Positions 1 to 64,000 of a DNA stretch of 64,000 nucleotides are shown one piece after another. The notes under the pieces are model-generated. The model worked only from the letters and a program-made list of their open reading frames with translations. It searched no databases and had not been told where the DNA came from. The stretch lies in the NCBI RefSeq assembly GCF_044324875.1, contig NZ_CP172185.1, one strand, 5' to 3'. This stretch comes from Escherichia coli. Its GTDB lineage: Bacteria; Pseudomonadota; Gammaproteobacteria; Enterobacterales; Enterobacteriaceae. The position numbers were made by a program, and so were the translations under genes. Numbering within the stretch: the stretch's first letter is position 1; the number at the start of each line of letters is the position of its first letter.

Positions 1-1
1 C

Positions 2-541
2 ATTTTCTAAAGGCAAAAAGCCTTTGCGTGGAGAGGCAGATGTCATGGCGTCGCAGTGTTCCAGCACCAGTTTGCACGGCCAGTCCCAACTGGCGATTTC
101 TTTTAACGAGCGGGCAAAAGCATCCGTCGCTTGTATAACATTAGGATTCGTTGCTAACGGTGCAGCCTGGATCTCCAGTGCGAGAACTTTATTGGCCTGC
201 AATGAGTTGATTTTATTTAATAAGTGTCGATAGTACGCCACGCAGGCCTTGCGTTGTTCTTCATCGCTGGAGGCGAGACCAAAGCCGTTGTTTTCGCTGC
301 GGCGACGCATGGTTTCCATCACTGCGGTGACGACAAATTTCCAGCTCTCTGGCGTATGACGGAGTAACCATTGATCGCCAAGAGGGTGGAAATTTTCCAG
401 GCAGGGTTGTTCCAGACCGCGAATATCAGGGGTATCTGATAATTGTCGCCAGAATTCCTTCTCTTCCTCTTCACTTCTTTGATGAAAAGAAGGTGCACAG
501 GGATACGCACCGATAATATAACCGGCATTATTCGCTTTCAT
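2..541 (-). CDS. hypothetical protein, N-terminal 180 codons only (3' end lies beyond window start)
   Basis: Own translation: ATG at 541..539, open to the window edge with no stop; begins [34 protein letters not shown]. Sits 23 bp downstream of yiaL on the same strand. Hydrophilic, so not the TRAP small permease (yiaM) expected here from the K-12 layout. Not in the ORF track because it has no stop. Confidence 0.5.
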
Positions 542-564
542 TTTGTGCTCCAGTAATAACTTTT

Positions 565-1032
<468 letters not shown>

Positions 1033-1040
1033 TTATCTCC

Positions 1041-2039
1041 TTATAACGCCTGGATTTTTGCCCACACGCTGTCATCAACCGTAATGCCGTTACGGCGGTT
1101 TTCGGCCAGCAGGGTAGTAAATTCGTGGCCGGGTAATCGAATGGCCTGATTTTCGTCAGCGCGTTCAGCGGTGGTAACGTAATCCATGATGCGTTGCAGC
1201 TTGGCATCGCGGGTGGCACCGTCGATAAGCTTGTCCACTTCAATGGCAATAAAAATTTGTGAAATGCCGTATTCGTCGCTGTTGTCCTGGGTGACTTCGG
1301 CAACCGATGCGCCGTCAGAAAGGAGAGTGGCGATCATATCCAGCACAATCGACATGCCCGAACCTTTCCAGTAACCCATCGGCAAAATTCGGCGATTTTT
1401 CTCGATAACGCCAGGTTCTTTGGTCAAATTACCCTCATCATCAAAGCCACCATCTACCGGGAGCTGACGACCTGCCAGACGGTTAACTTCTAACATGCCG
1501 TAGGAAAACATCGACATCGACATATCGACAATGGTGATTGGGGTAGAAGGAATGGCGACGATCAGCGGGTTAGTGCCGATGCGACACTCTTTTGCGCCCC
1601 ACGGCGGCATTACGGCAATGGAGTTGGTCCAGCAAATACCAATATAGCCTTTTTCCGCCGCTTGCCAGCCGTAGCTACCACCGCGCATCCAGTGGTTGGC
1701 ATTACGTAGTGCCACCAGACCAATACCGTGATCGGCAGCCAGTTCAATGGCGCGATCCATCATCTTTTTCGCCGTCAGATTGCCGATCGAACGCTGGGCG
1801 TCCCACTGTTCAATTGCGCCAAGGCTGGTTATACGTTTGGGTTGGGCATCAGGAATGATATCGCCGTTTTCCAGCTGTTGAATGAAACGAGGGAAACGAT
1901 TAACGCCGTGAGAATAAACGCCGGATTCGGTGGTGCGGGCGAACATCTCTGCACAGGCGTCAGCCGTTTCACTGTCAACGCCGCGTGAAATTAAGACTCG
2001 ATTAAAGGCTGCTTTTAACTGCTCAAATGTCACTTTCAT
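1041..2039 (-). CDS. yiaK: 2,3-diketo-L-gulonate reductase
   Basis: 332-aa [36 protein letters not shown]..., recognised as YiaK; divergent from yiaJ. Confidence 0.9.
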
Positions 2040-2240
2040 CCCTGGCTTCCTTGTTTTTTTTGATCGCTTTTTTGGCTTAAAATTTCAATATGCGAAATCT
2101 GATTTCAAATATATCGATCGCTTTTTAACAAAGCAATCTGATTGATGAATTTCAAAAAACTTAAAAATCAAGTGGTTATAAATTATCTGTCGAGATCGTG
2201 AACTACGACACACTTTGCGCTACCATCAGGACGCGACAAA

Positions 2241-3089
2241 ATGGGGAAAGAAGTGATGGGAAAAAAAGAGAACGAGATGGCGCAGGCAAAAGAGCGTCCA
2301 GCCGGAAGCCAGAGTCTGTTTCGCGGGTTGATGCTGATTGAGATTTTGAGCAACTATCCAAACGGTTGTCCGTTGGCGCATCTTTCGGAGCTGGCTGGTT
2401 TAAATAAGAGTACCGTCCATCGCTTATTGCAGGGATTACAGTCCTGCGGCTATGTGACCACCGCGCCCGCCGCAGGGAGTTACCGCCTGACTACCAAATT
2501 CATTGCCGTCGGGCAGAAGGCGCTGTCTTCGCTGAATATCATTCATATCGCCGCTCCGCATCTTGAGGCACTGAACATCGCCACTGGTGAAACCATTAAC
2601 TTCTCCAGCCGCGAAGACGATCACGCTATTTTGATTTATAAGCTGGAACCCACAACCGGGATGCTGCGAACTCGTGCCTATATAGGCCAGCATATGCCGC
2701 TCTACTGTTCCGCAATGGGCAAGATCTACATGGCGTTTGGTCACCCGGACTACGTGAAGTCATACTGGGAAAGCCATCAGCAAGAGATCCAGCCGTTAAC
2801 CCGCAATACCATTACCGAGCTGCCTGCGATGTTCGACGAACTGGCGCACATTCGTGAAAGCGGAGCGGCGATGGACAGAGAAGAAAACGAACTCGGCGTC
2901 TCCTGTATTGCTGTTCCGGTGTTTGATATTCATGGGCGGGTGCCGTACGCCGTGTCGATTTCTCTTTCGACATCACGTCTGAAACAGGTGGGGGAGAAAA
3001 ATCTCCTGAAACCACTGCGTGAAACCGCGCAGGCTATTTCTAATGAACTGGGATTTACTGTCAGGGACGACCAGGGCGCGATCACATAA
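2241..3089 (+). CDS. yiaJ: IclR-family transcriptional repressor of the yiaK operon
   Basis: 282-aa ORF with an IclR-type HTH (…LNKSTVHRLLQGL…) and effector domain; divergent from yiaK. Confidence 0.9.
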   Translation: MGKEVMGKKENEMAQAKERPAGSQSLFRGLMLIEILSNYPNGCPLAHLSELAGLNKSTVHRLLQGLQSCGYVTTAPAAGSYRLTTKFIAVGQKALSSLNIIHIAAPHLEALNIATGETINFSSREDDHAILIYKLEPTTGMLRTRAYIGQHMPLYCSAMGKIYMAFGHPDYVKSYWESHQQEIQPLTRNTITELPAMFDELAHIRESGAAMDREENELGVSCIAVPVFDIHGRVPYAVSISLSTSRLKQVGEKNLLKPLRETAQAISNELGFTVRDDQGAIT

Positions 3090-3190
3090 CGCTTTAGACA
3101 AGTGCCAAAACTTTAACATTTCCTTCGTTGGATCAAAGCAGTAGAGACGCGCTCTCTGGCACTCTGCTGTTTTAGTGCAAAGGAGTGATC

Positions 3191-3675
3191 ATGAACCGGT
3201 TTATTATTGCGGATGCGACGAAATGTATCGGTTGCCGTACCTGTGAAGTGGCTTGCGCAGTGTCGCATCAGGAGAATCAGGATTGCGCTGCGTTGTCACC
3301 AGACGAGTTTATTTCCCGTATTCGTGTTATTAAAGACCACAGCTGGACCACGGCTGGACCACGGCTGTAGCCTGCCATCAATGTGAAGATGCACCGTGCG
3401 CGAATGTCTGCCCTGTTGACGCGATAAGCCGCGAACATGGGCATATTTTCGTTGAACAATCACGTTGCATTGGCTGTAAAAGCTGTATGCTGGCTTGCCC
3501 GTTTGGTGCGATGGAGGTCGTTTCTTCGCGCAAAAAGGCGAGGGCGATTAAGTGCGATCTGTGCTGGCATCGGGCGACGGGACCGGCCTGTGTTGAAGCC
3601 TGCCCGACAAAGGCGTTGCAGTGCATGGATGTCGAGAAAGTGCAGCGACATCGGCTACGGCAGCAGCCTGTTTGA
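3191..3675 (+). pseudogene. ysaA: 4Fe-4S ferredoxin-type protein YsaA, frameshifted by an 11-bp tandem duplication
   Basis: RBS aggag then ATG 3191. Frame 2 (MNRFIIADATKCIGCRTCEVACAVSHQ…) stops at TAG 3368..3370; the C-terminal part continues in frame 1 to 3675 (…CPFGAMEVVSSRKKARAIKCDLCWHRATGPACVEACPTKALQC…). ctggaccacgg occurs twice in tandem at 3343..3364; deleting one copy gives a 157-codon ORF. Confidence 0.8.
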
Positions 3676-3714
3676 AACGTTTTTCCGGCGTTTCTCAACG
3701 CAGGGATAGTGCGC

Positions 3715-3830
3715 TTTGTTTATGCCGGATGCGGCTAAAACGCCTTATCCGGCCTACAAATTCTACCAAATTCAATATATTGCAGAAATCATGTAGGCCT
3801 GATAAGCGTAGCGCATCAGGCAATTTTTAG
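3715..3830. repeat. REP/BIME palindromic repeat cluster
   Basis: Inverted GC-rich palindromes of REP type (gccggatgcggc…, ccttatccggcctac…, gtaggcctgataagcg…cgcatcaggc) between the convergent ysaA and avtA. Confidence 0.7.
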
Positions 3831-5080
3831 TGACTTTCAGCCCAGGCTCTTTCTATCTCTTCTGCCAGAATCTTCACACCCGCCTCAATTTTCTCCGGCT
3901 CCGGCACGTAGTTCATGCGCATACATTGATGTGTATGTGGCCACGGTTTATCCAGCCCTGGGAAGAAGTTGTGCCCCGGCACCATCAGCACGCCCCGTGC
4001 TTTCAGGCGCTGGTAGAGCTGCTCGGTCGTAATTGGCAAATCCTTAAACCATAGCCAGAGGAAAATGGCTCCTTCGGGTTTATGAATCAGGCAGCGATCT
4101 TCCGGTAAATAGCGGCGAATGATAGCGATAGTTTCCTGAACACGCTGGTAGTAAAACGGTTTGATGACTGTTTCAGACAGGCGCAGCAGATCGTTACGCT
4201 TAATCATTTCACACATCATCGCCGGACCAATACCGCCAGGTGCCAGGCTGATAATGCCGTTCATATTGGTGATGGCGGTGATGATTTTTTCATTGGCGAT
4301 GATAATGCCGCAGCGGGAGCCAGGTAGCCCCAGCTTGGAAAGACTCATGCACAGTACGATATTCGGATTCCACAGCGGGCGCGCTTCGCTGAAGATGATA
4401 CCCGGGAACGGGACGCCATAAGCGTTATCAATCACCAGCGGAATGCCGTGTTGATTCGCCAGCGCGTCAAGCTTCAGCAACTCTTCGTCAGTAATCACAT
4501 TGCCTGTTGGATTCGTCGGCCGGGAGACGCAAATCATCCCGGTTTCTTCGCCAATATGCAGATGCTCAAAATCGACGTGGTATTTAAACTGGCCTTCCGG
4601 CAGCAGTTCAATATTCGGACGTGCAGAGACAAACAGATCTTCTTCCAGTCCGGCGTCAGCGTATCCAATGTATTCCGGTGCCAGCGGAAACAGCACTTTT
4701 TTGACCCGACCGTCGGCACGGCGTCCGGCGAACAGATTAAATAAGTAGAAAAACGCGCTCTGGCTGCCGTTTGTTAGTGCAATATTCTGTGGTTCGATAT
4801 CCCAACCCAACTTCTCGCGCAGCATTCCGGCAAGCAGTGTGAGTAGCTCCGTTTTCCCCTGTGGACCGTCGTAATTGCACAGTGCATCAGTCGCTTTGCC
4901 ACTTTCCAGCATGTCGGTCAGTAGCGTCTGGAAGTAGTCCTGCATTTCCGGGATCTGCGCTGGATTACCGCCGCCGAGCATAATCGCGCCAGGCGTGCGT
5001 AAACCGTCGTTCAGATCTTCCATCAGCAGCGTAATGCCGGAGTGGCGGGTAAATTTGTCACCAAAAAGGGAGAATGTCAT
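3827..5080 (-). CDS. avtA: valine-pyruvate aminotransferase
   Basis: ORF 3827..5185; the internal Met at 5080 gives the 417-aa protein MTFSLFGDKFTRHSGITLLMEDLNDGLRTPGAIMLGGGNPAQIP… recognised as AvtA. Confidence 0.9.
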   Translation of the reverse strand: MTFSLFGDKFTRHSGITLLMEDLNDGLRTPGAIMLGGGNPAQIPEMQDYFQTLLTDMLESGKATDALCNYDGPQGKTELLTLLAGMLREKLGWDIEPQNIALTNGSQSAFFYLFNLFAGRRADGRVKKVLFPLAPEYIGYADAGLEEDLFVSARPNIELLPEGQFKYHVDFEHLHIGEETGMICVSRPTNPTGNVITDEELLKLDALANQHGIPLVIDNAYGVPFPGIIFSEARPLWNPNIVLCMSLSKLGLPGSRCGIIIANEKIITAITNMNGIISLAPGGIGPAMMCEMIKRNDLLRLSETVIKPFYYQRVQETIAIIRRYLPEDRCLIHKPEGAIFLWLWFKDLPITTEQLYQRLKARGVLMVPGHNFFPGLDKPWPHTHQCMRMNYVPEPEKIEAGVKILAEEIERAWAESH

Positions 5081-5257
5081 AGCGGGATATCTGTCGAACT
5101 CTGTAGCAAGGAAGGTAACAATAACGCTACATTTGCTGGGGTGCAAATCGGTCTGTTGAAGAGTGAGCGGCGATTTATCCTGCAACGCTGATTAGGCCTG
5201 ACATTTTATCCTGGTTAGCGGCTTCCCGAGGTACTGACGAACGGGAAGCCGGAAAAG

Positions 5258-7288
5258 TCACTGTTGCCCAGCCCAGATGACCAGCACTTTATCGTCGCCA
5301 TGCTCACGAACAAAGCCGTAGCCCTGCTTCAGCGAAAGTGTCGTTTGTTTGCCCTCGCCAATTGCGGGATGGCGGGCGCGGAACTGGCTGATTTTCTGCC
5401 AGTGCGCGACGCTGGCGGCAGATTTACCGCTAACATCCTGCCAGTTCATATCCGAACGCGTACCTTGCAGCGGATCCGAACCGGTGGGGCCGAACGGACG
5501 CGAGGATTCATCACCATAAAAGATTTGTACCGCGCCTGGCGCTAATAATAATAACTCTGCTGCTTTGTCGCCTCCTTCACGGAACAGGCGGGTATCATGC
5601 GACGAGAGGTAGCTCAACACGTTGAAATCCTGCAATTTCTCCGCCATTTGCTGCCAGGTCGTATCCATCTGCGCCAGACAATCGACTGCTTTAGCCGCCT
5701 GCTCCTGATAATCGAAATTGATCATCGCATCGAAGCCGTGGCGATAGTAGTCACTTTGCATCACGACGTGGCCCCAGGCTTCACCGGTCATCCAGAACGG
5801 TTTGTCATCTAATGCTTTATCGGGGTTAGCTTTTTTCCATTCGCGAAGCGCGGCGCAGGCTTCGGTTTTCAGTTGCTGCCAGGCGGGCAACTCAACATGT
5901 TTGGCGGTGTCGACCCGAAAACCATCAATCCCATAGTCGCGGACCCACTGACTTAACCAGTGGGTTAAGTAATCGCGAGGGGTAAAGCCGTCGATGACTT
6001 TAGCGTGGGTATCCGTTTTGTTTTTATAGAACACCGGCAGACCAGAAGCGGTCGTTGATTCGGTTTTGATATCCGGCAAAAAGGCCAGCGACATAGTGAG
6101 ATCGTCGAATCCAGGATTGTCGTAATCGCCGATATCGGTTCTGATCCAGTTTTTTCCCCACCATTTATCCCAGCCTGTTTTGTCGCTGAAATTAATGTAA
6201 TCGTTAAAGCTATGCCAGGTTTGCCCGGCGGCAGGTTTCCAGTCGCTCCAGCGTTCACCCAACGTTTTTTTCACTTCGTCACCAGAAAGATATAACGCGC
6301 CAAACTGATACTCCTGCATATCCGCCAGCGTGGCATAGCCAGTGTGGTTCATCACGACATCAAAGAGAATACGAATACCGCGCTGATGCGCGCTATCAAC
6401 CAGCGTCCGTAGATCGGCTTCGCTGCCCATATTGGCATCAAGATTCGTCCAGTCCTGTGTGTAATAACCGTGGTAGGCATAATGCGGGAAATCACCTTTT
6501 GTACCGCCGCCGACCCAGCCGTGAATTTGCTCAAATGGGGCGCTTATCCATAAAGCATTAACGCCCAACTGCTGGAGGTAATCCAGTTTGTTGGTCAGGC
6601 CGCGTAAATCGCCGCCGTGAAAAGTGCCAATTTCTGCCATACCGTCTTTATGACGTCCGTAACTCTGGTCATTACTGGGATCGCCGTTTTCGAAACGATC
6701 TGTCAGCACAAAGTAAACTGTGGCGTTATGCCAGTCAAAAGGGGCAGGGGCGTCAGTTTCTGCCCGTTCCAGCAGGAGTAAACCGTTGCTGGTGGCAGCG
6801 GGTTGTAACGTTATTTGACCGTTCTTCACTATCGCAATTTGCTGGCTGTAATAATCCCGTACGGCGGCTCCTTCCGGGAAAGTGGCGCTGACATCCAGTG
6901 TGAGCGGTAATCCATCCCATTTCGGGCATTCACGGACCAGGCTTGCTACCGGTTCGACGGCGTTCTGGATGGAAATCATCAATGTTGGTGTACCGGAGCG
7001 GGTGTCTAGTTGCAGCGTATATTCGCCGTCCCTGAACAATCGCCATTGAGGCGGCGTGTTGCTACAAGGTTGCAGGGAAAGCATCTGATTGAGTTTTATC
7101 GCATCCGCAGGCTGCCAGCACTGTTGGTCAAAATTTAGCGTTAGTGGACGCGTACCTTTGGGCAACTGTGCGTGGCTGACAAATGTTCCCGTCCCCTGTT
7201 CGCTAAAGGCGGGAAACCCCGGAGAAGTCCAGCTGGCGGCAACGGCGAAGCCAGGAAGGAGCGTCAGAAAACAGGCGGCGAGTTTCAT
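5258..7288 (-). CDS. malS: periplasmic alpha-amylase
   Basis: 676-aa ORF with signal peptide MKLAACFLTLLPGFAVAA and glycoside-hydrolase-13 motifs (…GFRVDTAKH…). Confidence 0.92.
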   Translation of the reverse strand: MKLAACFLTLLPGFAVAASWTSPGFPAFSEQGTGTFVSHAQLPKGTRPLTLNFDQQCWQPADAIKLNQMLSLQPCSNTPPQWRLFRDGEYTLQLDTRSGTPTLMISIQNAVEPVASLVRECPKWDGLPLTLDVSATFPEGAAVRDYYSQQIAIVKNGQITLQPAATSNGLLLLERAETDAPAPFDWHNATVYFVLTDRFENGDPSNDQSYGRHKDGMAEIGTFHGGDLRGLTNKLDYLQQLGVNALWISAPFEQIHGWVGGGTKGDFPHYAYHGYYTQDWTNLDANMGSEADLRTLVDSAHQRGIRILFDVVMNHTGYATLADMQEYQFGALYLSGDEVKKTLGERWSDWKPAAGQTWHSFNDYINFSDKTGWDKWWGKNWIRTDIGDYDNPGFDDLTMSLAFLPDIKTESTTASGLPVFYKNKTDTHAKVIDGFTPRDYLTHWLSQWVRDYGIDGFRVDTAKHVELPAWQQLKTEACAALREWKKANPDKALDDKPFWMTGEAWGHVVMQSDYYRHGFDAMINFDYQEQAAKAVDCLAQMDTTWQQMAEKLQDFNVLSYLSSHDTRLFREGGDKAAELLLLAPGAVQIFYGDESSRPFGPTGSDPLQGTRSDMNWQDVSGKSAASVAHWQKISQFRARHPAIGEGKQTTLSLKQGYGFVREHGDDKVLVIWAGQQ

Positions 7289-7607
7289 GGTGAATGAGTC
7301 CTTATTGCTGCGATTTCAGACAGTTTGCCAGCGATAAGCCAGACAAAACTCATCCCTGAGCGGTAAGTCCACAGGATGAGAAGCAAGGGTGAGCGATCGC
7401 GCGCAAAAAACGGCTGAATTTTGCGATAAACCCCACATTTTCTGCGATTTAGCGCCAATCTGAATCGTTAACTCGTGACATAGTTTCAGATTTGGACTAT
7501 TCCTTGGGGTGCTCTTGACAGCTATTTTTGATATGATTTGAGATTCAACTCTCAAATTTGTGAAAAATATAAGGTGTTGGAATGATTAAATCCGACCAGG
7601 AGACCTG

Positions 7608-8432
7608 ATGATTTTGACTCCCATACGACGATATGGGGCGATGATTCTTATGTTACTCACTCTGGTGTTTTCGAGTGAGGTGTTAGCGAAGACGCACACA
7701 ACAACAGCGAGTCAAAAGTCCCACTTAACTAAAGCTAGTAATAAACAGGTAAGCAGTAAACAAGAGTATTCTCGCAATAGTGCAAAGAGTAGTTCACTTC
7801 CTGATTTGCGAAAATACCCTTCCGGAACACCAAGGAAAAAGGCGTTTCTCCGGACCGTAATGCCTTACATTACCAGCCAAAATGCAGCCATTACTGCGGA
7901 ACGTAACTGGCTGATTTCAAAACAGTATCAGGGCCAATGGTCACCTGCTGAGCGTGCGCGTCTGAAAGACATCGCCAAACGCTACAAGGTGAAGTGGTCT
8001 GGTAATACGCGAAAAATCCCGTGGAATACCTTGCTCGAACGCGTAGACATTATCCCCACCAGTATGGTGGCGACGATGGCTGCAGCAGAAAGCGGTTGGG
8101 GAACGTCGAAGCTGGCGCGCAACAACAACAATCTGTTCGGCATGAAATGCATGAAAGGACGTTGTACTAATGCGCCGGGTAAAGTGAAGGGGTACTCACA
8201 GTTTAGTTCTGTCAAAGAATCGGTGAGCGCCTATGTTACTAACCTGAATACGCATCCGGCTTACTCTTCGTTCCGTAAATCGCGTGCACAGCTGCGTAAA
8301 GCGGATCAGGAAGTGACTGCCACAGCGATGATTCACAAGCTGAAGGGCTACTCGACCAAAGGGAAGAGTTATAACAACTACCTGTTCGCAATGTACCAGG
8401 ATAACCAACGGTTAATCGCGGCACATATGTAA
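7608..8432 (+). CDS. bax: Bax family glucosaminidase-like protein
   Basis: 274-aa ORF, N-terminal signal/TM segment, recognised as Bax; position between malS and xylR. Confidence 0.85.
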   Translation: MILTPIRRYGAMILMLLTLVFSSEVLAKTHTTTASQKSHLTKASNKQVSSKQEYSRNSAKSSSLPDLRKYPSGTPRKKAFLRTVMPYITSQNAAITAERNWLISKQYQGQWSPAERARLKDIAKRYKVKWSGNTRKIPWNTLLERVDIIPTSMVATMAAAESGWGTSKLARNNNNLFGMKCMKGRCTNAPGKVKGYSQFSSVKESVSAYVTNLNTHPAYSSFRKSRAQLRKADQEVTATAMIHKLKGYSTKGKSYNNYLFAMYQDNQRLIAAHM

Positions 8433-8539
8433 TTGCATTTCCTCGAGCCTTATCCGACTTGTCGGTCGGATAAGGTTTTTGCTCGCATCAGGTGATTGTG
8501 CTGGGTTACCTGATGTGACGCCGACAATTCTCATCATCG

Positions 8540-9718
8540 CTACAACATGACCTCGCTATTTACATCGCGATACTCTTTTGGCGTCGTGTCATATGCTTTT
8601 TTAAAAACAGAGTAGAAATATTGCAGCGATGGATAACCGCACATTTGCGATATCTCATTGATCGACAAGGTGGTTGAAATCAGCAGACTGCGCGCTTTCT
8701 CCAGCTTCTCGGCATGAATCATGGCATGGATGGTTTCACCCACCTCTTCTTTAAAACGCTTCTCAAGATTGGAGCGCGAGATCCCGACCGCATCGAGTAC
8801 CTGATCCACTTTAATCCCTTTACAGGCGTTATTACGAATGTAATGCATGGCCTGAATAACGGCGGGATCGGTCAGCGAGCGGTAATCTGTTGAGCGCCGT
8901 TCAATGACGCGAACTGGTGGGACCAAAATCCGCTGTAGCGGCATTTCTTCTTTATCTAATAATCGATGCAACAGTTTTGCCGCCTGATAGCCCATTTGCC
9001 GCGCGCCCTGAGCGACCGAAGAAAGGGCGACACGCGACAGATAGCGGGTCAGTTCTTCGTTATCGATGCCAATCACGCATAATTTTTCCGGTACGGGAAT
9101 GTGTAGATGTTCACATACTTGCAGAATATGCCGCGCCCGGGCGTCAGTAACGGCAATAATCCCGGTTTGCGGTGGCAGCGTTTGTAGCCAGTCTGCCAGC
9201 CGATTTTGCGCGTGTTGCCAGTTCTCTGGCGCGGTTTCTAACCCCTGATAAACCACTCCGCGATACTTTTCTTCGGCGACAAGCTGACGAAATGCATATT
9301 CGCGTTCAGTGGCCCAACGTTTACCGCTTGATTCCGGAAGACCATAAAAAGCAAAGCGGTTAACGCCTTTCTCTTTTAAATGCAAAAATGCGCTTTCAAC
9401 CAGCGCATAGTTATCGGTGGCAATGTAATGAACGGGTGGGTAACTTTCGGCAAGGTGATACGAGCCACCAACCCCAACAATGGGGACGTCGACATCAGCC
9501 AGCGCTTGCTCGATTTGTTTGTCGTCGAAGTCGGCAATGACGCCATCTCCTAACCAGTCCTTGATTTTATCAATGCGGGCGCGGAAATCTTCTTCAATGA
9601 AAATATCCCATTCCGATTGTGACGCCTGTAAATATTCCCCTACGCCTTCTACTACCTGCCGGTCATAGGCTTTATTGGCATTGAACAGTAATGTGATGCG
9701 GTGACGTTTAGTAAACAT
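8540..9718 (-). CDS. xylR: xylose operon regulator, AraC family
   Basis: 392-aa ORF with periplasmic-binding-like N-domain and C-terminal AraC HTH (…SINEISQMCGYPSLQYFYSVFKKAYDTTPKEYR…). Confidence 0.93.
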   Translation of the reverse strand: MFTKRHRITLLFNANKAYDRQVVEGVGEYLQASQSEWDIFIEEDFRARIDKIKDWLGDGVIADFDDKQIEQALADVDVPIVGVGGSYHLAESYPPVHYIATDNYALVESAFLHLKEKGVNRFAFYGLPESSGKRWATEREYAFRQLVAEEKYRGVVYQGLETAPENWQHAQNRLADWLQTLPPQTGIIAVTDARARHILQVCEHLHIPVPEKLCVIGIDNEELTRYLSRVALSSVAQGARQMGYQAAKLLHRLLDKEEMPLQRILVPPVRVIERRSTDYRSLTDPAVIQAMHYIRNNACKGIKVDQVLDAVGISRSNLEKRFKEEVGETIHAMIHAEKLEKARSLLISTTLSINEISQMCGYPSLQYFYSVFKKAYDTTPKEYRDVNSEVML

Positions 9719-9795
9719 GGTTCTTTTCCTGCTGAATCATGCAAAAACTCAAAACCGGTAATACGTTACCGGCTTTGAGAAAATTTTTATCAAAA

Positions 9796-10977
9796 TCAAG
9801 AACGGCGTTTGGTTGCGGAGTCCATCCATACTGCCAGCAACAGAATCGCACCTTTAACGATATACTGCCAGAAAGTCGGTACATCCATCATACTCATGCC
9901 GTTATCCAGTGAAGCCATGATGAATGCCCCCATTACCGCTCCGGCCACGCTCCCGACGCCGCCTGCCAGACTGGTGCCGCCAATCACGCATGCTGCAATT
10001 GCGTCCAGCTCGGCGATATTTCCCGCAGAAGGTGAACCAGCGCCAAGTCGAGAACTGAGGATTAATCCGGCGATAGCGACCATTAATCCGTTAATAGCGA
10101 ATACGGCAAGTTTGGTGCGTTCAACGTTAATCCCGGAGAGACGTGCTGCTTCCAGATTGCCGCCGATGGCATAAATGCGTCGTCCAAATGCCGTCCGCGT
10201 TGCCATAAACATTCCGCCGAGTAACAGCAACGTCAGCAGCAGAACAGGAGTGGGAACGCCACGGTAATCGTTCAACAGCCAGATTGCGCCTAAGACGATA
10301 ATCGCCGTTAATGCCTGGCGACCGACAACTGCGGTAGAGGCCGGAGACTGCAAACCCAAAGCCTGACGGCGCATTCTTCCGCGCCATTGCCAGCCAACAA
10401 AAGCCATTAAGCCAAGCGCGCCAATGATGAAGCCGGTGCTGGCGGGTAGATAGCTTTGCCCGATTTGTGACATCGCGGCGCTGGTGGGGGAAACAGTCGT
10501 GCCGTTGGTGATGCCAATGAGTATGCCGCGAAATGCCAACATGCCCGCGAGGGTGACAATAAATGAAGGGACTTTGCGGTAAGCGACCCACCATCCGTTC
10601 CAGGCACCGAGAAGCAGTCCCAGAACCAAAGTCACAATGATGGTAAGTGGCAAAGGCCAGCCTAACCAAACGTCACAAATCGCCGCGACGCCACCTAACA
10701 GCCCCATCATTGAGCCGACGGAAAGGTCGATTTCAGCAGAAATTATGACGAACACCATTCCTACCGCGAGGATGCCGGTAATCGCTGTCTGGCGTAACAG
10801 GTTGGAGACGTTACGGGCGCTTAAGTAGGCACCATCGGTGGTCCAGGTAAAGAACAGCATGATTGCGATGATAGCTGCAATCATCACGAAGACCTGCAAA
10901 TTCAGTGACTTCAGCCCGGAAAAGCCACCGGATGTCGGTACGGCCAATTTCACTTCAGACGGATTGCTTTTCGACAT
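9796..10977 (-). CDS. xylH: xylose ABC transporter permease
   Basis: 393-aa polytopic membrane ORF; starts inside the 3' end of xylG (overlap 10955..10977). Confidence 0.92.
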
Positions 10978-12496
10978 GATGTTCGCTCCTCAATGCGGCT
11001 TCCATCACCTGCTCCTGAGTCAGGTTATGATTTATCAGGTTGGCTTTTAGTTTCCCTTCATGCATCACCAGTACACGATCGCTAAGGCCGAGCACTTCAG
11101 GTAATTCGGAAGAGATGACAATAACGGCAATACCCTGCTGGACGAGTTGGTTAATTAATTTGTAGATCTCGTATTTCGCGCCAATATCGATACCCCTGGT
11201 AGGCTCATCAAGAATGAGAATGCGCGGGTTGAGTAACAGGCAGCGAGCGAGGATCGCTTTTTGCTGATTACCGCCGCTCAAACGTCCAATAGCAAGGTCG
11301 GGGGACGACGTTTTAACTTTGAGTTGCTGGATTGATTCCAGAATACATTTTTGCTCTGCCGCGTCATCAAGCTGGCTAATACCGCCGGTAAATTTATTGA
11401 GTGCGGCGAGGGTAATATTTTTACCAACCGCCATTACCGGAACGATGCCGTCGCGCTTTCTGTCTTCGGGGACCATCGCAATCCCCTGGGCGATGGCTTG
11501 CTGACAGTTACGAATATCTACCTGTTTGCCATCAATATAAATTTTTCCTTCCCATTGTCCGGGCCACACGCCAAACAGGCACTGAATGGTCTCGGTACGT
11601 CCGGCACCAACGAGTCCGGCAATACCCAGTATTTCGCCACGTTTCAGGGAAAACGAGACATCATTAACTCGTTTAATATGACGATTAACCGGATGCCATG
11701 CCGTCAGATGTTCAATACGTAATATTTCATCTCCGGTGGTATGTGGTTCATTAGGGTAAAGCGCGGTTAACTCTCGCCCGACCATCATGGTGATAATATC
11801 GTCTTCACTCATTCCGGCAGCATCACGCGTACCAATGTGCTGACCGTCGCGAATAACGCAAATCGTATCGGAAATCGCTTTGACTTCGTTGAGTTTGTGC
11901 GAAATATAAATACAGGCGATACCGTGCTGTTGTAGATCGCGAATAATATCCAGTAAAACCGACGTTTCCTGCTCAGTTAATGAGGCTGTCGGTTCATCGA
12001 GAATTAACAAACGCACCTGTTTATTAAGTGCCTTGGCAATTTCAACCAGTTGTTGTTGCCCAAGCCCTAAATCGCCAACGCGGGTATCGGGTGAAATGGA
12101 TAAACTGACCTGTGCGAGCAGCTTCTGACAGCGTAGTGTCATCAGGTCATAATCCATAATGCCATTGTGGGTTATTTCGTTACCCAGGAAGATATTTTCC
12201 AGCACAGTCAATTCTTTCACCAGGGCCAATTCCTGGTGAATAATGGCGATACCTTTGCGTTCGGTATCGCGGATGTGACTCGCCTGAATCTCTTCTCCCG
12301 CAAAAATAATTTCGCCTTCGTAGGAACCATGGGGATAAATACCACACAGCACTTTCATCAGCGTTGATTTACCAGACCCATTTTCCCCACAGAGTGAGAC
12401 GATTTCGCCAGCATTCAACCGCAAGCTGACGTTATCAATCGCCTTCACACTGCCGAAGGTTTTGGTAATGTTCTTCATTTCAAGTAGATAAGGCAT
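10955..12496 (-). CDS. xylG: xylose ABC transporter ATP-binding protein
   Basis: 513-aa ORF with two ABC cassettes (Walker [10 protein letters not shown]; signature LSGGNQQK). Confidence 0.93.
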
Positions 12497-12573
12497 AACG
12501 ACTCCACCTAAGCCAATTCATTCACGCGGCATGGAGAGAAATCACGCCCCCGCTCCTCGCCGGGGCGTAACGC

Positions 12574-13566
12574 TTACAGCTCGCTCTCTTTGTGGAATCC
12601 GTCTTTAACTACCGTTTCTTTGATGTTGTTTTTATTCACATCGATCGGTGTCAGCAGGCGGGAGGGAACATCTTTCAGACCATTATTCAGAGTGGTATCT
12701 GCTTTTGGTTCCTGACCATTGCCCAACTCAACGGCAATTTCTGCGGCAGTATTTGCCAACAATGTAATAGGTTTATACACCGTCATAGTTTGCGTACCGG
12801 CAGCAATACGTTTAATACCTGCGAGATCCGCATCCTGGCCGGAAATTGCTACTTTCCCTGATAAACCTTGCGCACTTAATGCCTGAATTGCCCCACCTGC
12901 GGTGGCATCGTTTGAGGCAACTACAGCATCAATTTTGTTATTATTGGCGGTTAGCGCGTTTTCCATAATTTTCAATGCGTTTTCCGGTAACCAGCCATCA
13001 ACCCATTGGTCACCAACGACTTTAATTTTTCCGGAATCAACGTAAGGTTTTAACACTTTCATTTGCCCGGCGCGGAACAGCTTGGCGTTGTTATCTACCG
13101 GCGAGCCGCCCATCAGGAAGTAATTACCTTGCGGAACAATATCGACCAGGGCTTTTGCCTGCAGTTCACCGACTTTTTCGTTATCGAAAGAAATATAAAA
13201 ATCGATATCCGCATCGTTAATCATACGGTCGTAAGCTAATACTTTAATACCTTCTTGTTTGGCTTCTTTTACAACGTTACTTAATACCTGACCGTTATAC
13301 GGAATAATGACAAGAACATCGACGCCCCGGTTAATCATGTTTTCAATCTGCGACATTTGTGTTTCTTCATTGCCATTTGCAGACTGTACAAATACTTTCG
13401 CGCCGAGAGATTCTGCCTTTTTCACAAAAATATCTCGATCTTTTTGCCAGCGTTCAAGACGGAGATCATCAATCGCCATACCTATTTTGACTTCTTTGGC
13501 GTGTGCCGCAACGTTGGTAAGCAGAAGTGAGGTGCAAAGGGTGAGTAGAATGTTCTTTATTTTCAT
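12574..13566 (-). CDS. xylF: D-xylose-binding periplasmic protein
   Basis: ORF 12574..13644; Met at 13566 gives 330 aa with signal peptide MKIKNILLTLCTSLLLTNVAAHA. Confidence 0.92.
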   Translation of the reverse strand: MKIKNILLTLCTSLLLTNVAAHAKEVKIGMAIDDLRLERWQKDRDIFVKKAESLGAKVFVQSANGNEETQMSQIENMINRGVDVLVIIPYNGQVLSNVVKEAKQEGIKVLAYDRMINDADIDFYISFDNEKVGELQAKALVDIVPQGNYFLMGGSPVDNNAKLFRAGQMKVLKPYVDSGKIKVVGDQWVDGWLPENALKIMENALTANNNKIDAVVASNDATAGGAIQALSAQGLSGKVAISGQDADLAGIKRIAAGTQTMTVYKPITLLANTAAEIAVELGNGQEPKADTTLNNGLKDVPSRLLTPIDVNKNNIKETVVKDGFHKESEL

Positions 13567-13931
13567 GGTGTAGGGCCTTCTGTAGGTAGAGGACAGCTTT
13601 AATAAGTAACAATCACCGCGATAAACGTAACCAATTTTTAGCAACTAAACAGGGGAAAACAATTACAGATTTTTATCTTTCGATTACGATTTTTGGTTTA
13701 TTTCTTGATTTATGACAGAGATCTTACTTTTGTTGCGCAATTGTACTTATTGCATTTTTCTCTTCGAGGAATTACCCAGTTTCATCATTCCATTTTATTT
13801 TGCGAGCGAGCGCACACTTGTGAATTATCTCAATAGCAGTGTGAAATAACATAATTGAGCAACTGAAAGGGAGTGCCCAATATTACGACATCATCCATCA
13901 CCCGCGGCATTACCTGATTATGGAGTTCAAT
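13567..13931. promoter_or_regulatory. divergent xylF / xylA control region
   Basis: AT-rich 365-bp intergenic between divergent xylF and xylA starts; in E. coli this region carries the XylR- and CRP-dependent promoters. Individual sites not mapped here. Confidence 0.5.
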
Positions 13932-15254
13932 ATGCAAGCCTATTTTGACCAGCTCGATCGCGTTCGTTATGAAGGCTCAAAATCCTCTAACCCGTTAGCA
14001 TTCCATCACTATAATCCCGACGAACTGGTGTTGGGCAAGCGTATGGAAGAGCACTTGCGTTTTGCCGCCTGCTACTGGCACACCTTCTGCTGGAACGGGG
14101 CGGACATGTTTGGTGTGGGGGCGTTTAATCGTCCGTGGCAGCAGCCTGGTGAGGCACTGGCGTTGGCGAAGCGTAAAGCAGATGTCGCATTTGAGTTTTT
14201 CCACAAGTTACATGTGCCATTTTATTGCTTCCACGATGTGGATGTTTCCCCTGAGGGCGCGTCGTTAAAAGAGTACATCAATAATTTTGCGCAAATGGTT
14301 GATGTCCTGGCAGGCAAGCAAGAAGAGAGCGGCGTGAAGCTGCTGTGGGGAACCGCTAACTGCTTTACAAACCCTCGCTACGGCGCGGGTGCGGCGACGA
14401 ACCCAGATCCAGAAGTCTTCAGCTGGGCGGCAACGCAAGTTGTTACAGCGATGGAAGCAACCCATAAATTGGGCGGTGAAAACTATGTCCTGTGGGGCGG
14501 TCGTGAAGGTTACGAAACGTTGTTAAATACCGACTTGCGTCAGGAGCGTGAACAGCTGGGCCGCTTTATGCAAATGGTGGTTGAGCATAAACATAAAATC
14601 GGCTTCCAGGGTACGTTGCTTATCGAACCGAAACCGCAAGAACCGACTAAACATCAATATGATTACGATGCTGCGACGGTGTATGGCTTCCTGAAACAGT
14701 TTGGTCTGGAAAAAGAGATTAAACTGAACATTGAAGCTAACCACGCGACGCTGGCAGGTCACTCTTTCCATCATGAAATAGCCACCGCCATTGCGCTTGG
14801 CCTGTTCGGTTCTGTCGACGCTAACCGTGGCGATGCACAACTGGGCTGGGACACCGACCAGTTCCCGAACAGTGTGGAAGAGAATGCGTTGGTGATGTAT
14901 GAAATTCTCAAAGCAGGCGGTTTCACCACCGGCGGTCTGAACTTCGATGCCAAAGTACGTCGTCAAAGTACTGATAAATATGATCTGTTTTACGGTCATA
15001 TCGGCGCGATGGATACGATGGCGTTGGCGCTGAAAATTGCAGCACGCATGATTGAAGATGGCGAGCTGGATAAACGCATCGCGCAGCGTTATTCCGGCTG
15101 GAATAGCGAATTAGGCCAGCAAATCCTGAAAGGCCAAATGTCACTGGCAGATTTAGCCAAATATGCTCAGGAACACAATTTGTCTCCGGTGCATCAGAGT
15201 GGTCGCCAGGAGCAACTGGAAAATCTGGTAAATCATTATCTGTTCGACAAATAA
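13932..15254 (+). CDS. xylA: xylose isomerase
   Basis: 440-aa ORF from [31 protein letters not shown]…, recognised as XylA. Confidence 0.95.
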
Positions 15255-15325
15255 CGGCTAACTGTGCAGTCCGTTGGCCCGGTTATCGGTAGCGATACCG
15301 GGCATTTTTTTAAGGAACGATCGAT

Positions 15326-16780
15326 ATGTATATCGGGATAGATCTTGGCACCTCGGGCGTAAAAGTTATTTTGCTCAACGAGCAGGGTGAGGTGGTTGCT
15401 TCGCAAACGGAAAAGCTGACCGTTTCGCGCCCGCATCCACTCTGGTCGGAACAAGACCCGGAACAGTGGTGGCAGGCAACTGATCGCGCAATGAAAGCCC
15501 TGGGCGATCAGCATTCTCTGCAGGACGTTAAAGCATTGGGTATTGCCGGCCAGATGCACGGTGCAACCTTACTGGATGCCCAGCAACGGTTATTACGCCC
15601 TGCCATTTTGTGGAACGACGGGCGCTGTGCGCAAGAGTGCGCTTTGCTGGAAGCGCGAGTTCCGCAATCGCGGGTGATTACCGGTAACCTGATGATGCCC
15701 GGATTTACTGCGCCTAAATTGCTATGGGTTCAGCGGCATGAGCCGGAGATATTCCGTCAAATCGACAAAGTATTGTTACCGAAAGATTACTTGCGTCTGC
15801 GTATGACGGGGGAGTTTGCCAGCGATATGTCTGACGCAGCTGGCACCATGTGGCTGGATGTCGCAAAGCGTGACTGGAGTGACGACATGCTGCAGGCTTG
15901 CCACTTATCTCGTGACCAGATGCCCGCATTATACGAAGGCAGCGAAATTACTGGTGCTTTGCTACCTGAAGTTGCGAAAGCGTGGGGTATGGCGGCGGTG
16001 CCAGTTGTCGCAGGCGGTGGTGATAATGCAGCTGGTGCGGTTGGTGTAGGAATGGTTGATGCTAATCAGGCAATGTTATCGCTGGGGACGTCGGGAGTCT
16101 ATTTTGCTGTCAGCGAAGGGTTCTTAAGCAAGCCAGAAAGCGCCGTACACAGCTTTTGCCATGCGCTACCGCAGCGTTGGCATTTAATGTCTGTGATGCT
16201 GAGTGCAGCGTCGTGTCTGGATTGGGCTGCGAAATTAACGGGCCTGAACAATGTCCCAGCTTTAATCGCGGCTGCTCAACAGGCTGATGAAAGTGCCGAT
16301 CCAGTTTGGTTTCTGCCTTATCTTTCCGGCGAGCGTACACCACACAATAATCCCCAGGCGAAGGGGGTTTTCTTTGGTTTGACTCATCAACATGGCCCCA
16401 ATGAACTGGCGCGAGCAGTGCTGGAAGGCGTGGGTTATGCGCTGGCAGATGGCATGGATGTCGTGCATGCCTGCGGCATTAAACCGCAAAGTGTTACGTT
16501 GATTGGTGGCGGGGCGCGTAGTGAGTACTGGCGTCAGATGCTGGCGGATATCAGCGGTCAGCAACTCGATTACCGCACGGGGGGGGATGTGGGGCCAGCA
16601 CTGGGCGCAGCAAGGCTGGCGCAGATTGCGGCGAATCCAGAGAAATCGCTCATTGAGTTGTTGCCACAACTGCCGTTAGAACAGTCGCATTTACCAGATG
16701 CGCAGCGTTATGCCGCTTATCAGCCACGACGTGAAACGTTCCGTCGCCTCTATCAGCAACTTCTGCCATTAATGGCGTAA
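15326..16780 (+). CDS. xylB: xylulokinase
   Basis: 484-aa ORF MYIGIDLGTSGVKVILLNEQGEV… (FGGY sugar kinase N-terminus), 71 bp after xylA. Confidence 0.95.
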   Translation: MYIGIDLGTSGVKVILLNEQGEVVASQTEKLTVSRPHPLWSEQDPEQWWQATDRAMKALGDQHSLQDVKALGIAGQMHGATLLDAQQRLLRPAILWNDGRCAQECALLEARVPQSRVITGNLMMPGFTAPKLLWVQRHEPEIFRQIDKVLLPKDYLRLRMTGEFASDMSDAAGTMWLDVAKRDWSDDMLQACHLSRDQMPALYEGSEITGALLPEVAKAWGMAAVPVVAGGGDNAAGAVGVGMVDANQAMLSLGTSGVYFAVSEGFLSKPESAVHSFCHALPQRWHLMSVMLSAASCLDWAAKLTGLNNVPALIAAAQQADESADPVWFLPYLSGERTPHNNPQAKGVFFGLTHQHGPNELARAVLEGVGYALADGMDVVHACGIKPQSVTLIGGGARSEYWRQMLADISGQQLDYRTGGDVGPALGAARLAQIAANPEKSLIELLPQLPLEQSHLPDAQRYAAYQPRRETFRRLYQQLLPLMA

Positions 16781-16947
16781 ACGTTATCCCCTGCCTGACC
16801 GGGTGGGGATAATTCACATCTATATATCTCAGTAATTAATTAATATTTAGTATGAATTTATTCTGAAAATCATTTGTTAATGGCATTTTTCAGTTTTGTC
16901 TTTCGTTGGTTACTCGTAATGTATCGCTGGTAGATATGGAGATCGTT

Positions 16948-17289
16948 ATGAAAACCTCAAAAACTGTGGCAAAACTATTATTTGTTGTCGGGGCGCTGGT
17001 TTATCTGCTTGGGCTATGGATCTCATGCCCATTGTTAAGTGGAAAAGGCTATTTTCTTGGCGTGTTAATGACAGCAACTTTTGGTAACTATGCATATCTT
17101 CGCGCAGAAAAACTCGGGCAACTGGATAATTTTTTTATCCATATCTGCCAGTTAGTCGCGTTAATCACTATCGGTCTCTTGTTTATCGGTGTTTTAAACG
17201 CACCTATCAATGCTTATGAAATGGTGATCTACCCTATCGCCTTTTTTGTCTGCTTGTTTGGTCAAATGCGTTTGTTTCGCCCGGCATGA
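16948..17289 (+). CDS. yiaB: YiaA/YiaB family inner-membrane protein
   Basis: 113 aa from MKTSKTVAKLLFVVGALVYLLGLW…; hydrophobic. Confidence 0.8.
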   Translation: MKTSKTVAKLLFVVGALVYLLGLWISCPLLSGKGYFLGVLMTATFGNYAYLRAEKLGQLDNFFIHICQLVALITIGLLFIGVLNAPINAYEMVIYPIAFFVCLFGQMRLFRPA

Positions 17290-17334
17290 GCAACATAAAG
17301 CTCTTACACATTCAGGAATGAAAGGAATGCTGTG

Positions 17335-17772
17335 ATGGACAACAAAATATCAACCTATTCTCCGGCATTCAGTATTGTGTCATGGATAGCTCTCGTTGGT
17401 GGTATCGTTACCTATCTGTTAGGGCTATGGAATGCAGAGATGCAGTTAAATGAAAAAGGATATTATTTTGCTGTACTGGTATTAGGACTGTTTTCTGCGG
17501 CGTCTTATCAAAAGACCGTTCGGGACAAGTATGAAGGCATACCGACCACCTCCATTTATTATATGACCTGCCTGACTGTCTTTATTATCTCTGTTGCGTT
17601 ACTGATGGTAGGTCTGTGGAATGCGACGTTATTACTCAGCGAGAAAGGTTTTTATGGACTGGCTTTCTTCTTAAGCTTGTTTGGTGCAGTAGCGGTGCAG
17701 AAGAATATTCGTGATGCCGGAATAAACCCACCAAAAGAAACACAGGTTACCCAGGAAGAATACAGCGAATAA
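17335..17772 (+). CDS. yiaA: YiaA/YiaB family inner-membrane protein
   Basis: 145 aa from [32 protein letters not shown]…; two repeats of the YiaAB motif. Confidence 0.8.
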
Positions 17773-17779
17773 TTCACAT

Positions 17780-17815
17780 AAGCCCGGTCAGTCCAATGTG
17801 ACCGGGCTTTTATTT
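17780..17815. terminator. bidirectional rho-independent terminator (yiaA / wecH)
   Basis: Hairpin aagcccggtcag…ctgaccgggctt with U-runs on both strands, between convergent yiaA and wecH. Confidence 0.7.
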
Positions 17816-18809
17816 AACTCACTAGTCTGTTTCTGTCGATTCGTTGTACCAGCATAGAAAGTAATAAACTCGCTGCCAACGTCGCGCAAAAGATCCAAAT
17901 AATATCGAGTATTGGCCAGTTTTTAAGCTCAATCCCCCGGGTGCGCAGTGCATGGATAATCAAGGCGTGGAACCCGTATATGCCCAACGAATGGCGGGAG
18001 ATTAAGCCAAGTCCGCGAACGGTACGCGTATCAAGCGTGTTTTTAACCAGAGTCAATAGCGTGATTGCGCAGATAAAAACCATCGGCCCACAGTAAAGAT
18101 ACCAGGTATCGGCAAAATTTCCGCGCCACTGCAATTCATATAATGTCCCGCGAGAGATAATAAAAACCCCCGTCGCAAACAGTGCGGCGCTCCCCCACGA
18201 CAGTGCTTTATGCTGTGTGTCCATCATCCCTATAGCGCGGCCCAACATGCCATAAAGGATGTAGTAAAAAGTATCGCCATTGATATATAAGTTAATTGGC
18301 AGCCATTCAAAACCGTCAATTTTCTGCGGCACTGTGTTTGGGTTAGCGATAATACCAATCACCACCATTAGCACCAGCAACATTTTTCCGCCGACGTTCT
18401 TCACCTGAATCAGCGGTGAAACCAGATAAATCACCGCAATCGCGAAGAAAAACCATAAGTGGTAAAACACTGGCTTTTGCAGCAGGTTTTTCAGCGCTAA
18501 CTCCACATTGATGGAGGTAAACAGCGCAATGTAGAGCAGTGCGATTGCGCTATAAAAAAGCAGACATAAGCCGATACGCAAGAAATGGCGCGGCTGGGCG
18601 CTGCGTTCGCCAAAAAAGGGATAGCCGGAAATCATGAAAAATAGCGGCACGCTGACACGAGAGGCAGAATTCAGAACATTGGCGATATCCCATGTGACGG
18701 GGCTAACACTATGAGCATTGGTCACATACCAGGTAGTGGTGTGAATCATCACCACCATTAAACACGCTATCCCTCGCAGGTTATCAATCCAGTAAATTTT
18801 GGGCTGCAT
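17814..18809 (-). CDS. wecH: O-acetyltransferase for enterobacterial common antigen
   Basis: 331-aa polytopic acyltransferase-3 [31 protein letters not shown]…. Confidence 0.88.
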
Positions 18810-18983
18810 CTGTGTCTCTGTATCTGGTTAAAAAAAGTCTGACCGATAAATCATTCGGTTGGCGCACTGGAATAATCTGAGTTTTATCACTACAGCTTAT
18901 AGAGGCTTAAGGAAATTCGTAAGATATCAGCCACTATACCGATATAAATAATAAGACTCACCTGCAAACCAGACGGTAATTTA

Positions 18984-19292
18984 ATGATGATGAACTCTTT
19001 CTTTCCGGCAATGGCGCTTATGGTGCTTATGGCGCTAGTGGGTTGTTCTACACCGCCACCCGTGCAGAAAGCACAACGGGTAAAGGTTGATCCTCTGCGT
19101 TCGTTGAATATGGAAGCGTTATGCAAGGATCAGGCGGCGAAACGTTATAACACCGGCGAGCAAAAAATCGACGTCACCGCATTTGAACAGTTCCAGGGAA
19201 GCTACGAAATGCGCGGTTATACCTTCCGTAAAGAGCAGTTTGTCTGTTCTTTTGACGCAGATGGCCATTTTTTGCATCTTTCCATGCGTTAA
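18984..19292 (+). CDS. ysaB: small lipoprotein
   Basis: About 100-aa ORF with lipobox (…LVGCSTPPP…). Confidence 0.8.
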   Translation: MMMNSFFPAMALMVLMALVGCSTPPPVQKAQRVKVDPLRSLNMEALCKDQAAKRYNTGEQKIDVTAFEQFQGSYEMRGYTFRKEQFVCSFDADGHFLHLSMR

Positions 19293-19386
19293 GCCCTGCT
19301 TTTTCCCGTTTCGTACTGTATATCTTCCATCCAGCGGGTATACTGATCCCTTCCTTTAAATCCACACGTATCCAGCACGAAATAAT

Positions 19387-20298
19387 ATGCAAAAGTTTGA
19401 TACCAGGACCTTCCAGGGCTTGATCCTGACCTTACAGGATTACTGGGCTCGCCAGGGCTGCACCATTGTTCAACCATTGGACATGGAAGTCGGCGCGGGA
19501 ACCTCTCACCCAATGACCTGTCTGCGCGCGCTGGGGCCAGAACCGATGGCGGCTGCTTATGTTCAGCCTTCTCGTCGCCCGACCGATGGTCGCTACGGCG
19601 AAAACCCCAACCGTTTACAGCACTACTATCAGTTCCAGGTGGTCATTAAGCCATCGCCGGACAATATTCAGGAGCTGTACCTTGGTTCTCTGAAAGAGCT
19701 GGGCATGGACCCGACCATCCACGACATCCGTTTCGTGGAAGATAACTGGGAAAACCCGACGCTGGGTGCCTGGGGGCTGGGCTGGGAAGTGTGGCTGAAC
19801 GGCATGGAAGTGACGCAGTTCACTTACTTCCAGCAGGTTGGTGGTCTGGAGTGTAAACCGGTTACCGGCGAGATCACCTACGGTCTGGAACGTCTGGCAA
19901 TGTACATTCAGGGCGTAGACAGCGTTTACGACCTGGTCTGGAGCGACGGCCCGCTGGGTAAAACCACCTACGGCGACGTGTTCCATCAGAACGAAGTGGA
20001 GCAGTCCACTTACAACTTCGAATACGCGGATGTGGACTTCCTGTTCACCTGCTTTGAGCAGTACGAGAAAGAAGCGCAGCAGCTGCTGGCGCTGGAAAAT
20101 CCGCTGCCGTTGCCAGCCTACGAACGTATTCTGAAAGCCGCCCACAGCTTCAACCTGCTGGATGCGCGTAAAGCCATCTCCGTCACCGAGCGTCAGCGCT
20201 ATATTCTGCGCATTCGCACCCTGACCAAAGCAGTGGCAGAAGCATACTACGCTTCCCGTGAAGCCCTCGGCTTCCCGATGTGCAACAAAGATAAGTAA
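19387..20298 (+). CDS. glyQ: glycine-tRNA ligase alpha subunit
   Basis: 303-aa [42 protein letters not shown]…. Confidence 0.96.
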
Positions 20299-20307
20299 GA
20301 GGCGGCT

Positions 20308-22377
20308 ATGTCTGAGAAAACTTTTCTGGTGGAAATCGGCACTGAAGAGCTGCCACCAAAAGCACTGCGCAGCCTGGCTGAGTCCTTTGCTGCGAACTTT
20401 ACTGCGGAGCTGGATAACGCTGGCCTCGCACACGGCACCGTTCAATGGTTTGCTGCTCCGCGTCGTCTGGCGCTGAAAGTAGCTAACCTGGCGGAAGCGC
20501 AACCGGATCGTGAAATCGAAAAACGCGGCCCGGCGATTGCCCAGGCGTTCGACGCTGAAGGCAAACCGAGCAAAGCGGCAGAAGGCTGGGCGCGTGGTTG
20601 CGGTATTACCGTTGACCAGGCTGAGCGTCTGACTACCGATAAAGGTGAATGGCTGCTGTATCGCGCCCACGTGAAGGGCGAAAGCACCGAAGCACTGCTG
20701 CCGAATATGGTTGCGACTTCGCTGGCGAAACTGCCGATCCCGAAACTGATGCGCTGGGGTGCAAGCGACGTGCACTTCGTGCGTCCGGTGCACACCGTGA
20801 CCCTGCTGCTGGGCGACAAAGTTATTCCGGCTACCATTCTGGGCATTCAGTCCGATCGCGTGATTCGCGGCCACCGCTTTATGGGCGAGCCGGAATTCAC
20901 TATCGACAATGCCGATCAATACCCGGAAATTCTGCGTGAGCGCGGGAAAGTCATCGCCGATTACGAAGAACGTAAGGCGAAGATTAAAGCCGATGCCGAA
21001 GAAGCGGCGCGTAAGATTGGCGGTAACGCTGACTTAAGCGAAAGCCTGTTGGAAGAAGTCGCTTCGCTGGTGGAATGGCCGGTTGTGCTGACCGCAAAAT
21101 TCGAAGAGAAATTCCTCGCGGTGCCGTCTGAAGCGCTGGTTTACACCATGAAAGGTGACCAGAAGTACTTCCCGGTGTATGCGAACGACGGCAAACTGCT
21201 GCCGAACTTTATCTTCGTTGCCAACATCGAATCGAAAGATCCGCAGCAAATTATCTCTGGTAACGAGAAAGTCGTTCGTCCACGTCTGGCGGATGCCGAG
21301 TTCTTCTTCAACACCGACCGTAAAAAACGTCTGGAAGATAACCTGCCGCGCCTGCAAACCGTGCTGTTCCAGCAACAGCTGGGTACGCTGCGTGACAAGA
21401 CTGACCGCATCCAGGCGCTGGCTGGCTGGATTGCTGAACAGATTGGTGCAGACGTTAACCACGCAACCCGTGCGGGCCTGCTGTCTAAGTGTGACCTGAT
21501 GACCAACATGGTCTTCGAGTTCACCGACACCCAGGGCGTTATGGGGATGCACTACGCGCGTCACGATGGCGAAGCGGAAGATGTGGCAGTGGCGCTGAAC
21601 GAGCAGTATCAGCCGCGCTTTGCCGGTGATGACCTGCCGTCTAACCCGATAGCCTGTGCGCTGGCGATTGCTGACAAGATGGACACCCTGGCGGGTATCT
21701 TCGGTATCGGTCAGCATCCAAAAGGCGACAAAGACCCGTTTGCGCTGCGTCGTGCCGCACTTGGCGTGCTGCGTATTATCGTTGAGAAGAACCTCAACCT
21801 TGATCTGCAAACGCTGACCGAAGAAGCAGTGCGTCTGTATGGCGATAAGCTGACTAATGCCAACGTGGTTGATGATGTTATCGACTTTATGCTTGGTCGC
21901 TTCCGCGCCTGGTATCAGGACGAAGGTTACACCGTTGACACCATCCAGGCGGTACTGGCACGTCGTCCGACTCGTCCGGCTGATTTCGATGCCCGAATGA
22001 AAGCGGTATCGCACTTCCGTACCCTGGAAGCAGCTGCAGCACTGGCGGCGGCGAACAAGCGTGTATCTAACATTCTGGCGAAGTCTGATGAAGTGCTGAG
22101 CGATCGCGTGAATGCTTCTACTCTGAAAGAGCCGGAAGAAATTAAACTGGCGATGCAGGTGGTTGTGCTGCGCGATAAACTGGAGCCGTACTTCGCCGAA
22201 GGTCGTTACCAGGACGCGCTGGTCGAACTGGCTGAATTGCGTGAACCGGTTGATGCCTTCTTCGATAAAGTGATGGTCATGGTTGATGACAAAGAATTGC
22301 GAATCAACCGTCTTACCATGCTGGAGAAACTGCGCGAATTATTCCTGCGCGTTGCGGATATTTCGCTGTTACAGTAA
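20308..22377 (+). CDS. glyS: glycine-tRNA ligase beta subunit
   Basis: 689-aa ORF starting 9 bp after gly[21 protein letters not shown]…. Confidence 0.96.
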
Positions 22378-22391
22378 TAACGCCGTTATTA

Positions 22392-22420
22392 AAAAGCCTG
22401 CCATCTGGCAGGCTTTTTTA
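22392..22420 (+). terminator. rho-independent terminator of glyQS
   Basis: aaaaagcctgccatctggcaggcttttttat: GC stem, 4-nt loop, U-run. Confidence 0.8.
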
Positions 22421-22673
22421 TCGCTAAATAATAGAGCAACCTTTAATAATCTTCTGCTGAATAAAGATTGTCTCATATATTAATTTTATGAGATTTTTTT
22501 AGGATTATATCAAGGAGAAGAAACGAACTTATTAAGCTAGAATAGCCACGGGTGCTTGAGACTGTTTGTCTCAGGTATTCACCGAAAGGCAGACAGAGAA
22601 AAGCCCCACCTGACTATAAATCAAAGTGTACTGCACCCATTTTGTTGGACGATGAAATGGAATAGCCCCTGAT

Positions 22674-23195
22674 ATGTCAAAGCCAAAATACCCTTTTGAA
22701 AAGCGCCTTGAAGTCGTGAATCACTACTTCACTACTGATGATGGTTACAGGATCATCTCGGCACGTTTTGGTGTCCCCCGAACCCAGGTCAGGACATGGG
22801 TTGCCCTCTATGAAAAACATGGAGAAAAAGGTTTAATTCCCAAACCTAAAGGTGTTAGTGCTGATCCTGAGTTGCGTATTAAGGTCGTGAAAGCTGTGAT
22901 CGAGCAGCACATGTCCCTTAATCAGGCTGCTGCTCACTTTATGCTTGCTGGTAGTGGTTCTGTAGCCAGGTGGCTGAAGGTTTATGAAGAGCGCGGAGAA
23001 GCTGGTTTACGCGCGCTCAAGATTGGCACCAAAAGAAACATTGCAATATCAGTTGATCCAGAAAAAGCGGCATCAGCATTGGAGCTGTCAAAAGACCGAC
23101 GCATTGAGGATCTTGAAAGGCAAGTTCGATTTCTTGAAACGCGGCTTGTGTATCTAAAAAAGCTGAAAGCCTTAGCTCATCCCACGAAAAAGTGA
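22674..23195 (+). CDS. insJ: IS150 transposase OrfA
   Basis: 173-aa ORF MSKPKYPFEKRLEVVNHYFTTDDGYRIISARFGVPRTQVRTW…, recognised as IS150 InsJ. Confidence 0.92.
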   Translation: MSKPKYPFEKRLEVVNHYFTTDDGYRIISARFGVPRTQVRTWVALYEKHGEKGLIPKPKGVSADPELRIKVVKAVIEQHMSLNQAAAHFMLAGSGSVARWLKVYEERGEAGLRALKIGTKRNIAISVDPEKAASALELSKDRRIEDLERQVRFLETRLVYLKKLKALAHPTKK

Positions 23196-24043
23196 AAGTA
23201 CTCAACGAGCTAAGGCAGTTTTATCCTCTTGATGAGCTTCTCAGGGCTGCGGAGATACCGCGCAGTACGTTTTATTACCATCTAAAGGCTCTCAGCAAGC
23301 CTGACAAGTATGCGGACGTTAAAAAGCGTATTGGTGAGATTTATCATGAGAATAGAGGCCGATACGGATACCGTAGGGTAACGCTGTCTCTTCATCGAGA
23401 AGGGAAACAGATTAACCATAAAGCTGTTCAGCGCCTGATGGGAACCCTCTCACTTAAGGCAGCGATTAAGGTCAAGCGATACCGCTCTTACAGAGGAGAG
23501 GTAGGGCAAACCGCCCCCAATGTTCTCCAAAGAGATTTCAAGGCTACGCGGCCAAACGAGAAGTGGGTTACCGATGTTACTGAATTTGCAGTCAATGGGC
23601 GCAAGCTGTATTTGTCTCCAGTAATAGATCTCTTCAACAACGAAGTTATTTCTTACAGCCTTTCGGAAAGACCAGTGATGAACATGGTCGAGAATATGCT
23701 CGATCAGGCATTCAAAAAGCTTAATCCTCACGAGCATCCTGTTCTGCACTCTGACCAGGGATGGCAGTATCGTATGAGAAGATATCAAAATATCCTTAAA
23801 GAATATGGTATTAAACAAAGCATGTCCAGAAAAGGCAATTGTCTGGATAATGCTGTGGTGGAGTGTTTCTTTGGAACCTTAAAATCGGAGTGTTTTTATC
23901 TTGATGAGTTCAGTAATATAAGCGAACTGAAGGATGCTGTTACGGAATATATTGAATACTACAACAGCAGAAGAATTAGCCTGAAATTAAAAGGTCTGAC
24001 TCCAATTGAATATCGGAATCAGACCTATATGCCTCGTGTTTAA
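23192..24043 (+). CDS. insK: IS150 transposase OrfB (DDE domain; joined to OrfA by -1 frameshift)
   Basis: 283-aa ORF overlapping insJ by 4 bp; …[10 protein letters not shown]…[20 protein letters not shown]… integrase core. Confidence 0.92.
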
Positions 24044-24144
24044 CTGTCCAACTTTTTGGGGTCAGTACAAAGTGAGGCCCCTCTATGCATAGACACCATA
24101 AGGTTAGCCTCTTACTCGTTGGAAATCAACACAGGAGGCTGGGA

Positions 24145-24297
24145 ATGCCGCAGAAATATAGATTACTTTCTTTAATAGTGATTTGTTTCACGCTTTTATT
24201 TTTCACCTGGATGGTAAGAGATTCACTGTGTGAATTGCATATTAAACAGGGAAGTTATGAGCTGGCGGCATTTTTAGCCTGCAATTTGAAAGAGTAA
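24145..24297 (+). CDS. hokA: Hok-family type I toxin (50 aa)
   Basis: MPQKYRLLSLIVICFTLLFFTWMVRDSLCELHIKQGSYELAAFLACNLKE; RBS aggag 6 nt upstream; the right end of IS150 lies about 75 bp upstream. Confidence 0.85.
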   Translation: MPQKYRLLSLIVICFTLLFFTWMVRDSLCELHIKQGSYELAAFLACNLKE

Positions 24298-24305
24298 GAG
24301 TCTTC

Positions 24306-24331
24306 GGCGGGAAGTTATTCCCGCCTTTCTT
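24306..24331 (+). terminator. rho-independent terminator after hokA
   Basis: ggcgggaagttattcccgcc followed by tttctt. Confidence 0.65.
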
Positions 24332-24455
24332 ACGGTGTTGGGTATTCTCAATGCACCCTAATTTATTTCTTTAATGAATGTTTTTTTTAAAAATACGAAT
24401 GGATTTGGCTATTAGATAAGTTTTTAATCGGGAACAGGAATGGTTCGGAGCCTTC

Positions 24456-24827
24456 ATGAATAAACTGCTTTTACTGTTGATAATGCTCTATCAACGACAT
24501 CTTTCTCCTCGCAAAGGATACCGCTGTGCTTACAGTGTGTTGTACCAAACGCAGGGATGTTCGGGAGCAGTCAAAGAGATTATTCAACAGAAAGGTGTTA
24601 TTGCAGGCTGGGGCGAGATACGTCAGCGTTTTGCAGATTGCCGACTTGCGGCACAGACAATCAGGCAGAAGCAACACCTGAACGAGGTAATACGTAAAAA
24701 GAAGAATAATAATTGTGATTGTTCCGGGTGCGATGGTGCGGTCTGTCGTGATTGCGACATTCCGGTGCCGGATCTGGATTGTTCCTGGGACTGTTCTTCT
24801 CTACATATAAAGCGTTTTTTCCAATAA
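24456..24827 (+). CDS. YidD-like (PF01809-type) small protein with a cysteine-rich C-terminal tail, 123 aa
   Basis: ORF with ggag 5 nt before ATG; N-terminal half aligns by eye with E. coli YidD (YQRhLSP..G.rC.Y…GCSgA…GVIaGW…R…C); C-terminal 30 aa carry 7 Cys (CDCSGCDGAVCRDCD…DCSWDC); ends at the cspA terminator hairpin. AT-rich, uses rare codons. Not verified by search. Confidence 0.5.
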   Translation: MNKLLLLLIMLYQRHLSPRKGYRCAYSVLYQTQGCSGAVKEIIQQKGVIAGWGEIRQRFADCRLAAQTIRQKQHLNEVIRKKKNNNCDCSGCDGAVCRDCDIPVPDLDCSWDCSSLHIKRFFQ

Positions 24828-24880
24828 AAAAATCCCCGCCAAATGGCAGGGATCTTAGATTCTGTGCTTTTAAGCAGAGA

Positions 24881-25093
24881 TTACAGGCTGGTTACGTTAC
24901 CAGCTGCCGGGCCTTTAGCGCCGCTTTCGATGGTGAAGGACACTTTCTGACCTTCGTCCAGAGATTTGTAACCATCGTTCTGGATAGCAGAGAAGTGTAC
25001 GAACACGTCTTTAGAGCCATCGTCAGGAGTGATGAAGCCGAAGCCTTTGTCAGCGTTGAACCATTTTACGATACCAGTCATTTTACCGGACAT
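24881..25093 (-). CDS. cspA: major cold-shock protein CspA
   Basis: 70-aa [73 protein letters not shown]; terminator hairpin plus U-run immediately downstream (24822..24857, minus strand). Confidence 0.97.
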
Positions 25094-25252
25094 AGTGTAT
25101 TACCTTTAATAATTAAGTGTGCCTTTCGGCGATATGGCGTGCTTTACAGATTTTGAAGCGTTAAAGGAATGTGCACTACGAGGGGTATCAACGATAACTC
25201 TTGAAGGGACTTGCCTTACTACACTGCTTTAATGGTCTGTACGTCAAACCGT
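25094..25252 (-). promoter_or_regulatory. cspA long 5' untranslated leader
   Basis: Non-coding stretch upstream of cspA; the E. coli cspA mRNA is known to have a leader of about 160 nt that acts as an RNA thermosensor. Boundary inferred from that, not measured. Confidence 0.45.
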
Positions 25253-25373
25253 TGATGTGCATTAAGCCACGCATTGGCGGGTGATGCAACAATTATTTTT
25301 CATATTTATGATTAATCGGTTGGAAAACGGTCCTGTCATCAGGACCGTAAACAGCAATAAAGTGGATAAAAGT

Positions 25374-25664
25374 CTATTCCATCAACTGCTTACTTAATGC
25401 CGGGTTGGCTTGAATCAAACGCATCAATTTTAGTTCGGCACTTGAAGGCTTCACGCGTCTGGATTCCCATTCCTTTACCATGGCGACTGATACGCCCAAA
25501 ACCCGGGCGAAATCATCGATTTTTAACCCTGTCCCTTTTCGTAACTGCTCAATTTCGGTACAGGACGTTGTTCTGTGCGTCAGGGTAATTTTCTGCGTTT
25601 CATCTTTAAAAACAATCTGTTCCAGGCTGCTCAACAGCTCATGCATTGGATCTTTATATTCCAT
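25374..25664 (-). CDS. yiaG: XRE-family HTH transcriptional regulator
   Basis: 96-aa ORF with HTH (…IDDFARVLGVSVAMVKEWESRRVKPSSAELKLMRL…). Confidence 0.85.
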   Translation of the reverse strand: MEYKDPMHELLSSLEQIVFKDETQKITLTHRTTSCTEIEQLRKGTGLKIDDFARVLGVSVAMVKEWESRRVKPSSAELKLMRLIQANPALSKQLME

Positions 25665-26097
25665 TGAAAACTCCTCAAATCACACTGCGGGATCGTGAAT
25701 TGCATCGAAGCTCATTAAGAATAGTCGGGAAAAACAGACACAGCGGGGTGAAGTCAGGGCATGCTCTGGCTATGATTCGATTCAGCCACTCATTTAGCGT
25801 GACTTATAGCCACCTAACGATCTGATAAATGCCGATATATCTCTTACCACTCCCGGTTTGTAAAGATTTCGAAAATCTAACGTTCTGAGAAGGCGTAAAT
25901 CTCTGGCTACAAAAAAAGCAACGTCACTATCATTTTTTAACAATGAAACAACAAATTAACCTTGTTTCATTTTCTCCATGATTTTACCAGGAAGATTACG
26001 TAGAAAGGGTATCCTGCAAGCCTGTCCTGGACTATCCTTGTCACGTCAGACACGCGTGTGTCGTTGTGCGCTTTTTTTGGGTGAAAGGAGTAAGAAA

Positions 26098-26808
26098 ATG
26101 GCGACAGGAAAGTCCTGCTCTCGCTGGTTTGCGTCTCTTGCGGCGTTATTAATGGTAGTTAGCCTGAGTGGGTGTTTTGATAAAGAAGGCGATCAGCGTA
26201 AAGCGTTTATCGACTTCCTGCAGAATACAGTGATGCGTAGCGGTGAACGTCTACCTACCCTGACTGCCGATCAGAAAAAACAGTTTGGTCCTTTTGTCTC
26301 TGATTACGCGATTCTGTATGGTTATTCTCAGCAGGTGAATCAGGCGATGGATTCCGGTCTGCGCCCGGTTGTAGACAGCGTTAACGCAATTCGCGTACCG
26401 CAGGATTACGTTACGCAAAGCGGCCCACTGCGTGAAATGAACGGTTCTCTGGGCGTACTGGCGCAACAGCTGCAAAATGCGAAGTTGCAGGCCGATGCTG
26501 CGCACTCTGCGCTAAAACAGAGCGATGACCTGAAACCGGTCTTCGATCAGGCATTCACCAAAGTGGTAACGACGCCAGCTGATGCGTTGCAACCATTGAT
26601 TCCGGCGGCACAAACTTTCACGCAACAACTGGTGATGGTTGGAGACTACATTGCTCAGCAAGGTACTCAGGTGAGCTTTGTCGCAAATGGCATCCAGTTC
26701 CCGACTTCGCAGCAGGCAAGTGAATATAACAAACTGATTGCGCCATTACCGGCACAGCATCAGGCGTTTAATCAGGCCTGGACTACAGCAGTTACTGCAA
26801 CCCAATAA
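26098..26808 (+). CDS. yiaF: DUF3053 lipoprotein
   Basis: ORF 25978..26808; Met at 26098 gives 236 aa with signal and lipobox (…LMVVSLSGCFDKEG…). Confidence 0.8.
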   Translation: MATGKSCSRWFASLAALLMVVSLSGCFDKEGDQRKAFIDFLQNTVMRSGERLPTLTADQKKQFGPFVSDYAILYGYSQQVNQAMDSGLRPVVDSVNAIRVPQDYVTQSGPLREMNGSLGVLAQQLQNAKLQADAAHSALKQSDDLKPVFDQAFTKVVTTPADALQPLIPAAQTFTQQLVMVGDYIAQQGTQVSFVANGIQFPTSQQASEYNKLIAPLPAQHQAFNQAWTTAVTATQ

Positions 26809-26857
26809 AGAGTAAAAGCCCGAGCGATTATCGGGCTTTACTCCACGCAGTCGCGGC

Positions 26858-27832
26858 TTAGTCCGCGACGTGCGGATTCACACAGTTCTTCTCAACCTTT
26901 CCTTGTAACGCATCAATCAAGTTATCCACGGCACAGGCGGCCATGCCATAACGCGTCTCATGAGTGGCAGATCCAATATGCGGTACTGCGACGACGTTGG
27001 CCATTGAGAGCAACGGCGAATCTACGGATAGTGGCTCTTGTTCGAAGACATCCAGCCCGGCAGCGTGAATTTCCCCTTTCTGCAATGCAGCAATCAGTGC
27101 ATTTTCATCAACCACCGGGCCACGTCCGGCATTAATGAATATGGCGGAGGATTTCATTTTGGCGAATTGTTCTGCGCCAAACAGATGATGCGTTTCATCA
27201 GTTAACGGCAGGATCAGGCAAACGAAATCTGACTCTTGTAACAGTGTATCCAAATCGCAGTAGCGGGCGTTGAAGCGTTCTTCTGCTTCTTTATGGTGGC
27301 GGCGCGCGTTATAGAGGATGGGCATATTGAAGCCAAAGTGCGCACGTTGTGCCAGCGCCATGCCGATCCGTCCCATCCCGACAATGCCCAGTGTTTTATG
27401 GTGAACGTCAGTGCCGTACCAGTCCGGGCCTATGCTCGCGGTCCATTCGCCTGCTTTTACTCGTTCTGCTACCTCCACAACCCGACGAGCGGTAGACAAC
27501 ACCAGCGCCATCAGCGTATCGGCGACGGTTTCTGTTAATACGGTTGGCGTGTGCATCAGCAGAATTTTTCGGGCGGTAAGCGCATCGACATCAAAATTGT
27601 CATAGCCTACGGAGATCGTTGATGTGGCACGCAGTTTCGGCATTTTTTCCAGCAATGCGGCATCAACATTCTCGTTTGAACCCAGTAAACCTTCAGCTTC
27701 GGCAAAAATTGCTGCATTTTGTTCGACGGTTTGTGGGCTGAGGTTTGCCACCTGGTGAACGGTGAAATGCTCTTGCAGGCGTTGCAGTAAATCATCAGGT
27801 AAGGCTTTGTAGAGGATAACGGACGGCTTCAT
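26858..27832 (-). CDS. ghrB: glyoxylate/hydroxypyruvate reductase B (2-ketogluconate reductase)
   Basis: 324 aa from [23 protein letters not shown]…; D-2-hydroxyacid dehydrogenase NAD-binding motif GIVGMGRIG. Confidence 0.92.
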
Positions 27833-27935
27833 TCTTCTCTCCATTCACTGATAAGGCGATCACCTTAGCCTGAAATATGATGAAGGAAAACTGAAGAATG
27901 CCAGGTGATTTTTGCATCACCTGGCATGAAAGGGA

Positions 27936-28595
27936 TTACAGCGGGCTTAAGGTAATTTCTACACGGCGGTTTTGCGCCTTACCTTCTGCGGTGCTGTTGC
28001 TGGCGATTGGGTTAGCCGGGCCAAGGCCCTGAGTACGGATGCGGCTGGCGTCCACGCCCTGGGTGATCAACGCGCTGGCAACGGAATCCGCACGCTGCTG
28101 GGAGAGACGCATGTTCAGGTCGTGACCACCCGTGCTGTCGGTATAACCAATCACGTTAACCGCCGTTTTCGGATACTCTTTCAGTACCATTGCCACGCCG
28201 GTCAGGGTGTTAGCGCCCGCCGGTTTCAGGGTTGCGCTGCTGCTGTCGAAGGTCACATTGTTCGGCATATTGAGGATAATGTTATCCCCGCTGCGGGTTA
28301 CGCTAACACCAGTGCCGCGCATTTTGTCACGTAGCTTCGCTTCCTGCACATCCATGTAATAACCAACGCCGCCGCCCAGAGCTGCACCCGCTGCTGCGCC
28401 AATCAGCGCGCCTTTACCGCGATCTTTCTTCGAAGAAGAGAGCGCACCAATACCCGCGCCAACGAGAGAGCCCAGACCTGCGCCGATAGCAGATTTACCT
28501 GCTTCGCGTTCGCCGGTGTAAGGGTTAGTTGTACAGCCAGATACCGCCAGAGCGCCACTCACTACGGCGGCAATAAGATAAACACGTTTCTTCAT
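27936..28595 (-). CDS. yiaD: OmpA-family lipoprotein
   Basis: 219-aa ORF with lipobox (…LAVSGCTTNPYTGE…), Gly-rich linker and C-terminal OmpA-like domain (…NRRVEITLSPL). Confidence 0.9.
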   Translation of the reverse strand: MKKRVYLIAAVVSGALAVSGCTTNPYTGEREAGKSAIGAGLGSLVGAGIGALSSSKKDRGKGALIGAAAGAALGGGVGYYMDVQEAKLRDKMRGTGVSVTRSGDNIILNMPNNVTFDSSSATLKPAGANTLTGVAMVLKEYPKTAVNVIGYTDSTGGHDLNMRLSQQRADSVASALITQGVDASRIRTQGLGPANPIASNSTAEGKAQNRRVEITLSPL

Positions 28596-28747
28596 TGTTA
28601 ATCCTTAATAACCTTTTTATTCTTTGCCACGGGTTCCGTGGCGGGAGATTATGCCGCGTGAACATGAAGATTATTCCTGGGAATACTCGGAAATTTGTAA
28701 GTAATATTTAACTGCTCAATACATTTAACCTTTCAGGAGCCTTCGGT

Positions 28748-31081
28748 TTGGCCAACTCATCCTCACGATATTCCGTTCTGACTGCCGCCCACTGGGGGCC
28801 CATGCTGGTTGAAACCGACGGCGAAACCGTGTTTAGCTCGCGTGGCGCGTTAGCCACAGGAATGGAAAACTCCTTGCAGAGCGCGGTTCGCGACCAGGTT
28901 CACAGTAATACGCGGGTGCGATTTCCAATGGTGCGCAAAGGCTTTCTTGCGTCACCGGAAAATCCGCAAGGCATTCGTGGGCAGGATGAATTTGTTCGCG
29001 TGAGTTGGGATGAGGCGCTGGATCTCATCCATCATCAACATAAACGTATTCGTGAGGCTTATGGTCCGGCGTCGATTTTTGCGGGTTCCTACGGCTGGCG
29101 TTCAAACGGCGTGCTGCATAAGGCCTCGACATTATTACAACGCTATATGGCGCTGGCAGGCGGTTATACCGGGCATCTGGGGGATTATTCGACCGGTGCA
29201 GCACAGGCGATCATGCCGTATGTCGTGGGGGGCAGCGAAGTTTATCAACAGCAAACCAGTTGGCCGCTGGTGCTGGAACATAGCGATGTTGTGGTGCTGT
29301 GGAGTGCTAATCCACTCAATACGCTGAAAATTGCGTGGAATGCATCCGATGAGCAGGGGCTTTCTTACTTTTCCGCACTGCGTGACAGCGGGAAAAAGCT
29401 GATCTGCATTGATCCAATGCGATCGGAAACCGTCGATTTCTTTGGCGATAAAATGGAGTGGGTGGCACCGCACATGGGCACCGATGTTGCGCTGATGCTG
29501 GGGATCGCCCATACGCTGGTGGAAAATGGCTGGCACGACGAAGCGTTTCTGACGCGTTGCACCACAGGTTATGACGTCTTCGCCTCTTATTTGCTGGGCG
29601 AGAGCGACGGAATAGCGAAAACCGCCGAATGGGCGGCAGAGATTTGTGGTGTTGGCGCAGCGAAAATCCGCGAACTGGCGGCTCTTTTCTACCAAAATAC
29701 AACCATGCTGATGGCTGGCTGGGGAATGCAGCGCCAACAGTTTGGTGAGCAAAAACACTGGATGATCGTCACGCTGGCGGCAATGTTGGGGCAAATCGGC
29801 ACACCCGGCGGCGGTTTTGGACTTTCTTACCATTTTGCCAATGGTGGTAACCCCACGCGCCGCGCTGCGGTGCTCTCTTCCATGCAGGGCAGCTTGCCTG
29901 GCTGCACCGATGCGGTAGATAAAATCCCTGTTGCCCGCATTGTTGAAGCACTGGAAAACCCTGGTGGCGCATATCAACACAACGGTATGAACCGACATTT
30001 CCCGGATATTCGTTTTATCTGGTGGGCGGGCGGTGCCAACTTTACTCATCATCAGGATACCAATCGCCTGATCCGTGCCTGGCAAAAACCGGAGCTGGTG
30101 GTGATCTCTGAATGCTTCTGGACGGCGGCGGCGAAACACGCGGATATCGTTCTGCCTGCGACCACTTCGTTTGAGCGTAATGATCTCACCATGACCGGCG
30201 ATTACAGCAATCAGCATCTGGTGCCGATGAAACAAGTGGTGCCGCCACGTTATGAAGCGCGTAATGATTTTGATGTCTTTGCCGAGTTGAGTGAACGTTG
30301 GGAGAAGGGCGGCTATGCGCGGTTTACGGAAGGAAAAAGTGAGCTGCAATGGCTGGAAACGTTTTATAACGTTGCCCGGCAACGCGGGGCAAGCCAGCAG
30401 GTTGAATTGCCGCCATTTGCTGAGTTCTGGCAAGCCAACCAGTTAATTGAGATGCCGGAAAACCCGGACAGCGAGCGGTTTATTCGCTTCGCCGATTTTC
30501 GCCGCGATCCGCAGGCGCATCCATTAAAAACCGCCAGCGGTAAGATTGAAATATTCTCGCAGCGTATTGCCGATTATGGTTACCAGGATTGCCCTGGGCA
30601 TCCGATGTGGCTGGAGCCGGATGAGTGGCAGGGCAATGCCGAACCAGAACAGTTGCAGGTACTTTCTGCTCATCCGGCACATCGTCTGCACAGCCAGCTG
30701 AATTACAGTTCTCTGCGCGAATTGTACGCGGTGGCAAATCGTGAGCCTGTCACCATTCATCCTGACGATGCCCAGGCGCGCGGCATACAAGATGGCGATA
30801 TTGTTCGGTTGTGGAACGCACGCGGGCAAATTCTTGCCGGAGCGGTCATTAGCGAGGGAATTAAACCTGGCGTGATTTGTATTCATGAAGGGGCATGGCC
30901 GGATCTGGATTTAACCGCTGACGGTATTTGTAAAAACGGCGCGGTGAACGTTCTGACCAAAGATCTCCCCAGCTCGCGGCTGGGGAATGGCTGTGCGGGT
31001 AATACGGCACTGGCATGGCTGGAAAAATACAACGGTCCGGAACTGACACTTACAGCGTTTGAACCACCGGCCAGCTCATAA
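28748..31081 (+). CDS. bisC: biotin sulfoxide reductase (molybdopterin oxidoreductase)
   Basis: 777-aa ORF with TTG start and RBS aggag 8 nt upstream; DMSO-reductase-family motifs; recognised as BisC. Confidence 0.9.
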
Positions 31082-31490
31082 TCCAGGTGGGTAGTTGGGT
31101 TTCATCCTGCCATGCGCAGTCGACAATGTGAAAACCCTGCGCATGGTAAAAATCTATCGCCGGTTGATTTTTTTGATAAACCTCCAGCATCAGATGGGGA
31201 TGGCGCTGCTGCACATACTGCATTAGCGCCTTACCAATACCGCGTCTGACGGCCTTCGGTGCGACAAACATTGCAGCCAGAAATCGGCCTTCCATAATGC
31301 TGACAAAACCGAGAAGCTTACCGTCTTCTTCCCAGACCCAGTTTTGCGCGTTGGCAAGATAGGCATCCCGCACCAGCGGAATGCAATCACGCCAGTAATT
31401 CGCTTTTATAAAGGGATGCCCCCAGGTTGTACTTTCCAGCCACAGTTCGAGGATCGCGGGGAGTTCTGAACGTTGCGCTTCCCGAATCAT
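31050..31490 (-). CDS. yiaC: GNAT-family N-acetyltransferase
   Basis: 146-aa [30 protein letters not shown]…; 3' end overlaps the 3' end of bisC by 32 bp (convergent); 4-bp overlap with tag. Confidence 0.88.
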
Positions 31491-32050
31491 GGTTTATTTC
31501 CCGGATAGCAACAGCAGCCAACCACATGATCATTCACCAGCCCACATGCCTGCATAAAGGAGTAACAGATTGTGGTACCAACAAACTTAAAACCACGCTT
31601 TTTCAGGGCTTTAGATAGAGCGTCGGAGGCGGGCGTAGATGTAGGGATTTCGCTCAACGTTGTGGCTTGTGTCACCTGTGGTTGATGATTGACAAACGAC
31701 CAGACAAAGTCGGCAAACGGTTCGCCGTTCTGTTCCATTTGCAGGTACGCCCGCGCATTACCAATAATTGCCTGAATTTTCCCGCGATGGCGGATAATCC
31801 CGGCGTCCTGTACCAGTCTTTCGACATCCTCTTCCTGCATTGCAGCCACCTTCACCGGATCGAACTGATGAAAGCTGGCGCGATAGTTTTCGCGTTTTTT
31901 GAGGACGGTGATCCACGATAATCCAGCCTGCTGCCCTTCAAGGCAGATCATTTCGAACAGTTTTTTACTGTCAGTTTCAGGCACGCCCCATTCATTATCA
32001 TGGTAGGCAATATAAAGCGGGTCCTGACTCACCCAGCCGCAACGTTCCAT
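31487..32050 (-). CDS. tag: 3-methyladenine DNA glycosylase I
   Basis: ORF 31487..32287; Met at 32050 gives 187 aa MERCGWVSQDPLYIAYHDNEWGVPETDSKKLFEMICLEGQQAGLSW… recognised as Tag. Confidence 0.93.
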   Translation of the reverse strand: MERCGWVSQDPLYIAYHDNEWGVPETDSKKLFEMICLEGQQAGLSWITVLKKRENYRASFHQFDPVKVAAMQEEDVERLVQDAGIIRHRGKIQAIIGNARAYLQMEQNGEPFADFVWSFVNHQPQVTQATTLSEIPTSTPASDALSKALKKRGFKFVGTTICYSFMQACGLVNDHVVGCCCYPGNKP

Positions 32051-33287
32051 ACTTTCCCTCGCTATGTACCCGATCGTAAAAATTTCAGCAGCTTTTCTTG
32101 ACGCATCGGTGAAAAAGTCAATATTTAATACAGGGCTACTATGCCCGATATCCTTCATACAATGACAATAATATTGCCGAATTCGGCTCTTCCCTGGAGT
32201 CGTGTTAATGATCATAAAAAAAAGCGGTGGTCGCTGGCAGCTAAGCCTGCTGGTGAGCGTGGTAATCAGTGCCTTTTTTCTCAACACAGCTTACGCCTGG
32301 CAACAAGAATATATCGTTGATACGCAACCCGGACATTCCACAGAGCGTTACACCTGGGATAGCGATCATCAACCTGATTACAACGATATTTTGTCGCAAC
32401 GTATTCAAAGTAGCCAAAGGGCGCTGGGACTGGAAGTCAATCTGGCGGAAGAAACCCCTGTGGATGTGACCAGCAGTATGAGTATGGGCTGGAATTTTCC
32501 TTTATATGAACAGGTTACAACCGGCCCGGTCGCGGCATTACATTACGATGGCACAACCACCTCGATGTATAACGAGTTTGGCGACAGTACTACCACGCTA
32601 GCCGATCCGTTATGGCATGCCAGCGTGAGTACCTTAGGCTGGCGTGTTGACTCCCGGCTTGGCGATCTCCGACCCTGGGCGCAAATCAGCTATAACCAGC
32701 AATTTGGCGAGAATATCTGGAAGGCGCAATCAGGCCTGAGCCGGATGACGGCGACAATGAACTGCACCCCAAATGTTGGACATAATCTGACATCTGAAGG
32801 TGCAGTTTATGAAACATTCATTTGAAGTAAAACTTGCCGCTGTAAATCACTACCTGGCTGGTCATGCAGGCATCATTTCTACGGCAAAACTCTTTCAACT
32901 TTCTCACACCAGCCTCTCACACTGGATTAATCTTTTTCTTCTTCACGGTCCTCGGGCACTGGATTGCAGACACAAGCGTAGCTATTCTCCTGAAGATAAA
33001 CTTTGCGTGGTTCTTTATGCTCTCGGGCATTCTGAGTCTCTACCCCGGGTAGCTGCCCGGTTTAACATTCCCAGCCACAACACGGTTAAAAACTGGATAA
33101 AAGGCTACCGCAAATCTGGTAATGAGGCCTTTATCAGGCGCTGGAAGGAGAAAAGCATGACCCGTTCTGATGATACCCATGAAAACGAGGCAAACATGAC
33201 GCCGGAAGAGATGAAGAATGAGCTGCGTTATCTTCGCGCAGAAAATGCATATCTGAAAGCCATGCAGGAGCATCTCCTGGAAAAAAA

Positions 33288-34189
<902 letters not shown>

Positions 34190-34569
34190 CAAACCAGAAC
34201 GGCAACTGGCTGGATGTCACCGTAGGCGCTGATATGTTGCTCAATCAAAATATTGCTGCCTATGCTGCGCTATCTCAGGCAGAAAATACCACTAACAATA
34301 GCGACTATCTGTATACGATGGGGGTTAGTGCCAGATTTTAACGTTATAGATACAATTGAAACCATTGAATAACAACAGTTGTGGCGATAGTGGGTGCTAA
34401 CTTACTAAATAATAAATTTGGTGAATAATTGTCGAGTCATTCATTCCTGAACTAATGCATTTCATTCCGTTCTGATGGCATTTCATGCCGTTTTTCCCCA
34501 GGCATAAAGTGCACTTCGTTATGGTTGTCAGCAGAGATTTTTCCTTTTTATTACTGCAGGAATACTGCC

Positions 34570-35778
34570 ATGACACCTTCAAATTATCAGCGTACCCGCT
34601 GGTTGACACTCATCGGTACTATCATTACCCAGTTTGCCCTTGGGTCGGTTTATACCTGGAGCCTGTTTAACGGCGCGCTTTCTGCCAAGCTGGATGCGCC
34701 GGTAAGCCAGGTCGCTTTCTCTTTCGGCTTGTTAAGTCTGGGGCTGGCAATTTCATCTTCTGTTGCGGGGAAATTACAGGAACGTTTTGGCGTTAAACGC
34801 GTCACTATGGCTTCCGGCATTTTGCTGGGATTAGGCTTCTTCCTGACAGCGCATTCTGACAACCTGATGATGCTGTGGTTAAGCGCCGGTGTGCTGGTCG
34901 GTCTGGCGGATGGCGCGGGTTACCTGCTGACGCTCTCTAACTGCGTGAAGTGGTTCCCGGAGCGTAAAGGTCTGATCTCCGCGTTCGCTATCGGTTCTTA
35001 TGGTCTGGGTAGCCTGGGTTTCAAATTTATCGACACGCAGCTGCTGGAAACGGTGGGTCTGGAAAAAACATTTGTGATTTGGGGAGCGATTGCGCTGGTG
35101 ATGATTGTTTTCGGCGCAACGTTAATGAAAGACGCACCAAAACAGGAAGTGAAAACCAGCAATGGTGTCGTGGAGAAAGATTACACGCTGGCAGAGTCGA
35201 TGCGTAAACCGCAGTACTGGATGTTAGCGGTAATGTTCCTGACTGCCTGCATGAGCGGCCTGTACGTGATTGGGGTAGCGAAAGATATCGCACAAAGTCT
35301 GGCACACCTTGATGTGGTTTCCGCAGCCAATGCAGTCACTGTTATTTCCATCGCCAACCTTTCAGGTCGTCTGGTTCTGGGGATACTGTCTGACAAAATC
35401 GCCCGAATCCGTGTTATCACCATTGGTCAGGTGATTTCGCTGGTGGGTATGGCGGCCCTGCTGTTTGCACCATTGAATGCAGTGACGTTCTTTGCAGCGA
35501 TTGCCTGCGTGGCGTTTAACTTTGGCGGCACTATCACGGTGTTCCCGTCACTGGTCAGTGAGTTCTTCGGCCTCAATAACCTGGCGAAAAACTACGGTGT
35601 GATTTATCTCGGTTTCGGTATCGGCAGCATTTGTGGGTCGATTATCGCCTCACTGTTTGGCGGCTTCTATGTGACCTTCTACGTGATTTTCGCCCTGCTG
35701 ATTCTGTCACTGGCGCTCTCTACGACGATTCGTCAGCCAGAGCAGAAAATGTTGCGTGAGGCGCATGGCTCCCTTTAA
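34570..35778 (+). CDS. yhjX: MFS transporter (pyruvate-inducible)
   Basis: 402 aa from MTPSNYQRTRWLTLIGTIITQFALGSVYTWSLFNG…; 12-TM MFS pattern. Confidence 0.9.
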   Translation: MTPSNYQRTRWLTLIGTIITQFALGSVYTWSLFNGALSAKLDAPVSQVAFSFGLLSLGLAISSSVAGKLQERFGVKRVTMASGILLGLGFFLTAHSDNLMMLWLSAGVLVGLADGAGYLLTLSNCVKWFPERKGLISAFAIGSYGLGSLGFKFIDTQLLETVGLEKTFVIWGAIALVMIVFGATLMKDAPKQEVKTSNGVVEKDYTLAESMRKPQYWMLAVMFLTACMSGLYVIGVAKDIAQSLAHLDVVSAANAVTVISIANLSGRLVLGILSDKIARIRVITIGQVISLVGMAALLFAPLNAVTFFAAIACVAFNFGGTITVFPSLVSEFFGLNNLAKNYGVIYLGFGIGSICGSIIASLFGGFYVTFYVIFALLILSLALSTTIRQPEQKMLREAHGSL

Positions 35779-35862
35779 TCATCTGCCGCGAGCTACTGGG
35801 CTTTAGCCTTAGTGTGAATCAAACGCTTCAACGCAATGTATAAACAATGACGCGTAAAATTT

Positions 35863-35886
35863 GGGCCAGTTAACTGGCCCTTTTTA
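35863..35886 (+). terminator. rho-independent terminator of yhjX
   Basis: gggccagttaactggccc followed by ttttt. Confidence 0.7.
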
Positions 35887-36101
35887 CTGCTTTTTGTAAC
35901 GCTAAAGTCTCTTTTCAAACTTGCATTTTTGTAAATTTGTGCTTCGTGCACACTCTTTCCCCACACTTTTTCCCTTTGCTGTGGTCTACTTATTCGCGCG
36001 TGTAGATTTTACTTATCTGACTACCTCCGCACTTTTCCCCTGCCTGGCCTGAAAAGCCATTAAGCAGGGTGTTATCACCTGTTTGTCCAGGGTTTGTTTG
36101 C

Positions 36102-37793
36102 ATGAGATACATCAAATCGATTACACAGCAGAAGCTGAGCTTTTTGCTTGCAATCTATATTGGCCTTTTTATGAATGGCGCGGTTTTTTACCGCCGCTTC
36201 GGCAGCTATGCGCACGATTTTACCGTCTGGAAAGGCATTTCTGCTGTTGTTGAACTGGCCGCCACCGTACTGGTGACCTTCTTTTTACTACGTCTTCTTT
36301 CGCTGTTTGGCCGCCGTAGCTGGCGTATTCTGGCGTCGCTGGTGGTGCTCTTTTCCGCAGGTGCCAGCTATTACATGACCTTCCTTAATGTGGTCATTGG
36401 TTATGGCATCATCGCTTCCGTCATGACCACCGATATCGACCTGTCAAAAGAAGTTGTTGGTCTGAACTTTATTCTCTGGTTAATCGCCGTAAGCGCATTG
36501 CCTCTTATCCTTATCTGGAATAACCGCTGTCGTTACACCTTGCTCCGACAGCTGCGAACCCCAGGGCAACGTCTTCGCAGCCTGGCGGTCGTCGTGCTGG
36601 CAGGTATTATGGTTTGGGCACCGATTCGTTTGCTGGATATCCAGCAGAAGAAAGTGGAGAGGGCGACCGGTGTTGATTTGCCCAGCTATGGCGGCGTCGT
36701 AGCGAACTCTTATCTGCCATCAAACTGGCTTTCGGCATTGGGGCTGTATGCCTGGGCGCGGGTAGATGAATCTTCCGATAACAATTCATTGCTTAACCCG
36801 GCGAAGAAATTCACTTACCAGGCACCGCAAAATGTTGATGACACTTATGTCGTGTTTATCATTGGTGAAACCACGCGTTGGGATCATATGGGCATTTTCG
36901 GCTATGAACGTAACACCACACCGAAGCTGGCCCAGGAGAAAAATCTGGCAGCGTTCCGTGGTTACTCCTGTGATACCGCAACCAAACTCTCACTGCGTTG
37001 CATGTTTGTACGTCAGGGGGGCGCGGAAGATAATCCGCAGCGCACATTAAAAGAACAGAACATTTTCGCGGTATTGAAGCAGTTAGGATTCAGTTCTGAT
37101 CTCTACGCTATGCAAAGCGAAATGTGGTTCTACAGCAACACGATGGCAGACAACATTGCTTATCGTGAGCAGATTGGTGCGGAGCCACGTAATCGTGGCA
37201 AGCCGGTAGATGATATGTTGCTGGTAGACGAAATGCAGCAATCGCTGGGGCGCAACCCGGATGGTAAGCATCTGATCATTCTGCATACCAAAGGTTCGCA
37301 CTTTAACTACACCCAGCGTTACCCGCGCAGCTTCGCGCAGTGGAAGCCGGAATGTATTGGTGTTGATAGCGGCTGTACCAAAGCGCAGATGATCAACTCC
37401 TACGACAACTCGGTGACCTATGTGGATCACTTTATCTCCAGCGTGATTGATCAGGTTCGCGATAAGAAAGCGATTGTGTTCTACGCAGCTGACCACGGTG
37501 AATCAATTAATGAACGCGAGCACCTGCACGGCACGCCGCGTGAACTGGCACCGCCGGAGCAGTTCCGCGTGCCGATGATGGTCTGGATGTCAGAAAAATA
37601 TCTGGAAAATCCGGTCAATGCGCAGGCATTTGCGCAGCTGAAAAAAGAAGCCGACATGAAAGTGCCACGCCGTCACGTAGAGCTGTACGACACCATCATG
37701 GGTTGTCTTGGCTATACTTCACCGGATGGTGGAATTAACGAAAACAACAACTGGTGTCACATCCCGCAGGCAAAAGAGGCAGCGGCTAACTAA
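36102..37793 (+). CDS. eptB: Kdo2-lipid A phosphoethanolamine transferase
   Basis: 563 aa from [30 protein letters not shown]…; N-terminal TM region plus sulfatase-type domain. Confidence 0.92.
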
Positions 37794-37884
37794 GCGGCCT
37801 GCTGACTTTCTCGCCGATCAAAAGGCATTTTGCTATTAAGGGATTGACGAGGGCGTATCTGCGCAGTAAGATGCGCCCCGCATT

Positions 37885-37961
<77 letters not shown>

Positions 37962-37965
37962 AATT

Positions 37966-37996
37966 CGAAAAGCCTGCTCAGCGAGCAGGCTTTTTT
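37966..37996 (+). terminator. rho-independent terminator of proK
   Basis: aaaagcctgctcagcgagcaggctttttt: perfect stem plus U-run, 5 nt after the tRNA. Confidence 0.85.
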
Positions 37997-38051
37997 GCAT
38001 TTGTAGCTCATGAGGATGAGAACTTCCGGGGGCAGGGAGGTTCGACTCGAC

Positions 38052-39400
<1,349 letters not shown>

Positions 39401-39971
39401 CCTACACACCACACATTTCCCTGCCAAATTTGCGCCCCATATCTCACTATCCATTAACGGATTTGTGACAGAAACCATTGTCTTTTTTTATATTTGCTTA
39501 AATCTTTTTTTGCGTTACTTATGACTGGCGCTGGCATTTTCCGCTGTGCGTTTTAGCGTTCATGGTATTAATCGCTCAGATATCCACCTTTTCCTCAGAT
39601 TTTTTTCACTAAATGCATAAAACTTAATCACCAAATGTTGCTAAATATTAAGCTGATTGTTCTGGTCATGTTGGAGTAGCACAAATTTCTCTGCTGCAAA
39701 TAGCGGTTTGAAGTTTTTTTAATCTTTGTTTGTGGATTCTCACCGTTGGTGTAAATCCCGGTTGGCTGTATTGACGTTTTCACATTCTGTTGACAGATTG
39801 TAGGTCACGAGGGGCATTTTATGGAGGATCCGCACTGTTACACTGATGTTAATTAGTACGGCATCCCCACCTCATAACGTTGACCCGACCGGGCAAAAAA
39901 CAAAAAAGGTCAGGCGGCGACAACCCACTGCAAAGGGTTAAAACAACAAACATCACAATTGGAGCAGAATA

Positions 39972-41579
39972 ATGCGTATTTCCTTGAAAAAGTCAGGGAT
40001 GCTGAAGCTTGGTCTCAGCCTGGTGGCTATGACCGTCGCAGCAAGTGTTCAGGCTAAAACTCTGGTTTATTGCTCAGAAGGATCTCCGGAAGGGTTTAAC
40101 CCGCAGCTGTTTACCTCCGGTACCACCTATGACGCCTCTTCCGTGCCGCTTTATAACCGCCTGGTTGAATTTAAAATCGGCACCACCGAAGTAATCCCGG
40201 GCCTCGCTGAAAAGTGGGAAGTCAGCGAAGACGGAAAAACCTATACCTTCCATCTGCGTAAAGGTGTGAAGTGGCACGACAACAAAGAATTCAAACCGAC
40301 GCGCGAACTGAACGCCGATGACGTGGTGTTCTCGTTCGATCGTCAGAAAAACGCGCAAAACCCGTACCATAAAGTCTCTGGCGGCAGCTACGAATACTTC
40401 GAAGGCATGGGCTTGCCGGAGCTGATCAGCGAAGTGAAAAAGGTGGACGATAACACCGTTCAGTTCGTGCTGACTCGCCCGGAAGCGCCGTTCCTCGCTG
40501 ACCTGGCAATGGACTTCGCCTCTATTCTGTCAAAAGAATATGCTGACGCGATGATGAAAGCCGGTACGCCGGAAAAACTGGACCTCAACCCAATCGGCAC
40601 CGGTCCGTTCCAGTTACAGCAGTATCAAAAAGATTCCCGTATCCGCTACAAAGCATTTGATGGCTACTGGGGCACCAAACCGCAGATCGATACGCTGGTC
40701 TTCTCTATTACTCCTGACGCTTCCGTGCGTTACGCTAAATTGCAGAAGAACGAATGCCAGGTGATGCCGTACCCAAACCCGGCAGACATCGCTCGCATGA
40801 AGCAGGATAAATCCATCAACCTGATGGAAATGCCGGGGCTTAACGTCGGCTATCTTTCATATAACGTGCAGAAAAAACCACTTGATGACGTGAAAGTTCG
40901 CCAGGCTCTGACCTACGCGGTGAACAAAGACGCTATCATCAAAGCGGTTTATCAGGGCGCGGGCGTGGCAGCGAAAAACCTGATCCCGCCAACCATGTGG
41001 GGCTATAACGACGACGTTCAGGACTACACCTACGATCCTGAAAAAGCGAAAGCCTTGCTGAAAGAAGCGGGCCTGGAAAAAGGCTTCTCCATCGACCTGT
41101 GGGCGATGCCGGTACAGCGTCCGTATAACCCGAACGCTCGCCGCATGGCGGAGATGATCCAGGCTGACTGGGCGAAAGTGGGCGTACAGGCCAAAATCGT
41201 CACCTACGAATGGGGTGAGTACCTCAAGCGCGCGAAAGATGGCGAGCATCAGACGGTAATGATGGGCTGGACTGGCGACAACGGGGATCCGGATAACTTC
41301 TTCGCCACCCTGTTCAGCTGCGCTGCTTCTGAACAAGGTTCCAACTACTCAAAATGGTGCTACAAGCCGTTTGAAGATCTGATTCAACCGGCACGTGCTA
41401 CTGACGACCACAACAAGCGTATTGAGCTGTATAAGCAAGCACAGGTGGTGATGCACGATCAGGCTCCGGCACTGATCATCGCTCACTCCACCGTGTTTGA
41501 ACCGGTACGCAAAGAAGTTAAAGGCTATGTGGTTGATCCATTAGGCAAACATCACTTCGAAAACGTCTCTATCGAATAA
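39972..41579 (+). CDS. dppA: dipeptide ABC transporter periplasmic binding protein
   Basis: 535-aa ORF with signal peptide MRISLKKSGMLKLGLSLVAMTVAASVQA; preceded by a long (about 570 bp) non-coding leader/promoter region. Confidence 0.95.
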   Translation: MRISLKKSGMLKLGLSLVAMTVAASVQAKTLVYCSEGSPEGFNPQLFTSGTTYDASSVPLYNRLVEFKIGTTEVIPGLAEKWEVSEDGKTYTFHLRKGVKWHDNKEFKPTRELNADDVVFSFDRQKNAQNPYHKVSGGSYEYFEGMGLPELISEVKKVDDNTVQFVLTRPEAPFLADLAMDFASILSKEYADAMMKAGTPEKLDLNPIGTGPFQLQQYQKDSRIRYKAFDGYWGTKPQIDTLVFSITPDASVRYAKLQKNECQVMPYPNPADIARMKQDKSINLMEMPGLNVGYLSYNVQKKPLDDVKVRQALTYAVNKDAIIKAVYQGAGVAAKNLIPPTMWGYNDDVQDYTYDPEKAKALLKEAGLEKGFSIDLWAMPVQRPYNPNARRMAEMIQADWAKVGVQAKIVTYEWGEYLKRAKDGEHQTVMMGWTGDNGDPDNFFATLFSCAASEQGSNYSKWCYKPFEDLIQPARATDDHNKRIELYKQAQVVMHDQAPALIIAHSTVFEPVRKEVKGYVVDPLGKHHFENVSIE

Positions 41580-41729
41580 TTAAAAGCCATACCCGGTGGC
41601 GCTGTGCCTCTGCGTGCAGCGCCATCCGGCAGCAATACTTCATTCCCTGCCCGACCTGGGCGGGAATTGATTTGTGAGCAATACAGACACGCAGTTCCAG
41701 GCTGCGGGTCACTACAGAGAATCCGGGTT

Positions 41730-42749
41730 ATGTTGCAGTTTATTCTCCGACGTTTGGGACTCGTCATCCCCACGTTTATCGGTATTACCCTTCTCACATT
41801 TGCCTTTGTCCACATGATCCCGGGCGATCCGGTGATGATCATGGCGGGCGAGCGTGGGATCTCCCCAGAGCGTCACGCGCAGCTGCTGGCTGAACTCGGC
41901 TTAGATAAACCGATGTGGCAGCAGTATCTCCATTACATTTGGGGCGTTATGCATGGCGATCTAGGCATTTCAATGAAAAGCCGCATCCCGGTTTGGGAAG
42001 AGTTCGTGCCGCGCTTTCAGGCCACGCTGGAGCTTGGTGTCTGCGCGATGATTTTTGCGACGGCGGTCGGCATTCCGGTTGGTGTGCTGGCTGCGGTTAA
42101 ACGCGGTTCCATTTTCGATCACACGGCGGTTGGCCTGGCGCTGACAGGTTATTCAATGCCTATCTTCTGGTGGGGCATGATGCTGATCATGCTGGTTTCG
42201 GTGCACTGGAACCTGACGCCCGTCTCCGGTCGCGTGAGCGACATGGTGTTCCTCGATGATTCCAATCCGTTAACCGGTTTTATGCTGATCGACACCGCCA
42301 TCTGGGGTGAAGACGGTAACTTTATCGATGCCGTCGCCCATATGATCTTGCCCGCCATTGTGCTGGGTACTATCCCGCTGGCGGTCATTGTGCGTATGAC
42401 ACGCTCCTCGATGCTGGAAGTGCTGGGTGAAGATTATATCCGCACCGCGCGCGCCAAAGGGTTGACCCGCATGCGGGTGATTATCGTCCATGCGCTGCGT
42501 AACGCGATGCTGCCGGTAGTGACCGTTATCGGCCTCCAGGTGGGAACATTGCTGGCGGGGGCGATTCTGACCGAAACCATCTTCTCGTGGCCCGGTCTGG
42601 GGCGCTGGTTGATTGACGCACTGCAACGCCGCGACTATCCGGTAGTGCAGGGCGGCGTATTGCTGGTGGCGACGATGATTATCCTCGTCAACTTGCTGGT
42701 CGATCTGCTGTACGGCGTGGTGAACCCGCGTATTCGTCATAAGAAGTAA
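41730..42749 (+). CDS. dppB: dipeptide ABC transporter permease
   Basis: 339 aa from MLQFILRRLGLVIPTFIGITLLTFAFVHMIPGDP…. Confidence 0.93.
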   Translation: MLQFILRRLGLVIPTFIGITLLTFAFVHMIPGDPVMIMAGERGISPERHAQLLAELGLDKPMWQQYLHYIWGVMHGDLGISMKSRIPVWEEFVPRFQATLELGVCAMIFATAVGIPVGVLAAVKRGSIFDHTAVGLALTGYSMPIFWWGMMLIMLVSVHWNLTPVSGRVSDMVFLDDSNPLTGFMLIDTAIWGEDGNFIDAVAHMILPAIVLGTIPLAVIVRMTRSSMLEVLGEDYIRTARAKGLTRMRVIIVHALRNAMLPVVTVIGLQVGTLLAGAILTETIFSWPGLGRWLIDALQRRDYPVVQGGVLLVATMIILVNLLVDLLYGVVNPRIRHKK

Positions 42750-42758
42750 GGGGACATC

Positions 42759-43661
42759 ATGTCACAGGTTACTGAAAATAAAGTGATTAGCGCACCGGTG
42801 CCGATGACCCCGTTACAGGAGTTCTGGCACTATTTTAAACGCAACAAAGGCGCGGTCGTCGGGCTGGTTTACGTCGTCATCGTGCTGTTTATCGCGATCT
42901 TTGCCAACTGGATTGCACCCTATAACCCGGCGGAACAGTTCCGCGATGCACTGCTCGCCCCGCCAGCCTGGCAGGAAGGCGGCAGCATGGCGCACTTGCT
43001 GGGCACCGATGACGTAGGCCGTGATGTGCTGTCGCGTCTGATGTACGGTGCGCGATTGTCACTGCTGGTTGGCTGTCTGGTAGTTGTGTTATCGCTGATT
43101 ATGGGCGTTATTCTCGGCCTGATCGCCGGTTACTTCGGAGGCCTGGTCGATAACATCATCATGCGCGTGGTCGATATCATGCTGGCGCTGCCAAGTCTGC
43201 TGTTGGCACTGGTGCTGGTGGCGATTTTCGGCCCGTCGATTGGTAACGCCGCGCTGGCGCTAACCTTCGTTGCCTTGCCGCACTATGTGCGCTTAACCCG
43301 CGCCGCCGTGCTGGTGGAGGTGAATCGCGATTACGTTACCGCGTCTCGCGTGGCAGGTGCCGGGGCGATGCGTCAGATGTTTATTAACATCTTCCCGAAC
43401 TGCCTTGCGCCTCTGATTGTTCAGGCGTCGCTCGGTTTCTCTAACGCCATTCTCGATATGGCTGCTCTTGGTTTCCTCGGCATGGGGGCGCAGCCGCCAA
43501 CGCCGGAGTGGGGCACCATGCTCTCCGACGTGTTGCAGTTCGCGCAAAGCGCCTGGTGGGTCGTGACCTTCCCGGGTCTGGCGATCCTGCTGACGGTGCT
43601 GGCATTTAACCTGATGGGTGACGGTCTGCGTGACGCGCTCGATCCCAAACTGAAGCAGTAA
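42759..43661 (+). CDS. dppC: dipeptide ABC transporter permease
   Basis: 300-aa membrane ORF, 9 bp after dppB. Confidence 0.93.
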
Positions 43662-43671
43662 GAGGTTCGAG

Positions 43672-44655
43672 ATGGCGTTATTAAATGTAGATAAATTATC
43701 GGTGCATTTCGGCGACGAAAGCGCACCGTTCCGCGCCGTAGACCGCATCAGCTACAGCGTAAAACAGGGCGAAGTGGTCGGGATTGTGGGTGAGTCCGGC
43801 TCTGGTAAATCGGTCAGTTCGCTGGCGATTATGGGGCTGATTGATTATCCGGGCCGCGTAATGGCGGAAAAGCTGGAGTTTAACGGTCAGGATTTACAGC
43901 GTATCTCAGAAAAAGAGCGCCGCAACCTGGTGGGTGCCGAAGTGGCGATGATCTTCCAGGACCCGATGACCAGCCTTAACCCGTGCTACACCGTGGGTTT
44001 CCAGATTATGGAAGCGATTAAGGTGCATCAGGGCGGCAACAAAAGTACCCGCCGTCAGCGGGCGATTGACCTGCTGAATCAGGTCGGTATTCCCGATCCG
44101 GCATCGCGTCTGGATGTTTACCCGCATCAGCTTTCCGGCGGCATGAGCCAGCGCGTGATGATCGCCATGGCGATTGCCTGTCGGCCAAAGCTGCTGATTG
44201 CCGATGAACCAACCACTGCGCTGGACGTGACCATTCAGGCGCAAATCATCGAACTGTTGCTGGAGCTACAGCAGAAAGAGAACATGGCGCTGGTGTTAAT
44301 TACCCATGACCTGGCGCTGGTGGCGGAAGCGGCACATAAAATCATCGTGATGTATGCAGGCCAGGTGGTGGAAACGGGCGATGCCCACGCCATCTTCCAT
44401 GCGCCGCGTCATCCATATACTCAGGCATTGCTGCGTGCGCTGCCGGAATTTGCTCAGGACAAAGAACGTCTGGCGTCGTTGCCAGGTGTCGTTCCCGGTA
44501 AGTACGACCGCCCGAACGGCTGCCTGCTTAACCCGCGCTGCCCCTATGCCACTGACAGATGTCGCGCTGAAGAACCGGCGCTGAATATGCTCGCTGACGG
44601 GCGTCAGTCCAAATGCCATTACCCACTTGATGATGCCGGGAGGCCGACACTATGA
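43672..44655 (+). CDS. dppD: dipeptide ABC transporter ATP-binding protein
   Basis: 327-aa ABC ATPase ([16 protein letters not shown]). Confidence 0.93.
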
Positions 44656-45656
44656 GTACGCAAGAGGCCACCTCGCAACAACCGCTGTTGCAGGCTATCG
44701 ACCTGAAAAAACATTATCCGGTGAAGAAAGGTATGTTCGCGCCGGAACGTCTGGTGAAGGCGCTGGATGGCGTTTCGTTTAACCTTGAACGTGGCAAAAC
44801 GCTGGCAGTAGTAGGTGAATCTGGCTGCGGTAAATCGACCCTCGGTCGGTTGCTGACGATGATCGAAATGCCCACCGGTGGTGAGCTGTATTACCAGGGG
44901 CAGGATCTGCTCAAGCACGATCCGCAGGCGCAGAAGCTGCGTCGGCAGAAAATCCAGATTGTCTTCCAGAACCCTTACGGTTCGCTGAATCCACGTAAAA
45001 AAGTCGGGCAAATTCTTGAAGAGCCGCTGCTTATTAATACCAGCTTAAGCAAAGAACAGCGTCGGGAAAAAGCCCTGTCGATGATGGCGAAAGTCGGCCT
45101 GAAAACCGAACATTATGACCGCTATCCGCATATGTTCTCCGGCGGTCAGCGTCAGCGTATCGCCATTGCCCGAGGTCTGATGCTCGACCCGGATGTGGTG
45201 ATTGCCGATGAGCCGGTTTCTGCGCTGGACGTCTCGGTGCGTGCGCAGGTGCTCAACCTGATGATGGATTTGCAGCAGGAGTTGGGGCTTTCTTATGTCT
45301 TTATCTCCCACGACCTGTCGGTTGTGGAGCACATTGCCGATGAAGTGATGGTGATGTACCTGGGCCGCTGCGTGGAGAAGGGAACGAAGGACCAAATCTT
45401 CAATAACCCGCGTCATCCGTACACTCAGGCGCTACTCTCCGCGACGCCGCGCCTGAACCCGGACGATCGCCGCGAGCGCATCAAGCTCACCGGTGAACTG
45501 CCAAGCCCGCTCAATCCACCGCCGGGCTGCGCCTTCAACGCCCGCTGTCGTCGGCGCTTCGGCCCCTGTACCCAGTTGCAGCCGCAGCTAAAAGACTACG
45601 GCGGTCAACTGGTAGCTTGTTTTGCTGTTGATCAGGATGAAAATCCGCAGCGGTAA
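44652..45656 (+). CDS. dppF: dipeptide ABC transporter ATP-binding protein
   Basis: 334-aa ABC ATPase ([17 protein letters not shown]); 4-bp overlap with dppD. Confidence 0.93.
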
Positions 45657-45685
45657 CTCACAAAACCGGGGCCATGCGCTCCGGT

Positions 45686-46957
45686 TTACTCAATCAGCTT
45701 CAACAGTGGCGACAAACATAACAAAATGCCGTACAGCAGAATCAGCCAGGCTTTAAACCCGCGAAGTTTTTCCAGTTGTGCGACTTTATAGATCAGGAAA
45801 AATGGAATGAGGCACGACACAATGCCATATAACGGGCTTCCCAACTGAAAGAACACCAGCACCGATACACGAAACGAAACCCAAATCGTCAACGTAATGA
45901 CGATAAAAGCGCAGATCGCCAGAGTCAGCATGCGTGAGTTAATTTTCTTGGTATCAATAATTCGGCTTAACAGATTGAGAATAATGCCTTTAATGGCCTC
46001 GTGGAAACCGAGATAAATGCCAAAGAATGCGGTCAGTACGGCAAAGATATTCAGCACCGTAGAGGTGATATGAATGATATGCCCAGGGATCACCTGCGCG
46101 GCCAGTGCCAGTGCCGAGATATTTTGTTCAAAGGCAGAAACGGCTTCTTCGTGGCTAATTGAGAAGGTAAACGAAAAGGCAAAAAACAGGATCACCGCAA
46201 TGAGCGTGATATAACTAATTCGGTGGGTACGCAGCGCGAGCCGGGTTGCCAGTACTTTATCCGCTTCCCGTTTACGATAGGCAATATTCATTGGGTTAAG
46301 TACCTGAATAAATACCGCAGAAAAGAAGCAAAAGGGAATGGTAAGCAGGACATCGCGGAAAAAGACGGAGGCTTGCGGGAAGGCGGTTATATTGGTGAAA
46401 TTCCAGTGCGGGATCATCGCAAAACCGAACACGACGATAATCCCTACTTTGACCACCACCATTGGCCCGGAAATCTTAAACAGTAATCGTTCACCACCAG
46501 ACGCAATTGCCACCAGTACGGCGAAAATGGCGACTTTATAAAGTAGAGATTGTGAAAGATCGGCATCGGTTAAACCGAAGGTTTTCAGGTACGAGGCGCT
46601 GTCGAAAACCACGGAGAGAGAGTAGATAAAAATCCCGTGGATAATCATCAAAAAGTAGATAACCCCGAGGAAAATTCCCCAGTTCTTCCCCAGGTAATGA
46701 CTGATAATATCGGTGTAGTCATTACAGGAATCGCTTTCAGAAAGGGTTTTTAAATAAATGTCCTGCACTACCCAGGTGGCAGGATAAGCAATGATCGCTG
46801 CGGTAATAAATACCCAAATTCCCTTCAAGCCAATTTGTACTGGCATCAGCACGGTTCCGGCACCAATCGCCATGCCTATGCATAATAAAACCCAGCCGAA
46901 GTCGTAGCGTGTAAACGGCAATTTCTGATCGTGTTTCGGTAGTGTGTTGTGCTGCAT
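45686..46957 (-). CDS. yhjV: amino-acid (Ser/Trp-type, HAAAP-like) transporter
   Basis: ORF 45686..47020; Met at 46957 gives 423 aa [41 protein letters not shown]…; polytopic. Confidence 0.85.
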
Positions 46958-47432
46958 AAAGTCCTGTCCAGAAAGAAGTCGGCCTCGCAAAAATGAATAA
47001 ACCCAGTTTCTCTTGCGCAACAGGTGGAGAAGTCGAATACGCAGTATGTAAAAAATGAGGCAACAGATTCACTGGGGAGGTCGCGAGGAGGCGCAATTCT
47101 ACAAAATTGCGCATTTCACTACCAGTCTGGAGTCAGCTCGGATATGAACTGCAACTATTGCAAATAAAGAAATTAAGCTGGAAGGCATCGCGCAATGAGG
47201 AAGATTGCCGGGTGCTGACGGTAAAAAGCAATCGTAAAATCAGCGGCAAGCCGGAAAGGTTCCGGTGAGGCGCAATGTTGCGGGGGCTTAATCCCTGGTG
47301 GCATTGGTTGCTGGAGAGAGAAAACCCCCGCACGTTGCAGGTATGCACCTGACAACACCACGGGGGCCATTCTTGCATCCAAACAATACAAGAATAGCCG
47401 CGAAACGTTGTCATTACAACTCAGGCGGCTAT

Positions 47433-47540
47433 ATGACGCTCGCAGAGCTGGGCATGGCCTTCTGGCATGATTTAGCGGCTCCGGTCATTGCTGGCATTCT
47501 TGCCAGCATGATCGTGAACTGGCTGAATAAGCGGAAGTAA
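47433..47540 (+). CDS. ldrD: Ldr type I toxin peptide (35 aa), copy 1
   Basis: MTLAELGMAFWHDLAAPVIAGILASMIVNWLNKRK; LdrD-type sequence. Confidence 0.8.
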   Translation: MTLAELGMAFWHDLAAPVIAGILASMIVNWLNKRK

Positions 47541-47915
47541 CGTGTCAGACGGGCGTCAGGCTGCCGTAATGGCAATTTGCGCCCGGACCAGGCCGCAGGG
47601 ATAAAACTCTGCGGCCTTTTTCGTAAGAAAAATGCAACGGTTGCAAGCGGATAATATTCTGCTGAATGCACAGCACAGAGTGAAGAAGTGATGGATTTCG
47701 ACGAACAAAAATGGCCGTAGAATCAGCGGCAAGCCGGAAGGGTTCCGGTGAGGCGCAATGTTGCGGGGGCTTAATCCCTGGTGGCATTGGTTGCTGGAGA
47801 GAGAAAACCCCCGCACGTTGCAGGTATGCACCTGACAACACCACGGGGGCCATTCTTGCATCTAGACCATTCAAGAATAGCCGCGAAACGTTGTCATTAC
47901 AACTCAGGCGGCTAT

Positions 47916-48023
47916 ATGACGCTCGCAGAACTGGGCATGGCCTTCTGGCATGATTTAGCGGCTCCGGTCATTGCTGGCATTCTTGCCAGCATGATCGTGA
48001 ACTGGCTGAACAAGCGGAAGTAA
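47916..48023 (+). CDS. Ldr type I toxin peptide (35 aa), copy 2
   Basis: Peptide identical to copy 1, 483 bp downstream. Confidence 0.8.
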   Translation: MTLAELGMAFWHDLAAPVIAGILASMIVNWLNKRK

Positions 48024-48398
48024 CGTGTCAGACGGGCGTCAGGCTGCCGTAATGGCAATTTGCGCCCGGACCAGGCCGCAGAGGTGAAACTCTGCGGCCT
48101 TTTTCGTAAGAAAAATGCAACGGCTGCAAGCGGATAATATTCTGCGGAATGCGCAGCACAGAGTGAAGAAGTGATGGATTTCGGAACAGAAAAACAGTCG
48201 TAGAATCAGCGGCAAGCCGGAAGGGTTCCGGTGAGGCGCAATGTTGCGGGGGCTTAATCCCTGGTGGCATTGGTTGCTGGAGAGAGAAAACCCCCGCACG
48301 TTGCAGGTATTCACCTGACAATATGACGGGGGCCATTCTTGAACCTACACAACTCAAGAATAGCCGCGAAACGTTGTCATTACAACACTGGCGGCTAT

Positions 48399-48506
48399 AT
48401 GACGCTCGCAGAGCTGGGCATGGCCTTCTGGCATGATTTAGCGGCTCCGGTCATTGCTGGCATTCTTGCCAGCATGATCGTGAACTGGCTGAATAAGCGG
48501 AAGTAA
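48399..48506 (+). CDS. Ldr type I toxin peptide (35 aa), copy 3
   Basis: Peptide identical to copy 1 (own translation; not listed in the ORF track because the upstream frame is short). Confidence 0.78.
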   Translation: MTLAELGMAFWHDLAAPVIAGILASMIVNWLNKRK

Positions 48507-59813: not shown

Positions 59814-62800
59814 ACATATTCACGCTTTCTCTCGGTCTGGCCGTCATGCCGATGGTCGAGGCAGCACCAACCGCTCAGCAACAGTTGCTGGAGCAAGTTC
59901 GGTTAGGCGAAGCGACCCATCGTGAAGACCTGGTGCAACAGTCGTTGTATCGTCTGGAACTTATTGATCCGAATAACCCGGAAGTCGTTGCCGCCCGTTT
60001 CCGTTCTCTGTTACGTCAGGGCGATATTGATGGCGCGCAAAAACAGCTCGATCGGCTGTCGCAGTTAGCGCCGAGTTCAAATGCGTATAAATCGTCGCGG
60101 ACCACAATGTTGCTTTCCACGCCGGATGGTCGTCAGGCACTGCAACAGGCAAGATTGCAGGCGACGACCGGTCATGCAGAAGAAGCTGTGGCGAGTTACA
60201 ACAAACTGTTCAACGGTGCGCCGCCGGAAGGTGACATTGCCGTCGAGTACTGGAGTACGGTGGCGAAAATTCCGGCTCGCCGTGGCGAAGCGATTAATCA
60301 GCTAAAACGCATTAATGCGGATACGCCGGGCAATACGGGCCTACAAAACAATCTGGCGCTATTGCTGTTTAGTAGCGATCGCCGTGACGAAGGTTTTGCC
60401 GTCCTGGAACAGATGGCGAAATCAAACGCCGGGCGCGAAGGGGCCTCTAAAATCTGGTACGGGCAGATTAAAGACATGCCCGTCAGCGATGCCAGTGTGT
60501 CGGCGCTGAAAAAATATCTCTCGATCTTTAGTGATGGCGATAGCGTAGCTGCGGCGCAATCGCAACTGGCAGAACAGCAAAAACAGCTGGCCGACCCTGC
60601 TTTCCGCGCTCGTGCGCAAGGTTTAGCGGCGGTGGACTCTGGTATGGCGGGTAAAGCCATTCCCGAACTACAACAGGCAGTGCGGGCGAACCCGAAAGAC
60701 AGTGAGGCTCTGGGGGCGCTGGGCCAGGCGTATTCTCAGAAAGGCGATCGCGCCAATGCGGTGGCGAATCTGGAAAAAGCCCTCGCCCTGGATCCGCACA
60801 GCAGCAACAACGACAAATGGAACAGTCTCCTGAAAGTAAACCGCTACTGGCTGGCGATCCAGCAGGGCGATGCTGCGCTGAAAGCCAATAATCCTGACCG
60901 GGCAGAACGCCTGTTCCAGCAGGCGCGTAATGTCGATAACACCGACAGCTATGCAGTGCTGGGGCTGGGCGATGTGGCGATGGCGCGCAAAGATTATCCC
61001 GCCGCTGAACGCTATTACCAGCAGACCCTGCGTATGGACAGCGGCAACACTAACGCCGTGCGCGGGCTGGCGAATATATACCGCCAGCAATCGCCAGAAA
61101 AAGCTGAAGCGTTTATCGCCTCGCTCTCTGCCAGTCAGCGGCGAAGCATTGATGATATCGAACGCAGCCTGCAAAACGACCGTCTGGCACAGCAGGCAGA
61201 GGCACTGGAAAACCAGGGCAAATGGGCGCAGGCGGCAGCACTTCAGCGGCAACGACTGGCGCTGGACCCCGGCAGCGTATGGATTACTTACCGACTTTCG
61301 CAGGATCTCTGGCAGGCCGGACAACGCAGCCAGGCCGATACGTTAATGCGTAATCTGGCGCAGCAGAAGCCGAACGACCCGGAGCAGGTTTACGCTTACG
61401 GGCTGTATCTCTCTGGTCATGACCAGGACAGAGCGGCGCTGGCGCATATCAACAGCCTGCCGCGCGCGCAGTGGAGCAGCAATATTCAGGAGCTGGTTAA
61501 TCGACTGCAAAGCGATCAGGTACTGGAAACCGCTAATCGCCTGCGAGAAAGCGGCAAAGAAGCTGAAGCGGAAGCGATGCTGCGCCAGCAACCACCTTCC
61601 ACGCGCATAGACCTCACGCTGGCTGACTGGGCGCAACAACGACGTGATTACACCGCCGCTCGCGCTGCATATCAGAATGTCCTGACGCGGGAGCCAACTA
61701 ACGCCGATGCCATTCTTGGTCTGACGGAAGTGGATATTGCTGCCGGTGACAAAGCGGCGGCACGTAGCCAGCTGGCGAAGCTGCCTGCCACCAATAACGC
61801 CTCGCTGAACACTCAGCGGCGCGTGGCGCTGGCACAGGCGCAGCTTGGCGATACCGCAGCGGCGCAGCAGACATTTAATCAGTTGATCCCGCTGGCAAAA
61901 TCTCAGCCGCCGTCGATGGAAAGTGCGATGGTGCTGCGCGACGGTGCGAAGTTTGAAGCGCAGGCGGGCGATCCAAAGCAGGCGCTGGAAACCTACAAAG
62001 ACGCGATGGTCGCATCCGGTGTGACCACGACGCGTCCGCAGGATAACGACACCTTTACCCGGCTGACCCGTAACGACGAGAAAGATGACTGGCTGAAACG
62101 CGGCGTGCGCAGCGATGCAGCGGACCTCTATCGCCAGCAGGATCTTAACGTCACCCTCGAGCACGATTACTGGGGGTCGAGCGGCACCGGTGGTTACTCC
62201 GATCTGAAAGCGCACACTACCATGTTGCAGGTGGATGCGCCGTATTCTGACGGGCGGATGTTCTTTCGTAGTGATTTCGTCAATATGAACGTCGGCAGTT
62301 TCTCCACTAATGCCGATGGCAAATGGGATGACAACTGGGGCACCTGTACATTACAGGACTGTAGCGGCAACCGCAGCCAGTCGGATTCCGGTGCCAGCGT
62401 GGCGGTCGGTTGGCGAAATGACGTCTGGAGCTGGGATATCGGCACCACGCCGATGGGCTTCAACGTGGTGGATGTGGTCGGCGGCATCAGTTACAGCGAT
62501 GATATCGGGCCGCTGGGTTACACCGTTAACGCCCATCGTCGGCCCATCTCCAGTTCTTTGCTGGCCTTTGGTGGGCAAAAAGACTCTCCGAGCAATACCG
62601 GGAAAAAATGGGGCGGCGTGCGTGCCGACGGCGTGGGGCTAAGCCTGAGCTACGATAAAGGTGAAGCAAACGGCGTCTGGGCATCGCTTAGCGGTGACCA
62701 GTTAACCGGTAAAAATGTCGAAGATAACTGGCGCGTGCGCTGGATGACGGGCTATTACTATAAGATCATCAACCAGAATAATCGCCGTGTGACCATTGGT

Positions 62801-63268
62801 CTTAACAATATGATCTGGCATTACGACAAAGACCTGAGTGGCTACTCACTCGGTCAGGGCGGTTACTACAGCCCGCAGGAATACCTGTCGTTTGCCATAC
62901 CGGTGATGTGGCGGGAGCGCACGGAAAACTGGTCGTGGGAGCTGGGGGCGTCTGGCTCGTGGTCGCATTCACGCACCAAAACCATGCCGCGTTATCCGCT
63001 GATGAATCTGATCCCGACCGACTGGCAGGAAGAAGCTGCGCGGCAATCCAACGATGGCGGCAGCAGTCAGGGCTTCGGCTATACGGCGCGGGCATTACTT
63101 GAACGACGTGTTACTTCCAACTGGTTTGTCGGCACGGCAATTGATATCCAGCAGGCGAAAGATTACGCACCCAGCCATTTCCTGCTCTACGTACGTTATT
63201 CCGCCGCCGGATGGCAGGGTGACATGGATTTACCGCCGCAGCCGCTGATACCTTACGCCGACTGGTAA
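59795..63268 (+). CDS. bcsC: cellulose synthase outer-membrane/TPR subunit
   Basis: 1157-aa ORF with signal peptide, long TPR region and C-terminal beta-barrel region (…[28 protein letters not shown]). Confidence 0.93.
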
Positions 63269-63349
63269 GTTTTCAGATAGCGCCTCTCTTAATGCCGCTG
63301 CGATCGGGTATACTCGGGCGGCAATCTGGGATTTCCGGGGGGAGACAAT

Positions 63350-64000
63350 TTGCGCGTAAGTCGCTCGTTAACAATCAAGCAGATGGCAATGGTGGCAGCC
63401 GTTGTCCTGGTGTTCGTTTTTATTTTTTGCACCGTTTTGCTGTTCCATCTGGTCCAGCAGAATCGCTTTAACACGGCTACGCAACTGGAAAGCATTGCTC
63501 GCTCTGTCCGCGAACCCTTATCTTCAGCTATTTTGAAAGGCGATATTCCCGAAGCGGAAGCTATTCTTGCCAGCATTAAACCGGCAGGCGTGGTCAGCCG
63601 TGCCGATGTAGTGCTGCCTAACCAGTTCCAGGCGCTGCGTAAAAGTTTTATTCCAGAGCGTCCGGTGCCGGTAATGGTTACTCGCCTGTTTGAGCTACCG
63701 GTTCAAATCTCGCTGGGTGTCTACTCGCTCGAACGTCCGGCAAATCCGCAGCCAATTGCCTATCTGGTGCTACAGGCGGATTCCTTCCGCATGTATAAGT
63801 TCGTGATGAGCACCCTCTCAGCGTTAGTGACCATTTACTTACTTTTGTCGTTAATATTGACGGTGGCGATTAGCTGGTGCATTAACCGCCTGATTTTGCA
63901 TCCGTTACGCAATATTGCTCGCGAACTTAACGCCATCCCTGCCCAGGAGCTTGTTGGTCACCAACTGGCATTACCACGTCTGCATCAGGACGATGAAATC
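63350..64000 (+). CDS. pdeK: c-di-GMP phosphodiesterase PdeK (YhjK), N-terminal part only
   Basis: Own translation: TTG start at 63350 with ggag 5 nt upstream; [53 protein letters not shown]… open to the window end. Not in the ORF track (non-ATG start, no stop). Confidence 0.7.

Follow-up and report, generated by a model that had tools for sequence, protein, structure and literature searches.

The closest described counterparts of the locus analysed here are the yia operons of Klebsiella pneumoniae and Escherichia coli K-12. The former reportedly goes back to Campos et al. (2008, J Bacteriol 190:6615), who are said to have described the K. pneumoniae operon yiaKLX1X2PQRS and named the gene yiaX1. 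The route from 2,3-diketo-L-gulonate to D-xylulose-5-phosphate comprises five steps, those of YiaK, LyxK, SgbH, SgbU and SgbE, with no part for YiaX1. In K-12 (yiaKLMNOPQRS), yiaL is followed by yiaM of the TRAP transporter, as the preliminary description of our sequence had stated, the two genes lying 117 bp apart; PlaR binds the plaR-yiaK spacer (PMC6958661), and the substrates proposed so far are rare or uncertain (L-lyxose, L-xylulose, ascorbate). For K. pneumoniae, PMC4324149 presents yiaKLX1X2PQRS as an eight-gene operon in which yiaX2 is a secondary transporter, and PMC6958661 likewise cites this operon.

The locus described here combines features of both. With K-12 it shares the regulator, yiaK and yiaL and, in the relatives of our sequence, also the distal genes, although the K-12 operon lacks yiaX1 and has another yiaL 3' end, a 117-bp spacer unrelated in sequence, and yiaM and yiaN genes that are only 72–78% identical to those of DUF4862-bearing Escherichia. 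With Klebsiella (yiaK-yiaL-DUF4862-MFS-lyxK-sgbH-sgbU-sgbE) it shares the gene placed after yiaL and the flanking yiaJ, yiaK, lyxK and sgbHUE, whereas the transporter after yiaX1 is the MFS protein YiaX2 in Klebsiella and the TRAP system YiaMNO in Escherichia. At the protein level, K. pneumoniae yiaX1 is 74–75% identical over the full length and 78–79% identical across the 180 residues encoded in our sequence.

The window, i.e., the whole stretch of 64,000 nucleotides analysed in this work, starts inside this operon and is 98.4% identical to E. coli GF43 across 17.2 kb. Reading from the regulator, yiaJ (plaR), the IclR-family repressor of the operon, lies on the plus strand at 2241–3089 (IclR-family matches, yiaJ in the relatives; 98.5–99.3% nucleotide identity to K-12 and GF43). 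It is separated from the divergent operon by the yiaJ/yiaK control region (2040–2240), whose position between the two genes makes it the presumed site of the promoter and the PlaR/YiaJ operator. The first operon gene, yiaK (minus strand, 1041–2039), encodes a 3-dehydro-L-gulonate 2-dehydrogenase/2,3-diketo-L-gulonate reductase, as annotated in its RefSeq relatives and as indicated by the equivalog model NF009750 (669.7 bits, cutoff 316 bits). It is followed by yiaL (minus strand, 565–1029), of the YhcH/YjgK/YiaL family (DUF386), with 154 aa, a TIGR00022 match of 206 bits and the same annotation in RefSeq relatives. The yiaL stop codon is at 567–565, and therefore a spacer of 23 nt (minus strand, 542–564, read directly from the sequence) separates it from the next ATG (541–539), with a Shine-Dalgarno motif GGAG (551–548) 6 nt ahead of the start. 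From this ATG the minus-strand frame runs for 180 codons without a stop to base 2, where it is cut by the window edge, and our translation is identical to the one made by hand in the preliminary description. No terminator-like site was found in the 23-nt spacer, and in window positions 1–2400 consensus promoter-like and terminator-like sites occur only at chance level.

The fragment (2–541, minus strand; codons 1–180 of an expected ~306) matches Pfam DUF4862 (PF16154) with an E-value of 1e-54 and 186 bits, residues 9–180 aligning to positions 1–169 of the 291 in the model and the alignment ending at the window edge. The scan against NCBIfam models, for its part, matched no family. The protein, whose family had not been recognised from the sequence by eye, can thus be assigned by the HMM search that had been proposed for it, and it corresponds to yiaX1 of K. 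pneumoniae. This name follows from position in the yiaKLX1X2PQRS gene order. The full-length ortholog in E. coli GF43 has 306 aa, so that the window carries the 5' portion of a DUF4862 gene of ~306 codons, encoding the N-terminal 59% of YiaX1. The short spacer with its GGAG motif, the lack of a terminator and the conserved placement among yia genes make yiaX1, which lies downstream of the yiaJ/yiaK control region, the third member of an operon that reads yiaK-yiaL-yiaX1-(transporter)-lyxK-sgbH-sgbU-sgbE; its earlier reading as operonic was correct.

The product is hydrophilic and mildly acidic, as had been noticed (GRAVY −0.49, pI 5.97), with a maximum 19-residue Kyte-Doolittle mean of 0.77; the corresponding values for K-12 YiaM are a GRAVY of +0.82 and a maximum hydropathy of 2.72. 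An identification of the fragment as the small TRAP permease YiaM was rejected on this hydrophilicity and on the lack of a DctQ match. No other gene of the K-12 yiaK-sgbE operon matched it either, and the 14-kb K-12 region contains no counterpart.

The gene appears to be under purifying constraint. Its Pfam match, its gap-free identity to orthologs and its dN/dS place the open frame far outside what chance would yield. Across the 180 residues it is 94–96% identical to its Escherichia orthologs without a gap (93.9% in the case of GF43), the dN/dS of the fragment against the E. coli, E. marmotae and E. whittamii orthologs is 0.05–0.13, and full-length comparisons between relatives give 0.07–0.11. 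E. albertii was left out (naive value 0.42) because its match is 6 nt longer, which throws an ungapped comparison over 540 nt out of register. All the family-invariant residues that fall within the fragment (E44, G88, E161, H162, D164, K173) are kept, the other six (N195 to K278) being encoded beyond the window. As far as these sequence comparisons go, yiaX1 is a functional gene. One could also see in the open frame a decaying remnant cut short just past the window edge, given that its last 126 codons lie outside the window and that IS1 has disrupted or deleted parts of the operon in some strains. One is JMF1 (L092 10609–13113), carrier of the closest DUF4862 allele, which follows the GF43 order until two IS1 copies interrupt yiaN, the distal part of the operon being deleted. 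Another is EC19 (L101 6045–7078), where an IS1 sits directly after yiaL and the remaining operon is gone in an IS1-associated deletion. However, the 180 open gap-free codons, the intact invariant residues and the low dN/dS all speak against a remnant, relatives show no sign of decay, and every one of the 1055 E. coli matches described below covers at least 80% of the full gene. We regard a pseudogene as extremely unlikely.

Searching with the first 545 bases of the window (megablast), we found the DUF4862 gene in 1055 of 5426 complete E. coli genomes (19%), always as one chromosomal copy, and a sensitive blastn search with the full-length ortholog returned the same 1055 genomes, each with at least 80% of the gene covered. 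RefSeq labels the gene 'DUF4862 family protein' in all of them, Nissle 1917 and ATCC 25922 included. The gene is thus already known and annotated, both as DUF4862 and as yiaX1, and so is the difference between strains; compared with what Pfam and RefSeq group under this name, and with relatives at 93–96% nucleotide identity, our sequence shows nothing different in kind. The allele in the window is a rarer variant, as judged from its 96% nucleotide identity to that of JMF1 and ~93% to the common Nissle 1917/ATCC 25922 allele. As a separate observation, identity between the window and GF43 is ~99% across most of 17 kb and, within positions 1–2000, declines to ~96% in yiaK and yiaL and to 93% in the DUF4862 part, and from this pattern the yia operon of the window looks like a recombination mosaic.

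Gene order in the carriers is very consistent. In GF43 it is yiaJ/yiaK-yiaL-DUF4862-yiaM-yiaN-yiaO-lyxK-sgbH(ulaD)-sgbU-sgbE(araD), and the same order was found in E. marmotae, E. whittamii and E. albertii. In the E. coli carriers yiaM starts ~114 bp after the DUF4862 gene, and a 521-bp probe across the DUF4862-yiaM junction detected it in 1054 of the 1055. The K-12-type junction of yiaL with yiaM is present in 3858–3877 complete E. coli genomes, and ~490 have neither of the two, EC19 with its deletion being an example.

We also looked at the distribution of the gene beyond Escherichia, using a 133-sequence alignment as query against one genome per species, retaining the best 80 of 409 relatives and annotating their neighbour genes by tblastn with Yia proteins. 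Among these best 80 of 409, the DUF4862 gene is inside a yia operon in 75 loci, and these are exactly the loci with at least 46% identity. They come from Escherichia, Citrobacter, Klebsiella, Enterobacter, Kosakonia, Hafnia, Rahnella, Budvicia, Serratia and Gilliamella, and also from Succinivibrio, Tolumonas and Silvimonas. Of these 75 loci, 72 have yiaL as the immediate upstream gene in the same orientation (median gap between the tblastn matches, 36 nt). Across all 75, the gene that follows DUF4862 encodes the MFS transporter YiaX2 in 65 and belongs to the TRAP system YiaMNO in six. YiaX2 follows in Klebsiella, Citrobacter, Enterobacter and other genera, not in Escherichia.

These data bear on the earlier suggestion that the strain has a different gene at this position and possibly a different transport or catabolic module. 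The first half stands: yiaL has a neighbour other than yiaM, and this neighbour has a match in only 1055 of the 5426 E. coli genomes. A replacement of yiaMNO, for example by an MFS YiaX2 of the Klebsiella type, might be thought of because the window stops inside yiaX1, so that the next gene lies beyond it, and MFS is what most yia-context loci of the best 80 relatives have there. Nevertheless, yiaM comes next in every Escherichia locus examined, the junction is nearly universal among the E. coli carriers, and the window is almost identical to GF43 over the 17.2 kb compared, so that we judge a replaced module very unlikely. From the order in GF43 and JMF1 and the junction in the 1054 genomes, we conclude that the TRAP transporter still follows DUF4862 in E. 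coli; yiaX1 is present in the operon along with the transporter and does not take its place.

Two of the loci outside Escherichia deserve a comment. The yia operon of a MAG labelled 'Citrobacter sp.' (L012, DXKH01000018.1) has 95–100% protein identity to GF43, and the contig probably comes from E. coli, its assignment to Citrobacter being an error of binning or labelling. In Citrobacter koseri NCTC10786 (L015, 10001 to ~13000) we detected neither an MFS nor a TRAP gene in the interval from DUF4862 to lyxK, and SgbU matches at only 67%; this operon may be a transporter-less or decaying variant.

The comparison shows, on sequence grounds, that the layout with yiaX1 is the common one and the ancestral one in Escherichia and across Enterobacterales, and K-12 appears to be derived. 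Specifically, yiaJ and yiaK of K-12 are 96.7–98.5% identical to those of GF43 and the stretch from yiaO through sgbE 92–97%, whereas yiaM (72.5%) and yiaN (78%) are far more divergent, and equally so when compared to E. marmotae, E. whittamii and E. albertii. The GF43 yiaM and yiaN genes, in contrast, are 85–95% identical to those of the same three species, an ordinary species-level divergence. The left edge of the divergent block is at about window 640, within the last ~25 codons of yiaL (window ~565–640): identity between window and K-12 goes from 94–100% to 60–66% below ~650, and the BLAST alignment ends at 635. In K-12 the block spans L002 4132–6082 (yiaL 3' end, spacer, yiaM and yiaN). 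Both the placement of the gene inside the yia operon in 75 of the best 80 loci and the divergence of yiaM and yiaN against flanks of 92–98% lead us to consider the K-12 arrangement as derived. The simplest reading of these alignments is that in the K-12-type haplotype a foreign yiaM-yiaN segment replaced the yiaL 3' end, yiaX1, yiaM and yiaN, and that yiaX1 was lost in this way. We also considered a remnant of yiaX1 in the yiaL-yiaM spacer of K-12 and rejected it, GF43 16560–17684 giving no alignment with K-12. Next to the operon, the GF43 genes that come after sgbE code for an AraC regulator, an MFS transporter and a GH127 glycoside hydrolase (L001 24174–28596), whereas K-12 has only the pseudogene stubs ysaC/ysaD (L002 10814–11110); this stretch is a second K-12 loss, adjoining the yia operon.

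What YiaX1 does has to be approached through its predicted structure. The GF43 ortholog was modelled with AlphaFold2 from the 133-sequence alignment, giving a very confident structure (pLDDT 96.7, pTM 0.93) with alternating strands and helices. Foldseek matches this model best to xylose isomerases and to the P. stutzeri L-rhamnose isomerase, an enzyme of broad specificity, and its AFDB neighbours are all DUF4862 proteins. YiaX1 is accordingly predicted to be soluble and to fold as a (beta/alpha)8 barrel that resembles members of the xylose-isomerase-like superfamily. Sequence searches returned little: AP_endonuc_2 (PF01261), a profile of that superfamily, had no Pfam match in the fragment; hhalign against SgbU, with a single sequence or with a 66-sequence alignment, stayed below 3% probability; and a PDB search with the full-length ortholog and the 133-sequence profile gave nothing meaningful (bacterioferritin at E 0.17). 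Since there is no sequence-level similarity to AP_endonuc_2 enzymes, it is the predicted fold that places YiaX1 in the superfamily. Identity to XylA, L-rhamnose isomerase, the D-tagatose/psicose 3-epimerases, UlaE/SgbU, IolI and YgbM/OtnI is only 6–17%.

Legacy database names would make of it a CheA-like chemotaxis protein: some members are called 'chemotaxis protein' or 'Chemotaxis protein, resembles CheA', and yiaX1 is labelled 'chemotaxis-like protein' in PMC4324149. The fragment has no Pfam domain of CheA or histidine-kinase type, the model folds as a xylose-isomerase-type TIM barrel and the context is a catabolic operon, so we give this reading practically no credence.

Twelve columns are invariant among the 133 sequences, which share ~30% identity: E44, G88, E161, H162, D164, K173, N195, W196, R198, D241, H243 and K278. 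Active sites of TIM barrels sit at the C-terminal ends of the strands, and most of these residues are at, or just past, the C-terminal ends of the predicted strands. From their conservation, E161, H162, D164, D241 and H243 could form a divalent-metal site, while the three invariant basic residues (K173, R198 and K278) suggest an anionic substrate. Judged by strand position, the canonical metal-ligand set of xylose-isomerase-like enzymes is seemingly substituted in part, N195, S228 and K278 appearing to occupy several of the ligand positions.

The neighbourhoods of distant homologs (30–40% identity) provide a second line of evidence. Two are acid-sugar clusters in which DUF4862 comes directly after a pair of KDPG-aldolase and PfkB-kinase genes: L094 (5342–8044), with an MR/MLE dehydratase, a DHDPS-like aldolase, an IclR regulator and a sugar ABC transporter, and L100 (5315–7957), with an MR/MLE gene, an MFS transporter and a Mannitol_dh-type dehydrogenase, from the Pfam family to which the mannonate oxidoreductase UxuB belongs. 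Related gene sets are found in L095 (MR/MLE, DHDPS, PfkB, SDR and two IclR regulators), L096 (a BNR sialidase-like protein, MR/MLE and a 2-hydroxyacid dehydrogenase) and L099 (TctABC, RraA-like, DHDPS and FAA hydrolase). In L089 (7406–12597) it is part of a sialic-acid catabolic cluster with a sialate-lyase-like gene, NagA and a NanM-like mutarotase, and L010 (422–9023) holds a NeuB nonulosonate biosynthesis cluster. L091 has a split transketolase and a PfkB hexose kinase, and in L008, L097 and L098 the neighbours were uninformative. The theme common to these contexts is 2-keto (deoxy) sugar acids. In L100 no uronate isomerase was present in the 14 kb seen, and in some other bacteria DUF4862 may take the place of a missing isomerase of hexuronate or 2-keto-3-deoxy-acid pathways.

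Putting fold and context together, we propose that YiaX1 would be a cytoplasmic enzyme that isomerises or epimerises one of the keto sugar acids on the route of oxidised ascorbate. Candidate substrates are 2,3-diketo-L-gulonate, 3-keto-L-gulonate and close relatives, for example 2-keto-L-gulonate; the product would be the form used by YiaK or LyxK. We favour this because the 2-keto acid theme fits the intermediates of the yia operon (2,3-diketo-L-gulonate and 3-keto-L-gulonate, according to the annotated gene products), and because of the pairing with YiaL, whose family includes an N-acetylneuraminate anomerase. OtnI, of the YgbM family, isomerises 2-oxo- to 3-oxo-tetronate, and by analogy one might speculate that YiaX1 interconverts 2-keto- and 3-keto-L-gulonate. 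Several points weigh against an enzymatic role of this kind, namely that YiaK, LyxK, SgbH, SgbU and SgbE cover the five steps to D-xylulose-5-phosphate without YiaX1, that K-12-type strains manage without yiaX1, that some distant homologs have uninformative neighbours, and that its likeness to characterised isomerases and epimerases is at the level of the fold only.

The main rival is an aldose-ketose isomerase of neutral rare sugars that makes L-xylulose (e.g., from L-lyxose or L-xylose), feeds LyxK and completes an L-pentose pathway. It fits the Foldseek matches to L-rhamnose and xylose isomerases, the annotation of LyxK as L-xylulokinase, the long-standing association of the operon with L-lyxose and L-xylulose (PMC6958661) and the transketolase and hexose kinase that adjoin the homolog in L091. 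On the other hand, the invariant K173, R198 and K278 suit an anionic substrate, most of the informative distant contexts are acid-sugar clusters, and yiaX1 is tightly paired with yiaL and yiaK, whose products work on keto acids; a neutral-sugar isomerase is therefore improbable in our opinion. Returning to the keto-sugar-acid enzyme, we consider the account as a whole (identity of yiaX1 and its layout, the loss in K-12, the barrel fold and the type of enzyme) quite probable. That DUF4862 moreover represents a new family of enzymes isomerising or epimerising keto sugar acids, and that the YiaX1 step determines which natural substrate the yia operon has, is a tentative and rather doubtful extension.

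In a full-text literature search we found no mention of DUF4862 and no experiment on any DUF4862 protein, only passing mentions of yiaX1/yiaX2, and nothing on yiaX1 in the literature on yiaL/yiaK, diketogulonate or dehydroascorbate. As a feature of the genome yiaX1 is ordinary, over 1000 complete genomes of E. coli having it annotated already. Its presence indicates, however, that the yia operon of K-12 does not represent the reference state: most enterobacteria carry one more enzyme-like gene, and in the conserved operon this uncharacterised gene is paired with the likewise uncharacterised yiaL. The confident model, the 12 invariant residues and the consistent sugar-acid contexts make DUF4862 a tractable case for assigning a function, which could settle the true substrate of the operon in gut and extraintestinal E. 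coli (such as Nissle 1917 and ATCC 25922) and in Klebsiella. If YiaX1 were indeed the substrate-defining step, its loss through the foreign yiaM-yiaN segment would help to explain why the K-12 operon has looked 'cryptic'.

Elsewhere in the window several mobile elements were observed. An IS150 (IS3 family, orfA/orfB; 22628–24068) lies next to hokA; it is absent from GF43 and common to ~1200 complete E. coli genomes, IAI39 and CE10 among them. An IS1397, also of the IS3 family (32757–34189), is inserted between the tag/yiaC side and yhjY; none of the 5426 complete E. coli genomes carries the element there, no record reaching 80% coverage of the probe for this junction. An IS621 of ~1.28 kb (IS110 family, transposase of 326 aa; 38055–39334) adjoins tRNA-Pro and the RtT region, an insertion common to ~1620 genomes. 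Finally, at ~47200–49100 the window has more Ldr type I toxin repeat units than GF43, as seen in overlapping BLAST segments of 95–97% identity.

What the first reader, a model, noticed from the sequence alone, without database searches (positions are those of the whole stretch)
3343..3364. ysaA is inactivated by a perfect 11-bp tandem duplication
Seen: ctggaccacgg occurs twice back-to-back (3343..3353 and 3354..3364) inside ysaA. Upstream the gene is in frame 2 and stops at TAG 3368..3370; the conserved Cys-rich C-terminal part (two further 4Fe-4S motifs) continues in frame 1 to 3675. Deleting one copy yields a single 157-codon ferredoxin-type ORF. Inference: a recent slipped-strand or unequal-crossover duplication; such short tandem duplications revert at high frequency, so this could act as an on/off switch rather than permanent loss.
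Basis: seen in the sequence. Interest (0 to 1): 0.5.

Follow-up and report, generated by a model that had tools for sequence, protein, structure and literature searches.

The report
ysaA frameshift pseudogene, 11-bp duplication
A small, non-essential iron-sulfur electron-carrier gene (ysaA) of one E. coli clone is broken by an 11-base tandem duplication that every sampled member of the clone inherits unchanged; this is an ordinary pseudogene, with no sign that it works as a genetic switch.

Summary
The reading frame then stops at TAG 3368-3370 after 59 codons. Removing one copy restores a 157-aa protein identical to the common E. coli YsaA allele WP_001296520.1.

The wild type already holds an imperfect two-copy repeat (GACCACaGCTG GACCACgGCTG). 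The event is therefore a 2-to-3 copy expansion, as replication slippage would produce.

It is a real allele. The same junction, with 100% identical flanks, is in independent NCBI and Logan assemblies, and the exact 59-aa product is on 89 contigs. None of 5,426 complete RefSeq E. coli genomes has it. It is also absent from the GTDB species representatives and the JGI metagenomes.

The on/off switch idea is not supported:
- The duplication looks fixed in the clone.
- No other copy-number alleles (-11, +22, +33) are on record.
- Duplications this short are reported to revert at about 1e-5 or less.
- ysaA is a HydN paralogue whose deletion gives only a mild phenotype.

One detail needs correcting: three Cys motifs are lost, not two.

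Verdict: a lineage-specific, probably near-neutral loss of function. Low interest.

The parts
3191..3675 (+). ysaA pseudogene: the whole former coding region, 485 nt (474 nt plus the 11-nt insertion)
   Evidence: tblastn of K-12 YsaA splits into q1-55 (3191-3355) and q49-157 (3346-3672) in two frames. Synteny is yiaJ-ysaA-avtA, as in K-12.
3180..3185 (+). Shine-Dalgarno-like AAGGAG, 5 nt before the ATG at 3191
   Evidence: Read from the sequence. Its function is inferred.
3191..3370 (+). Truncated ORF of 59 codons plus TAG. It keeps only the first CxxCxxCxxxC motif and ends in 4 foreign residues (GPRL).
   Evidence: The exact product is in NCBI as SRB15941.1 and on 89 contigs.
3335..3367 (+). 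Three-copy 11-nt tandem repeat: GACCACAGCTG / GACCACGGCTG / GACCACGGCTG. The wild type has the first two copies only.
   Evidence: TRF, the repeat finder, and the alignment with wild-type alleles.
3354..3364 (+). Any 11-nt register within 3342-3367 is equivalent.
   Evidence: An 11-nt gap against 18KM2445, L007, L009 and K-12. The perfect period-11 run is 3342-3367.
3368..3370 (+). Premature TAG stop created by the frameshift
3367..3675 (+). Out-of-frame C-terminal remnant (V56 to V157 of native YsaA) holding Cys motifs 2-4. It has no ATG, GTG or TTG in this frame before ATG 3487.
   Evidence: Translation. The ORF list shows this frame opening only at 3487 (62 aa).

Best explanation
ysaA in this E. 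coli clone is a loss-of-function pseudogene.

How it arose (inferred): a single replication-slippage event expanded a pre-existing imperfect two-copy 11-nt repeat (GACCACaGCTG GACCACgGCTG) to three copies, adding 11 nt.

What it does to the product: the frame shifts after Ala55 and translation stops 4 codons later. The 59-aa product keeps one of the four Cys motifs of this HycB/HydN-type polyferredoxin. That it cannot assemble its [4Fe-4S] clusters is inferred from ferredoxin architecture. The downstream 102 codons have no usable start.

Why it persists (inferred): YsaA is a HydN paralogue with a mild deletion phenotype. The loss is therefore probably neutral or nearly so, and it was carried to fixation as the clone expanded.

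Shown here: the lesion, its absence from other E. coli, and its inheritance in many independent assemblies.
Inferred: the slippage mechanism and the neutrality.
For: Lesion and repair in silico.

Pre-existing repeat and flanking GCTG microhomology in the wild-type allele of this lineage.

Absent from 5,426 complete RefSeq E. coli, from GTDB species representatives and from JGI metagenomes.

Identical junction with 100% identical flanks in GCA_958308375.1, GCA_031910025.1, SRR21141798, SRR17262565 and SRR31072984. The exact 59-aa product is on 89 contigs.

The clone-marker proteins YiaJ, YiaK and DUF4862 occur in 195-202 blocks. In the contig-size bins below 20 kb, the block counts for YiaJ and for truncated YsaA are identical (3, 8, 5, 24).

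The repaired protein is a four-motif ferredoxin closest to HydN and HycB.

Deleting ysaA lowers benzyl-viologen-linked FDH-H activity to 57% and has no effect on H2 production. HydN is partly redundant (PMC6004506).

ysaA is independently lost in S. sonnei lineages 2 and 3 (PMC12795559) and disrupted in S. Typhimurium DT99 (PMC3853940).
Against: Raw reads were not available, so a minority of single-copy revertants within cultures cannot be excluded.

Neutrality is inferred from K-12 phenotypes, not measured in this clone.

Low-level read-through of bacterial pseudogenes has been reported (PMC9122581, abstract only). I saw no slippery heptamer near the site by reading the sequence, but ran no formal scan.

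Fixation in the clone rests on block counts and on the 24 longest contigs per look-up, not on a full census.
Confidence: 0.82

Rival explanations
1. Reversible on/off switch. The three-copy repeat loses and regains a unit by slippage often enough to make a mixed ysaA-ON/OFF population, as spontaneous tandem duplications do in pneumococcal capsule genes.
For: A 26-nt perfect period-11 tract is a better substrate for precise deletion than a point frameshift. Precise loss of 11 nt restores the wild-type protein exactly. Reversible duplications are documented in cap3A, cap8E and tts (Waite 2001 and 2003, as cited in PMC4022640 and PMC4243769).
Against: Only one state is seen in every dup-bearing assembly I could read (L001-L004, L006/L008/L012), and the 24 longest contigs in each look-up with the clone's YiaJ or YiaK allele include no near-identical relative with an intact 157-aa ysaA. 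No -11, +22 or +33 alleles are on record. There are only three copies. PMC4022640 puts reversion of insertions of 9 bp or less at about 1e-5 at most. ysaA is a cytoplasmic redox protein with a mild phenotype, not a surface or restriction-modification type contingency gene.
Confidence: 0.05
2. Sequencing or assembly artefact: the extra 11-mer is not in the real genome.
For: None beyond the general possibility. The allele is absent from all complete RefSeq genomes.
Against: The identical junction occurs in at least five independent samples assembled by different pipelines, both NCBI submissions and Logan. The exact truncated product is on 89 contigs. An 11-nt non-homopolymer insertion is not a typical platform error (general knowledge).
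Confidence: 0.01
3. Selected, adaptive inactivation: loss of YsaA benefits this clone in its niche, for example by rerouting formate-derived electrons, and helped it expand.
For: The clone is well sampled, with about 200 index blocks for its marker proteins. ysaA has been lost independently in S. sonnei lineages 2 and 3 and in S. Typhimurium DT99.
Against: Those other losses occur in genomes undergoing general gene decay, and in S. sonnei as part of a 22-kb deletion. Here there is a single event with no convergence inside E. coli. No growth or H2 phenotype is known for the ysaA deletion. Hitch-hiking explains fixation equally well.
Confidence: 0.12

Closest known systems
E. coli K-12 YsaA (b3573), a HydN paralogue and HycB/HydN-type ferredoxin-like protein (Pinske 2018, PMC6004506)
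   Same: Same locus and synteny, yiaJ(plaR)-ysaA-avtA. The repaired protein is 157 aa with four Cys motifs. It is about 96-97% identical to K-12 YsaA and 100% identical to WP_001296520.1. Its best family matches are HydN and HycB.
   Different: Here the gene is frameshifted after codon 55 and can only give a 59-aa fragment.
Slipped-strand frameshifts at short tandem repeats, classically the lacI CTGG x3 hot spot (Farabaugh et al. 1978; cited from my own knowledge, not checked here)
   Same: Gain of one unit at a pre-existing short tandem repeat inside a coding region, giving a frameshift.
   Different: The unit is 11 nt and the ancestral repeat is imperfect (10/11) with only two copies. There is no evidence of a hot spot, since a single event is seen across the databases.
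Reversible spontaneous tandem duplications in the pneumococcal capsule genes cap3A, cap8E and tts (Waite et al. 2001, 2003, as cited in PMC4022640 and PMC4243769)
   Same: An in-ORF tandem duplication that inactivates the gene and whose precise loss would restore it.
   Different: In pneumococci many different duplications arise and revert in culture and drive a visible phase change. Here one fixed duplication is inherited by a whole clone with no observed revertant.
Other natural losses of ysaA: the 22-kb deletion in S. sonnei lineages 2 and 3 (PMC12795559) and the disruption in S. Typhimurium DT99 (PMC3853940)
   Same: Independent loss of the same dispensable gene in enterobacterial lineages.
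   Different: Different lesions, a large deletion and a disruption listed at position 64 of the gene. Those hosts are undergoing broader gene decay. In this window only ysaA and yhjY are broken among about 57 genes shared with K-12.

Membership tests
YsaA orthologue (HycB/HydN-type four-cluster ferredoxin) | Position between yiaJ(plaR) and avtA | tested here: met
   The window has yiaJ at 2241-3089, ysaA at 3191-3675 and avtA at 3827-5080 (minus strand). K-12 has the same order.
YsaA orthologue (HycB/HydN-type four-cluster ferredoxin) | Sequence identity to annotated YsaA over the full length | tested here: met
   After the 11 nt are removed, the sequence is 100% identical to WP_001296520.1. 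The NCBIfam HydN equivalog scores 217.7 bits, below its 260-bit cutoff, as expected for a paralogue rather than HydN itself.
YsaA orthologue (HycB/HydN-type four-cluster ferredoxin) | Four Cys motifs in one polypeptide (functional protein) | tested here: not met
   The encoded product stops at residue 59 with only motif 1. Motifs 2-4 are out of frame. It is a pseudogene of the family, not a functional member.
Frameshift pseudogene | An indel whose length is not a multiple of 3, relative to intact orthologues, causing a premature stop | tested here: met
   An 11-nt insertion against 5,423 genomes and a TAG 4 codons downstream.
Frameshift pseudogene | Heritable lesion rather than an assembly error | tested here: met
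   Same junction in at least five independent samples, and the product on 89 contigs.
Simple-sequence-repeat contingency locus (phase variation by slipped-strand mispairing) | Repeat copy number varies among closely related isolates | tested here: not met
   All dup-bearing assemblies I read carry exactly three copies. No near-identical relative with an intact ysaA turned up in the look-ups. No -11, +22 or +33 alleles are on record.
Simple-sequence-repeat contingency locus (phase variation by slipped-strand mispairing) | A long tract of many repeat units giving switching rates of about 1e-2 to 1e-5 | tested here: not met
   Only three units, the first imperfect. The rate itself was not measured.
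Simple-sequence-repeat contingency locus (phase variation by slipped-strand mispairing) | Mixed ON/OFF molecules within one culture | not testable with these tools
   This needs raw reads or amplicon sequencing. Only consensus assemblies were available.
Reversible tandem-duplication phase variation (pneumococcal cap3A type) | An in-ORF tandem duplication whose precise excision restores the gene | tested here: met
   In silico excision gives the wild-type protein.
Reversible tandem-duplication phase variation (pneumococcal cap3A type) | Revertants, or multiple independent duplications, observed in the population | tested here: not met
   One duplication only, and no revertant among the 24 longest contigs per look-up that share the clone's YiaJ or YiaK allele. 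No other copy-number alleles. This is a partial census.

The most novel reading that the evidence does not exclude
The three-copy 11-mer is a low-frequency reversible switch. Rare precise loss of one unit would restore YsaA in a subpopulation and give the clone bet-hedging over an auxiliary route for electrons from formate dehydrogenase H. That would be an E. coli counterpart of the duplication-based phase variation of pneumococcal capsule genes, in a metabolic gene.
Probability: 0.04. Interest if true: 0.45.

Novelty: new member of a known kind. Interest (0 to 1): 0.12.

Why it matters
It matters little beyond annotation. The gene should be labelled a pseudogene in this clone, and the 33-nt junction CAGCTGGACCACGGCTGGACCACGGCTGTAGCC is a convenient clone-specific marker. 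It is absent from 5,426 complete E. coli genomes, from GTDB species representatives and from JGI metagenomes.

It adds one more natural knockout of ysaA, consistent with the gene being dispensable and partly redundant with hydN. It is also a clean example of how a synonymous-level allele difference (10/11 against 9/11 repeat identity, plus GCTG microhomology) can make a coding sequence more prone to slippage.

If the switch reading were true it would be of moderate interest, but the evidence here points the other way.

Tried and rejected
1. Assembly artefact. Rejected because independent assemblies carry the identical junction.

2. Recurrent hot spot. I looked up the predicted products of the -11 (two forms), +22 and +33 alleles, of +11 on an A33T background, and of a GTG-start version. 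None is on record.

3. A junction 33-mer scan of the GTDB species representatives and the JGI metagenomes gave 0 matches.

4. Revertants inside the clone. Look-ups with the clone's YiaK, DUF4862 and YiaJ proteins found only two relatives with intact ysaA. Both are different lineages, L007 at 99.37% and L009 at 97.3%. The tool reads only the 24 longest contigs and merges similar places, so this is not a full census.

5. Naming the lineage. The window is 97.7% identical to K-12 and at most 98.3-98.6% identical to any complete RefSeq E. coli over two 25-kb stretches. I could not assign a sequence type or phylogroup. Shigella seemed unlikely, since the 64 kb holds only two IS elements and the source label is E. 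coli.

6. Split-gene or recoding rescue. The native downstream frame has no start before ATG 3487. I saw no slippery heptamer by reading the sequence.

7. The promoter and terminator consensus scan of 3050-3850 found nothing.

Full report
**Observation.** Read directly, 3343-3353 and 3354-3364 are both ctggaccacgg. The perfect period-11 tract is a little longer, 3342-3367 (26 nt), so the register of the duplication is arbitrary. TRF and the repeat finder both report three 11-mers at 3335-3367: GACCACAGCTG, GACCACGGCTG, GACCACGGCTG. This is the longest perfect tandem duplication in the window. A period-11 perfect duplication appeared 4 times in 200 Markov-2 simulations, about 0.02 expected per window.

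**Effect on the gene.** ysaA starts at ATG 3191, preceded by AAGGAG at 3180-3185. It now ends at TAG 3368-3370 after 59 codons (MNRF...SWTTA followed by the foreign residues GPRL). From 3361 another frame reads TAVACHQCEDAPCANVCP...CIGCKSCMLACP...CDLCWHRATGPACVEACP... to TGA 3673-3675. In this frame no ATG, GTG or TTG occurs before ATG 3487, so the remnant cannot be expressed as a meaningful second polypeptide. Removing 11 nt gives 474 nt, a 157-aa protein identical to WP_001296520.1, the annotated YsaA of strain 18KM2445.

**What the protein is.**
- Pfam finds 4Fe-4S dicluster domains (Fer4_11 and others).
- The best NCBIfam family is HydN. It scores 217.7 bits, below the 260-bit equivalog cutoff, as expected for a paralogue.
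- The closest solved structure is HycB of the formate hydrogenlyase complex, 7z0s_B.
- Pinske 2018 (PMC6004506) shows that YsaA is the closest paralogue of HydN and interacts with FDH-H, HycB and HydN. Deleting ysaA lowers benzyl-viologen-linked FDH-H activity to 57% and leaves H2 production unchanged.
- The 59-aa fragment keeps only motif 1. From the known way Cys motifs share clusters in polyferredoxins, I infer that it is non-functional.

**Real or artefact.** None of the 5,423 complete RefSeq E. coli genomes that hold ysaA has the extra 11 nt. The best hit is 97.8% identical over 501 nt, with 490 nt in the record, and its only difference from the window is the 11-nt gap. With an 80-nt query the best genomes align as two pieces spanning 69 nt. 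The exact 59-aa product, however, is on record (NCBI SRB15941.1, 'electron transport protein YsaA [Escherichia coli]') on 89 contigs. Loci from GCA_958308375.1, SRR21141798, SRR17262565, SRR31072984 and GCA_031910025.1 carry the identical junction. Their flanks show 0-1 mismatch over 3.8-8.4 kb. The duplication is therefore a real, clonally inherited allele. The junction 33-mer is absent from the GTDB species representatives and from the JGI metagenomes.

**The clone.**
- The window is E. coli: 97.7% DNA identity to K-12 and about 99% protein identity.
- It is no closer than 98.3-98.6% to any complete RefSeq genome over two 25-kb stretches. I could not name the lineage.
- The clone's exact YiaJ, YiaK and DUF4862 proteins occur in 197, 195 and 202 index blocks. 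The truncated YsaA occurs in 92.
- In the contig-size bins below 20 kb the YiaJ and truncated-YsaA counts are identical (3, 8, 5, 24).
- The deficit lies in the 20-200 kb bins. I attribute it to NCBI submissions there not translating the pseudogene, because the NCBI contig I could read (GCA_031910025.1; L006, L008, L012) carries no ysaA product call.
- All 24 longest contigs with the clone's YiaJ share one neighbour set without a 157-aa ysaA.
- The nearest relatives with intact ysaA are other lineages: L007 at 99.37% over 5.4 kb and L009 at 97.3%.
- As far as this partial census goes, the duplication is fixed in the clone.

**Mechanism of origin (inferred).** The wild-type allele of this lineage group (18KM2445, L007) reads GACCACAGCTG GACCACGGCTG. 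That is a 10/11 tandem repeat, with GCTG on both sides of the unit that was duplicated. K-12 and L009 read GACCACTGCTG GACCACGGCAG, which is 9/11 and lacks the GCTG pair. Replication slippage on the better repeat, giving 2 to 3 copies, is the simplest origin. Unequal exchange cannot be excluded and would leave the same product.

**Switch or pseudogene.**
- A contingency locus should show several copy-number states. The predicted products of the -11 (two forms), +22 and +33 alleles, and of +11 on another background, are absent from about 15 billion proteins. The intact allele is on at least 1,000 contigs.
There, many different duplications arise and revert in culture. PMC4022640 puts the expected reversion for insertions of at most 9 bp at about 1e-5 at most.
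- Three copies of an 11-mer in a cytoplasmic redox gene with a mild knockout phenotype, held constant across a widely sampled clone, do not fit that picture.
- Reversion at some low rate remains physically possible and cannot be measured from consensus assemblies.

**Context of loss.**
- ysaA is deleted with 22 kb of neighbours in S. sonnei lineages 2 and 3 (PMC12795559).
- It is listed among the disrupted genes of S. Typhimurium DT99 (PMC3853940).
- A 121-aa partial product annotated in S. flexneri may be a further case.
- In this window, of about 57 genes shared with K-12, only ysaA and yhjY are broken. yhjY is split by an IS3-family element. The clone therefore shows no sign of wholesale decay in this region.
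- I consider near-neutral loss with hitch-hiking the best explanation (0.82). Selected loss is a minor rival (0.12), the switch is unlikely (0.05) and an artefact is excluded (0.01).

**Verdict.** The inactivation and its slippage origin are supported. 'Recent' is acceptable, since there is no secondary decay and the event is confined to one clone. The on/off switch is unsupported. This is a new allele of a well-known kind, a frameshift pseudogene made by short tandem duplication, and of low interest.

Noticed in passing
window 32208-34338 (IS at about 32758-34188): yhjY is split by an IS3-family insertion sequence of about 1.43 kb. K-12 YhjY residues 1-183 map to 32208-32756 and residues 183-232 to 34189-34338. 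The two ORFs in between (32800-33330 and 33435-34157) match the NCBIfam IS3 transposase model. They are 28% and 51% identical to the IS150 proteins InsJ and InsK.
   Followed up: partly
L001 1431-2351 (window 1-541 holds its 3' part): An extra 306-aa DUF4862 gene sits between yiaL and yiaM, and yiaL is a divergent allele (87.7% to K-12). The gene is absent from K-12 and from the closest complete genomes, whose alignments to the window start at 635. It matches no NCBIfam model. In L009 the flanks are only 97.3% identical to the window, yet the 1.8 kb covering this gene adds no mismatch, which suggests recent transfer or recombination of that segment.
   Followed up: partly
window 47433-48986: There are four tandem ldr-type small toxin copies (LdrD-like, 91-97% identical, spaced about 483 nt apart). 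K-12 has a single ldrD/rdlD at this locus.
   Followed up: no
window 52983-53735: bcsQ is an intact 250-codon ORF here. In K-12 it is annotated as a pseudogene.
   Followed up: no
window 22627-24071: IS150 (insJ/insK, 99% identical to the K-12 copy) lies next to hokA at what appears to be the same site as in K-12. The insertion is therefore shared across distant E. coli lineages.
   Followed up: no
window about 3700-3830: The intergenic region between ysaA and avtA holds REP-like palindromic sequence (gcctgatgcgctacgcttatcaggcctaca type). Three Logan contigs (L002-L004) all end at window 3817-3818, inside it.
   Followed up: no
proteins P0003 and P0004: A 121-aa 'partial' YsaA ending ...KCDLC recurs on 19 and 5 contigs, including one labelled S. 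flexneri (WP_032322859.1). This hints at a recurrent break at codon 121 in those genomes, perhaps an IS or a contig end. I did not examine the DNA.
   Followed up: no
L002 960-1241: In SRR21141798 the yiaM (DctQ) call is 93 aa instead of 155 aa. This is a possible further lesion or an assembly error in one member of the clone.
   Followed up: no

What the first reader, a model, noticed from the sequence alone, without database searches (positions are those of the whole stretch)
3793..3803. Unoccupied exact match to the IS621 target motif in the ysaA-avtA REP cluster
Seen: the plus strand carries gtaggcctgat, which is ATCAGGCCTAC on the minus strand; this is the same 11-mer reconstructed from the two junctions of the IS621-type element at 38-39 kb. 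A one-mismatch variant (ATCCGGCCTAC) lies 45 bp away at 3747..3757. Inference: these are candidate secondary insertion sites for the resident bridge recombinase; an insertion here would sit between two convergent genes.
Basis: inference. Interest (0 to 1): 0.3.

Follow-up and report, generated by a model that had tools for sequence, protein, structure and literature searches.

The report
Empty natural IS621 landing site (REP)
The 11-base motif is the tip of an ordinary E. coli REP repeat between ysaA and avtA. It is a real but empty landing site for the IS621 mobile element: 24 other sequenced E. coli genomes carry IS621 at exactly this position, and this behaviour of IS621 is already well documented.

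Summary
ATCAGGCCTAC sits at 3793..3803 (-), and ATCCGGCCTAC at 3747..3757 on the opposite (+) strand. The two are the heads of two inverted REP units between convergent ysaA and avtA.

The resident element (38054..39335, -) is a complete IS621. Its 326-aa recombinase keeps D11, E60, D102, D105 and S241. Its 177-nt bridge RNA has guide segments identical to the published one. It is flanked by CT cores, and the empty proK-dppA site in another strain reads ATCAGGCCTAC.

Of 5,426 complete E. coli genomes, 24 have an IS621 left end fused base-exactly to this avtA-side REP. In strain GF47, removing the IS restores the window's sequence exactly around the site. The same 50-mer is already listed among natural targets in Durrant et al. 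2024.

Two nuances apply. The guide encodes ATCGGGCCTAC, so the A at position 4 is the published tolerated rG:dT pair. The C variant is a weaker candidate. Its homologous position is occupied in two genomes where it reads ATCGGGCCTAC, and canonical IS621 sits at an ATCCGGCCTAC REP elsewhere.

Verdict: real, correctly interpreted, already known, low interest.

The parts
3793..3803 (-). 11-nt IS621 target ATCAGGCCTAC. The CT core is at 3796/3795, and top-strand cleavage is expected between 3795 (T9) and 3794 (A10). Unoccupied in this window.
   Evidence: The same position is occupied in 24 genomes.
3793..3821 (-). REP unit GCCTGATGCGCTACGCTTATCAGGCCTAC on the avtA side, ending 5 nt from the avtA stop codon. 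It is the same REP subtype that the resident sub-variant's closest relatives used at gyrB-yidB and ybbP-dinQ.
   Evidence: (inverted repeats I3, I4).
3724..3757 (+). REP unit GCCGGATGCGGCTAAAACGCCTTATCCGGCCTAC on the ysaA side, inverted relative to the other unit.
   Evidence: I1, I2; weak naRNA4 match.
3747..3757 (+). Variant target ATCCGGCCTAC, with C at position 4. A weaker candidate; an insertion here would be in + orientation.
   Evidence: The homologous site is occupied in L002, where it reads ATCGGGCCTAC. Canonical IS621 sits at another ATCCGGCCTAC REP in L008.
3758..3792 (.). 35-bp linker between the two REP heads (AAATTCTACCAAATTCAATATATTGCAGAAATCAT), making the pair a BIME-type REP cluster.
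   Evidence: Rfam ES036 matches 3758..3800 at 38.9 bits against a gathering score of 37.6.
3191..3675 (+). ysaA, convergent with avtA. It is frameshifted in this window by an 11-bp tandem duplication at about 3342..3352.
   Evidence: Annotation of homologs.
3827..5080 (-). avtA (valine--pyruvate transaminase). The start is inferred from the 1254-nt homologs.
   Evidence: ORF 3827..5185. Annotations.
38054..39335 (-). Resident IS621 copy: a 1278-bp body plus a CT core at each end, lying between the proK region and a REP upstream of dppA.
   Evidence: Empty site in L006.
38161..39141 (-). IS621 recombinase gene, 326 aa. PF01548 and PF02371 both match. D11, E60, D102, D105, S241 and G242 are present. 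There are 4 substitutions relative to WP_000399648.1.
39142..39318 (-). Bridge RNA (177 nt as aligned; the alignment starts at position 2 of the published RNA). Relative to the published RNA there are 2 substitutions and 1 inserted base inside a small hairpin, plus A to T at position 1. All guide segments are identical.
   Evidence: Published sequence; alignment and fold.
39262..39270 (-). Left target guide (LTG) AUCGGGCCU.
   Evidence: Pairing rule.
39239..39242 (-). Right target guide (RTG) GUAG, preceded by UGC (the possible extended RTG).

Best explanation
Window 3793..3803 (-) is the head of a REP unit. It belongs to a pair of inverted REP units between the convergent genes ysaA and avtA. 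The 11 bases ATCAGGCCTAC are the natural target of IS621, the E. coli bridge-RNA-guided IS110-family element, and one complete copy lies in this window at 38054..39335.

Mechanism, taken from the literature and applied here:
- IS621 excises as a circle, which rebuilds a promoter across the joined right and left ends (RE-LE).
- The 177-nt bridge RNA binds the recombinase.
[quoted passage not shown] - The donor loop holds the circle junction ACAGTATCTTG.
- S241 cleaves after the CT core, and strand exchange inserts the element.

At this site the element would go in between 3795 and 3794. Its left end would face avtA and its recombinase gene would be co-oriented with avtA.

Shown here: the motif and its REP context; the integrity of the resident element and its guides; and real insertions at exactly this base, in this orientation, in other E. 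coli genomes. Inferred: that the resident copy in this strain is currently able to use the site.
For: - Motif and REP anatomy.
- Resident element: it has IS110-family domains, RefSeq annotates homologs as IS621, the catalytic residues are intact and the guides are identical to the published bridge RNA, and the donor junction is ACAGTATCT|TG.
- Resident copy's own target: ATCAGGCCTAC, verified in the empty site of L006.
- Occupancy of this exact site: 24 genomes have the left junction. Both junctions are base-exact in L003, L005 and L010, which are simple avtA-IS621-ysaA insertions. Removing the IS from L010 gives a sequence identical to the window for about 90 nt across the site.
- Prior listing: the 50-mer CTGATGCGCTACGCTTATCAGGCCTACATGATTTCTGCAATATATTGAAT is entry TBL_ATCGGGCCTAC_seq228 in the Durrant 2024 supplement.
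- Published specificity: in BL21(DE3), 129 of 173 experimental insertion sites were ATCAGGCCTAC and 144 were in REPs. The rG:dT pair at position 4 is described there.
- Mobility of the resident sub-variant: copies differing by 3-5 bases sit at gyrB-yidB, ybbP-dinQ and mtr-yhbW, all at ATCAGGCCTAC. The first two use the same REP subtype as this site.
Against: - There is no evidence of activity in this strain. Only one copy is visible in the 64 kb.
- Integration splits the element's promoter, according to the paper.
- The resident copy differs from canonical IS621 at 28 bases plus one indel. This includes 4 amino-acid changes, the first base of the bridge RNA and a hairpin inside the target loop. 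None of these variants has been tested.
- The site lacks the 3' GCA that flanked four of the ten most used sites in BL21. Here the flank is ATG.
- Occupancy is rare: 24 of 1,635 genomes with a near-full-length IS621 match. These genomes are not phylogenetically independent, and I saw only two flank haplotypes among them.
Confidence: 0.9

Rival explanations
1. The motif is only a REP element doing REP things (mRNA 3'-end stabilisation, protein binding). In this strain it is irrelevant to IS621 because the resident copy is silent or defective.
For: - The motif is fully explained by REP membership.
- The promoter is split in the integrated state, per the paper.
- The resident copy has untested differences: 4 aa, base +1 of the RNA, and a hairpin.
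- Only one copy is present in the window.
Against: - The recombinase ORF is full length and all catalytic residues are kept. All four guide segments are identical to the functional published RNA.
- Near-identical copies (3-5 differences) occupy at least four other loci in other strains, so this sub-variant has moved.
- Being a REP and being an IS621 target are not exclusive. IS621 evolved to use REP heads.
Confidence: 0.2
2. The match is a chance 11-mer with no relation to the element.
For: None beyond the shortness of the motif.
Against: - Expected 0.03 exact matches per window.
- The motif lies in a canonical REP head.
- The same base position is used by IS621 in 24 genomes.
Confidence: 0.01
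3. The neighbouring ATCCGGCCTAC (3747..3757, +) is as good a target as the exact motif.
For: - Position 4 is the mismatch-tolerant position.
- Canonical IS621 sits at an ATCCGGCCTAC REP in L008 and at ATCTGGCCTAC in L007.
- ATCCGGCCTAC targets appear in the paper's list for this guide: seq53, 54 and 834.
- The homologous position is occupied in L002.
Against: - In the two genomes where the homologous site is occupied it reads ATCGGGCCTAC, a perfect guide match, not the window's sequence.
- By the pairing rule, C at position 4 puts dG opposite rG, unlike the rG:dT pair explained. This step is my inference.
- ATCAGGCCTAC plus ATCGGGCCTAC accounted for 96.2% of experimental insertions.
- A separate IS621 variant with LTG AUCCGGCCU exists for such REPs (L009).
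Confidence: 0.1

Closest known systems
Natural IS621 target sites in E. coli REP elements (Choi et al. 2003, cited; Durrant et al. 2024, PMC11208160)
   Same: The 11-mer ATCAGGCCTAC is the same, as are the CT core at positions 8-9, the REP-head context and the extragenic position. The same guide is encoded by the resident element. This very 50-nt target is in the paper's natural-target list.
   Different: Nothing of substance differs. The site lacks the 3' GCA extension that marks the most used sites. The resident element is a sub-variant about 97.7% identical to the 1,277-bp reference.
BIME-type REP cluster: two inverted REP units with a conserved linker (family description from my own knowledge; Rfam ES036 and naRNA4 models)
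   Same: Two inverted REP units of different subtypes separated by a 35-bp linker that matches Rfam ES036 above its gathering score. The cluster lies between convergent genes.
   Different: Protein binding to the linker or the REPs was not and cannot be tested here.
ISPpu9 / ISPpu10 of Pseudomonas putida, IS110-family elements associated with REP sequences (PMC12288879 and bioRxiv 10.64898/2026.03.19.712850; abstracts only)
   Same: An IS110-family element in the same genome as REP repeats. The ISPpu9 abstract states that its copies are inserted into REP sequences.
   Different: Different host, different REP family and different element. The ISPpu10 abstract describes a distinct bridge-RNA architecture.

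Membership tests
IS621 (IS110 family) - resident element 38054..39335 | [quoted passage not shown] | tested here: met
   (E 1.5e-24 and 8.9e-26). D11, E60, D102, D105 and S241 are present.
IS621 (IS110 family) - resident element 38054..39335 | Left-end-encoded ~177-nt bridge RNA with target- and donor-binding loops | tested here: met
   Aligned to the published 177-nt RNA with 2 substitutions and 1 insertion in a hairpin, plus a change at base 1. LTG, RTG, LDG and RDG segments are identical.
IS621 (IS110 family) - resident element 38054..39335 | CT core at both junctions, donor junction ACAGTATCTTG, and an insertion that reconstructs to the target | tested here: met
   The empty site in L006 reads ATCAGGCCTAC.
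IS621 (IS110 family) - resident element 38054..39335 | Nucleotide identity to the IS621 reference and the same annotation in RefSeq | tested here: met
   28 mismatches plus 1 indel over 1,278 bp against copies whose bridge-RNA region matches the published sequence. PGAP name: 'IS110-like element IS621 family transposase'.
IS621 (IS110 family) - resident element 38054..39335 | Recombination activity of this copy | not testable with these tools
   Indirect only: near-identical copies sit at at least four other loci.
Natural IS621 target site - window 3793..3803 | 11-nt sequence matching the guide-specified target, allowing the known position-4 rG:dT pair, with a CT core at positions 8-9 | tested here: met
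Natural IS621 target site - window 3793..3803 | Actually used by IS621 in nature at the homologous position | tested here: met
   24 genomes. Junctions read in L001, L003, L004, L005 and L010. Listed in the published supplement.
Natural IS621 target site - window 3793..3803 | 3' flank GCA allowing a 7-bp extended RTG pairing (a feature of the most used sites, not a requirement) | tested here: not met
   The flank is ATG.
REP / BIME - window 3724..3821 | Extragenic imperfect palindromes of about 30-35 nt with a GTAG/CTAC head, occurring as inverted pairs | tested here: met
   Rfam ES036 scores above its gathering score on the linker, and naRNA4 gives a weak match.

The most novel reading that the evidence does not exclude
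The avtA-side IS621 site may be a recurrent breakpoint for large chromosomal rearrangements. In strains 2014C-3061 and 7.1994/NIST0056 the IS621 at this REP is joined on its right end to the flank of a distant REP locus (the yiiF side and the ugpB side). In several other genomes the two halves of the site lie hundreds of kb apart. The evidence does not exclude that some of these arose by bridge-RNA-guided recombination in cis between the element and a distant REP target, rather than by ordinary homologous recombination between two IS621 copies.
Probability: 0.2. Interest if true: 0.35.

Novelty: already known. Interest (0 to 1): 0.1.

Why it matters
It matters little beyond annotation. The result shows that a reader working from sequence alone correctly recognised an IS621 element, rebuilt its target, and found a second, empty copy of that target. 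Population data confirm that this exact site is used. For this genome, the ysaA-avtA REP pair can be flagged as a likely place for new IS621 insertions, and for IS-associated rearrangements of the kind seen in a few strains. An insertion there falls between two convergent genes, 31 nt beyond the avtA stop, so it should disrupt no coding sequence. The biology is already published: REP targeting by IS621, the 11-nt target, and the position-4 rG:dT tolerance.

Tried and rejected
1. Rfam search of the resident element's left end. No bridge-RNA family was reported; the only matches were tRNA-Pro and REP-derived naRNA4. I identified the bridge RNA instead by aligning to the published sequence from the paper's supplement.

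2. Counting right-hand junctions at site A with a chimeric query. This gave 1,258 genomes at 80% coverage or more. The figure is inflated because the REP-pair linker and the second REP are repeated around the genome, so only the top 23 hits (92.9-96.8% identity) correspond to this locus.

3. Counting occupancy of the resident proK-dppA site with the window's own junction. This was confounded in the same way by the repetitive flank (838 genomes, no full-length match), so I did not use it.

4. Looking for the published table of the 173 BL21(DE3) insertion sites, to see whether the avtA site was hit experimentally. No supplementary file held as text had the expected content.

5. The original IS621 paper (Choi et al. 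2003, PMC166490) is not held. I cite it only through Durrant 2024.

6. A promoter and terminator scan of 3600..3900 found nothing. A simple regex for a sigma-70 promoter at the RE-LE circle junction did not pass at two mismatches or fewer per hexamer. The promoter-reconstitution step therefore rests on the paper, not on my scan.

7. Chance as an explanation was rejected.

Full report
**1. The observation**

The + strand at 3793..3803 reads gtaggcctgat, which is ATCAGGCCTAC on the - strand. It is the only exact copy in the window. Three one-mismatch copies exist:
- ATCCGGCCTAC at 3747..3757, on the + strand and so inverted relative to the exact copy
- ATCTGGCCTAC at 49384..49394 (-)
- ATCATGCCTAC at 59457..59467 (-)

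That is four matches against 0.65 expected, and no shuffle reached four. An exact 11-mer is expected 0.03 times per window.

**2. Local anatomy**

The two motifs are the heads of two inverted REP units:
- GCCGGATGCGGCTAAAACGCCTTATCCGGCCTAC at 3724..3757 (+)
- GCCTGATGCGCTACGCTTATCAGGCCTAC at 3821..3793 (-)

A 35-bp linker separates them. The linker matches Rfam ES036 at 38.9 bits against a gathering score of 37.6, and one REP gives a weak naRNA4 match. This is a typical REP pair (BIME type; the name comes from my own knowledge).

The pair lies between ysaA (3191..3675, +) and avtA (3827..about 5080, -), which are convergent (homolog annotations). The excess over chance therefore has an ordinary cause: the motif belongs to a repeat family.

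**3. The resident element**

The ORF at 38161..39141 (-) encodes 326 aa with PF01548 and PF02371. RefSeq annotates its homologs as 'IS110-like element IS621 family transposase'. 2,244 of 5,426 complete E. coli genomes have a match, with a median of 5 places per genome.

- **Junctions.** On the - strand the left junction is ...CTTATCAGGCCT|TGTATTATCC and the right junction is ...CCATAACAGTATCT|ACGTCGAG. The element therefore spans 38054..39335 including both CT cores, the circle junction would be ACAGTATCTTG, and the reconstructed target is ATCAGGCCTAC.
- **Empty site.** I searched for the reconstructed empty site. Strain MS20657 has it between dppA and tRNA-Pro, reading ...GCGTCTTATCAGGCCTACGTCGAGTCGAACC....
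- **Recombinase.** It keeps D11, E60, D102, D105 and S241, the residues shown to be essential. It differs from WP_000399648.1 at four positions.
- **Bridge RNA.** The published 177-nt IS621 bridge RNA (supplement) aligns to 39318..39142 (-). There are two substitutions and one inserted base in a small hairpin, and a change at base 1. The guides are unchanged: LTG AUCGGGCCU at 39270..39262, RTG GUAG at 39242..39239, and the donor guides.
- **Sub-variant.** The copy differs from canonical 1,277-bp copies at 28 bases plus one indel.
- **Evidence it has moved.** Copies differing from it by only 3-5 bases sit at gyrB-yidB, ybbP-dinQ and mtr-yhbW in other strains, each at ATCAGGCCTAC. A further copy at rsmS-mscK is interrupted by an IS200/IS605 transposase gene, and its target lacks one G.

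**4. What the literature says**

Durrant et al. 2024 (PMC11208160) report the following.
- IS110 elements excise as circles, and this rebuilds a promoter across RE-LE.
- The wild-type IS621 guide encodes ATCGGGCCTAC, but the natural target is ATCAGGCCTAC.
- In BL21(DE3), 173 insertion sites were mapped. 144 were in REPs, 129 were ATCAGGCCTAC and 2 were ATCGGGCCTAC. Those two sequences together took 96.21% of insertions.
- The position-4 mismatch is an rG:dT pair.
- Four of the ten most used sites had a 3' GCA that extends RTG pairing.

Hiraizumi et al. 2024 (PMC11208158) place top-strand cleavage between T9 and A10.

The exact motif is therefore the preferred natural target, not a perfect complement of the guide. 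Site A has ATG rather than GCA after the motif.

**5. Direct test of the inference**

I built a chimeric query from 76 nt of the avtA-side flank ending in ATCAGGCCT, followed by the first 75 nt of the IS621 left end.
- 24 genomes contain it over at least 80% of its length, and every one lies at the avtA 3' end.
- In L003, L005 and L010 the order is avtA-IS621-ysaA. Both junctions fall exactly at ...TTATCAGGCCT|IS|CTACAT....
- Removing the IS and one CT from L010 gives a sequence identical to the window for about 90 nt across the site.
- The right-junction search recovered the same strains. For most of them the position was about 1.28 kb from the left junction, as expected for a simple insertion.
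- The 50-mer across the site is entry TBL_ATCGGGCCTAC_seq228 in the paper's list of natural targets. The variant flank seen in L003 and L005 is seq7.

Occupancy is 24 of 1,635 genomes with a near-full-length match. As a rough, non-independent comparison, a median of 5 places spread over more than 130 suitable sites per genome gives a similar order of magnitude. This looks like an ordinary member of the target class rather than a hotspot; that reading is my inference.

**6. The one-mismatch neighbour**

The analogous chimeric query found two genomes covering the ysaA-specific flank. In L002 the order is ysaA-IS621-avtA in + orientation, but there the target reads ATCGGGCCTAC. Elsewhere:
- Canonical IS621 sits at an ATCCGGCCTAC REP in L008 (araJ-mak).
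- Canonical IS621 sits at ATCTGGCCTAC in L007 (gntP-fimH).
- L009 carries an IS621 variant whose LTG itself reads ATCCGGCCU, sitting at an ATCCGGCCTAC REP. A bridge RNA of that type is already in the paper's alignment.

The variant is therefore a possible but weaker target for the resident guide. C at position 4 would put dG opposite rG, which is my inference from the pairing rule.

**7. Verdict**

It restates known biology: REP-head targeting by IS621, with this very site already catalogued. Nothing here shows that the resident copy is active in this strain. Novelty: already known. Interest: low.

**8. Side observations**

- ysaA is frameshifted by an 11-bp duplication.
- In several strains the IS621 at this site marks a rearrangement breakpoint.
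- ATCTGGCCTAC at 49384..49394 lies inside a 559-aa ORF.

Noticed in passing
window 3191..3675 (+), duplication at about 3342..3352: ysaA carries an 11-bp tandem duplication (GCTGGACCACG) relative to the intact gene in strain 23CRST007. This shifts the frame and splits the ORF into pieces of 61 and 62 aa, so the gene is probably a pseudogene in this strain.
   Followed up: partly
L001 (NZ_CP027548.1) and L004 (NZ_CP116241.1); also H90 and H93: The IS621 at the avtA REP is joined on its right end to the flank of a different REP locus (the yiiF side in 2014C-3061, the ugpB side in 7.1994/NIST0056). The matching right half of the avtA site lies 140-380 kb away. These are large rearrangements with IS621 at the breakpoint.
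   Followed up: partly
L009 (NZ_CM177019.1, waaH-tdh intergenic): An IS621 variant whose left target guide reads ATCCGGCCU instead of AUCGGGCCU sits in an ATCCGGCCTAC REP. This is a natural case of guide and target changing together. A bridge RNA of this type is already in the Durrant 2024 alignment (supplement file 11).
   Followed up: partly
window 49384..49394 (-): ATCTGGCCTAC, which differs from the target only at the tolerant position 4, lies on the coding strand inside the 559-aa ORF 49076..50755 (-). From its position next to the dpp operon I take this ORF to be BcsG-like, but I did not test that. It is a non-REP candidate off-target. Canonical IS621 does sit at an ATCTGGCCTAC site in L007.
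   Followed up: partly
window 38003..38053 and L006: The 50 bp between the proK terminator and the resident IS (GTCGAGTCGAACCTCCCTGCCCCCGGAAG...GAGCTAC on the - strand) are native to the locus. The best matches to the reconstructed empty site in other genomes are annotated 'RtT sRNA', so this stretch belongs to a repeat that also occurs next to other REPs. The same right flank appears 14 times in the paper's target list.
   Followed up: partly
L015 (NZ_LR778147.1, rsmS-mscK): A copy of the resident sub-variant has an IS200/IS605 transposase gene inserted near its right end. Its reconstructed target lacks one G (ATCAG-CCTAC).
   Followed up: no
window 3758..3800 (+): The linker between the two REP units scores just above the Rfam gathering threshold for ES036 (CssrF) sRNA: 38.9 bits against 37.6. 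That family model appears to capture the REP-pair linker repeat.
   Followed up: no

Follow-up and report, generated by a model that had tools for sequence, protein, structure and literature searches.

IS150 insertion at a recurrent position in the chromosomal hokA/sokA toxin-antitoxin locus of Escherichia coli

Described hok/sok loci and their interruption by IS150

The hok/sok (parB) locus of plasmid R1 is among the closest described relatives of the locus analyzed here. Both encode a Hok-family toxin with an upstream mok reading frame, an antisense promoter within the mok region, complementary tac and fbi elements, and a leader described by Rfam model RF01794. HokA itself is toxic when overexpressed (bioRxiv 10.1101/2025.08.07.668861). 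In Escherichia coli K-12, hok loci are reported to have been inactivated by IS elements, with sokA and sokE disrupted by IS150 (PMC2654758 and PMC11551753, which cite Pedersen and Gerdes 1999). The K-12 hokA/sokA::IS150 allele (b4455, b4647, b4614) resembles the present one in its glyS-cspA location, in carrying IS150, and in combining a broken leader and sokA with an intact hokA ORF. IS150 also interrupts sokE (PMC11551753), lies beside hokB on the trg side and beside hokC on the nhaA side in natural isolates, and inserted at hokC/nhaA during experimental evolution (PMC5419217); in these cases it has the orientation seen here, sits 72-75 nt before the hok ATG, and roughly halves the Sok gene. 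Moreover, hok/sok homologues have been reported as insertion hotspots (bioRxiv 10.1101/527788). Target specificity has been described within the IS3 family for IS1397 and ISKpn1, which insert specifically in palindromic units (REP), a property attributed to their transposases (PMC1525189).

The locus was examined in a 64,000-nt stretch of E. coli DNA (the window). It differs from R1 hok/sok in being chromosomal, in having mokA in frame with hokA, and in being physically interrupted, an interruption that prevents the regulatory circuit from operating as in R1. Most likely, this chromosomal type I toxin-antitoxin locus was broken by a simple transposition of IS150 into a preferred target, and hokA would be essentially silent. 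A decayed toxin-antitoxin locus is a real and ordinary outcome, and the event is of an already known kind.

Organization of the interrupted hokA/sokA locus

A complete IS150 of 1443 bp occupies positions 22627..24069 on the + strand. Its terminal inverted repeats, IRL at 22627-22650 and IRR at 24046-24069, read TGTACTGCACCC.../...GGGGTCAGTACA and match each other. Both IS150 genes are full length: insJ (22674..23195, +; 173 aa) contains Pfam HTH_28 (E=4e-23) and insK (23192..24043, +; 283 aa) contains Pfam rve (E=3e-29). The slippery heptamer AAAAAAG lies at 23156-23162 (+) in the orfA frame (A AAA AAG). In its length of ~1.4 kb, inverted repeats, 3-bp duplication, and orfA/orfB arrangement with a -1 frameshift heptamer, the element has the expected features of IS150, a member of the IS3 family. 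It is nearly identical to the K-12 copy, with 14 differences in 1443 bp and three amino-acid changes.

Copies of the triplet AAG flank the element at 22624..22626 and 24070..24072. Uninterrupted hokA loci (MEI003, O157:H7) contain a single AAG and otherwise show no gain or loss relative to the window, and IS150 therefore entered by simple insertion with a 3-bp target duplication. The original prediction of a complete IS150 with an AAG duplication is thus borne out by the length of the element and by the empty-site comparison. Counted on the ~363-nt hokA mRNA, the insertion point separates nt 77 from nt 78, and it lies 1 nt ahead of the mok ribosome-binding site. On the opposite strand, a fold of the reconstructed SokA RNA places IS150 in the 5' arm of the terminator hairpin, within the palindrome from which that hairpin forms.

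The toxin ORF (hokA, 24145..24297, +) is intact and encodes 50 aa. HokA matches Pfam PF01848 HOK_GEF (E=2.4e-23; 81.9 bits compared to a cut-off of 22) and differs from HokA of the uninterrupted O157 locus at one residue. It is full length in all four sequences read, namely the IS-bearing relatives (L001, L007, and K-12) and uninterrupted O157. The hok ribosome-binding site, AGGAGG (24133-24138, +), is also intact, and the right end of IS150 lies 75 nt from the hokA ATG (24145), in agreement with the predicted gap of about 75 bp. The mokA reading frame (24085..24297, +) is likewise intact; its 70 codons are in frame with hokA and run through it. The mok ribosome-binding site, GAGG, is at 24074-77 (+), before the mok ATG (24085). 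All of these elements are on the hokA side of IS150, and the claim that the insertion separates the mok frame from hokA is therefore not supported.

The hokA leader is divided. A predicted promoter -10 hexamer, TAGAAT (22538..22543, +), is positioned by homology 6 nt before the mRNA 5' end, and the spacing from TAGAAT to the 5' end GGGTGCTTGAG equals that from TATGAT to GGCGCTTGAGG in an R1-type plasmid hok/sok locus. The 5' part of the leader (nt 1-77; 22550..22626, +) corresponds to RF01794 positions 1 to ~84 and includes a 5' hairpin and the tac element GGGTGCTTGAGA (22550-22561, +) at the mRNA 5' end. The 3' part (24070..24144, +) corresponds to positions ~85-157 of the model, with the match extending over 24070-24147. 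The model is split by 1443 bp, and no contiguous leader runs from the native promoter. As predicted, that promoter and leader nt 1-77 (~22538..22626) lie upstream of IS150. A complete mok/hok leader and sok gene were not found wholly downstream of IS150, where the right side alone scored 37 bits compared to a gathering score of 59 and to 124 bits for uninterrupted hokA. The hokA 3' UTR (24306..24358, +) consists of a hairpin at 24306-24325 followed by the fbi element TCTCAATGCACCC (24346-24358, +), which is complementary to tac. Both promoters, that of hokA and that of sokA, went undetected in a strict consensus scan and were therefore assigned by homology and spacing alone.

The antisense gene is also halved by the insertion. 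To the right of IS150, the predicted sokA promoter and the first ~25 nt of SokA (24070..24129, - strand) were located by homology to the positions of sokE and sokB. A putative -35 hexamer, TTGATT (24129..24124, -), is separated by a 17-nt spacer from a putative -10 hexamer, TAACCT (24106..24101, -). SokA is predicted to start at ~24093-24097 and to run to 24070 and on into IS150. This start is the counterpart of the 5' ends annotated for sokE and sokB in K-12, 44-48 nt ahead of the respective hok ATG codons. To the left lies the 3' half of sokA (~36 nt; 22590..22626, -), which contains the terminator 3' arm GGUGGGGC and a U-rich tail and is severed from its promoter. This segment corresponds to the 35-nt sokA pseudogene annotated beside IS150 in K-12. 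The reconstructed SokA RNA folds as a hairpin with a U-tail, and neither side of IS150 holds an intact Sok gene. The prediction that sok had been separated from hokA holds for this 3' half; the predicted promoter and the SokA 5' tail are still attached to hokA.

The window does not match the junctions or the orientation of NC_000913 3720633..3722075 and is not the K-12 allele; of the two K-12 junctions, one is 2 nt away from the insertion point described here. In K-12, IS150 is inverted and lacks a target duplication, and 32 nt separate it from the hokA ATG, whereas in the window the AAG duplication is present and the distance is 75 nt. The K-12 allele has also lost ~41 bp that contain the sokA -10 hexamer together with the ribosome-binding site and ATG of mok, none of which is missing here. 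Annotated in K-12 as a truncated pseudogene, mokA is intact in the window. The K-12 structure fits a documented class of events in which IS150 insertion is accompanied by a deletion and no duplication (bioRxiv 10.1101/2024.06.02.596822). The original prediction missed that this allele differs from the known K-12 hokA::IS150 in position, orientation, and structure. Annotation carried over from K-12 would be wrong for this locus, which retains an undamaged mokA frame and sokA promoter and has IS150 in the other orientation; for this reason, studies of HokA/Sok expression should not equate the two alleles.

Recurrence of the IS150 position in hok loci

In hokB, hokC, hokE, and plasmid hok loci alike, natural copies of IS150 occupy the homologous nucleotide and share the orientation seen in hokA. 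The targets in the chromosomal paralogues are ACC|C GAGGC (hokC), AAC|C GAGGC (hokB), and CCC|T GGGGC (hokE), and the duplicated triplets CCC, AAC, and ACC of hokE, hokB, and hokC differ from the AAG of hokA. In plasmid hok homologues from metagenomes, a duplication of CCCA or ACA is followed by C GAGGC. At every hok locus compared, one nucleotide separates the end of the duplication from G(A/G)GGC. IS150 insertions at position 16,972 in hokC of REL606, present in three evolved lines, fall at the same site if the coordinate given in PMC5419217 is the first duplicated base. The hokC positions were the only usable ones from that source, as the REL4536 coordinates given for the mokB and hokE insertions fell outside these loci in REL606.

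Metagenomes were scanned with the 24-nt right end of IS150, and Hok in the flanks was recognized with a small HMM. The 120 hits were mostly distant IS relatives on low-GC contigs that share the 24-nt end alone. Bona fide IS150 flanks numbered nine distinct sequences, a small sample, and the pooled base frequencies should not be read as an IS150 target logo. Three of the bona fide flanks carry the same motif without a recognized hok: in L020 and L129 it directly follows the duplication, and in L124 it is one nt further. The target was also considered as a surrogate IS150 end. Only the pyrimidine-G after the duplication and a G-run resemble the inverted repeat, and this idea was unconvincing.

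Judged from these aligned sites, the recurrent IS150 position appears to be a favored target and not the outcome of chance. In this respect IS150 resembles IS1397 and ISKpn1, with which it shares membership of the IS3 family and a strong preference for one position in a short GC-stemmed palindrome. It differs from them in that its target is the Sok terminator palindrome or G(A/G)GGC rather than REP, and in that its preference is deduced from comparative data only. The comparisons suggest that IS150 would repeatedly enter in one orientation at a target made up of the 3-bp duplication, one nucleotide, and G(A/G)GGC in the stem of the Sok terminator. We lean towards the view that IS150 and relatives with the same right-end repeat are site- and orientation-specific for the Sok terminator palindrome of both chromosomal and plasmid hok/sok loci (a 3-4 bp duplication, one nt, then G(A/G)GGC on the right-end side, with the transposase genes always read towards hok), and that the widespread chromosomal hok/sok decay in E. 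coli is driven mainly by target choice and not by selection against the toxin. The recurrence across hokA, hokB, hokC, hokE, and plasmid hok loci provides a testable target rule for IS150 and a non-adaptive explanation for the published hotspots.

Among 5426 complete E. coli genomes, the hokA leader is uninterrupted in ~2786, carries the window-type insertion in ~901 (17%), and carries the K-12-type insertion in ~1640 (30%). One carrier of the window-type allele is E. coli 50579417 (NZ_CP033884). Interrupted classes of hokB, hokC, and hokE amount to ~5-10% of genomes, as compared to the 17% and 30% for hokA. For the window itself the interruption is of little significance; this type of decayed hok/sok is present in about one-sixth of complete E. 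coli genomes. The glyQS genes of the window reach at most 98.6% identity to any of 5425 complete E. coli genomes, and a 39-mer spanning the left junction is absent from GTDB species representatives, in keeping with a divergent E. coli or Shigella-like lineage.

These frequencies bear on the alternative that the position is set by selection, with IS150 landing broadly and the surviving insertions being those that disconnect the toxin from its promoter and can thus tolerate a broken antitoxin, the loss of a useless or costly locus being advantageous. The authors of laboratory evolution and population studies have read hok/sok insertions as adaptive inactivation (PMC5419217; bioRxiv 10.1101/527788). 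Parallel insertions in independent evolved lines are consistent with this reading, as is the presence of an IS150-broken hokA leader in ~47% of complete E. coli genomes. However, selection would be satisfied by an insertion anywhere in the ~85-nt stretch from the mRNA start to mok, yet the same nucleotide and the same orientation recur in hokA, hokB, hokC, hokE, and several plasmid homologues. The presence of the G(A/G)GGC motif in the three IS150 flanks where hok was not recognized also argues against it, and we regard selection as an unlikely basis for the position. Selection may nevertheless help hok::IS150 alleles to spread, and target preference and selection are not fully separable from natural genomes alone.

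Predicted expression across the insertion

To the left of IS150 remain tac, the promoter of hokA, and the 3' half of sokA; to the right are mok, hok, and fbi, along with the SokA 5' tail and the predicted promoter of sokA. With the native promoter on the left, the toxin ORF has lost its own promoter, and we infer that hokA would be essentially silent. Transcription of mok-hok could come only from weak read-through out of the IS150 transposase genes, which face the same way. Consensus scanning found no outward promoter at the right end of IS150, and no terminator-like or promoter-like site was found by scanning the + strand between the insK stop codon and hokA. On the other strand, the attached sokA promoter would direct a chimeric antisense RNA of ~105-110 nt that extends into IS150, with a predicted end near 23985, and is complementary to the read-through transcript. 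A perfect 15-bp hairpin (23992..24026, -) in the right end of IS150, followed on the - strand by TTTTAATTT, was detected by a terminator-like scan and by folding of the chimeric transcript; it is a candidate terminator for sokA-promoter transcripts entering IS150.

This arrangement could alternatively represent a locus that is rewired and not dead, in which IS150 read-through yields a mok-hok mRNA lacking the inhibitory 5' elements, the chimeric Sok-IS150 antisense RNA holds it in check, and a toxin-antitoxin pair is coupled to IS150 transcription. The shared orientation of IS150 and hokA is compatible with such coupling, as is the absence of a + strand terminator between insK and mok. The predicted sokA promoter, the SokA 5' tail, the start of mok, the hokA ORF, and fbi have all been preserved, the hairpin and U-run within IS150 could end the antisense RNA, and HokA has stayed full length in the four sequences read. 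This is nevertheless a purely inferential reading. The IS150 promoter is weak and autoregulated, which counts against it. The mok ribosome-binding site is predicted to be paired in the read-through RNA, with an unpaired probability of 0.01. The K-12-type allele is even commoner, yet it has neither the mok start nor the sokA -10 hexamer. Furthermore, even without an interruption, chromosomal hokA reportedly failed to bring about post-segregational killing (bioRxiv 10.1101/2025.08.07.668861, which cites Pedersen and Gerdes). We consider a rewired locus very improbable, and silencing of hokA is the reading we retain.

A further reading would put the promoter, the mok frame, the sok gene, and the Sok-complementary region all upstream of IS150, with a bare hokA ORF downstream. 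It would accommodate the upstream hokA promoter, tac, and leader nt 1-77, but it is scarcely tenable: the mok start codon with its ribosome-binding site, the SokA 5' tail, the predicted promoter of sokA, and the match to RF01794 positions ~85-157 all lie downstream.

Thermodynamic prediction gave no clear difference in accessibility of the mok and hok starts among native, 3'-processed, and IS-read-through RNAs. In the case of the reconstructed IS-free hokA mRNA, the predicted fold has an energy of -142.5 kcal/mol (z=-7.9) with the tac and fbi ends paired. Both elements are present in the window, but they are no longer on one native transcript.

Structure of the interrupted hokA/sokA locus

IS150 occupies 22627..24069 (+; 1443 bp, with ends TGTACTGCACCC... 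and ...GGGGTCAGTACA) and contains full-length insJ (22674..23195, +) and insK (23192..24043, +) as well as the A AAA AAG frameshift site (23156-23162). One copy of the AAG target duplication lies on each side (22624-26 and 24070-72), and the right end of the element is 75 nt from the hokA ATG (24145), so that the sequence matches exactly the layout of IS150 and hokA described in the original prediction. The HokA product is 50 aa long (Pfam HOK_GEF, E=2.4e-23) and its ribosome-binding site, AGGAGG at 24133-38, is kept. When both flanks were aligned to the uninterrupted loci of E. coli MEI003 and O157:H7, these held a single AAG and no other gain or loss; IS150 therefore arrived by clean transposition and duplicated 3 bp. 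It differs from the K-12 IS150 at 14 of 1443 positions, giving three amino-acid changes; the IS150 that strain 50579417 carries at this site has exactly the K-12 sequence.

IS150 physically separates parts of the hokA/sokA locus. Rfam family RF01794 is named 'sok' but is drawn in the hok sense, starting at the mRNA 5' end and finishing at the hok ATG. The model matched the MEI003 locus end to end (124 bits), while in the window the match is split, with positions 1-~84 at 22550..22626 and ~85-157 at 24070..24147. Deletion of IS150 and one AAG reconstructs an IS-free mRNA of 363 nt (fold -142.5 kcal/mol, z=-7.9), in which 5' GGGUGCUUGAGA (22550-61) pairs with 3' UCUCAAUGCACCC (24346-58), giving the tac/fbi closure that characterises hok mRNAs. 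The split and the reconstruction therefore place IS150 after nt 77 of the hokA mRNA. The predicted hokA -10 hexamer, TAGAAT (22538-43, by homology to an R1-type locus), and the first part of the leader lie left of the element, and hokA is parted from its own promoter and 5' leader, as had been proposed. The same proposal also put mok, with sok in its entirety, upstream of IS150, which does not hold. The mok ribosome-binding site (GAGG, 24074-77) and ATG (24085) are on the hokA side, opening a 70-codon frame that runs into hokA. The predicted sokA promoter (TTGATT, 17 nt, TAACCT; reverse complement of 24124-29 and 24101-06, - strand) is also on this side, placed as are the annotated K-12 sokE and sokB RNA starts relative to their hok genes. 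In the predicted fold of the reconstructed SokA (~60-65 nt), a hairpin stands between a 5' tail and a U-rich tail, and the IS150 site falls in the hairpin's 5' arm. On this model sokA is cut in two, its promoter and ~25 nt right of IS150 and its last ~36 nt (22626..~22590, -) to the left, beside the hokA promoter.

Antisense to the hokA 3' end, a 25-codon ORF was seen at 24274-24351 (-); at this position a 23-aa hypothetical protein is annotated in relatives and the small protein YsaE in K-12.

Comparison with the K-12 allele and frequency among genomes

The window allele is distinct from K-12 hokA::IS150 (NC_000913 3720633..3722075). In K-12 the element has the opposite orientation, is without the target duplication and lies 32 nt rather than 75 nt from hokA; ~41 bp have been lost, taking the mok start and the sokA -10 hexamer, both of which are kept in the window. 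The glyS-side junction in K-12 is just 2 nt from the window insertion point. IS150 insertions that lack a duplication and come with a neighbouring deletion made up ~17% of IS movement events in long-term evolution lines (14/83, all IS150), and this documented class would explain the K-12 structure (bioRxiv 10.1101/2024.06.02.596822).

The reconstructed empty site was found in one piece in ~2786 of 5426 complete E. coli genomes, the K-12 arrangement in ~1640 and the window-type arrangement in ~901, a count that includes an AAGTG-junction variant. The hokA leader is thus broken by IS150 in roughly 47% of these genomes. The window junction was not found in GTDB species representatives. Among complete E. 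coli genomes, a set outside which the window strain falls, the best identity to the window locus was 98.3%. The lineage is without a representative among 5425 complete genomes, since identity across glyQ-glyS (19000-22377) tops out at 98.6%.

A few genomes carry more complex rearrangements. In strain WB61 (L004, NZ_CP020025; 1735-3560) an inverted segment comprises the hokA promoter, IS150 and the 5' part of hokA, leaving a partial inverted Hok fragment beside glyS as a third hokA state; this record holds N bases, and an assembly error is possible.

A common insertion site in hok loci

Natural IS150 insertions were also mapped in paralogous hok loci. The junctions read ...AATCA/AAG/IS/AAG/T GAGGCC in hokA (window), ...CATCA/ACC/IS/ACC/C GAGGCC in hokC (EJN001), ...TATC/AAC/IS/AAC/C GAGGCC in hokB (EH10-18-47) and ...ATCAA/CCC/IS/CCC/T GGGGC in hokE (AR_0077, BL21). 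In all four, G(A/G)GGC begins 1 nt past the duplication, and the IS150 right end faces hok, 72-75 nt before its ATG. Within each locus, nearly all interrupted genomes sampled across the ranking have the same break point; the exceptions (hokE 1, hokC 1, hokB 3) were the lowest-ranked matches, starting much further into the query. In laboratory-evolved E. coli B lines, IS150 inserted three independent times at REL606 hokC position 16,972 and in a fourth line at 16,989 (PMC5419217). The former maps onto the hokC ACC duplication if the published coordinate denotes the first base of that duplication, and the latter lies at the opposite foot of the palindrome that holds this site.

An IS150-broken hokA/sokA is already known in kind, because such cases are published: the inactivation of K-12 hok loci by IS elements is credited in reviews to Pedersen and Gerdes (1999) (PMC2654758), sokA::IS150 occurs in MG1655 and sokE::IS150 in >400 isolates (PMC11551753), and four hok/sok homologues adjoin E. 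coli insertion hotspots, which Durrant et al. read as adaptive (bioRxiv 10.1101/527788). What the analysis adds is an allele other than that of K-12, together with a site and orientation identical across paralogues. As judged from sequence, this identity favours target choice over selection alone. In IS1397 and ISKpn1, which also belong to the IS3 family, the transposase directs insertion into palindromic units (PMC1525189).

Searching metagenomes for the 24-nt right end of IS150 gave 120 loci with 107 distinct flanks. G(A/G)GG(C/T) occurred exactly at +5 in 13 of the 107, against ~0.4 expected with equiprobable bases. A Hok ORF follows on the same strand in eight flanks (HMM E-values 1e-18 or better), including R1-type plasmid hok (target-site duplication CCCA, then C GAGGC), and five further flanks show hok leaders truncated by other elements. 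Only nine distinct flanks belonged to bona fide IS150, six of them hok/sok sites; in the other three the motif came right after the duplication (two) or one nucleotide further (one). Pooled base frequencies were not taken as an IS150 logo because most other matches were distant IS relatives in low-GC DNA.

The right end, GTCCAACTTTYTGGGGTCAGTACA, is exactly kept in many low-GC contigs (L019-L138; locus GC 23-34%). In the two inspected, L042 and L078, the adjoining IS is only ~66% identical to IS150, and a family of distant relatives appears to have this terminal repeat in common. In BL21(DE3) (L015, NC_012892; 225-2201) an IS1 is nested within the hokE-site IS150, whose left flank is not hokE leader, pointing to a later deletion or to a rearrangement mediated by an IS.

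Expression consequences and other features of the window

The arrangement would leave hokA transcriptionally orphaned. Scans found no promoter-like site between IS150 and hokA and no + strand terminator between insK and mok, so that mok-hok RNA could plausibly come only from read-through of the co-oriented transposase genes. RNA started at the sokA promoter would now enter IS150; it could end at a 15-bp hairpin without mismatches and the U-run behind it (24026..23992, -), and would be complementary over its whole length to any read-through transcript. Most probably the hokA locus is silent; a toxin-antitoxin pair that is rewired yet still works is possible but unlikely, and fold-based accessibility gave no discrimination between the scenarios.

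Elsewhere in the window, the enterobacterial sRNA STnc370 is matched below threshold at 22385-22451 (-; 46.3 bits, gathering score 54). This match overlaps the glyS terminator hairpin, which looks bidirectional, and probably reflects no more than that terminator. A 123-aa ORF at 24456-24827 (+) ends in a Cys-rich tail and weakly resembles YidD (Pfam PF01809, 26.4 bits, cut-off 27). This ORF sits in the hokA-cspA stretch, where the window and MEI003 diverge from K-12 and O157:H7; the same annotated gene is present there in strain 50579417, and RefSeq annotates it as YidD in MEI003 and 50579417. At 47319-48833 (-) the rdlD antitoxin RNA (Rfam RF01813) is matched four times in tandem (78-90 bits, ~483 bp apart), which implies a putative four-copy ldr/rdl type I toxin-antitoxin array, at a chromosomal position where K-12 presumably has a single ldrD/rdlD.

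What the first reader, a model, noticed from the sequence alone, without database searches (positions are those of the whole stretch)
24456..24827. Unexpected 123-aa ORF between hokA and cspA: YidD-like N-terminal domain fused to a 7-cysteine tail
Seen: an ORF with a usable RBS that ends exactly at the cspA terminator hairpin. Residues 10-60 (YQRHLSPRKGYRCAY…GCSGAVKEIIQQKGVIAGWGEIRQRFADC) align almost without gaps to the conserved core of E. coli YidD ([45 protein letters not shown]). The last 30 residues are CDCSGCDGAVCRDCDIPVPDLDCSWDC, a dense CxC/CxxC cluster suggesting metal or redox chemistry. Codon usage is AT-rich with rare codons (ATA, CGA, TTA), unlike the neighbouring genes. From memory of the K-12 cspA 3' flank, K-12 has only about 100 bp where this strain has about 480 bp, so the ORF appears to sit in a strain-specific segment. 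Inference: a horizontally acquired YidD paralog of unknown function; its position between two type-I-toxin/cold-shock loci and a convergent terminator is odd.
Basis: partly seen in the sequence, partly recalled or inferred. Interest (0 to 1): 0.6.

Follow-up and report, generated by a model that had tools for sequence, protein, structure and literature searches.

The report
Cysteine-tailed YidD-like gene beside cspA
The ORF is a real, conserved gene for a divergent relative of the membrane-insertion helper YidD with a cysteine/aspartate-rich tail; it is an old resident of the glyS-cspA interval that most E. coli, including K-12, have deleted, and databases already label it "YidD" although nobody has studied it.

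Summary
Window 24456..24827 (+) is a 123-aa ORF with a GGAG Shine-Dalgarno 5 nt upstream, and its stop codon lies 1 nt before the cspA terminator hairpin. It matches YidD models (TIGR00278 75.8 bits against a cutoff of 40; PF01809 E 1e-5) and keeps the three core cysteines. It lacks the canonical CHP...GGxDPVP end. Instead it has a basic helix and a disordered tail with 7 Cys.

It is a paralog, not the housekeeping yidD, which 5,424 of 5,426 complete E. coli genomes carry in the rnpA-yidC operon. It belongs to a discrete family of about 1,800-2,400 50%-identity clusters across several phyla. 146 of the 150 best-scoring members have at least 4 Cys in the tail.

"Horizontally acquired" is not supported. 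Orthologs sit at the same glyS-(hokA)-X-cspA position in a divergent Escherichia, Klebsiella and Superficieibacter, with saturated dS and purifying selection. K-12-type alleles share one junction: 456 bp replaced by 59 bp. Only 112 of 5,426 complete E. coli genomes keep the gene.

Function is inferred only. The most likely reading is a membrane-peripheral protein whose thiolate-rich tail binds metal or acts in redox. It is already auto-annotated as "YidD" and is uncharacterised. Interest is moderate to low.

The parts
24456..24827 (+). CDS of the 123-aa YidD-like paralog, including the stop codon
   Evidence: ORF list. TIGR00278 75.8 bits. PF01809 E 1.1e-5. Annotated as a yidD CDS at the homologous place in other E. 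coli genomes. dN/dS below 1.
24456..24641 (+). Residues 1-62: hydrophobic N-terminal helix (2-16) plus the YidD-homologous core, with invariant Y12, S17, K20, G21, C24, A25, C35, S36 and near-invariant C62
   Evidence: Alignments A2 and A3. BLASTP and hhalign to canonical YidD. AF2 helices 2-16, 25-30, 35-46 and 48-85.
24642..24713 (+). Residues 63-86: basic (net +6) helical linker RLAAQTIRQKQHLNEVIRKKKNNN, which replaces the canonical CHP...GGxDPVP end
   Evidence: AF2 helix 48-85, with block-mean pLDDT 88-92 over residues 41-80 and 66 over 81-90. Charge count. The first 22 post-core residues across the family are rich in A, R and K. Canonical invariants H65, P66, G70, G71, P74, V75, P76 have no counterpart here.
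24714..24824 (+). Residues 87-123: acidic Cys/Asp-rich tail (7 Cys, net -4) ending in the hydrophobic-basic LHIKRFFQ; predicted disordered
   Evidence: pLDDT below 50 for most of residues 90-123, with block means 45-48. Family tail composition beyond the linker is C 14%, D 13%, G 11%, and 146 of 150 members have at least 4 Cys after the core. No Pfam family matches the tail. Tail dN/dS is 0.3-0.5.
24447..24450 (+). Shine-Dalgarno GGAG, 5 nt upstream of the ATG
   Evidence: Read directly from the sequence. Conserved in the E. coli 7/2 and L015 alleles.
24306..24325 (+). hokA terminator-like hairpin with a T-run. It separates the gene from hokA, so the gene needs its own promoter within about 24326-24446
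   Evidence: Terminator scan. No consensus sigma-70 site was found, but the same scan also missed the known cspA promoter region, so the absence is uninformative.
24829..24856 (-). cspA intrinsic terminator hairpin, shared convergently. The ORF's stop codon lies 1 nt before it
   Evidence: Terminator scan. RNA fold of the + strand. The Rfam cspA match spans 24826-25253 (-).
24367..24822 (.). 456-bp segment replaced by 59 bp in the gene-less alleles of K-12, XDL and O157:H7 (net 397 bp). The left part of the 59 bp still weakly resembles this gene's upstream region
   Evidence: DNA alignments A1 and A6. 112 of 5,426 complete E. coli genomes hold the full segment; the sampled others match only the flanks.

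Best explanation
This is a real protein-coding gene for a divergent paralog of YidD, the small cytoplasmic-face helper of YidC/Sec membrane-protein insertion.

Shown here: it belongs to a discrete, phylum-spanning sister family of canonical YidD. The architecture is fixed: a hydrophobic N-terminal helix, a three-cysteine YidD-like core with the signature YQRxxSPRKG(Y/F/W)xCA...CS, a basic helix, and a disordered Cys/Asp/Gly-rich tail. In Enterobacteriaceae it is an old, vertically inherited occupant of the glyS-cspA interval. A single net 397-bp deletion, now present in about 98% of complete E. coli genomes including K-12, removed it while sparing the cspA terminator.

Inferred, not shown: like YidD, it docks on the inner face of the cytoplasmic membrane through its N-terminal helix, possibly helped by the basic linker and the hydrophobic-basic C-terminus. 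The thiolate- and carboxylate-rich tail binds soft or borderline metal ions (Zn, Cu, Cd, or an Fe-S centre) or undergoes reversible thiol chemistry. That would make it a membrane-tethered, metallothionein-like or redox-sensitive accessory factor rather than a second copy of YidD. It is dispensable, since most E. coli lack it.
For: Real gene:
- The reading frame is intact in three E. coli alleles, a divergent Escherichia, Klebsiella and Superficieibacter. The 15 listed Escherichia cluster variants are all 123 aa.
- dN/dS is 0.05-0.11 in the core and 0.3-0.5 in the tail.
- There is an SD and a conserved N-terminus.

YidD superfamily:
- TIGR00278 75.8 bits against a cutoff of 40.
- PF01809 E 1.1e-5, and 147 of 150 family members hit it at E<=0.001.
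- hhalign to canonical YidD gives 97.7% probability over 58 columns with the three Cys aligned.

Discrete family:
- The subfamily HMM scores its own members 62-142 bits and canonical YidDs 15-39 bits.
- The canonical HMM scores 123-184 bits on canonical YidDs and 5-36 bits on subfamily members.
- 2,404 clusters match at E<=1e-3 and 1,835 at E<=1e-10 among 1.84 billion representatives.
- 130 matches were confirmed in a scan of one genome for each of 100,044 species. The 80 listed span Proteobacteria, Actinomycetes, Deinococcus, Abditibacteriota, Cyanobacteria and Planctomycetota.

Paralog: the canonical rnpA-yidD-yidC copy is in 5,424 of 5,426 E. coli genomes and is not in this window.

Ancestral gene, then deletion:
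- Synteny is conserved.
- dS against Klebsiella is saturated.
- K-12, XDL and O157 share an identical junction.
- 112 of 5,426 genomes keep the gene.
- It is absent from phages and found only on non-mobilizable megaplasmids elsewhere.

Tail:
- Beyond the linker, family composition is C 14%, D 13%, G 11%. CxC occurs in 104 of 150 members and CxxC in 88 of 150.
- Cys is flanked mostly by Asp.
- Composition is conserved while positions drift, including C109Y and W111C among Escherichia alleles.
- The tail is predicted disordered.
- Cys-rich tails persist in every lineage, including the short GVCCCG[PG]IPIPFRF tail of Actinomycetes.

Membrane association of canonical YidD through an N-terminal amphipathic helix is from my own knowledge of Yu et al. 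2011, J Bacteriol 193:5242. That paper is cited in PMC8082313 but was not readable here.
Against: - No expression data for this gene were available, and no consensus promoter was found (an insensitive scan).
- The tail gives no significant match to any Pfam family, including the metallothionein families, or to any PDB chain.
- Cys spacing is not conserved, so a defined metal site cannot be argued from sequence.
- AF2 gives no confident tail structure or tail-core docking in either the E. coli or the actinomycete form.
- No conserved neighbour across phyla points to metal or redox biology. Contexts are lineage-specific: cspA in enterics, a beta-oxidation cluster in Rhodobacterales.
- Low GC in every host (45% in E. 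coli, 48% in Klebsiella) leaves some room for older lateral movement.
Confidence: 0.6

Rival explanations
1. It is simply a second, functionally redundant YidD. It assists YidC/Sec-dependent insertion as the canonical protein does, and the tail is a tolerated low-complexity appendage.
For: It exceeds the curated cutoff of the NCBIfam "equivalog" model, 75.8 bits against 91.4 for K-12 YidD. It has the same three core Cys and the YQRxxSP motif. It is dispensable, as YidD is reported to be.
Against: Reciprocal HMM scores are cleanly bimodal. The canonical invariant C-terminal CHP...GG.DPVP block is absent. The gene is never in the rnpA-yidC operon. Cys-rich tails are retained in 146 of the 150 best-scoring members across phyla and evolve under dN/dS below 1, which argues that the tail is functional.
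Confidence: 0.2
2. It is a recently horizontally acquired, strain-specific island gene.
For: It is present in only 2% of complete E. coli genomes. GC is 6 points below the window and rare codons are enriched. Distribution across bacteria is patchy, including megaplasmids.
Against: The same chromosomal slot is occupied in several Escherichia lineages, Klebsiella and Superficieibacter. The protein cluster also holds E. fergusonii-named sequences. dS against Klebsiella is saturated and divergence is ordered as in the neighbours: GlyS 88-90%, YiaG 69-73%, this protein 50-57%. No integrase, repeats or mobile scars bound the segment, and the nearby IS150 is upstream of hokA and also present in K-12. 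The gene-less alleles share one junction and keep a degenerate remnant of the upstream region. There are no phage hits.
Confidence: 0.1
3. It is a ribosomally synthesised peptide (RiPP or bacteriocin) precursor. The YidD-like domain would act as leader and the Cys-rich tail as the core peptide.
For: A 2011 genome-mining paper listed six DUF37 (PF01809) proteins near cyanobacterial bacteriocin clusters as possible precursors (PMC3140520). Cys-rich C-termini are typical of several RiPP classes.
Against: No maturase, protease or exporter gene lies next to the gene in E. coli, Klebsiella, Superficieibacter, a Jannaschia genome or the two megaplasmid loci examined. Neighbour clustering over 80 loci found no partner shared across phyla. 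The Klebsiella ABC protein is a ribosome-type ABC-F ATPase, not a transporter. No conserved double-glycine cleavage motif separates core and tail.
Confidence: 0.05
4. It is a decaying, non-functional remnant in E. coli on its way to loss.
For: 98% of strains have lost it. The tail evolves faster than the core, and tail Cys are gained and lost among alleles.
Against: All 15 listed cluster variants are full-length at 123 aa, and PGAP lists a yidD CDS under the match in all 60 best-matching genomes. dN/dS is 0.14-0.46 among Escherichia alleles and 0.05-0.11 in the core against the divergent Escherichia and K. spallanzanii.
Confidence: 0.05

Closest known systems
YidD (E. coli b4557; TIGR00278 / Pfam PF01809, formerly DUF37 or 'haemolytic domain'), the membrane protein insertion efficiency factor encoded in rpmH-rnpA-yidD-yidC
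   Same: The roughly 60-residue core is homologous: 33% identity, hhalign probability 97.7%. It shares the YQRxxSP motif, three aligned cysteines (C24/C35/C62 against C31/C37/C64) and a hydrophobic N-terminal helix. It is small, basic and lacks a signal peptide-like lipobox. It passes both family HMMs.
   Different: There is a 5-residue insertion between the first two Cys. The signature is SPRKG instead of SPLLG. It lacks the invariant CHP...GG.DPVP C-terminus. It gains a basic helix and a 7-Cys acidic tail. It lies at a different locus, convergent with cspA. It is accessory (2% of E. coli genomes) rather than core (5,424 of 5,426). Reciprocal HMM scores fall far outside each family's own range.
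Bacterial metallothioneins (SmtA/BmtA family, Pfam PF02069; MymT of mycobacteria). The comparison is from general knowledge.
   Same: It is a short, Cys-dense (19% in the 37-residue tail), low-complexity region that is disordered when metal-free, with CxC and CxxC spacings. Composition is conserved more than positions.
   Different: There is no detectable homology to any metallothionein family. It is strongly Asp-rich. It is a tail on a membrane-associated domain rather than a free protein. Metal binding is untested.
Auto-annotated 'YidD' proteins of 100-196 aa in UniProt/AFDB (for example Klebsiella huaxiensis A0A564KCZ2, Vibrio cholerae A0A5Q6PDW4, Pseudomonas amygdali pMPPla107 A0AAD0PWP9)
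   Same: They share the subfamily and the predicted fold. They are the only AFDB50 matches to the model, with E values from 3e-8 to 1e-3.
   Different: None in kind. These are orthologs or close family members, equally uncharacterised and equally named YidD by transfer.

Membership tests
YidD (TIGR00278 / PF01809) | Scores above the family HMM thresholds | tested here: met
   TIGR00278 gives 75.8 bits against a cutoff of 40 (K-12 YidD scores 91.4). PF01809 gives E 1.1e-5, 25.5 bits.
YidD (TIGR00278 / PF01809) | Three conserved core cysteines and the YQxxxSP motif | tested here: met
   C24, C35 and C62 align with C31, C37 and C64 of K-12 YidD, and YQRHLSP aligns with YQRLISP. C24 and C35 are invariant and C62 near-invariant (at least 90%) across 150 subfamily members.
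YidD (TIGR00278 / PF01809) | Conserved C-terminal block C-H-P-x3-G-G-x-D-P-V-P, invariant in an alignment of 23 enterobacterial YidDs | tested here: not met
   After C62 the sequence is RLAAQTIRQKQ..., predicted as one long helix. H65, P66, G70, G71, P74, V75 and P76 have no counterpart.
YidD (TIGR00278 / PF01809) | Encoded in the rpmH-rnpA-yidD-yidC operon | tested here: not met
   The gene lies between hokA and cspA. The operon copy is separate, sits elsewhere in 5,424 of 5,426 genomes, and is not in this window.
YidD (TIGR00278 / PF01809) | Falls within the score range of orthologs under a canonical-YidD profile (orthology rather than remote homology) | tested here: not met
   The canonical HMM scores subfamily members 4.8-36 bits and canonical YidDs 123-184 bits. 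The subfamily HMM scores canonical YidDs 15-39 bits and its own members 62-142 bits. The canonical profile was built from Enterobacterales only, which exaggerates the gap somewhat.
YidD (TIGR00278 / PF01809) | Peripheral inner-membrane location and enhancement of YidC/Sec-dependent insertion | not testable with these tools
   This needs fractionation, cross-linking and complementation of a yidD deletion.
Metallothionein-like metal-binding peptide | High Cys density with CxC, CxxC and CC motifs in a short low-complexity region | tested here: met
   There are 7 Cys in 37 residues. Across the family, Cys makes up 14% beyond the linker, CxC occurs in 104 of 150 members and CxxC in 88 of 150.
Metallothionein-like metal-binding peptide | Homology to a described metallothionein family | tested here: not met
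   No Pfam family other than YidD matched at E<=0.001 in any of the 150 members. There was no PDB sequence or fold match.
Metallothionein-like metal-binding peptide | Stoichiometric binding of Zn, Cu or Cd through thiolates | not testable with these tools
   This needs purified protein, ICP-MS and metal titration.
RiPP / bacteriocin precursor | Co-located maturase, leader protease or exporter genes | tested here: not met
   None were found in enterobacterial, metagenomic or megaplasmid contexts, or in clustering of neighbours over 80 loci.
RiPP / bacteriocin precursor | Conserved leader-core cleavage motif | tested here: inconclusive
   No conserved GG/GA-type site is visible between core and tail in A2. 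The tail alignment is unreliable.

The most novel reading that the evidence does not exclude
The proteins filed as "YidD" that carry the SPRKG signature form an unrecognised, phylum-spanning family of membrane-tethered thiolate-rich proteins. Having lost the canonical C-H-P ligand block, the three-Cys YidD core would work together with the Cys-rich tail (long Cys/Asp in Proteobacteria, CCCG[PG]IPIPFRF in Actinomycetes, CIVIPCCIPI in Cyanobacteria) to hold a metal or Fe-S centre, or to be multiply thiol-modified, at the membrane surface. That would give a function distinct from membrane-protein insertion, and it would hint at what the conserved cysteines of YidD itself are for.
Probability: 0.3. 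Interest if true: 0.6.

Novelty: new variant of a known kind. Interest (0 to 1): 0.4.

Why it matters
- It corrects an annotation habit. An "equivalog" name (YidD) is being transferred to a separate, architecturally different family of roughly two thousand 50%-identity clusters.
- It shows that the K-12 cspA 3' flank is a deletion scar of an ancestral enterobacterial gene, not the ground state.
- It offers a tractable E. coli-lineage entry point to an uncharacterised Cys-rich membrane-associated family: natural presence/absence strains and a dispensable 123-aa protein.
- It may also shed light on the unexplained conserved cysteines of YidD.
- It does not overturn anything, and no phenotype is known.

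Tried and rejected
1. Recent HGT island. Rejected on synteny, saturated dS and the shared deletion junction.
2. Defence or phage origin. PADLOC gave no hit for the protein and there was no tblastn hit in 50,697 phage records. One metagenomic homolog (P0021) sits on a phage-like contig, but this was not followed up.
3. Functional partner by neighbourhood. The Klebsiella upstream ABC-F ATPase is absent from E. coli and Superficieibacter. Clustering of neighbours over 80 loci gave only lineage-specific synteny.
4. Structure-based function. AF2 models of the E. coli form (150 sequences) and the actinomycete form (26 sequences) gave confident helices for the core but pLDDT below 50 for the tails. 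Foldseek found nothing in the PDB and only same-family models in AFDB50.
5. Tail homology. A weak DUF5363 hit (E 0.36) was not reproduced in any of the 150 members.
6. Literature. Five full-text searches found no paper on this subfamily. Yu et al. 2011 on YidD was not held in the library.
7. Promoter scan. It found no sites in the region, but it also missed the cspA promoter region, so it is uninformative.

Full report
OBSERVATION

- A GGAG Shine-Dalgarno sits at 24447-24450, 5 nt from the ATG.
- A terminator-like hairpin with a T-run at 24306-24325 closes hokA upstream.
- The cspA terminator hairpin is at 24829-24856 on the minus strand. The Rfam cspA mRNA model ends at 24826.
- The tail has seven cysteines, at residues 87, 89, 92, 97, 100, 109 and 113.
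- GC is 45.2% (GC3 42.7%) against 51.2% for the window. The listed rare codons make up 9.8% of the ORF against 4.3% in 30 long ORFs.

WHAT IT IS

The protein matches NCBIfam TIGR00278 (YidD) at 75.8 bits against a curated cutoff of 40, E 1.7e-21. It matches Pfam PF01809 more weakly, at 25.5 bits and E 1.1e-5 over residues 3-63.

BLASTP against K-12 YidD, taken from the rnpA-yidD-yidC operon, gives 33% identity over residues 2-57, E 5e-7. A profile-profile comparison of 150 relatives against 23 canonical YidDs gives 97.7% probability over 58 columns, with the three cysteines aligned. Homology to YidD is therefore solid.

It is not the housekeeping gene. The rnpA-yidD-yidC segment is present at 99% identity or more in 5,424 of 5,426 complete E. 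coli genomes and is not in this window.

It is also not a close duplicate.
- After the third Cys, canonical YidD has an invariant C-H-P...G-G-x-D-P-V-P block.
- This protein instead has a basic stretch (RLAAQTIRQKQHLNEVIRKKKNNN, net +6), predicted to continue a long helix spanning residues 48-85.
- That is followed by an acidic Cys/Asp tail with pLDDT mostly below 50.
- HMMs built here separate the two groups cleanly. The subfamily HMM scores its own members 62-142 bits and canonical YidDs 15-39 bits. The canonical HMM scores its own 123-184 bits and subfamily members 5-36 bits. The canonical profile came from Enterobacterales only, which exaggerates the gap somewhat.

THE FAMILY

A profile of 23 relatives, searched against 1.84 billion cluster representatives, found 2,404 proteins at E<=1e-3 and 1,835 at E<=1e-10.

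A motif scan (YQRx[LI]SPRKG) of one genome for each of 100,044 species gave 130 confirmed matches. The 80 listed span:
- Enterobacteriaceae, Rhodobacterales, Burkholderiales and Neisseriales
- Abditibacteriota and Deinococcus
- many Actinomycetes
- Cyanobacteria and Planctomycetota

AFDB50 fold matches are only members of this same family (Klebsiella, Vibrio, Pseudomonas, Beggiatoa, Deinococcus and others), all auto-named YidD.

Across the 150 best-scoring members:
- Invariant residues are Y12, S17, K20, G21, C24, A25, C35 and S36. C62 is near-invariant.
- 146 of 150 have at least 4 Cys after the core.
- Beyond the linker, composition is C 14%, D 13%, G 11%. CxC occurs in 104 members and CxxC in 88. 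Asp is the commonest neighbour of Cys.
- Actinomycete and Deinococcus members have a short, sharply conserved tail, GVCCCG[PG]IPIPFRF. Two cyanobacterial members end in GCIVIPCCIPI.
- No Pfam family matches the tails, and there is no PDB relative by sequence or fold.

ORIGIN IN THIS GENOME

Only 112 of 5,426 complete E. coli genomes hold the full segment, at 98.0-98.3% identity. The sampled others match only the flanks.

This is not a sign of recent import. The ortholog occupies the same slot, glyS -> (hokA) -> X -> <- cspA <- yiaG, in:
- a divergent Escherichia (L015, 90% aa identity)
- Klebsiella spallanzanii and K. aerogenes
- two Superficieibacter species

The 90%-identity cluster also includes sequences that their source records name E. 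fergusonii and Escherichia sp. E4736.

Identity to Klebsiella and Superficieibacter is ordered as for vertically inherited neighbours: GlyS 88-90%, YiaG 69-73%, this protein 50-57%. dS against Klebsiella is saturated. dN/dS is 0.05-0.11 in the core and 0.3-0.5 in the tail.

K-12, XDL and O157:H7 share one identical gene-less junction. Window 24367-24822 (456 bp) is replaced by 59 bp, whose left part still weakly resembles this gene's upstream region. Homology resumes at the last codon, which keeps the cspA terminator intact. The spacer is 186 bp in K-12 against 583 bp here.

The simplest reading is ancestral presence followed by one old deletion allele that now dominates E. coli. Later allelic exchange cannot be excluded, because the left-flank haplotypes are mixed.

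The family has no match in 50,697 phage records. On plasmids it occurs only on non-mobilizable megaplasmids of Pseudomonas, Vibrio, Deinococcus, Loktanella and one small Calothrix plasmid.

HOW IT PROBABLY WORKS

Shown: the architecture, its conservation, and purifying selection on both parts.

Inferred:
- By analogy with YidD, the hydrophobic N-terminal helix (NKLLLLLIMLY) docks the protein on the cytoplasmic face of the inner membrane. Peripheral membrane association of YidD through an N-terminal amphipathic helix is from my own knowledge of Yu et al. 2011. That paper is cited in PMC8082313 but was not readable here.
- The basic helix and the hydrophobic-basic C-terminus could add lipid contacts.
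- The tail behaves like a metallothionein-type or redox-active segment. It keeps its composition while positions drift; C109Y and W111C occur among Escherichia alleles.

I put about 0.35 on metal or thiol chemistry specifically. I put about 0.9 on it being a real gene in a distinct YidD-related family, and about 0.8 on ancestral presence followed by deletion.

Neighbourhood analysis gives no cross-phylum partner. Klebsiella has an ARE-like ABC-F ATPase just upstream (NF000355 at 336.9 bits, below its cutoff of 380). Rhodobacterales embed the gene in a MerR, acyl-CoA dehydrogenase, GST, X, thiolase, FadB cluster. Neither association extends to E. coli.

RIVALS
- A redundant YidD is possible, but it does not explain the universally retained Cys tails or the lost C-terminal block.
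- A RiPP precursor role was suggested for DUF37 proteins in cyanobacteria (PMC3140520). It lacks any adjacent maturase or exporter here.
- Pseudogenisation is contradicted by the intact 123-aa alleles and dN/dS below 1.

NOVELTY

The gene is already in RefSeq and UniProt as "membrane protein insertion efficiency factor YidD", so the ORF itself is not a discovery. I could not find in the searchable literature any recognition that these proteins form a separate, Cys-tailed family, or that K-12 carries its deletion scar. I rate it a new variant of a known kind, of moderate to low interest.

Noticed in passing
window 22550-24297: An IS150 copy (insJ/insK ORFs 22674..24043, + strand) lies between an Rfam 'sok antitoxin' match (22550-22703) and the hokA ORF (24145-24297). 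K-12 has IS150 at the same locus but in the opposite orientation, while strains 7/2 and O157:H7 have none there.
   Followed up: partly
window ~24277-24345 (-): A short ORF antisense to the 3' end of hokA is 81% identical over 21 aa to the K-12 small protein YsaE. PGAP annotates the equivalent as 'hypothetical protein' in other strains.
   Followed up: partly
L016 4274-5896; L004-L009 3280/3295-4899/4914: Klebsiella spallanzanii and K. aerogenes carry a 539-aa ribosomal-protection-like ABC-F ATPase (NF000355 at 336.9 bits, just under its cutoff of 380) inserted between glyS/hokA and the YidD-like gene. It is absent from Escherichia and Superficieibacter.
   Followed up: partly
L044-L093 (Actinomycetes, Deinococcus); L084, L090 (Cyanobacteria): Family members in Actinomycetes and Deinococcus end in a sharply conserved GVCCCG[PG]IPIPFRF motif. 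Two cyanobacterial members end in GCIVIPCCIPI. AF2 gives these tails low confidence, and I know of no described motif like them.
   Followed up: partly
L011, L019-L060 (Rhodobacterales): In 14-15 Rhodobacterales genomes the family member is embedded, on the same strand, in a conserved cluster: MerR, acyl-CoA dehydrogenase, glutathione S-transferase, X, thiolase, FadB-like.
   Followed up: no
window 24881-31000: The cspA-to-bisC stretch is at most 98.7% identical to every one of 5,426 complete E. coli genomes; none reaches 99%. The window therefore comes from an Escherichia/Shigella lineage with no close relative in that collection.
   Followed up: no
window 24829-24880 (+ strand view): Read on the + strand, the cspA terminator hairpin is followed by a poor U-tract (UCUUAGAUUCUG) and a second small hairpin. 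Transcripts of the YidD-like gene might therefore read through into cspA antisense. Gene-less strains would lack that potential antisense input.
   Followed up: no
L012 4261-4854: A 197-aa family member (P0021) lies on a 22-kb metagenomic contig made of many small unannotated ORFs plus a cell-wall hydrolase, which looks phage-like. No member was found in the 50,697 phage records.
   Followed up: no
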